Positions 1-64,000 of a stretch of DNA of 64,000 nucleotides are shown piece after piece. A program made the translations under genes and the position numbers. Origin of the DNA: Amoebidium appalachense (lineage: Eukaryota > Protista > Ichthyosporea); assembly GCA_963693365.1 (NCBI GenBank), contig CAVNZM010000013.1, forward strand, positions 3,190,722 through 3,254,721, written 5' to 3'. How positions within the stretch are numbered: position 1 is the first letter of the stretch; every line of letters begins with the position of its first letter. The notes under the pieces are model-generated. The model did no database searches. It had not been told where the DNA came from and was given only the letters and a program-made list of their open reading frames with translations.

Positions 1-20
1 CCCCCGGCCTTTCCCACTGC

Positions 21-270
21 CCTTGCCTGCATAATCAACCCTGCTCGTCTCTGATCAAGACGAGTGACCTACCCATGTTCAAGTGAAACAGTATCTGAGT
101 TGGGTTTCGTTAACGAGGTGAATAGGTCGAAACTCGGGTACTGTGGATGACGTGGGCCCCCCCTGAGGATGGGCTCTGCTTATTATGCATACTCTTTATG
201 TATGGTTTGCATTCTGCATCGTGTTATCCGTTTGTTCTTGTGTACTTCGTACTTAATGACGCATTCAAAC
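21..270 (+). mobile_element. Hammerhead-core-bearing intronic element, subfamily B, near full length
   Basis: Near-identical to 11322-11491 and 62561-62749 over shared parts. Shares its 5' hairpin (CTCGTC..GACGAG), CGAAAC, CTGAGGATGGGCTC and 3' GCATTCAAAC+poly-C with subfamily A. Confidence 0.85.
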
Positions 271-272
271 CG

Positions 273-316
<44 letters not shown>

Positions 317-323
317 CCACCAC

Positions 324-445
<122 letters not shown>

Positions 446-577
446 ACCACCACCACCATCACCATCACCACCACCACTATCTGCGCCCCTCCCCCCTCCC
501 CCCGCCCCCCCCAAACGCACACACACACCCTTTCTTCAGTGCAAGAATTGACTTCGGACGAGCCGGCCATCCTTCAC

Positions 578-708
<131 letters not shown>

Positions 709-812
709 ACCACCACCACCATCACCACCACCACTATCTGCCCCCCCTCCCCCCCCCTCCCCCCCCCCCCCCCCCCCCCCCCCCCAAACGCACACACACA
801 CCCTTTCTTCAG

Positions 813-874
813 TGCAAGAATTGACTTCGGACGAGCCGGCCATCCTTCACCGACCAAAACGGACGGGAATGGTA

Positions 875-914
<40 letters not shown>

Positions 915-1149
915 AAAAAAAAAAAAACTCCCTCCGGGGGGATGGGCTCGACTTATGATGCGTGTGTTAATATTAGGTATCCTTTTTTTTCTTGTATATT
1001 CTGCATTGTGTTGTTCTTCTCAGATGTATTTTTCGTATTCTCAGGCATTCTAACCTTCTTCCCCCCCCCCCCCCCCCCCCCCCCCCCTCCCCCCCCCCCC
1101 CCCCCCCCCCCCGTTTCGACACGCACAGCCGCACACATGCACACACATG

Positions 1150-1247
<98 letters not shown>

Positions 1248-1332
1248 CACACACAGGGAGAGGAGGCCAAGAATGCCCTCTTTGTCAATGCGCCTCCCAG
1301 ATACCAACCGGCCATCTCTTTGGAGACAGGTA

Positions 1333-1363
<31 letters not shown>

Positions 1364-2277
1364 CCCCCCCCCCCCCCCCAAAAAAAAAAAAAAAAAAAAA
1401 AAAAAAGCTCTCATCCCAATCTTTGTTTGTGCTTTCCTGTGTTTATTCCATTTCTTCCCCCTTTTTCGTCCCTCCCCTCGGTGCCCAACTCCCTCTAAAT
1501 GCATTTGCGTGCAATAGTTTGTATCCCCCCCCCCCCCCCCCCCCCCCCCCCTTCCTCCCCCCCCCCCCGTCCCCCCCTCCTCCCTCCCCCCTCCCCCTGT
1601 TCCTCCACCCCCGGTGACGGAGTATGGGGTTTTTTCGACTGCAGATCTCATCGTTTTTTAGTATTTTAATGTGTCTAGTCTGTCGGTCTAACACTGCCGA
1701 GGTTAAAATCTTAATGTTTTAATCCTTTCAGTGTATTGGTTGAACGGGCCAAGTGGGTGTATGCTGTACATGTTGGTGATCACCATACACCACCGATCAC
1801 TAACATGCACCACATAAACCCCCCTCCCCCAAAATTTCCAAAACCAAAACCAGCGGCGATTGTGCTCACGGCCCAAGGAGTCACAGCACCCCCTATAAAA
1901 CCCCCCCAAACTCACCGCCAGCCGTCTGTTGAAAAGGACAAACCCCCCAAAGTTGAGAAAGAAGTGCACCCAGTTTTCTTCTGCAAGGTTCGATGCTATC
2001 CCCCCCCCCCCCCCCCCCCCCCCCTCTCCACACCACACCTTTCCCCCAGCCCGGCCAAGCCCACCCCACCTTCCCCGCCCCCCACCTTCACCCCCCACCA
2101 ACCTACCTCCTGCCCTACCCCACCCTATCTCTAATGGTGTTGCGTTTTTGATTGAGTGTAACTGATTTTCTCTTCAAAAAAGAGTAAGACATGCACGCTT
2201 GGAATGTGTAGTGTGCGCAGTCGGGGTTATGCACACAAGGACATATGATCTATACGGGCATGGTTAGGCATAGATTT

Positions 2278-2310
<33 letters not shown>

Positions 2311-2440
2311 TCACCCCTCCTGAATCTCTTCCTTTAAAGCACACCACCTAAAGAGCACACATGACACAGAACTGAAGCACATTCCTTTGCTCTACCACGA
2401 AAACGGTTTTTGAAATTTGGTCGTTATATACCTCCCCCTT

Positions 2441-2480
<40 letters not shown>

Positions 2481-2914
2481 ATACACACACACACCCAGCC
2501 TGCCTCATGTAGCCGAATGGTGGCTTTTTTTCGAAGTCAACGAAATCAGAATCCAAGGCAGGCAGCTGTGTGATTGGTGTGTGTATCTGCCTGAAAGATC
2601 CGAGACATATTTCTATGCACTACACGTACATAGAGCACGCACACGTACGTGTTTTGTACACACGCGCTTCCACGTACTTACACGTAGCACAGATTTACAA
2701 GTACACTGTGCAAGTCAAGTATGCGTGTCTAGAGTACTCGTATGCACTAAGGTACACCAAATGGGCAAAGTTCGGATGGACACACACGTACGCTTTGACA
2801 ATGGCCCACACTACACCTACACCTACTACACCTACTACATGTTTGACACACACATATGCACACGCGCGTGCGCGCGCGCACACACAAACACCTACCTACC
2901 ACCCGCAAGGGCAA

Positions 2915-3002
<88 letters not shown>

Positions 3003-3016
3003 CTGTACACACATGT

Positions 3017-3085
<69 letters not shown>

Positions 3086-3275
3086 TCACACAATCACACG
3101 CACCAATGCGCTTGCACATACACTCACACTCATGCTCACACACGTACACCCACCCACTTCCCCACCCACTTCCACACACCCACCCACCCACCTATCCACC
3201 CACATCCCCCCCCCCCCCCCCACACACACACACACACCTTCCCTCCCTCCCCCCACCACCCCCACGCCCCACCAC

Positions 3276-3317
<42 letters not shown>

Positions 3318-3877
3318 TTGCCCCTCCCCCTTGCTCTCCCCCCCCCCCCCTCTCCCCCAATTGATGACTTGGGCCCTCCCTGAGGATGGGCTCTGCTTAT
3401 GACGCATACTGTGCGCATGGCTGATGCTGCATAGTTGAATGTTTGCCTTTGCATGTGTCCTGCACCATGCTTCTCATCGTGTATGCGTACTTCGTACTGT
3501 GTTCCGCATTCAAACCCCCCTCTCCCCCCCCCCCACACACACACACCTACAGCATGAGAGTTGCGGCCTTGGTTTCATCACACTGGCAGGGCTCCAATCG
3601 CACCTACGCAGCAAGCACCCGACCCTGCGTCCACCCCCACCCCCCCGTGCGGAAAGAGCAGAGGGGGAGGAGTGGTCGTCGGAGGGAGAGCAGGAGGAGA
3701 CACTCACGGAGAGGCCAAAGCTCAGGGCAAGGTTCAATATGGTGCGTTTGGCTTTTTCTTTCTTACTCTCTTTTCTTGCTTTCTTCCCTTTTTTCCTCTT
3801 TTTCTTTTTCTTTTTCTCTATTCTTTTTTTCTTTTTTCTTCTTTCCCCCCCCCCCCCCCCCCTCCCCCCCCCCCCCC

Positions 3878-3929
<52 letters not shown>

Positions 3930-4166
3930 GGGGGGATGATTTGGTTGTTTTTGCTTTGTTAGATGGGACGAGGGAGGACGGAACCTGGGTGGGGTCCGTG
4001 TGTGTGTGTGTGTGTGCGCGTGTGTGTGTGTGCGTGTGTGTTTGGGGGGAGGGGGGGAGACCCTCTCTCTTCTCTTTCTGTGAGTTTGTGACGGATGATT
4101 GAACCGTTTTCTTATCCGTGTCAGCGTCTGGGAATGGTGTACTTGTGTGCACCCACCCTGACCTTC

Positions 4167-4199
<33 letters not shown>

Positions 4200-4939
4200 A
4201 AACACACACACACACAGTCTGCGCCACCCACCACCCAGAAGCCAGCCTCCAGCCCCCAACGGCCCCTCCGCAGTAACACAGCCATTGTGGTGGACCAGAT
4301 CACACCGACAACTTTCAAAGGTGTGAACATCATATCCCTCCCCCTCCCCCCCCCTCCCCCCCCCCCCCCCCCCCCCCCAAACAAGAAAAAAAGAAAAAAA
4401 AAAGGGAAAAAAAAAAAAAAAGAAAAGAAAAGAAAGAACGAAAGAAACATTCGCACCCATTACCACAAGCACCACCACCACTACGACTTGAGCCTCCCAG
4501 GAGGATGGGCTCCGCTATTGTTGCATACTATTCGTTGCTGGTGTTTGATGGTTTTATGTCTGCCTCTGTATTCTTTTACCCTCTTGTGTCCTGCACCGTG
4601 TTTCTCGTTGTGTAGTTGTAGTCGGTTCTGTGCTCCTCGTTCTAAACCCCCCCCCCCCCCCCCCCAACACCACCAGCACTACTACACAGCACACACGCAT
4701 ACACGCACGCACACGCACGCACGCACGCACGCACACACACGCACACACACAGACACACACACACACACACACACACATACACACCGCCCCCCCCCCCCCC
4801 CCCCCCCCCCCACACACACATACATCCCCCTCCCCCCCCCCCCCCCACCCACACACACACATCCCCCCCTCCCCCCCCCCCCACACACACACACATACAT
4901 CCCCCTCCCCCCCCCCACCCACACACACACACACATACA

Positions 4940-4971
<32 letters not shown>

Positions 4972-5632
4972 ACCACCACCACCACCACACACACAGGTAT
5001 GGAAGTTATCAAGGACCCCCAATCTCGTCAGCCAGGTTTGGGGGATCCCAAATCTCTCACCCGCCTCTCTCCGGCAGCCCCGGGGGGAACACCCAACCAG
5101 ACCCCTAGACCCGGGGGGAACCGGCAGCTTCCCCAATTTTCGCATCATGGCGCACAAACCGAACCCAAAAAGTCGCACCGCGCAGTGGTAAATCCGATAA
5201 GACCCCCACCTACGCGGCAGCTGCCTAAACGAGGTGTGAGCGCTGGGGAAACGGTTCCTCCGGCGGCCCCGGAAACGGCAACTAAGGGGGTAGGTGTATT
5301 TTAACATTTAACGGGTTTAAAAATTATTTCTTTATTGATGGCTCTGGTTTGTTCGTTAGGCAAAGGTGATTCGTGGGGTGAGATAATATACTGCACCGTG
5401 AATCCTTTGCAAGCAATTTCCGGTTTGTGTTTGTAGTAAACCTAAAAACCCCATTTGCGAAGCTTCACGCCGTCTTGTGAAAAGAACCCCTCCACCTATC
5501 CAAGGACCCCACATTGAAAATTGCAAAATGTTTTGGTTTTACAACCGTACACCTCCTTAACATTTACATGTAACCCTAACCCCTATTCTCTTTTGGTGGA
5601 GGCTTTTTCTCCCCCTCCCTCCCTCCCCCCCC

Positions 5633-5663
<31 letters not shown>

Positions 5664-5755
5664 ACACACACACACGGCGAAAAAGGAAGAAGGCAAATAA
5701 TGAAGAAAAGAAGGAACACCCTGGCACACATCCCCACAGATATGCATGCGGGCGT

Positions 5756-5813
<58 letters not shown>

Positions 5814-5908
5814 CACACACACATGTACGTACGTGATGCACGCGCACGTGTAAACACACGGGCACACACACACACACACACACACTCACACACACACGCA
5901 CACACACG

Positions 5909-5955
<47 letters not shown>

Positions 5956-7794
5956 GCATGCACATGCACACACAGCCCTCGTGTGTTTCTTTCTTTCTTT
6001 CTTTTTTTTCCCCAAGCAAGCAACAGAAACAAGCTATATACCAACCCCACCACGAAGCCAAATAACGTGCCAAGTGCCCCTATGACATCCCAGCTTTACA
6101 AAAATTAGTCATATATGGAATCTGACGTGATTTTGCACCAATCAGCCGGAGGTTGCTGCAGACGCGGCAGCGCCCGCTGCCGATGGTGGGGAGGGGGAGG
6201 ACGGGGGGAGGGAGAAGAGAAACGCATCAGTGGAGGCTATGAAGAGACTGGCTCAGCCAAAACTAGTGCGGCAACAGGTGGGGGGGGGTTTTTTGTGTTT
6301 TTTTTTTTTTGTGTGTTTTTTTTTCTTTTTTAGGTTTTTGGTTGTTTGTATTGTGTTGTTTTGTTTTGTTTGTTGGTTGCACGATGGGATAGGGAAGGGA
6401 AAGGGTGGCGGCGGCGGCCGCCGCCGCGGTGGTGGTGGTGGTGGTGGTGGTAGAAGGGGAAGAGGGGGGGGGGGGGGGGGGGAGGGGGTTGTGTTTGTGG
6501 TTTTGTAGTGTAGGGGAAGGGGTTATGTGCTTGTTTTTTGGGAAGAGGGGGGGGGGGGGGGGGGGGGGAGGGGAGGGGGGAAGGCAAAGTGGGTGTGCTA
6601 TGAAAACTGCAAAAGTAGATATGGCATTTTGGATAGTGTTTGAAATAGCTGGGTGTGTGTGTGTACAGCATAAATGACATTTAGACCATAGTACAAGTAG
6701 CGTAAAACTGCAACCAAAACAACATCAACCTCTAAACCTGCACTTGTCGCTGGTTTCTGATTGATCGCCTGTCAGCGTGTGTTTGCCCGGTGGGAGGGTG
6801 ATGGGATCTTCTACCCGGCCACCATCACCTCTGTGCATCCTGATGGCACCTACTCGGTCAAGTTCGATGATGGGTTCTCTGGCACAAAGACACTCTTGGA
6901 TATCATTGTATGTCCCCCCCCCCCCCCCCACCCCCCCCCCTCTCTGTCCCAAAAAAGGAAAAAATGGACACCCACCCATGCACGCGCACGCACGTACGTA
7001 CAGTACGTACGTAGGCGAAGGGCTGGCACACATACACCTGGCACACACATACACACACCCGCACATAGACACAACCGTTACCCTGTCCTCACCTGGTGTT
7101 GTCTCGGTGATGCTGCCATGACCACCAACATATGGCTTAATCGTTCAGGGTGGTGAGGGTGGGAACAAAAAAGGGGGGGGGGGGGGGGGGGGGGGGTTGA
7201 TGGAGATGCGACACTGCGCGCATGAATAGGGGGGTTTGAGAGGGAGGGGGGGGGGGGGGGGGGGGGGAGGGCTGGATGAGAGTGTGGAGCACAAACACAC
7301 ACAAAAAAAATTCTCTGCTGTAGGTTTGTGATTGGCAAACGTTGTTTTGGTGACACGCGACATGCGCACACACAAAATACTAATGAGGTAGGGTATGAAA
7401 TTTATATATGCATGTTGTGGGGGGGGGGGGGGGGGGGGGGGGTTGGCTTTGCTTAGCTCGGGGATTCGCATGGGGTTTTTTCATCCCTGTAGAGTAAAAA
7501 AGGGTTTGCACGCGCTCTAGTGAGGCAGGTGTGAAAGTTACATGACTGGGATGGGGGTTTTTCATTGCTCGTGATTCTTAATTGGGGGGTTTTCATCCCT
7601 GTATGACTTTGAAGGTATTTAGTGAAAGTTTAAAATAAATATAAAAATTTTAACTGGAATCACACCTGCAGGTGGCGCAACCCAAGGATGTTCCCAAGAA
7701 GAAGGGAGAGAGGAAGGAGAAGAAGAAGCCCCTGTATGACCCTGAACACCTGGTGAGAGTTTTTTCCTTTTCTTTTCTTTCGTTCTTCCTTTTT

Positions 7795-7829
<35 letters not shown>

Positions 7830-8176
7830 TGTGTAGGGGGGGGGACTTGTGTATGGGTGCTCGTTTGTTTGTCTTCGGTTTTGGGGGTGGATTGGGGAGT
7901 GGTTTTGTGCTTGTGTGCTTCACATGGAGGGTGTCTTTTTCTTCTTTGTCGATTGTGTATGTGTGTGCTCGTATGTGTCTTTGCAAGGGAAGGGCAGTGC
8001 AAGTGGTTACTTCATGCATGTGTGCTTTCCTGTATCTGTATGTATACTCCCCCCCCCTCCTCCTCCCTCCCTCCCTTCCCTCCCCACGCCCAACCACCTG
8101 CCCACCGGTCCACCACACACTCACCCACCACAAATGAGCACATGCACACACGCGCGAGCGCGTGCACACGTGTGTG

Positions 8177-8235
<59 letters not shown>

Positions 8236-8382
8236 AACACACACACACACATACACACACACACAAACACCCTTTCACCCATCCCTTACCCACACACCCA
8301 CCGACCACCCCCCCACCCCCCCACCAAACACACACACACATACACACACCCTTCCCCCCTCCTTCCCCCCTCCAACCCCCCC

Positions 8383-8433
<51 letters not shown>

Positions 8434-8656
8434 AGAGTGATGATGAACCGGGCCTTATCTGGTGTGTGTGCGGCACCTCGGCCAACTATGGCCACATGAT
8501 TCAGTGCGAGAAGTGCGACATGTGGCAGCACTACCAGGTAGGTGCTCCCTCGATAGCGGCTCCTTCGATAGCTGCTCACTCGATACCTGTTTCCTCCTTT
8601 TCTACCATTTCTCCTCGTTTGTGGTGTTGCCTGCCATTGAAAGATGCGGCGGATGC

Positions 8657-8687
<31 letters not shown>

Positions 8688-9593
8688 GCCCTTTTGGGCC
8701 CTCCCTGAGGATGGGCTCTGCTTATGACGTATACTGTGCGCATGGCTGATGTTGCATACTTGAATGTTTGCCTTTGCATGTGTCCTGCACCATGCTTCTC
8801 GTCGTCGTACTTCGTACTGTGTTCCGAATTCAAACCCCCCCCCCCCCCCCCCCCCTTTCGCTCCCCTCAAGCAGGCCGCAGGCGTAGCTGCTCTGAATTG
8901 CTTTGGCCTTTGACTGAACACATGGCTTTTTGTTGCTAACTAACCCCAACCCTAACTTTGAAGTGTTGGTTTCGGGTTTTATTATTACATGTGTTTTGTC
9001 TTTTTGGTTTTTCCTTCATATTTCCAACCCTCCCTGCACTCCTAGTTAATTATTTAAAAGCTCAGAAGTTTGAAAGGTTCGGGTGGGGGATAGATCAGAG
9101 AACTCACAGGAGTTGAGGAAAGGTGGGCTAAAGAAAGAAACAAAGCATATGGGCGAGGGTAAGGATGTTTGAGCAGAAGTACATAAATGTGTTTTCTTGG
9201 ATGTCATAACTTCCATGCCGATGTAAACATTAAAGAAAAGGGTTTGCGTGCTGACCATGTGTTCTGTCTTGCAGTGTGTTGGCATCGATGAGTCAAACGT
9301 GCCGGACGAGTTTGTGTGTGGAGAGTGCCAAGGTGGGTGCTGCTCTCTCTCTCACACAGACACGTACACACACACACACACACTCCCTCTCTCTCGCTCT
9401 CCTCTCTCTCCCCCTCTTTCTCATCACACACACACTCCCCCCTCCCCCCGGCCTCTCCTCTGCTCCCTCTCCCTCCTTCCCTCCTTCCCCCCCTCCCTCC
9501 CTCCCTCCCTCTTTATCTCTGTCTCTCGCTCTCCTCGCTCCATTTGTATGATAGTTGATAGATGGTTTTTTTTTTGTTTTGTTTTGTTTTGTT

Positions 9594-9638
<45 letters not shown>

Positions 9639-9926
9639 TATCAATATTAGGTGGGTGATGGGTGCAGTTCCATTTGTATTTGTTTGTTGGCTTTGGCTAC
9701 TTTCTTTATTTTCCCTTTTGTTTGATTATAGCTTCCCTTTTTTCCTTTCCCCCCTTTCCCCCTGCCTTTTTTTTTTTTTGTTTTATTATGAACTTTTTCA
9801 TTTTTTCCCTCGTGATACCCAGCCGTGTAAACTGATTATACTATGAATAATCGCCCTCGTTCCCTCCTTCTAATCCTCAACCCCAACCACAGATTTCCGC
9901 TACTGCAGAGACAGCAGAGAGGTAAA

Positions 9927-9977
<51 letters not shown>

Positions 9978-10163
9978 TCCCCTCCCCCTTCGTCCCACCT
10001 GCAACACGCACACAACACGTAGAGGGACACACATGCACATGCCTGCACGCGCACACCCACCCGCAAAGCAAGGTCGCATGGTGGCGCCCATCAATTCAAT
10101 GGGGTTTCTTTGGATACACAAATCACTTTCGACATGCATTCTTACGTATTGAGTCTTCCCCAG

Positions 10164-10194
<31 letters not shown>

Positions 10195-10257
10195 CCCCCC
10201 CTCCCCCCTCCCCCCCCCCCCCAAAACCCCCCGGGGGGCAAAGAAGGGGAATAAGGC

Positions 10258-10294
<37 letters not shown>

Positions 10295-10295
10295 C

Positions 10296-10331
<36 letters not shown>

Positions 10332-10664
10332 CACTTCGCTCCTCCTCCCTCCCCCCCCTCAATCGTGATAATCTCACTAACCCGTGAATGTGGTTTCGTT
10401 TTTCCAGGTTCTTCTCAGCACAACCATACCTACGCTTGCGCTGAGATCCAAAAATCCGCCCCGTGAGAAGGAATTACGGTTTGTGCAGTCGCAGATTGCA
10501 AAGGACATGGGTGCTATGAGGGCTGTACTGAGAGCTGCATCACTGAAACTTGCAGGGTAAGTCGTCATGCACGTGTGTGTATGTATGTGTGGGTGGGTGG
10601 GTGGTTGGGTGAGTGGGTGGGTGTGAGGGTGTGTGTGTGTGTGTTTTAGTGTGTGTGGGTGTGT

Positions 10665-10727
<63 letters not shown>

Positions 10728-11493
10728 TTTTGGGGGGGGGGGGAGGGGGGGGGGTTGTTTATTTTATTTTATTTTTATTTAATTATTTTCTAATTATTGT
10801 CCGGGGGGAGGGGGGGAGGGGGTTGGTTGGTTCAGGTAGAGGACTGCTTGCCTTTGTGGGTCAAGGAAGGATGTGTGTAATATAAGACTTCGTGGTTGTG
10901 TTTGTTTTTTGGGGGTTTGAGTGTCATACCGCATGTTTCTTTCTGCCTTTCTTTCTTGCTTTTTATGGCCGGTTGGTGGCTCTCTGCCCTTCCCCTCCCC
11001 CCCCCCCCTCCCCCCCCCCCCCCTCCCCCCAAGCAACCCTGCTCGTCTTTGATCAAGACGGGTTGACCCACCCAAGTTCAGTTGATGCTGCTGTCTGAGT
11101 TGGAGCGTCGTATATACGCGGGCTAAGGGGTCGAAACTCAGACGCAATTGATGACTTGGGCCCTCCCTGAGGATGGGCTCTGCTTATGACGCATACTGTG
11201 CGCATGGCTGATGCTGCATAGTTGAATGTTTGCCTTTGCATGTGTCCTGCACCATGCTTCTCATCGTGTATGCGTACTTCGTACTGTGTTCCGCATTCAA
11301 ACCCCCCCCCCCCCCCCCCCCTGGGTTTCGTTAACGAGGGGAATAGGTCGAAACTCGGGTACTGTGGATGACGTGGGCCCCCCCTGAGGATGGGCTCTGC
11401 TTATTATGCATACTCTTTATGTATGGCTTGCATTCTGCATCGTGTTATCCGTTTGTTCTTGTGTACTTCGTACTTTTTGACGCATTCAAACCC

Positions 11494-11524
<31 letters not shown>

Positions 11525-12706
11525 ATACACACACAACCACACAGACACACATGCTCACACACACCGTTGAGGCCTACGGTACCTGGAACATGTCTTTCTT
11601 CAATATAATTTGATATTCGAAACTCCATCTCACATTCTCTTACCATAAACAGACCGCCAAAGGTACCCGTCAGGGCCCAATCACAACCGTCCATCGCCAC
11701 GGCAACCGCCCCAGCTCAGCCAATCACATCGCAGGGCTCATCTCTCCCTGGCACGGCCGTGAAACTCCAGAACCCCCCCCACCTACAAGCTCTGCCCAAC
11801 ACACACCCACCGCTACGCGTACCCCAACGCCCACACCCACACCCCCACCGAACATTTCCACACCCACAACAACGCACGTGCCGCAGGGAAACAACATGAT
11901 GTTTATCCCCCTGCGCCCGCCCACGCAACCGTCCACTCCGGCGCACACGCACGAACAACAAACGCCACACCACAAAACGCTTGGGTTTCCTGCTCCCAAC
12001 ACCACCTACCCACCCACAAACACAACCACACCAAGACCAACACCCCCTCCCACCGCCCCCGTCCCGCCAACGCAAGCGCAAACCCCAACGCAAATTCCGG
12101 ACGGCAATTCGAATGTACAAAACCCAAACACGAAGACGGAACCCGGTTTGAGTGAAACCAAACCGGAAAAAGAGGGGGGGGACACGGGGTCGAAAGTCGA
12201 GGCGGCGGTAAACGGGGTTCTTGAGGGGGGGTCCAAGACGGAGATTCAAATTTCGGCTGCGGAGCTTGATGAGATTGAAGCCAGCCAGAAAGAGTTGGAG
12301 AGGCACATTGCATTCCTCGAGGCCCAACTGCAAGGTATTGAATCCCCCCTGAGATTGAAATTACAATGGTGATGGGGAAATGTGTGTTGTAATTGTGGAT
12401 GGGGGGGTGGGGGGTGGGGGGGGGGGGGGGGGGGGGTAATTAAAGGGAGAAAAATGAATTGAGTTATATTACCCCTCCCATGCCCCTTTCTCCAGAGGCC
12501 TGAAAGGAAAGCATTGAATGTTGTACGTATCAGTGCAACGATAAATGCATGCGTAAGAGGGATAGAAAAGGGTGTATGGGTGTAGATGTCCGTGTGACCA
12601 TGTTCGTGTGTGTGCATGGTCATTTGTGTGTGTGCTTGTGTGCTTGTTTGTGTATTTGTGCATGCGCATGGGTGTTTGTGTGTGTATTCGTGCGCATATG
12701 CGTGTT

Positions 12707-12739
<33 letters not shown>

Positions 12740-12893
12740 GTGTATTTGTATGTGCAATGTGTGGGCGTGTTTGCCCTCCAATATCAGCATGTGCACGTCC
12801 CTGTTTGTTTTATGGTGCCCGTGGTGGTTTTTTGTTTTTTCTTTTTCTTTCTCTCTCTCTCTCTCCTCTCCCTCCCTCCCTCCCTCCCTCCCT

Positions 12894-12949
<56 letters not shown>

Positions 12950-13026
12950 ATCTTTTTTTTATTTTCGGTTGTTGTTGTTCCTTCCCTGTCCCTTTTAGGA
13001 CCTCGTCCCAGGCCAGGGAAGGAGTA

Positions 13027-13108
<82 letters not shown>

Positions 13109-13225
13109 CAAAATGCAATTTTATGAAACCATTAAAATAGGCTATTGACCGATGTTCCCCCCGCAGAGCTGGGCAAGACTCGACCCGACTACCAACCACT
13201 GCTCAAGGCCTACCAGTCGGTGTAG
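813..13225 (+). CDS. Multi-exon Tudor + C2H2 zinc finger + PHD finger chromatin reader (PHF20/PHF20L1-like architecture), 5' end outside the window
   Basis: Exons joined manually at GT/AG sites. C2H2 is split over 1854-1987 and ~3553-3730 (FCK|[22 protein letters not shown]). Tudor exon ~6776-6908 ([33 protein letters not shown]). PHD over ~8436-8537 and ~9275-9332 ([27 protein letters not shown]|[19 protein letters not shown]). Pro/Thr-rich exon 11653-12334 needs a 1-nt fix in the C-run at 11773-11780. Likely last exon 13167-13225 (TAG). Some internal exon boundaries are uncertain. Confidence 0.8.
931..1054 (+). mobile_element. Degenerate copy of the same element
   Basis: CCTCCGGGGGGATGGGCTC-GACTTATGATGC ... 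GCATTCTAAC. Confidence 0.5.
3358..3515 (+). mobile_element. Same element, subfamily A, 5'-truncated
   Basis: Matches 11145-11302. C-rich flanks; ends CATTCAAAC. Confidence 0.85.
4485..4647 (+). mobile_element. Degenerate copy of the same element
   Basis: GACTTGAGCCTCCCAGGAGGATGGGCTC, GCATACT, TGTGTCCTGCACC and TCTAAAC+poly-C. Confidence 0.6.
8694..8835 (+). mobile_element. Same element, subfamily A, 5'-truncated
   Basis: TTGGGCCCTCCCTGAGGATGGGCTC...ATTCAAAC between poly-C tracts. Confidence 0.85.
11030..11302 (+). mobile_element. Same element, subfamily A, near full length
   Basis: Highly similar to 61977-62247. Contains all predicted stems and core motifs; poly-C on both sides. Confidence 0.88.
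11322..11491 (+). mobile_element. Same element, subfamily B, truncated within 1 nt of the predicted cleavage site
   Basis: Starts T-GGGTTTCG directly after the poly-C tail of the preceding A copy; matches 101-270. Confidence 0.85.
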
Positions 13226-13227
13226 AT

Positions 13228-13266
<39 letters not shown>

Positions 13267-13345
13267 TATTTCCTACCACATTGAAATTTGCATCGGGGGA
13301 GGGGGGCGGATATTTTTCTTCGTACTGAGATGTGCATTGGCGGGG

Positions 13346-13380
<35 letters not shown>

Positions 13381-14037
13381 GGTTCTCTTCATAGTGAAAT
13401 TTGCATTTGGCTTCGTTTTGCTTCTAGCCAGTACACCATGTCTTTGTCGTGTTTCTAAATGAATGTTTTCGTTTTATCACAAATATAGACATTCGATTTT
13501 CTTTTTTCTTTTTTTTTTTTTTTGGTATGTTTGTATTTTAATATTGCTAAATGTTCACATACACCACTTCCCCTTACTTCCAAAGGCCTCGGCCGGGCCA
13601 CACGTTTGAAAACGAGAGAAAATGAACTGGAGATTTATGTCTGGGATTGGTATTAGTGTGTGGGTGGGGAAGTGGGTGCCTGGTAGAGTATGTTGGACTA
13701 TTCAGTGGTCTAGCAATACCGTTTGTTATTTTTTTGGTCCACAGTACCCTTTGGGGGGGGGGGGGGGGGGGGGGGGAGACTTTATGGGTTTTGTTTTGGG
13801 GTGGGGGGGGGGAGGAACCGGCGGCTTCAGTGAGAAAGAATACAATGATTGAAAGACGAATATAGGCTATGGGGCAGGCAAACAGCTACTGTGTGGCCAA
13901 ATAAATATGATCTTAGTACTGGGGGCAGACTGAGTCACCACGTGAGAGGCATATATGTAGAATGGTTTTAATAAGGGTGGAGGCGGGGGTGGTGTGGGAG
14001 GAGAGGTGTATGGGTGGGTGGGTGGGTGGGTGGGTGG

Positions 14038-14068
<31 letters not shown>

Positions 14069-14072
14069 ACGC

Positions 14073-14149
<77 letters not shown>

Positions 14150-14157
<8 letters not shown>

Positions 14158-14335
14158 CGGCAGTGAGAGTGTGAGTGTGTGTGTGGTGGGCCACGGTCTG
14201 TGTTTGGTGTGTGTGTGTGTGATTGTGTGGTGTGTGTGTGTGTGTGTGTGTGTGTGAGCGGCAGTGGGAGTGTGAGTGTGTGTGTGGTGGGCCACGGTCT
14301 GTGTTTGGTGTGTGTGTGTGTGATTGTGTGGTGTG
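14150..14335. repeat. Tandem duplication within a (TG)n tract
   Basis: GTGAGCGGCAGTG.GAGTGTGAG...GGGCCACGGTCTGTGTTTGG...GATTGTGTGG twice. Confidence 0.85.
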
Positions 14336-14364
14336 TGTGTGTGTGTGTGTGTGTGTGTGACTGT

Positions 14365-14412
<48 letters not shown>

Positions 14413-14517
14413 CGGCGCCGGGCCATGGTCTGTGTGGTGTGTGTGTGTGACTGTGTGTGTGTGTGACTGTGTGTGGGTGTGTGTGTGTGTGCGTGTGTGC
14501 GGGCGCGTGTGCGTGCA

Positions 14518-14552
<35 letters not shown>

Positions 14553-14670
14553 ACGTGCAAGCATGTGTGTGTGTGTGTGCCTGTGTGTGTGTGTGCGTAC
14601 ATGTGTGTCTGTGTGGGCACACGCATGCATGTGTCAGTGTGTGTGTGTGTGCGTGCGTGCGTGCATGGGC

Positions 14671-14701
<31 letters not shown>

Positions 14702-14854
14702 TGTGTGTGTCGTCCCTAGGTGGGTGCTGGGAATGCTTTTGCCAGAGAACCAATGGGATGTGCATGTGCGCACAGTTTCCACGCGTACGGGCTAGAGTTT
14801 TGATTGCTTCGACCATCAGCACGGTGTGGTGGGGTACATGCATGCCATGTGTAG

Positions 14855-14921
<67 letters not shown>

Positions 14922-14998
14922 CTGTGCACGTGTTTGTGGGGAGGAGGTGGGGAGAGGGGGGGAGGAGGGGAGGGAGAGAGGCCGAGGGGGGGGGGGAC

Positions 14999-15039
<41 letters not shown>

Positions 15040-15528
15040 GGGGGGGAGGGGGGGGGGGGCTTGCTCTCGGTAATTATGATTTAGCTTTTTATATATACAC
15101 CGACTTGGTAAAAGTGCCGTTTGGATCCACCAGTGAGACCAAAGGCTATAAATAACGGCCAATCAGCACAGGCGGTGCACTGCGCTTTGCTACAGCATAG
15201 CTATGCCTAAGCTATTTACATGTACATATAGACAAAACATAGAAACACCACTATCAATTACTTACCCCATAGTATCCGATTATGTGTCTATATTTATATA
15301 TCAGCAGTTAGAAATTGCAGAAATTGCAGTGTTTGCAATGACTGCAAACGAATACAAATCAACAACCAAAAAAGATATATCAGTCATACCTCAAAAATCC
15401 GGCATATGTTCATACCTAAAACTACAACATGCCTTCAAGTTTTCAGACTTTTATACCATCCCGTATGTACCCCATTTTTGGAAACTTGCCATACTTAGAA
15501 ACTTGCCATATTTAAAAACTCCGCATTT

Positions 15529-18500
15529 CTACGCCATGGCAAAGTTGGCCTGGACGGTGGCACCGGCAGAGAGACCAACCGATTTCTTCGCCTCAGAGTC
15601 GTACGCCCTCACGATGACATCATAAGTTCCAGTGGCGACGTTCGAAATTGCGTAATTTCCAATCGCGTCAGTGGTCGTCTTTGCGATCACGGTGCCGGCG
15701 GCATCCACAACCTCCACATCGGCGCCTCTAATCGAACTCTCACCCACATCGTGCACCCCGTTCTTATTCTCGTCACTGAACACCTTTCCTTGCACCGTTG
15801 CCTTGGTTGGGTCAGCGGGTGTGTCGGGGTTTGTTGCGAGCAGATCGCGGAAATTGGGCTCCGCATATCTCCCCGTCGCCTCCGGATAGATGGCCGATTG
15901 CTCGGGAGTGGGCGGCTTTGGCTTGGGAGTCAGGCCTGTGTCGTCATCCGGGGGGTTGTCCCCGACTTGGTCTGCCGGCACAGTTGGATTTATGGGTGTT
16001 GGGCGGGGCCGTGGCGTAAGACCAACATCCTCGCTGGGAACCGGAGAAGAGACTTGGTTGTTGGGAGGGTACATGGTGGGTGGAGTCGTTTCGCCAGAGG
16101 ACGGCGTGGGCTTGGGCTTGGGTGTTAGACCAACGCTTTCGCTGGGAACAGGGGTGGAAACTTGGTCCGCGGGCGGGATCGGCGTTGGTGACGTGGGTGT
16201 TTCACCAGGAGTGGGCGTAGGCTTGGGCTTCGCGGGCGGGATCGGCGTTGGTGACGTGGGTGTTTCACCAGGAGTGGGCGTAGGCTTGGGCTTCGGCGTT
16301 AACCCAACACTTTCGCTGGGGACAGGGATGGAAACCTGGTCGGCGGGAGGGGCCGTTCCCGGAGGTGGTGTTGTTCCACTTGCCGGTGGTGTGCCTGAGG
16401 CTGTCGTAGGGCCAGGGGGCGTGTCGGCAGGTGTAGAGGGTTTGGGCACGAGCGTCGCTGGTGGCTGGCTGGGGACCGGTTGCGTGACTTGGTCGTTGGG
16501 TGGGTTTGCTGTTATGGATGGTGAGGTTAGTTGCAGTGATAGCGGGTGGGTGGCTAGACTCTCTGGGGTGAAGTGAGATTGCTACATCATGCGAGTGTGA
16601 GATGAGGGTTGAAAGGCACCGAGGAGACCGGTAGGGAGGGGAGGAGCGGGGACGGGGGGGAGGGGGAGGGGGGAGGGGGGGAGGGGGGGGGGAGATTGCT
16701 AATGTGGCTTCAGTCCTGGGTGTTTGCAAACAAGTAACGGTTATCGTAGCAAGAGGGGGGAGGGGGGAGGAGGGGCTTACGTGTTGGTGTTGGTGCTGGT
16801 GGCGGGCTGGGAGATGGTGCGGGTGATGGCTGGGGAGCAGGTGTGGTTGGTGGTGCCGGTGTCGGTGCAGGTGGCGGCGGCGGTGTGGGCGTGGGTGGGG
16901 GAGGTGGGGTTGGCGTGGGTGGTGGTGGCGGAGTGGGTGTTGGTGGTGGTGGCGGGGTAGGCGTTGGTGGTGGTGGCGGGGTAGGTGTAGGTGGCGGTGG
17001 CGGGGTAGGCGTAGGTGGCGGTGGCGGGGTAGGTGTAGGTGGCGGTGGCGGGGTGGGGGTTGGTGGGGGTGGCGGGGTGGGTGTAGGTGGCGGTGGCGGG
17101 GTGGGTGTAGGTGGGGGTGGCGGGGGTGGGGGTTGGTGGGGGTGGCGGGGTAGGCGTTGGCGGGGGTGGCGGGGTGGGTGTAGGTGGCGGTGGCGGGGTG
17201 GGTGTAGGTGGCGGTGGCGGGGTGGGTGTAGGTGGCGGTGGCGGGGTGGGGGTTGGCGGTGGTGGTGGGGTGGGGGTTGGCGGTGGTGGTGGGGTGGGAG
17301 TTGGCGGTGGCGGCGGGGTGGGAGTTGGCGGTGGCGGCACCGGCGTTGTAGTGGTGGTTGTTGTTGTTGAATCGGGAGGTGCCGTTTTCGTGGTTGTGAT
17401 GGTGGTGGAGGTAGTGGTAGGTGGCGGGGGAGTGGTGGTTGTTGTCGGTGGTGGCACAGATGATGAATTGGGAGGTGCCGTTTTCGTGGTTGTGGTGGTG
17501 GTGGTGGTAGTGGTAGGTGGCGGGGGAGTGGTGGTTGTTGTCGGTGGTGGCACAGATGCCCTGAACCCAAAGTTGAATTCGTAAATGTCACCCGTCTTGC
17601 GAACCGCCGCTCTGGGATACAGGTGGGTAGAAAATCCCTTGGAATAGTCACCTTTAAATTCGGTAGGAACAGTCGAATTAACCAATCGGATAGTGTAGTT
17701 GGCCGGGGCTAGCATGCCCTTAAACGAGAAATCACCGTTTGCGTCCGTCGTGGTGGTTTGTGCGACCTTTCCAGTCGAATCCACCAACTCAACACCGACG
17801 TCGGGGAACAAACGATCGCCATCAGACGGCATGTTGTCGACATCCTTATCTTCAAACACTGTACCACGGATCGTTGGCGTACCGGGCGGCACAACCCAGA
17901 AATCGATCCGATCTACCGGCGCCTGGGGGGTGATCTGTCCCTGCTTGAGGAAATCATCGGCGGGCTTGACCTCGCGCCGTTTGAAAATAATCTTGTCCGG
18001 TACCTCAGACCATTTCACCTGTCAGGGGATGGGCATGAGTTAGCAATTGCCCCAACACAGAGATTTTTTTTTCCCGCAAACAGTGACCACATGGAAAATG
18101 GCATAATGATATTGATGATGAGATGCAGTGAATTTGAAAAAAGGGACAGGGTGGAGGGGGGAAACGCGTGGAGTGCGGTGTGTGTGTGTTGGGGGGGGGG
18201 GGGGGGGGGGGGGGGAGGGGGGGGTAAGTGCAGGGAAAGGCGGGGATTGATGGGGGGGGGGGGGGGGGGAGGATAGGGGGGGGGGGGGTCGAATAAGCAA
18301 ACATACCCAATAGACCCCGAACTGCAAGTCCGGGAACACATACTGGCCCATATTTGTGGTCTTGGTGGTGTTGACGACAACCTGCTGACTTTCATCCAAT
18401 AGGAGGAGGGTCTGGTTGGCAATACCGACATCCGTCTTGTCCAGCTGACCATTGTCGTTGAAGTCGACAAAGACGTTACCCCAGATCAGACCCAGTTCCT

Positions 18501-20069
18501 TGGGCACCACCAGGCACACAACGAAATCCTGATCGGGGATATCCTTCCCGACGAAATTCACGTTCGTGATCACCGCGGAGGCAACTTGGATGCTCTCGTT
18601 AAAGGTAGTCGAGTCCATCTTGATCGAGTACACACCAATGTCGACATCCTTAAAGATGTACGAGCCCGTGCCGTTGGTGAGCCGCTCGGAGACCACCTTC
18701 CCGTCAGATTTCCTAACAAGGCTAATCTTGATGTTGGGCACGCGCTCCGAGTCAGGTCCCTTAACGCAGTTCTCGGCCAACCAAACGGTACCGGAAATGT
18801 CGCCGGCCTGACGGTAGAAGAAGGTGAACTCCTTCCTCTCTCCCGCCTGGACCGTCAAAACCTGCGAACCGGTGTTGTTTGCCAGAGGAATATACTGCTC
18901 ACCCACAGTGTCCTTGACAACACGCACAGTGTAGGTGCCCGGGGCAAGCTCGAGGAAAAGCGTGTTACCCGTTGCGTCCGTGGGCTTAACGGTCTTGACC
19001 ACGCCGTCCGAACCGACCAACTCGATCGAAATCGCGCTAATCGGGATGTAGCGATCGGGTCCGTCGATGCGCATGTCCTCGATCGTGTACACGGAGATCG
19101 AAGCTGGGGGTTGGGGAGGGGGTGTAAAGAACCCGTAATCGATATCCGTAATCACGGTCTTGACGATTGTCACCGTAGCGACACCAGCCACGGAACCGAC
19201 CGGGACCAGCGTCGGCTTCATGGGCATGGGCAACGTTTTCTCGTCAACGTCAACGGAATAATTTCCGGGAGGAACATTCAACAGTGAATAGAAACCCTTA
19301 GAGTCCGTCGTAAGCTTCACGGGGGCCGCCTGGCGTCGTGACCACCACGGTGACGTTCGGGATTCCGGGCTCTCCAGCATCGAACTTGTTGTTGTTGTTG
19401 GTGTCGTTGAAGACGGTACCGGAGAGACCACCTTGGTAGAAGTAGGCAAAGTCGGCCTCTGCGGTTTTGTTTGCAACGACGGTGACAGACGCCTTGCCGT
19501 CGAGGGGAGCCGTCGGGTCGAACCGCAGAACATAGCCGGTGGGGACCGAAGTAGAGTCGATTTCCACCGAGTACTTTCCCGGAACCAAGTCGGTAAAGTC
19601 GAAGGTACCGTTGGTGTTGGTGGTCGTGGTGGCAATCACCTTGCCCTGAGGGGGGGAGCTCGGGTTAGTGGTGTGATGTGATGTTTGGGAAAGAAATGGT
19701 ACAAGGGAGGTATGATCAGAGAGGGTGAAGGTGTTTGAAAGAAAGGTTGAAAGTGTTAGGGGAAAAAAAGGGTGAAAGTGTTTGAATATAGAGGGTGAAC
19801 AGGGAGGTTCGGGGGAAGTGGGAGGCTGTGTGCAAATGTAGATATGGGATTAATGGGGAATGAGGGGACAGGTGGAGAGGGCACGGGCTTTGGGGGGGAG
19901 GGGGAGGGGGGGGGGGGGGGGGGGAGCATATTTTTTGAACTCAAACTTGGCGAAGATAGGGAACGTGTGTGTGGGTAGGAATAGAGGACGATAAGGGAGA
20001 GATGTGTGTGTGTGTGCGTGTGTGTGTGTGCGCGCGCGCGTGTGTGTGTGCAATTTGTGAGAGTCTTTT

Positions 20070-20119
<50 letters not shown>

Positions 20120-21881
20120 CTACATTCGAGTCCAACAGGTTGACCTTGACGTTTGGAATGGGGGGCTTGGTCTTGTCGATTGTGCCATTTTCAATCACAT
20201 CCTGCTCCACCACCATACCGATGATGTTGCCTAGCAACGGTTTGAATGCCCAGTCGATGTCGTACAGCGACTTGTCGACAATCTGTGATTTGGGTTCCAG
20301 ATATGTTTTGGATGAAGGGAGGAGCAAGTAAAGGGGAGGATGGTGGTGGTTGGAGGGGGAGGGGGAGGGGGGAGGGGAAGGGTGGAGGAAGGGGATGGGA
20401 GGGATAGGGGGAAGGGAGGGGGGTGAGTAAGGGAACAGGGTGGAGATGGGGAGGAGGTTGGGTGGAATGGGGATGAGTGCCATTGTGTGGGTTTGTGTGT
20501 ACGTTGTCCGGGGGGAAGGGGAAGGGGGGGGGGGAGGGGGGGGGGGATGGGAAGGGAACGGCAAAGGTTGGGGGCACAATGAGTACAGTGTTGACAGATT
20601 AAAACAACTTGCATGTACAGTCATGCTATGTAGGACGGGATTGGCTGAACAGAGGTGGCTACAGCTCTTGAGTACAAAACTAAGCAAGCGTGTTCATGGC
20701 CGCAGACTCAGTTCTAAGTTGAAAGAGGAAGAAGATACGAGGAGGGTGGGGGGGGGGGGGAGGGGGGGGGAGGGAGGAGAAGGGGGGGGGGAGGGGAGGG
20801 GAGAGGGAGGGAGGGGAGAGGGAGGGAGGGGAGGGGGAGGGAGGGGGAGGGGGAGGGGAAGCAATCACCTTCACTGTAGCAACACCGTCAAGTGCCCCAG
20901 CAGGCTCGAGAGACACCGCCAAGTCAGCGGGTACCGTGGAATCCACAACATCAATCTTGTACGTGCCGGGGGCCAAGAAAAGCCACTCGTAAATACCAGA
21001 TTTGTTGGTGACGGCATCGGGAAGAAACGCGCCGCTAAGTTTCAGAGTAACTCCTGACAGGAGCGTGTCTCCCTCGTCGAAAACTTGGTTTCCGTTCGCG
21101 TCTTTGAACACTTTTCCCGTTATGTTGTACAGGTACTTGTAAGCAAACGACGCTTCGGAGGTGCCGTTTCCGATGATCATACGGGTCACACCCAAACCCT
21201 TGGTTGTGGCATCGGAGTCGAAGGAAAACTTGAGATGCTCAGGGATCTCTGATTCGTTGAGCTGTGGTTTTTGATCAAGTTGACGAAGAGAGGGGTGAAG
21301 GAGGAGGGGGACCAAGGGGGGGGGGGGGGGGGGGGGGGAGGAGGGGTTGGGGAGGTGATGGGGGAGGGAGTGGGGTGGTGGAAGGGGGGTGGGTGGGTGG
21401 GTGGGGGGGGGAGGGGAGGGGGGATGGGGACAAATGTGGGATGTGTGTATGTGTGTGTAGGAGTTGAGGGAAGGTTAACGTTTGGGATTGGTGGATGTGA
21501 GAGGGGAAGGGTGTTACTAAATAGAAAACTGCAAGATACAATATTGTAGGGTTGTCTCAGCTGGTGTTATGCATGTGTGGGTGCTACAATTTTCCGTGCA
21601 GCGTGTGTGTGGTGTGCACGTGTGTGTCTGTGCCTGTGCATGTGTTTTTTGTGTGTGTGTGTTGGTGTGTACGCACGTGCATGTGTGTGTGCTGTGTGTG
21701 TCTGTCCGTGTGTGCCTCTGTAGACGTGTTGAGTGAGAAGAACCATTTTTACTGTCTATGCTTCTGTCAAACCGTGAGTGCATCTTTCGCATATGTAAAG
21801 CAGTTTACAACGAGAATTCCTATGCATGATGTGCCCATGATGGTCAAAAACTGAAAATCGTGTGTGTGTGCGTTTGTGTGT

Positions 21882-21968
<87 letters not shown>

Positions 21969-24900
21969 GGGGGAGGGGAGGGCGGGAGGTGAAGGGAAAG
22001 AAGGGGAAAAGGGAGGAGGCGCAGAGAAGTTAAAAAGGAGACATACCGTGACAAAGTACCGCCAGTCATAAATGGTGGGGTTCAAATTGGTGAACAGATA
22101 GCTCCCGTTCGCGTCTGTTTTCATCGTCTTCAGCACCTCACCCGTGTCATTCCTCTTCAGGAATATCGTCACACCGGGGATCGGCTCATCATCGGGGTTG
22201 AACTTGAATTTCGGGTTCCTGTCTATCACCACACGACCGTAAATACCGCCCTGCATGACGTAAATGAAGTCGACGTGATTGATGTTTGCGTTAGCGGTGG
22301 TCAACGCGACGTTGTTTGCGAAATTGTCCGGGGTTCCATCCCAATCTTGAATGCAAGAGACATAGGAATAGATGGTGTCGGTGTCGACGGCGACTCTGTA
22401 CGTCGAAAGTGGGACGCTGGTAAAATTGTAAGCGCCGTTTTCGTCCGTGATCGTCTTGGCCACCTGCTTGTTGCTCTTTTGGTCAAAGAGATACATGGTC
22501 GCCCCCTTGAGGGTGATGTTTGCCTCAATACCCGTGTCACGTGCGCTGATCCACAGACTACCGGAAATGTTCCCCACGATGGGCTCAGGGGGCGCTGTGG
22601 GAGTGGTGGTGGTGATGGTGGTGGTGGTGGTGGGCGGCGGTGGCGGCGGGGTGGTGGGGGGTGGTGGCGGCGGGGTAGTAGTAGGGCCCGGTGGTGGTGG
22701 CGGGGTCGTTGTGGGTGGTGGTGGTGGCGGGGTGGTAGTTGGCGGCGGTGGCGGCGGGGTGGTGGTAGGTGGTGGTGGTGGTGGAGTGGTGGTGGGCGGT
22801 GGTGGCGGGGTCGTTGTGGGTGGTGGTGGTGGCGGGGTGGTAGTTGGCGGAGGTGGCGGCGGGGTGGTAGTTGGAGGCGGTGGCGGCGGGGTAGTGGTGG
22901 GTGGTGGTGGTGGTGGAGTGGTGGTGGGTGGTGGTGGTGGCAGGGTGGTGGTGGGCGGGGGCGGGGGCGGCGTAGTCGTGGTGGTAGTGATTGGATCCGG
23001 TGGTGGAGTGGTGGTAGGTGGTGGTGGTGGTGGTGGTGGGGTAGTAGTAGGGCCCGGTGGTGGTGGCGGGGTCGTTATGGGTGGTGGTGGTGGCGGGGTG
23101 GTAGTTGGCGGCGGTGGCGGCGGGGTGGTGGTAGGTGGTGGTGGTGGTGGAGTGGTGGTGGGCGGTGGTGGCGGGGTCGTTGTGGGTGGTGGTGATGGCG
23201 GGGTGGTAGTTGGCGGAGGTGGCGGCGGGGTGGTAGTTGGATGCGGTGGCGGCGGGGTGGTAGTTGGAGGCGGTGGCGGCGGGGTAGTGGTGGGTGGTGG
23301 TGGTGGTGGCAGGGTGGTGGTGGGCGGGGGCGGGGGCGGCGTAGTCGTGGTGGTAGTGATTGGATCCGGTGGTGGAGTGGTGGTAGGTGGTGGTGGTGGT
23401 GGTGGTGGGGTAGTAGTACTAGTAGGTGGTGGTGGTGGCTGAGTAGTAGTGGGTGGGGGGGGTGGTGGGGTGGTGGTAGGTGGTGGTGGTGGCTGAGTAG
23501 TAGTGGATGGTGGGGGTGGTGGGGTGGTGGTAGGTGGTGGCGGGGGGGGAGTAGTGGTAGGTGGTGGTGGTGGTGGCGTGGTGGTGGGTGGTGGTGGTGG
23601 CGGGGGCGGTATTGGTGGTGGGAGTGGTGGTGGTGGTGGTTGTAGGCTTCTTACGGTAAGCAAACGATGCCTGGTTGGGCCCAAAAGCAATAATCTTGCT
23701 GTCGATAACCTCCTTCATGGTCTTTGCATCGGAATCGTAGAATGGCTTCACGTCGTTGAGGGAGAGATTATCGACCTGCTTATCGATCTGTGTGCAAACA
23801 GATTTTTAATTAGTCAAAGTAGATCCACCAATGCGGGTGCAAAAGCTACCCAACTAAGTGGGTGAGGCAAAACTCTCAAAACTACGAACGTGCATCATAT
23901 GTGTAGCCAGTGGTGGCATCGTCTTTTCAAAACAACATTATAGGGGCCCTTGCATGACAAGCAATAATCTTTCTTTCACAAGTCAACCCCAAAATAGGAA
24001 GACATTGGGCATACAGTATTATCTATCCCTCTCTGCCTCACATTCTCTCATCCTACCAAATGATAACGTTGCTCCTAGTGACCGTTTGCATGACATTTTA
24101 GGAAGAGGGGAGAGGAGAGAGAAAGGAGCTGGGAGGAAAGGGGGAGGAGGAGAGGATGGGAGAGAGGGGGAGGGGGAGTGGAAGGGGGGAAGGGGGGGGG
24201 GGGGGGGGAGGGGGGGGGGGTAATTAATACCATCAGGGTGTAGTCAGTTGGGTCAAGGTTGTCGAACCGATACTCTCCCTTTGCATCTGTCACCGCCGTG
24301 GCGAGGGGGGGCCCTGTGAGCTGGTCCTTTTTGTAGAGTTTAATCGTCACTCCGGGAAGCATCCTATCTGCGTCGGTAATTTTCCCAAGTCCGACCGTAT
24401 CTTCCACCGTACGTCCCCAGATGCTGCCCTGGCCCATGTAGCCAAAATCAACCGCCGTTTTCGTTTCGCCGTTCGCAACGGTCACCTTGCAAGTCCCGTC
24501 TCCGGAACCTGCCGGCGAATCAGAGTCTACCCATGGACGGGTGCTCGTCGGCGTTTCCACCTTAATTTCGTAATTGCCGGCTGGAACATTCGAGAAGGTA
24601 TACAAACCGTTTGAATCGGTGGTTACCGTCGCCTTGACGGCGCCGTTTTGGAGCAGCTGGACTTGGGTTCCCGGGAATGTTTTGATGGTGTCTTGGCGGG
24701 TGGCAATCATGTCCGTTTGGATCGTACCGGTGATGGTGGCTGGGGCCCCTGTGTCCACCGTGGCGGCCTGTGCGTTTTTTTGCGTAAGTACGTGTATGTT
24801 TGTGTGTGTTCGCGGACGTGTGCATGCCGAGTGCACAGGAGGGAGGGACGTGACTGCGCGGAAATCTTAGAAAGCGAGGGAAGGGAAGGGAGAGGGTGTG

Positions 24901-25069
24901 GGGTGTGGGAGGGTGGGGGGGGGGGTTTGAATGCGGAACACGGTACGAAGTACGCATACACGATGAGAAGCATGGTGCAGGACACATGCAAAGGCAAACA
25001 TTCAAGTATGCAACATCATCCATGCGCACAGTATGCGTCATAAGCAGAGCCCATCCTCAGGGTGAGGGT

Positions 25070-25155
<86 letters not shown>

Positions 25156-25176
25156 CTCGGGGAAGGGGGGGGGGGG

Positions 25177-25236
<60 letters not shown>

Positions 25237-25350
25237 GGAGGGAGAGAGGGAGAGAGAGAGAGGAGAGACTCGCGGAAGGGGGGGGGGGGGGACTATATAT
25301 ATATACATATATATATATATGTATACATATATATATATATATATATATAG

Positions 25351-25383
<33 letters not shown>

Positions 25384-25511
25384 GGGGAGAGAGAGAGAGA
25401 GAGAGAGAGAAGCAATACTGGTGACAAACCATTTGAATATAGGGTGGATTGAGAGAGGGAGGGAGAGAGAGTGAGAGAGAGTGAGAAGCAATACTGGAGA
25501 GAGGGAGAGAG

Positions 25512-25543
<32 letters not shown>

Positions 25544-27262
25544 AGCAATACTGGTGACAAACCATTTGAATATAGGGTGGATTGAGAGAGGGAGGGAGAG
25601 AGAGAGAGAGAGAGAGAGAGAAGCAATACTGGTGACAAACCATTTGAATATAGGGTGGATTGTGTTCTAGAGGACGGACAAGGGTGGGGAGGGACGGGGT
25701 GAAGGGGGGGTCATGATGGTATCGGCTGATGGGGCTGAGAGTGAGTAGAATGGGAAGTGTAGAAGTGTCCGCGGACTTGGAGGATTTGGGGGGGGGGGGG
25801 GGGAGAGGGGGGGGGGGGGGGGGAGGGGGAGGGGGGAGGAGGGGGGGTACCTGATCGCCCAGAGCAGCCCGTCCAAGAGTGTTCTCCTGTTGTCTTGCCT
25901 CCAACTTACAGAGGCAGTTCATGAACCCTCCCGGAAGTGGAGTGCCGGGCCAGAGAATAATCCCGCCCAGTTTTGCAATTACGTCCTTGTCGCCATTGGT
26001 GTCCATTGGCTTGAAGCTGGCGCATGCACCGTTCTTGCAATCCACACCCTGGCAGATGGTTGCTACGACGGGACCCATAAGGCGACCGTTTACAACCGAC
26101 ATGAGACCCGATGGGATATAGCATTCCTGTATGGAAAATGCCGTTTAGTTGGTTGGCTCTTGGAAAGGGTTGTGGATAGTTATTAATGCCGAGAGACATG
26201 GGCAGGGATAGGTGGAGTGTAGAAGGTAGGGTGGGCGGAAGAGGCTTTGACTGGTCTAAGAGGGGGGGACACTAGAAAAAAGAGTTCGGGGTAAAAGGAG
26301 TCGTAGAAGTCTGACTCACTTAAAGGCGTAAAAAGAGAGTGGAGATCAGAAACATGGTGTTTGCTGTACACTAGGGCTACACGACACAAACACAAACAAA
26401 GCAGAATTATATTTAGCTATTGCTACTTTGAATTACAGCTGAGCTCATTTCGTTAACTTGTAATGCATTCAAATCCAGACTTTATATCAGTTTGTAGCAA
26501 GCCATGATTCATAACGTCGCCAACTGCTCATATAGGCATAGCTCTGTGTAAAATAGCAAATTTGGAAAATAAAAACCCATCTCAACCATTTGAACGGGAT
26601 GTGCTCTATGCAAACGGTATGACGAGACCAGCTAGAGATAACAATGCACATGCACCCCTTTCTCCCGACATCAAACAGATCAGTCAGGACTCTTGTCAAT
26701 GAGCACACTAGACTACGGTACCTTCATTTATTCTATGGAAAACGAGTGTTCTGGGCAGTGCTACATGCAGACTTCACACACACACACACACACACACAAC
26801 CAGCAACAGGTTAACAGCACCCATCCTGCTGTCCATGCCGACGACTAATATAAGTGCTGTTTGCCTTGCACAAGCTACACAACGTTGTCCAAGTGATGAT
26901 GGCATCCACCCACACAAAACACACACTCACACACACCAACCCCAGATGCGATAGCACCACACCACACACACCACATACACACACACACGCACACAAATGA
27001 ACACACACACATGTACACACACACTCGCACACGCACACAACACGGCCATATGGGCACCATTCAGGTTCACGACAGTTGCCCACCTCCACCCCACAGCCAC
27101 GGGTTTTCAGTCACCCACCTGAGCAGCTACCTTAAACTCCTCAGGGCTGTACATGCGACCAGTAGCCAACCGAGTGGACCAGTCGGCATCTTGCGCCGTG
27201 CTGGCGACTACCCCGGCCACACCCAACAGGGTGTAGACGAGTGTGGGCCTGTTTAGACCCAT
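15529..27262 (-). CDS. Large secreted protein with ~12 SdrD B-like / Cna-B-type repeats and Pro/Thr-rich mucin-like linkers
   Basis: Exon 1 27262-27131 reads MGLNRPTLVYTLLGVAGVVASTAQ (signal-peptide-like). A Cys-rich exon follows at ~26127-25851. Later exons carry repeats of the type I.G.VF.D.N.NG..D.GE..I..V.V.L......V.TT.TD..G.Y.F..L.PG.Y.V (e.g. ITGKVFKDANGNQVFDEGD, LSGTVFNDTNNNNKFDAGEPGIPNV, IWGNVFVDFNDNGQLDKTD, VQGKVFSDENKNGVHDVGE). Junctions are GT-AG; stop at 15529. Three +1 G-run frameshifts must be corrected. Confidence 0.85.
24925..25062 (-). mobile_element. Same element, subfamily A, 5'-truncated, minus strand (sense to the host gene)
   Basis: Reverse complement of CCCTGAGGATGGGCTC...GCATTCAAAC, flanked by poly-G on +. 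Confidence 0.85.
25405..25662. repeat. Tandem triplication separated by (GA)n
   Basis: AGAAGCAATACTGGTGACAAACCATTTGAATATAGGGTGGATTG three times, plus one partial copy. Confidence 0.9.
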
Positions 27263-28966
27263 TGTGTGTGGGGTTAACGAAAAGCTACAAGGAATACACC
27301 TTTATGTGGAAAGAATATACGTGCATTTATCTTGGTGCCGGTTAGGCGACGTCCTGCTAGGTTTCTTACTTAAGAAGGAGGAAAGGGCAAAAGTAGTTCT
27401 GAGTAGAACTAAAGCGACAACGAGAAAGGATGGTTTTGATGTGCTCGCAACAGGCAACCACTCGCCTACTGACTTCGGAGTGTCAAGATGAGCATTTATG
27501 TGTGGTGGAGCCAATAATGGATGTATATCTATGATTAAATTGTTCCCCAGGGGGACAACATAACTTGGGAGCACCGAAACACGCCTCCCTTATACCCCGT
27601 TTGCGTGCCGTTCTGCTCACTGAAATTCACGTGTCAAAATGTGTCACGGTGTGCCGCCCCGTGCTGTAATTGGCACGGAGGAAAGGACTCCTATTGGTCC
27701 GACATTTTTTATCCGCAAGCAACAATTTACGGGTAATCAAGGCCAATCGCTTATATTTACGTTTGTATAAAAATGCGGGGGTTTGAAATAATTTACTTGC
27801 GGATCTTAACAGTGTATTACCAAGAAATTACCTTTTTACAAAGATAAACGATCTAAAATTTTGATTTGTTACAAAAATAGATTTCGGGCCCAGAAGAAAA
27901 GTTTTTTTTGCGGCGGCAGAACCGGATATCCGGATGGTGGTGTTTTAGTAAACCCCGGGTGGTGAAGCGCATACTAACCACAACAGGAGTTTTAGTAATG
28001 AGGCATTGCTAGTCTTTTTAACAAAGTAAGAAAGTGTGACGGATTATTTTTCTATAAACTTCATTCAACTTTGACCCCGGGATCAAGAAAGTCTGCAGGG
28101 GGCGACCGCAATTTCACGAGCCGGATTTCTTGATTGGTCCGGATTATCAGTAAGATCCTTACATAAGATTTATCAACAAAGTCAGTCGGCCCGTGTACAG
28201 TTGGTAGCAAGCACAAAGCAGCCAGAGAAGAAAACTATGTATGTATTATATCGTCTTCACATATATTTAAATTATATGACTCCTTCATCGGTGGGGCCCT
28301 GAACATTTTCCAGTAGGCAGGGCAGCCGCCGCCAGAATTTGGGCACACTACTGCAGCGTTAACGTTGGCGACCTGCACGATCAACCGCCTCAAGGTTTGT
28401 TTACATTTGAGGATCTTATCCTCGGGTGGTCCAAGGAATGCGATGTCATTGATTTCGAACTGTTTTCATTGGCGGCTTTCGGTAACGTATAGACTCATCC
28501 GAAGTTTTTTTGATTCGCTGGTTGATAGAAGAAAAACCTAAAAAGGTGCAGCGTACGCCTTGAGTCACTTGATAGACACGTACGTTGAAAGGAACAGTTT
28601 TTGATTCTGGTGGCAGTACAACAATACACATGTACACAATCAGTCAGCACACGCCATTGAAACTGTGTCTTGTTCTGATTAGGGCTTCCGGGCGTGCTGA
28701 CCAACTGATGGCATAAATTTAGCACGCTCAGGATGCGTCAGTGTAGTAGGAACGTACTGATGGTGCATGTGTTTACAGAAGAGCGGTTACAAGCTGTGTG
28801 TGACATGTACATGTATCATCTGCAAGCTCAATAATCCATGCGAAACACAGAGTGAATTTGAAAGTTCGGATCCGAACACCGTGGAAGGAGACAGCTGAGC
28901 GGATGACGGAGCGGCGTGCACAACACTTGTACACATTCGAGGCTCTCTCTGAAGCTTCCTGCAGTC

Positions 28967-29732
28967 CAGGGTTCGAAGGACGGTGGAGCCCATTAACGGA
29001 AGTCGAAATCCCGTTTCGGAAAACCTCTTCGAAAATCGGAATGCTCCGTCAAAGCAGGCCCACCAAAAATCGTAATCGTCGCGCATCAGTAAACTAGGGC
29101 ATGCTTATTTGTGCCTATCATGCATCAAAATGTTATTATAATGCATACTCAAAAACCCCTGTGGTTATTAGAGGCCTTCCTGGTGTTGGCAGTTGAAGCT
29201 TTGAAGGAATAAAAGGGAAATATGAAGTGCATTAATGCACACACTATATATATACACTTTGTCTACGTATATACGTACGGTCACGTCCTCTTACACATAT
29301 GTGCGGCAGTGCCAGTGTATATGAGGATATATACTATGTGTGCATATGTATCTAGTTCCTGTGTGTGTCACTGTGTCCGTGGCCTTATTTTTTCCCAGTG
29401 CACGCATTTTCTTTTATTTGATGAACATATGCATGATCATGAATCATGTTACGAATAGACGTATTACGCAATTTGTGCCTTCCCCGATTCGGATTGGGTC
29501 CCTGAAGGGGGGGGGGGGGGGGGGGGGAAGAAAATTACGTTGGGTGGTTGTGTTTGTGTTTGTGTGTGTGTGAATATTTTTCACTTTGCAATTGTGTGTG
29601 TGTGTGTGGTGGGTATGTATGCACGGTGTGTGTGTCTGTGTGTATGTGTACAGGTGTGGGTGTGTGTATTTGTGTCAGCGGTAATCGGTGTGTGTGTGTT
29701 CATATATATGTTGTGTGCATGCGTGCACATGT

Positions 29733-29763
<31 letters not shown>

Positions 29764-30913
29764 CATGACATTGTGTGCATGTGTGTGTGTGTTTTGTGTC
29801 AACGGTTATGGTGTGTGTGTATGTATGTCCAGTGTGTGTATGTATGTGTGTGTGTGTGCAGTGTGGTGTGTATGTATGCAGGGTGTGTGTGTCTGTGTAT
29901 GTGTGTGTACATGCCAGTGTGGGTGTGTGTGTTTGTACCAACGGTTTCTTGACAATGTGTGTGTGTGTGTGTTTGTGTGTGTGTGTGCGTGTGCCAGGGG
30001 GTGTGTGTGCGTGCGCCGTGTACATGGTGTGTGCGTGCGGTGTAAGTGTGTGTGTGTGTGTGTGTGTGTGTTTGTGTGGGTGGGTGGGTGCATAGCATGT
30101 GATTGTGGGTGGATGCATGTGCACGTTTGTAATACAGTTATCATGCATGATCTGAGATAGTATGTGCCTGTGCACGTGTACTAGCCTAGGTCACGTGTGG
30201 TGGCACAGCTGTGCCTGTATGTGCATGTGTGTCTTTGAACGGAACACAGTGGTGCACAGTGTGTGTATTGCCTGCCATTTAAGACGCGTGCCACTGATCG
30301 TGATACACGTGGCACCTGCACCAGTGTCCGTCGACTCTGAGCATCTAGATCCATTCCATATCTAGGCCTTCCTGGGGAGGAAGGGGGGGGGGGGGGGGGG
30401 GGGGAGTACTAGTTTGGGGGGGGGGGGAGGGGATGGATTCCTGAGAGGGGGGGAGGGGAGGGGGGAGGGATGAGGCCGGAGCGGCGGTGGGGGAGAAGGA
30501 GGGGCAGCATTGGTGGAGGGAACGGTGGGCAGCGGAGGAGGGGGGAATGGGGTTCGATTTCTGGGGGGGGAAGTTTTGAAGTGGAGGCCGGCCTAGCCTA
30601 TAGGCATGCGCAGGCATATGCATTGTATGTTCATATGGCCATGCATGGCTATGATGCATATATGGTGTCACGGCTGTGTGTGTGTGAATGTTTGTGTGTG
30701 TGTCTGTGTGTGTGTGTGTGTGTGCGCGCGCGCGTGGGTGTGCATAAATGTGTTTGGTGTGACAACATGTACATGTGCTAGGCTGGCGCTATAGTCAGGG
30801 TCTGCCATTGAACATTCTACAGGGACAGGGAGACACGTACGTACGTGTGCAGCTTGTGTGGGCGGTGTATGCCCCGTGTATGATGAGACCTGCGAAGTCA
30901 TGAGAAGCTTCCC

Positions 30914-30964
<51 letters not shown>

Positions 30965-31057
30965 CTCTCGGGCGTTCCGATTCGGCCGGGACGATTTTCG
31001 GAACTGTGTTTTCAAATATCGGAAATTCCGATTTTTTTTTCGTAACTTCGAACCCTG
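28967..31057. mobile_element. Non-autonomous hAT-type DNA transposon
   Basis: Perfect 12-bp TIR CAGGGTTCGAAG (28967-28978 / 31046-31057). Perfect 8-bp TSD CTGCAGTC (28959-28966 / 31058-31065). Subterminal CGGA/TCCG motifs; no transposase ORF. Confidence 0.9.
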
Positions 31058-31983
31058 CTGCAGTCATGTCTGTAGTTGACCAATTGCAAGTGCACTGCAG
31101 CCTGTACATACGCGTAGTAGGCCTACTAATTGGACATCATGATAGTGAAGATTGGCAAGGTTGAATGCGAGGGTATGCAAGGGTAGCCAAAGTTGTGCAC
31201 ATACAATGTTTCGAATTTGCAGATAAATAGGGTCCGCATATGTGGTGTGTTCTCAACCTCTGTCAAGATGCCCACTGGCAGCCACCATCAACACCTGTCT
31301 GTGTTTATGCCGCCAAATGTAAGGGCGACCAATCATCGAGCTTGGCAGCTACGATTGGCCCGAATCTCGATCTCACAGGCGACATCCAATTGGAATAGGC
31401 CTACACGAAAAGCGCGCGAAGATTTCACCGCAGCCAGGGCGCCGAGATCATCACTTGTGGCCAGCCGGCAGATATCGATGCTGCAGACAGCCGAGTACAC
31501 ACGCATCTCCGTTGTGGCAGGCACACGGACACGTGCACACACTGCTCCACGTATACACGTACGTACAGCCAAATCAAGCAGACAATATATTAGGCTGCCG
31601 AATACGGCGAATAGCCGGTGCACGCACATGTCCTCGCAAAATGCGTGACCGCACGACGGGATCGATGATTACATGCCGTGATATGCCTGCACTGCAGCTG
31701 ACACACATGTACACGGGGATGGCCTTCCATAAAATCTCCCAGGTACACACGTACATATAGCACATGTACAATAAGCCGCCGTGTAAGCTTCCTTCGGGCA
31801 CTGTACTCGTATTTGCAGTGGTCATGTGGCCCTGTAAGTTTAAGTCAGTGGGATTATGCCACGACCTACATGCACTGATTAGATGCCCAAAACTAGGTAC
31901 ACGGTTTGATATTTACACAGAAGAGTGAACCCCTATGTCGGTCGACCCCCTTCTAAGTTGACAGTTTCATGTGTCGACGTTTT

Positions 31984-33291
31984 TTTTTTCAGTCGCGCCA
32001 TGTCGGGCTCCCGATCACATCAAAACCATATGTGATCGGTGAACAAGCAGTATGATTCCTTAAAAATAGCAGTTAACTATCCAATAAGATCGCCACTCCG
32101 GGCTCATCAGATAAAATGCAACCAATCAAGATGCGTATTTTGCACATTCCTATTCTCTTAAATTTTAACACGCACAGGGCCATCGCGACCAGGCACAAAA
32201 CACGACACGTGTTTCGTAAACGGCCGTGCGCCGCTGCATCCACACTCCACCACATTTACGCACAAGGGGCGGCATGCACACCATTGCATAGAGCCAAACG
32301 CTGGCAACATGGCCGTGTTTGAGCCGTTGCCGTAGGACTAGTACAACACGAGTTATTAGTTTTGCGACATGGGCACTTTGTCAGGAAAGACGAAATTTAC
32401 TAAAGCGTCAAAAACTCTAGAAAAACATAAGAATACCAATAGGCCGCACGAACTTCATGCTGTCTTCTTCCACCATGACGAGCAGCACCAACACCCTGCT
32501 CTAGTGTCCTCTACCATGCCGAGCAGCACCAACACCCTGCTCTAGTGTCTTCTACCATGCCGAGCAGCACCATCACCCTGCTCTAGTGTCTTCTACCATG
32601 CCGAGCAGCACCATCACCCTGCTCTAGTGTCTTCTACCATGCCGAGCAACACCAACACCCTTCTCTAGTGTCTTCTACCATGCCGAGCAGCACCATCACC
32701 CTGCTCTAGTCTTCTACCATGCCGAGCAGCACCAACACCCTGCTCTAGTGTCTTCTACCATGCCGAGCAGCACCAACACCCTGCTCTAGTGTCTTCTACC
32801 ATGCCGAGCAGCACCAACACCCTGCTCTATTGTCTTCTACCATGCCGAGCAGCACCAACACCCTGCTCTAGTGTCTTCTACCATGCCGAGCAGCACCAAC
32901 ACCCTGCTCTAGTCTTCTACCGTGCCGAGCAGCACCAACACACTGCTCTTCTTTCTTTCTTTTCCACCATGCAGAGCAGCACGAACACACTGCTTCGTCT
33001 TATTGTATTGTTTCTAACTTTCCGAACATTTTTTCTTGCTTATACCCTTTTATTTTCCCCCGGGTCACTCCTGGCTAGGTGTTGGTTGAAGTGAGTTTGC
33101 TCAATCCCCACTAGTGTGACTGCGGCAACCCCGTGGGCTAAGAATTGCCAGAATATGTAGTGACAGTCGGGATTATGTATCCTGACTTATAGTTGCACTA
33201 TGTAGAGAGCACATTCGTGTGTCTACTGTGGAAGACGTTAGCTCCCCTTAGGCAGTGCCTCCGGGAGTGAAACGGGATAAAATAAAATAAA
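31984..33291 (+). mobile_element. Non-coding non-LTR retroposon (SINE-like or internally deleted LINE)
   Basis: 15-bp direct repeat ATGTGTCGACGTTTT at 31969-31983 and 33292-33306. 3' (TAAAA)3 tail; 5' TCAGT initiator-like start; no RT ORF. Confidence 0.8.
32461..32995. repeat. 41-bp tandem minisatellite, ~13 copies
   Basis: Unit TGTCTTCTACCATGCCGAGCAGCACCAACACCCTGCTCTAG, with internal inverted repeat GAGCAG/CTGCTC. Confidence 0.95.
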
Positions 33292-33869
33292 ATGTGTCGA
33301 CGTTTTCCCGTAAGTAATCAGCGCACATTGTTTTTACATGCAGCCACTCAGAGCCTGTGGCTGCTTATTATGAGATGACTTGACTCCGGCTCCAACAAAT
33401 TTGGTACCGTCTTAGATCAATTGTGGTGCCGAATCACGTGGTGTTTGGACCTAACTGCCAGCCAATCAGGCCACACTCTGGCACATATCACAGTCCCCCT
33501 GCTAAATTTGTCGCATTCGAGTATCCGAAAGAATGGTTCGTCACGTGATCACCACGTCCCAGATCACTACCAATGTGCACATTCTTGACTTTCGGTGCTG
33601 AGTTCTGAAGTAAAAAAAATTGATGCTTGAACTTCTACAGGCTTCAATGAAGAAGATGGAGCAATGGTCATGAAGATAAAATTTTGACTAATATTATATG
33701 GTATTAATATATATAATTAATGCTATATATAAGCTTTGGTTCAGCCTTTTTTGTTTTTGTTTTTACCGCGGGCCGTACCCTCCCCAGCCCTGTGTGTGTG
33801 TGGTGGTGGTGGTGGTGGTGGTGGTGGTGGTGGTGGTGGTGGTGGTGGTGGTGGTGGTGGTGTGTGTGT

Positions 33870-33924
<55 letters not shown>

Positions 33925-34500
33925 TACTGATTTGGAATCTACAATAATCAGTACAAACCCAGCCCCAGGCCGTTTTGAATGCTTTCAGTTCACAGTTGCC
34001 TCACAATCTCCAACATCTTGGAGATTAAAGTAGCCATCTGTAGCCAGGATATCGGTAACGTTGACACGGTGATTATAAGTAACAGGTGGTTGCTGCAGTA
34101 GTACGGTGCGTGCAGCATTACATTTGATGTTGGTGCTCTTGCAGCACATACATGTTGCAGCCTACCTAGTAGCCTACGGTAGCTTAAAATAACTGTTTCG
34201 AAGCCTTCGTGGGGCGCACACCAGTCGAAGTAACAACTCAGGATGGAGTTGCCAACTTAATCTTATTATCTGGTAGTAGCCATTGTGGTGGTGTTTAAGC
34301 CTTAAGGGTGGTAATTACTTGTTCAATTGTATATTGTTCGGATTTTTATATATATTTATTATGTGGGTTGTGGCAGTGCACATGTACGCATTATACATGA
34401 TCACACCTTCATAGAACTCGCTGTATGTAACAGTTGGTGGCACATGCCAACGTGTTGCAGATGGTGGCGTTCAATATGTGTGTGTGTAAGATGCGTGTGA

Positions 34501-34544
<44 letters not shown>

Positions 34545-34568
34545 CCGGTACGGTACGTGTGTGTGTGT

Positions 34569-34631
<63 letters not shown>

Positions 34632-34655
34632 AGGGTAGTACGTATGTGTGTGTAA

Positions 34656-34702
<47 letters not shown>

Positions 34703-35435
34703 TGTCAGTGTGTGTTCGAGTGGTGTGGCCTATGCAGTAGCGCTCTATAGCTATGCTGGAGCTCGTGGTTCCTAGCGTACGTACAGTGTTATCAGTTCAT
34801 GTGGTGCATCTATCTAGTCATGTTGGTTGTGGTGTTGTGGGTGACTGTGGTGGTGATGTTTTTTTTTGGGTGAAATTGCAGTTGGAGGTAGAGTGGCCTG
34901 CCTTGTCCTTTCATGTGGTGTATATCTTGTCTTTTGGTGACAGGTTGTTGGTATGGTTGTGGCCACGATTTATCATTACGATGGTGAACCGGGCGGTGGT
35001 AGAGATGATAGTAAGTGGTGGTGGTGAAGCTTGTGTGTACACTGGTAGACCATTTTACGCCATTTTACCGTCAATATTTTCCCGAAAAAGGTTGCATGTG
35101 TTTGATTTGAGTTAGACATCTGCCACTTTCCTTTGTCGACGTGCGCGTTTACCGCTTTTATCCCCTCCCCCCCCCCCCCCCCCCCCCCTTTCTCCCCAAC
35201 CAGTTAACCCACCCACCCACCCGCCTATCCTCCCCCCTCTCTGGCAGTACCCCGCCCTTTCTTAATTAACCACCAACCAACCCCACAATTAAGTGCTCCG
35301 ACAGCTGTAGAAGTCCCAAAGCTTACGAAGAGTGGCTGCCAATATCATCACACCTCAAACATATGGTTTTGGTGCATGTTCTTATCTTTTTCAATGGCCC
35401 ATTTTCATGTTCATTAATGGACGGGTGTCTTCCGG

Positions 35436-35470
<35 letters not shown>

Positions 35471-36132
35471 AGGCAGCCTGCCGCAACGGGGGGGGGGGGG
35501 GGGGGGGGAAGGCAGCCTGCCGCAACTCCGCCGATAAAAGCATCGCAAATCTTGCTGTGGTGAATGTCATACACAAATAAAAACAAGTTTCATGGCCTCT
35601 ATTTAGAAAGACTTTTTGGGCGGAATCTTTAACGACAGACAGTATCTGTAACTAGCTGATACCCACCCAGTTCCCCTGACGGTCTAAGAAATCTTTAGAA
35701 GGGTATTGGAAAGAACATTAGTTTACCCCAGTTGCCATGGGTGTGTGTAGAAGTTTGTGCCCACGTACAGAGTGTTGTCATCCAGGGTTAAAAAAATTCA
35801 CCAATAAGATAAATAGTACTAAAATTTTGGAAACCATTAAGATTCTAGGGGTTACCGAGCCTGGGGAAAATATAAAATAACGGGAGGGGGGGGGGGGGGG
35901 GGAGGGGGGAGAGAGAGGGGGGGGGGGGGGGAGGGGGGGAGGGGGGAGTAGGGAGGCTCTGATTCAGTCTATACCTCTGTGTGTGAATGACGGTGTGCAT
36001 ATCTGTGTGTACGTGTCGGAATTTTGCATACGTGTGCCACGGGTCGTGTGTGTGCGTGTGTGTGTGTGTGAACGTGCGTCTACGGGTGTGCGCGTGCGCG
36101 CGCGCGTGTGCATGTGTGTGTGTGTGTGTCAC

Positions 36133-36222
<90 letters not shown>

Positions 36223-37194
36223 GTGTGTGTGTGCGGTGTGTGTGACTGGTGTGTGTGTTTGTTTCAATTTGAAATTGTTTGTTTGTTTCTCAACGGTTTG
36301 TTTGTGTGCATATAGTGTGTGTGCGTGCTGCTACGTACAATACACAACCAAATCACATCCCAAAATATGCACTAACGGTAATCAATCAAAATAGTTTTCA
36401 AGGCCCCAAACAAAACAAAAACTTAAAGCTTTGAACGAAATAAATAGTATTCGGATTTTGTTTTTGTTTTTTTGTCTGTGTGTGTGTGTGGGGGGGGGGG
36501 GGGGGGGGGGGGGGGGGGATGCCTGGGTGGGTGGGTTGGGGGGGGGGGGGGGGGGGGGGGGGGGATAATACAAGCATACACCAGTTTTGTGTACAAATTT
36601 TGGCTCGTTTTTCGGAAACGGCATGCATGCCCAATGCCATGAACATGCCAGTGCTTTTGACAATAATATGGCCTGCCCTCGATGTGACCAGCGTACACTG
36701 CGCCACTGGTACGACAAACCAACACGGTGTCTTGCATTGCGCGGTCGTAAACTAATGCCATCCCCCCCCCCCCCTCCCCCCCCCCCCCCCCCCCCCCCCA
36801 CAAAAAAAAGCACTTCTACCTGCGCCATCCTAGAATACGTCCCCCCCTCCGGTCCTCCGTCCCCCCTCCCCCCCCCCCCCCTCCCCCCCCCCCAAGAAAA
36901 AAACAAAACCACAAAAAGAAAGAAAGAAAGAAAGAAAGAAAGAAAAAAAGAGAAAAAACCCCTCCACGTGCGCCACCCTAGTATACGTGTGCAGGGGCCA
37001 AAGGGCTGCAAAGTATGTGGTATGCACAATCTATGGTTTGGAGCCTTTTTATTGGGCATCCGACTTCACTGCATAACATGGGAACAGAGCAGGTCATTCA
37101 CTCAATGAGTCTCGTTAGTCTCATAACACCCTCCTCCCTCCCTCCCCTCGCCACTCCCCCCCCCCCCCCCCCTCCCCCCTAACACACACATACA

Positions 37195-37425
<231 letters not shown>

Positions 37426-37933
37426 AGCTCAAGTTCTCGTTTGCTCTCACCAGTGCCCAAGACTCTCTTCTCTTTGAGGCCAAACTGCTGCAATCCATCG
37501 ACCACCCAAACGTGCTCAGGTACGAAATATGGCTTCAAGTAACGGTGTTTGCTTTAATGCTGGCATACGTTTAAATATCCGATTTACAGCTTTCTAACTT
37601 CTATTTTCCTTCTACTTTTGAACATTTACATTGAATCCGTATCGGGAAAGATTTATGTGCGTTAACTTGATGGGCCATTCCCAGGAAAATTTATAAATGT
37701 CAAATTATAAACCACATGCTGCAATGCATACTACTAAACAGTCATTATTGAATATCAGTGTCTGCATGAGCATGTACTTTTGGTGTAATATATCAGCGTA
37801 TGAAGTAAGTCACTGTGCTGGTTTGGGCATGGTTGCACCGAACTACTTGAACTTAGTGTGTAGACAATTGTGCTCACCCGCACAGCCCCCAGGCCCACAC
37901 ACACGGAGAGACACACATACAAACACACACACG

Positions 37934-38007
<74 letters not shown>

Positions 38008-38583
38008 TAACCCCCCCCCCCCCCTTCTCCCCCTCCCCACTCCCCCCTCCCCCCCCCCACCCACCCACCCACACACCCACACAGGCAAAACGTCTATCTT
38101 GCATTGTGCTGCATGCCATGTTGATAACAAATATAATACGGCATTTCTCAGTGGCAAGCATGGTATTCGCATAGAATGCTGTTATCCAAGAAACCGGCAT
38201 GTGCATTCCATAGATGGCAAAAACAAATCAGCCACAGTACTGGATTTTCACATGCTGATCGATCATGATGTCAGCATTTACATCAAACGCGCTTCCGAAA
38301 CCGGAAAGAGGCCTAGATAGGCCTTAACCAAAAACAGTTTGCAAAAGAGTAACTTTCATGGTCATATCGGCCCGGTTTTATTGTTGTATGGTAGGTGCTA
38401 GATTTAATCCTAGAGATATGTGGCTTGTTTTCTGTATCTTTGTACACTGTTTATGTGTCTGTTGTGTGGTGTGCCTGTATGTACGTATATACCATCATAA
38501 CACTAGGTGTACAGCGGAGATTTCGTGAATACACAACTAGGTTCTGCCGTACCGGTGGTCTTCCCCCCCCTTACCAACCAACC

Positions 38584-38679
<96 letters not shown>

Positions 38680-39217
38680 CACACACCCACACACACCCAA
38701 AACAAAAACAAAAAAACAAAAAAAAAACACACACACACATTCGCACAAACTGATAGTATCATAGTAGTACTATCTATATAGTCTATTTTTATTTCATTTC
38801 TAGGTCAAGTTGAAGCATTATGTACCTTCTAAATTTGAAATAGAATGATAGTCTATCTAAATCCTAAATCCTAGAAATCAATTAGGGTATCTATATTACA
38901 TCTATTCTGTGTCTATTTGAAATATCGTTCGGTCAGGCTACCCACCGCAAACCTATCTTAAACTATCAAACACCATCGCTAAATTCTATTGGTGTACATT
39001 TAGGATCAGTATAAAATTTTGCATTCACGTGTGAATTACTTAGCGTTTAAGGAAGAAAAAAAATTACTTAGCGTTTAAAATTTTACATGTAACCAAACCA
39101 CCATGAATTTATCACATCAAGTTCAAGATCTCAACACACCCTGACAAGCCAAGGCCTGTTGTTACTAACTAGAATAGAAACCGAGCTCCAAATATAGCCC
39201 GTCCTGTCCCCATTCAT

Positions 39218-44785
<5,568 letters not shown>

Positions 44786-45754
44786 GTTTTTATGGTGTGC
44801 ATGCACGCACGTGCATGCGTGTGTGAGTGAGAGTGTGTGCGTGCGTGTGTGTGCTTGTGTGTGTGTGTGTGTGTGTGCGTGGTGAAAAAAGGAAGTGTGG
44901 TGCAAGCTCCAGTGCTTTCGGGTCGGGCCGGAGAATAGACAAGACAGATAAAGGACGAGAGAGAGAGGAAGGTATGTAAAAACTTACACGTCCTGAATTA
45001 GCCCCTTATAATTAGCTGCGTTGGGATCATGTTAACTCTAGCTATGGTTAATCAAGAGTAGGAGAGTGACCTGTTCTCTAACATTCGTAACAACAAGTGA
45101 CAGACGTTCGACGTCCACTGAGCCCTCGGAGCCCGGACCGGAACCAGGCAGTGCACATGAAACCGGTGAGGGACGGTTACTGAAATTGTTCGGATGAAGT
45201 TATCTCAGGGTTTTTATTATGTATATTTTGGTATATATGTGTGTAACACACATAGATACAATTTCAAATTGAAGTGTGTAGAGCGATCAAGATGTACTAA
45301 AAGTTTCTATCAGAAAACTGTGGTTTTGGAAGTGTCTGTCGGAGCCCCATATTGAGTTCTCCCTAGCTTTAACGTCATTCCGCATCTATGTTGTAACCCC
45401 CATCAACAGCCTTTATTGGATAATAGAAAACGGAAACTATGCAGCATGATCATTGCGCGCAATGGATTGGTTTCCAGCCTCCTCATAAAAATGGGGCCGG
45501 CCGGCAGACCTTCAGCAATAGCCAAGCCTGAAGAAGAACTGTGTGCACATAGGAACAGCATTTTGTTTTTTCACAAAGTATTTCTATTAGTGACTAAAGT
45601 TGGAAGATTTTCTTTTTCATTTTTTCCGGGAGTTGAACGGGAGCGCCAACGATTGGCATCTAACGCACCAATCATTGGCAACAAGTCCCCCCCCCCCCCT
45701 CCCCCCCCCCCCCCCCCCCCTCTCCCCCCTGGAGTCCCCCTCCCCTTTCCCCAG

Positions 45755-45789
<35 letters not shown>

Positions 45790-46072
45790 CCCCCCCCCCG
45801 GTGGGCACCTTGCCGCACCAAAGTTTCCTTTGCCTCCCCCGGCCCTCCCCACCCCTACCCACATTCCTCCTCCTCTTCACCTCTTCCCCGCTGGGGAATA
45901 TTTCATGGAAGGGCTGGCACAATCTGGCCATGGCGTGGAACCGGTGGTGTGCTGATCCCGGGCCCCGATCGAAATAAAATCCACTGGACAATTTTTCTTT
46001 CCTGACTGCATTTCGTCCTTGACAATTTGGTATGTAGTCAACGCTGTGCAAATGTGCGTGTGTCTGTCTGTG

Positions 46073-46193
<121 letters not shown>

Positions 46194-46413
46194 GGGTGTG
46201 GGTGTGCGTGTGCGTGTGGGTGTGCGTGTGCGTGTGCGTGTGCGTGTGTGCGTGACACTGTGTGTTCGAAGTTTTAATATACGGTGTGCGTGTGTGCATG
46301 CGCGCGTGTGCGTGTGTGTCAGTGTGTGCGTGTGCGTGTGTGCGTGACGTGTGTGTGTGCGTGTGCTTGTGTGTGGGTACATGTGTGTGTGTGACTGTCA
46401 CGTGTGTGTGCGT

Positions 46414-46536
<123 letters not shown>

Positions 46537-46641
46537 GGGAGGGAGGGAGGGAGGGAGGAAGGGAGGGCATAGTAGAGAGAGAGGGTGGGAGAGAGAAAGT
46601 GTGTGCTTGTGTCCGGTGTGTGTTTGTGTGTGTTGTCACAC

Positions 46642-46718
<77 letters not shown>

Positions 46719-46733
46719 CTGTGTGTGTCACAA

Positions 46734-46867
<134 letters not shown>

Positions 46868-47476
46868 CGGGGAAGGAGCTTTAGGGAGTCGAGGAAGGAG
46901 GTGGGGTGGGGGTGGGGTGGGATGTGTGTGTGTGTGTCCCGGGGGGGGGGGGGGGGGGGGGGGGGTATATGAGACGTGCTGGGATTCGTGCACTACATTA
47001 TGGATTGTTGCTTGGTCGATACGGCAGGAATACACATACATATGGACATGCACGATGATGCCGGATTTGAATTTTTGCCATCTTGTTGTCTTTTCTTTTC
47101 TTTTCTTTTTTCTCTCTTTCTCTCTTTCTTTTTTAACTTTTCATTTACTTTTTAACATTTCCCCCCATTATCATCGGAAATTGTTGTTAGCTTTCAAATT
47201 GTTTGCAATGCGCTTTGAATATTCTGGTCAGAAGTTTTTGTCCTCGAGCTCGTGATTAACGGTGGCATGTGTCGGGTTTTTGTTTGAAACGCAAACACCA
47301 TACTACACACAAAGAGGCGGACTTGTTAGGGCGCAGACACACACGTGGCACAGACACGGTATCATAGGCCGTGTGGTACACAGACATCATGATACACCTG
47401 TGCACACACACGCGAGCTCACACGCGCACACACACCCACCCACCCACCCACCCACCCACACCCACCCACCCACCGA

Positions 47477-47617
<141 letters not shown>

Positions 47618-48508
47618 GACACACACACAGAGTAACGCGCACACAGTGTGCTTGCGCGAGCACACACTCACGCCGTTAACGCTTGAAAAACAACAACGAT
47701 GTTGTGACACACATACACAAGAATGATGTACACATAAATATGGAAACACTTAGGAGCAATAAAGTTTCAAAGGCGATCTCTACGGCACGTGCCACACTTG
47801 CATCAAAAGCCACACCCCTTTCCGGCAGTACCCTGCAGCACACACACACAAGGACTGGAATTTCGTCGAATAATGGCAAACCAATTGATATTCTGTTGGT
47901 TTTGTAGGGAATCTAAAAAAAAAAGAAAAACATTTCCAGCCACCTGTTAAATGTTTTCAAACTGTTCACCGGGGGAACTCACAAACCCCCTCCCCCCCCC
48001 CCCCCCCCCCCCCCGCCCCCTCTCCCTCATCAAACCCCAACTCCTGGCCCGCCCCATCCACCTCCAACTTTCCTCTTCCCTCCAACCCCCCCCCCCCCTC
48101 CCCCCCCCCCCCCCCCCCCCTCCCCGCCCATAGTGTTTAAGTTTTTTGTTTCCACACCCCGTTATTTTAGCTCAACCCTCTTTGTTTATGTACTCATGAC
48201 AGTGCATGCTACATATGATCATGAACAAACGAGATAACACAGATATCTCATGATCAGAAATAAGATGCAGTACACCCATGTATTTTTTTAGATTTTTCAA
48301 TACCACATACCGATACCACATACCTATACGTGTGTGGTAAGCGTTCCCAGGACAGGTCGATGCAGGTCGATCTCCGGCCGAGTGCTCTAATCCTGACACA
48401 AAGTAGAGCACACAATTTTCGGGGCACGTGCGTGCGTGTATGTGCGTATGTGTATGTGTTTATGTGCACGCGGGCAGAAGTTTGTGTGTCTGCATTTTTT
48501 TTTTTTTT

Positions 48509-48990
<482 letters not shown>

Positions 48991-49011
48991 GGAGCGGGGG
49001 CCAGGGGGGGA

Positions 49012-49046
<35 letters not shown>

Positions 49047-49312
49047 TTGGGCGAAGGATGTCGACGATTCCCGACGTTCACAGAAAATCGCACCTACTGC
49101 AGTCGTGTTTTTCGATCGCCGATCGCCAGACCAAATCTCAAGCCAGTGTGTTTGCGCAATCAAAATTTGCACATATGCACGTGCACATGCACTCTCTCGC
49201 AGAGATATTGATATCTTCGGTGTGAGTTTGTAGTTGCAATGGTTGTAGGAATAGAGAGTTAAAACATCTCTGAAAGCGTTTTGTGAGGAGAAAGGTTGGA
49301 GTATTTTTTAAA

Positions 49313-63331
<14,019 letters not shown>

Positions 63332-63621
63332 GTAAATGCAGTCACTGTGCACACACACACACAGACACCCAGGCAGATATGGACATGCAGAGACATATAT
63401 ACGGGCGGACAGAGACATGCTGAACATGCACACTATACATGCTAAAGCACACACGCGCAAACACACAAACACACACACGGAGCACATGTACATACAGACA
63501 AGACACAGGCATGTGCAGGCAGAAACACGTGCATATAACACACACACACACACACACACCACACACACACACAAACACAAACACACACACGCACACACAC
63601 ACACACGCGCGCGCACACACA

Positions 63622-63713
<92 letters not shown>

Positions 63714-64000
63714 GCACGTACACAAATAACAAACAAACAAACAAACAAAAGAGAAGAAAAGGAAAAGAAAAAAGTAAGTACACACACACATACCGCACAC
63801 ACGGCCGACCCATTCTTTTTCGAAGTCCCTTGAGTGCAAAAGATGTGAAGCCAACTCCCAACGAAAAAAGGAAATAATGTCACCCTGGTATGCGCTAACA
63901 CGAAGCAAGCTTACGATAACCATCCCAAACCCCCCCCCCCCCCCCCCCCCCTTTCCCCTCCATCTCCCTAGTGGTCTTACAAATCCCCATTTTCACGCTT

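Follow-up and report, generated by a model that had tools for sequence, protein, structure and literature searches.

A predicted hammerhead-type ribozyme with its core opened between A9 and G10.1 in a poly-C-embedded repeat of Amoebidium appalachense

The locus and its repeat

The window, by which we mean the whole analysed stretch of 64,000 nucleotides from Amoebidium appalachense, contains dispersed copies of a repeat of about 290 nt, which is 5'-truncated, embedded in poly-C and devoid of an ORF. The copy on which this report centres lies likely in an intron of a + strand Tudor/PHD gene, whose upstream exons were recognised through Pfam and whose donor GT is at 10557; the frame check for the acceptor of this intron yielded none. 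Two further copies occupy the intron at 61911-63207 of a Sas10/Utp3 gene, and the exons that flank it join in frame. On the - strand, a large intron-containing gene at 15500-24900 encodes many SdrD B-like and prealbumin-like repeats with Pro/Thr-rich linkers, a domain set that is commoner in bacterial surface proteins. The same strand carries a stop-free frame of 706 codons with several hydrophobic stretches (42863-44983), upstream of a class 3 lipase exon at 39221-39700; this ORF gave no Pfam match, and a protein search returned no homologue. The copies referred to below are the following:

11030-11305, + strand: the element itself, a nearly full-length subfamily A copy between poly-C runs
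11322-11494, + strand: subfamily B copy inside the poly-C tail of the preceding A copy, starting one base before the predicted cut
9-273, + strand: subfamily B copy whose ribozyme domain is complete; cut predicted at 101/102
61965-62250, + strand: full-length subfamily A copy, sense, in the Sas10/Utp3 intron
62559-62752, + strand: subfamily B copy lacking the upstream stem II strand, in the same intron
58096-58290, + strand: 5'-truncated subfamily C copy with GAAA, CUGAUGA, the non-bulged kink-turn strand and helix X
24922-25062, - strand: truncated subfamily A copy, sense to the SdrD-repeat gene

A profile search of the window returned 17 places, 14 of them at E below 1e-7; 13 of these 14 had been part of the training alignment, and since the reversed window, which served as control, also gave one match, the three weak matches were not counted. 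Among the 14 confident copies, 13 share a 3' end at the C run, eight start within 20 positions around the C run that precedes CUGANGA, and a single one starts at the predicted cut, where no clustering is seen. All 17 matches lie on the strand that is locally rich in C, in a window with 116 runs of eight or more C and 93 of G. In the genes checked, the sense strand of introns is rich in C, and this alone accounts for the orientation of the element. The adjacent copies at 11030/11322 and 58096/58300 belong to different subfamilies, so that nested insertions into poly-C tails account for their adjacency.

A common 3' end, frequent 5' truncation and insertion into (C)n are traits of non-autonomous Penelope-like elements (PLEs) of the Naiad/Chlamys type. 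Chlamys PLEs, according to the available text of Craig and others, target (C)n, are 5'-truncated and include some non-autonomous members (Craig et al., 2021; PMC8557442), and the present element resembles them in all three respects as well as in its AAC-poly-C end. It is likely a non-autonomous Penelope-like retroelement: the copy pattern fits poly-C-primed reverse transcription and, given that Chlamys traits are alike, a Penelope-like partner is likely. No reverse-transcriptase motif and no autonomous partner were found in the 64-kb window.

Layout and variation of the predicted ribozyme

Within the subfamily A copy at 11030-11305, the parts of the predicted ribozyme are arranged as follows:

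11037-11039, + strand: leader strand of the inserted helix P1, predicted partner 11175-11177 (after A9 and one U)
11041-11063, + strand: inserted hairpin P0, running into G10.1
11065-11069, + strand: 5' strand of stem II (G10.1 is 11065), pairing with 11128-11132
11071-11077, + strand: 5' strand of the basal helix, pairing with 11154-11160
11079-11086, + strand: bulged strand of the kink-turn, with 2 bp, a 3-nt bulge and tandem G.A pairs with 11149-11153
11087-11101, + strand: 5' strand of stem III with its extension, ending in U16.1 (11100) and H17 (11101)
11101/11102, + strand: predicted cut, by analogy with hammerheads
11102-11105, + strand: strand of stem I past the predicted cut, pairing with 11163-11166
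11109-11118, + strand: 10-nt palindrome, perfect, within the stem I-II linker of subfamily A
11128-11151, + strand: 3' strand of stem II, GAAA (11133-11136), 3' strand of stem III and non-bulged kink-turn strand
11158-11180, + strand: 3' strand of stem I, CUGAGGA (11167-11173), U 11174; alternative helix X
11181-11305, + strand: variable tail, ending at the poly-C run

The hammerhead core is complete, comprising C3-U4-G5-A6-N7-G8-A9, G12-A13-A14, A15.1-U16.1, H17 and G10.1-C11.1. The original prediction had placed stem III at 11093-11100 and 11136-11143 with a GUU triplet at 11099-11101, stem I at 11102-11105 and 11163-11166 next to CUGAGGA at 11167-11173, the upstream stem II strand at 11065-11069 opposite 11128-11132, and a basal helix between 11071-11077 and 11154-11160, and all of these are present. 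Its non-circular order of strands is likewise borne out, the cleavage strand being followed by GAAA and then by CUGANGA, in departure from the circular order of types I, II and III. The expectation that standard models would miss the fold also held, as Rfam returned no match at the gathering score and, among three weak matches up to E 10, no ribozyme family. The 5' strand of stem II had further been described as detached: that it is supplied from upstream stands, whereas it does not appear to be a loose strand, as the inserted helices P1 and P0 would bridge A9 and G10.1. These two helices and the kink-turn were absent from the original prediction.

Stem III passes via a standard kink-turn into the basal helix, in which two helices enclose a 3-nt bulge and, next to it, tandem G.A and A.G pairs, as in the definition given in the introduction of PMC5689011. 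Position 3b.3n is U.U in subfamily A and A.G in B, and 3n=G permits k-turn folding in metal ions (PMC4382518). On the other side of the core, P1 can form between the leader at 11037-11039 and the strand that follows A9, and P0 then leads to G10.1; from homologous Naiad tails compared by eye (see below) we infer that the chain runs from A9 through P1 and P0 to G10.1, and that the 5' strand of stem II hence lies upstream. The linker between stems I and II spans 18-22 nt, and in subfamily B it holds another perfect 10-nt palindrome (107-116), the sequence of which is unlike that of A. The loop of P0 is a 6-nt palindrome in both subfamilies (11050-11055 in A, 52-57 in B); the copy at 61965 has a wobble-compatible variant of it, and the loop may act as a kissing loop.

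The covariation analysis rests on the two subfamilies that are complete in the window. Among the 50 homologous pairs listed for A and B, 34 are unchanged, four show one-sided and six two-sided changes, four are broken in A and two in B. When the leader helix P1a (7 pairs, outer, of uncertain register) is excluded, A has 41 standard pairs, of which 40 are still paired in B (copy 9-273), with 17 letters changed and the six two-sided changes included. Under random reassignment of the changes (20,000 trials, two transition weightings), as many pairs were kept in 0 and 1 trials, and six two-sided changes were reached in 0 of 20,000. The two-sided changes include one each in stem I, stem II and the basal helix, and stem III is also among their sites; the third pair of stem I is A-U in A and G-C in B, and the fifth pair of stem II is C-G in A and U-A in B. 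The claim that subfamily B maintains every helix is sustained with 40 of 41 pairs kept, the fourth pair of stem I being broken in B. For the subfamily C copy at 58096, the claimed GAAA and CUGAUGA blocks were found, the cleavage strand and the upstream stem II strand being absent; as this copy is 5'-truncated, it is informative for the GAAA and CUGANGA blocks only.

Stems I and II are pseudoknot helices, which make sense only in a hammerhead geometry. A descriptor with the S-G-C block order and an upstream stem II strand, which was built post hoc with the element already known, gave three matches in the window versus none in 200 dinucleotide shuffles. The folding energy is ordinary (z of -1.73 for A and -1.34 for B), and the + strand, which had been proposed as the folded RNA, is more stable than the - strand in five of five stretches. 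Stems I, II and III, the basal helix and the kink-turn signature are supported by covariation, and the hammerhead-type fold is real and covarying, the ribozyme itself being a prediction from sequence.

Variation across the family was followed in public sequencing runs, in which repeat-matching contigs, whose depth is not equivalent to copy number, amounted to 11,711 on A (run X1) and to 7,944, 6,895, 5,192 and 2 on B (four runs). Positions 70 and 124 of B, which form the fifth pair of stem II, vary in three runs at 3.2/4.4%, 4.2/2.9% and 4.0/4.4%, as expected of linked compensatory change, in a table that is unphased. Across three runs, no changes of 1% or more are listed at G5, A6, G8, A9, G12-A15.1, U16.1, H17, G10.1 or C11.1; changes at C3 and U4 reach up to 1.8% in one run, and one change that breaks a P0 pair attains 9.6% in one run. 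In A, variable places number 5 among the 139 of the ribozyme domain and 13 among the 113 of the tail (Fisher p 0.025), and once two places with subfamily B letters are set aside, the other three are all unpaired in the model (p 0.018). Two runs are guessed to be RNA, and the depth dips near the predicted cut in one of them and a contig spans the cut in the other; contigs reveal neither ends nor levels, and neither observation was counted as evidence.

The same runs contained at least 35 X1 contigs that continue past the short C run of the element into one common splice-acceptor-like family (11309 onward; runs X1, X10 and X20). This shared sequence, which is absent from the window, could represent either a preferred target or the remainder of a master element that is longer than the repeat. 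A further subfamily is represented by an internally deleted copy (joint 69 to 166, runs X1 and X8), in which the deletion lies between both stem II strands; it retains its GAAA block along with the strands of k-turn and basal helix, and its stem III arm is shorter (12-nt). Pattern scans gave eight metagenome and 80 viral matches, none of the 88 passing the combined test of stem III and stem I; a second pattern had no viral and four chance-like prokaryote matches, and a helix X pattern had six viral matches, none with GAAA upstream.

Helix X, formed by 11158-11163 with 11175-11180, closes the CUGAGGA block into a hairpin and possibly represents an off state. It is fully paired at 10 of the 13 sites examined, eight of them in A or B copies, and in minimum-energy folds it sequesters the CUGANGA block. 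Helix X and the full basal helix have near-equal energies (-31.6 against -32.0 for A, and -35.4 against -37.1 for B), which makes the ground state ambiguous. The idea that helix X extends stem I in the active fold was demoted, since in Naiad tails it is the leader that pairs with the strand following A9. In the older truncated copies at 925-1056, 4483-4649 and 51298-51416, CUGA is broken and the six bases after A9-U are kept, a retention that is partly due to ascertainment bias.

In the available text of Craig and others, no canonical hammerhead is reported for Naiads or most Chlamys, and eight cases are mentioned in which two core halves lie 35-50 nt apart; 'HHR_core' and 'HHR_half_core' are labels of Naiad/Chlamys tails (Craig et al., 2021; PMC8557442). 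A motif search of the consensus file of that study, which holds 54 Naiads, returned seven tails, from Beroe, Acropora (three), Morbakka and Octopus (two), that by eye share a seven-helix wiring on unrelated sequence; other tails returned, e.g., those of nematodes, have the core halves in the usual order. The shared order is leader helix, hairpin, upstream stem II strand with G first, basal helix, bulge or k-turn, stem III, NUH, stem I, GAAA and CUGAUGA. Stem II has six Watson-Crick pairs, differs in sequence by genus and opens with a G-C from the upstream strand, and the strand after A9 pairs with the leader in four Naiad genera over 3 to 8 pairs. The tails of Acropora and Morbakka have no G within two bases of A9, while the upstream G is found in all four Naiad families; this points to the upstream G as G10.1 and favours P1 over helix X. 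One of the three Acropora consensus tails carries one mismatch each in stem I and stem II, and the basal helix of the Beroe Naiad is long enough for a monomer. Two complete Chlamys tails, inspected by eye, showed no such ribozyme.

Proposed mechanism and competing explanations

The reading that we put forward tentatively, as credible rather than probable, is that the element, likely a non-autonomous PLE with a complete hammerhead core, gives rise to an RNA for which self-cleavage is predicted behind the GUU at 11101, a head-to-tail dimer being the likely active form. Stem III of hammerheads stacks on stem II (PMC4209133), and in both A and B about 24 bp-steps separate the k-turn from the far end of stem II, where the basal arm offers 9 bp and a 1-nt linker; a rigid-rod estimate, which is no atomic model, gives a gap of 42-59 Å for a monomer versus a reach of about 31 Å. 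The arm from k-turn to core (16 bp) would thus be too long for the return of the 9-bp basal arm, which suggests a dimer on crude geometry. A head-to-tail arrangement would remove the gap: the stem II strand and the CUGANGA block of either RNA would sit on the cleavage/GAAA loop of its partner, and the palindromic linker would pair across both RNAs. The element RNA would be cut out of tandem or read-through transcripts, lone intronic copies staying mostly uncut, and an autonomous Penelope-like element at another place in the genome would reverse-transcribe it in a reaction primed at poly-C targets. Strand-swapped dimer models reach -53.4 and -63.2 kcal/mol versus twice -20.4 and twice -25.4 for monomers (about 12 better); any hairpin gains by dimerising, and the natural linker loops rank 36 and 15 of 256 for dimer gain. 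A ring of two members needs about 50 degrees of extra bend per half, and a trimer fits equally. Cleavage confined to dimers would explain why intact intronic copies are tolerated.

A broader proposal, which we regard as doubtful, is that a widespread and undescribed topology, whose core opens between A9 and G10.1 to give a five-helix junction, would be the missing ribozyme of retroelements of Naiad and Chlamys type, and that the kink-turn of the long-armed version found here would have made it an obligate dimer or trimer, gated by the L7Ae family, so that lone intronic copies leave the pre-mRNA uncut.

That the same split-core ribozyme cleaves in cis as a monomer, its stems I and II docking once an off state made of basal helix and k-turn (or of helix X) opens, is unlikely, yet deserves serious attention. 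The type SGC hammerheads of Eckert and others (2023; PMC10085705) cleave co-transcriptionally in cis, with an interaction helix that is also far from stem III in the standard structure, the short-armed Naiad versions could by eye close alone, and the sequestering of the CUGANGA block by helix X in minimum-energy folds would suit such a switch. Opposed to this are the conservation of the basal helix all the way to stems I and II, whose outer ends must be bridged by a helix in type SGC (PMC10085705), the stiffness of stem III, a 13-bp helix in B, and the persistence of intact sense copies in introns, including that of Sas10/Utp3. More doubtful again is a hammerhead-derived fold of negligible cleavage, which the element RNA would retain for protein binding or for recognition by the reverse transcriptase. 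The literature searched offers no tested precedent for two helices inserted between A9 and G10.1, copies that reach upstream of the cut are common, the contig spanning the cut comes from a run guessed to be RNA, and minimal hammerheads of PLEs are poor cleavers in vitro (PMC4209133). A binding domain, however, would have no need for a NUH triplet beside stem I, and the catalytic positions are all kept in A, in B, in the two blocks of C and in the Naiad families, while the stems vary freely.

The position of G10.1 bears on a very improbable alternative, a near-canonical core in which one extra base follows A9, G11175 takes that place and nothing but the outer part of stem II is paired by the upstream strand. 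PLE hammerheads typically have a base between A9 and G10.1 (PMC4209133), a single G10.1-C11.1 pair with a pseudoknot works in the PK hammerhead (PMC11300833), and U-G follows A9 in A, B and C; against it, only two pairs can form, and by eye Acropora and Morbakka lack a G near A9 whereas four Naiad families have the upstream G. An intronic k-turn RNA of snoRNA type, or a SINE, in which hammerhead words occur by chance, is scarcely credible. It would accommodate the intronic position on the sense strand, the box C/D-like k-turn of A, one weak snoRNA match (E 8) and the ordinary folding z-scores, but no Rfam family was found at the gathering score, the interior is a paired stem with no single-stranded guide, the k-turn of B is not of C/D type, and two-sided changes in both pseudoknot helices, along with the 0 of 200 shuffles, count against it too.

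Should the tentatively favoured dimer be real, a natural ribozyme braced by a k-turn and gated by dimerisation would explain the survival of intact copies in host introns, and it would offer a ready design for RNA switches gated by protein or concentration. If the element cleaves, this would also account for the seeming absence of hammerheads from Naiads and most Chlamys, since descriptors are blind to this wiring.

Relation to known hammerheads

The order of cleavage site, GAAA and CUGANGA is not new, as it has already been published for type SGC (HRIMA-1 and variants), for which cleavage was shown (Eckert et al., 2023; PMC10085705). The element shares with type SGC the block order S, G, C, the crossing pseudoknots formed by stems I and II, and exactly the same connectivity of a basal helix that joins the far ends of these stems. 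It differs in that the 5' strand of stem II comes from upstream, with two helices between A9 and G10.1, in that both ends are joined through the k-turn from stem III to the basal helix, and in its longer I-II linker, which measures 18-22 nt and contains a palindrome where type SGC has about 3 nt. In type SGC the stem II strand directly after CUGANGA was assumed to be uninterruptible (PMC10085705); in the element at most two pairs can form there (with an insertion of 0-1 base), so that the intact block C of type SGC is not found. Type SGC is known from metatranscriptomes only, with none in the genome of a known organism according to the available text (PMC10085705), whereas the carrier here is a genomic repeat. 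On its sequence, the element is predicted to be an SGC with its ends joined via a k-turn and its chain broken open again between A9 and G10.1. Cleavage, if it occurs, would mean that the hammerhead core tolerates a break where the type SGC paper assumed none, and that permutations exist beyond the six proposed there (PMC10085705).

The literature searched, in which coverage of subscription papers and bioRxiv supplements was poor, held no description of a split core. The fold is not described for Naiad or Chlamys tails in the available text of Craig and others (PMC8557442), and the available parts of Forgia 2023 (PMC10162972), Perreault 2011 (PMC3088659) and PMC13725137 contain no such variant. 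Cervera and De la Pena described minimal hammerheads of PLEs, which are thought to act as dimers (Cervera and De la Pena, 2014; PMC4209133), and with these the element has in common the retroelement setting and the logic of a palindrome-assisted dimer; they differ in being of type I order, in having a stem III that is short and palindromic, and in placing no more than a single base between A9 and G10.1. In the PK hammerhead an upstream strand likewise contributes to the helix in the stem II position, but there G10.1-C11.1 follows A9 without interruption, and the blocks keep a circular order (Zhan et al., 2024; PMC11300833). Non-LTR retrozymes are, like the element, short non-autonomous hammerhead-bearing derivatives of PLEs (bioRxiv 10.64898/2026.07.22.740005); they include tandem arrays of units, whereas the copies studied here are dispersed, 5'-truncated and nested in poly-C tails. 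The tails of Octopus Naiads have a k-turn too, with the bulge on the strand opposite to that of the element. The topology, which was not encountered in the literature searched, is nearest to type SGC and, by eye, is common to the seven Naiad tails.
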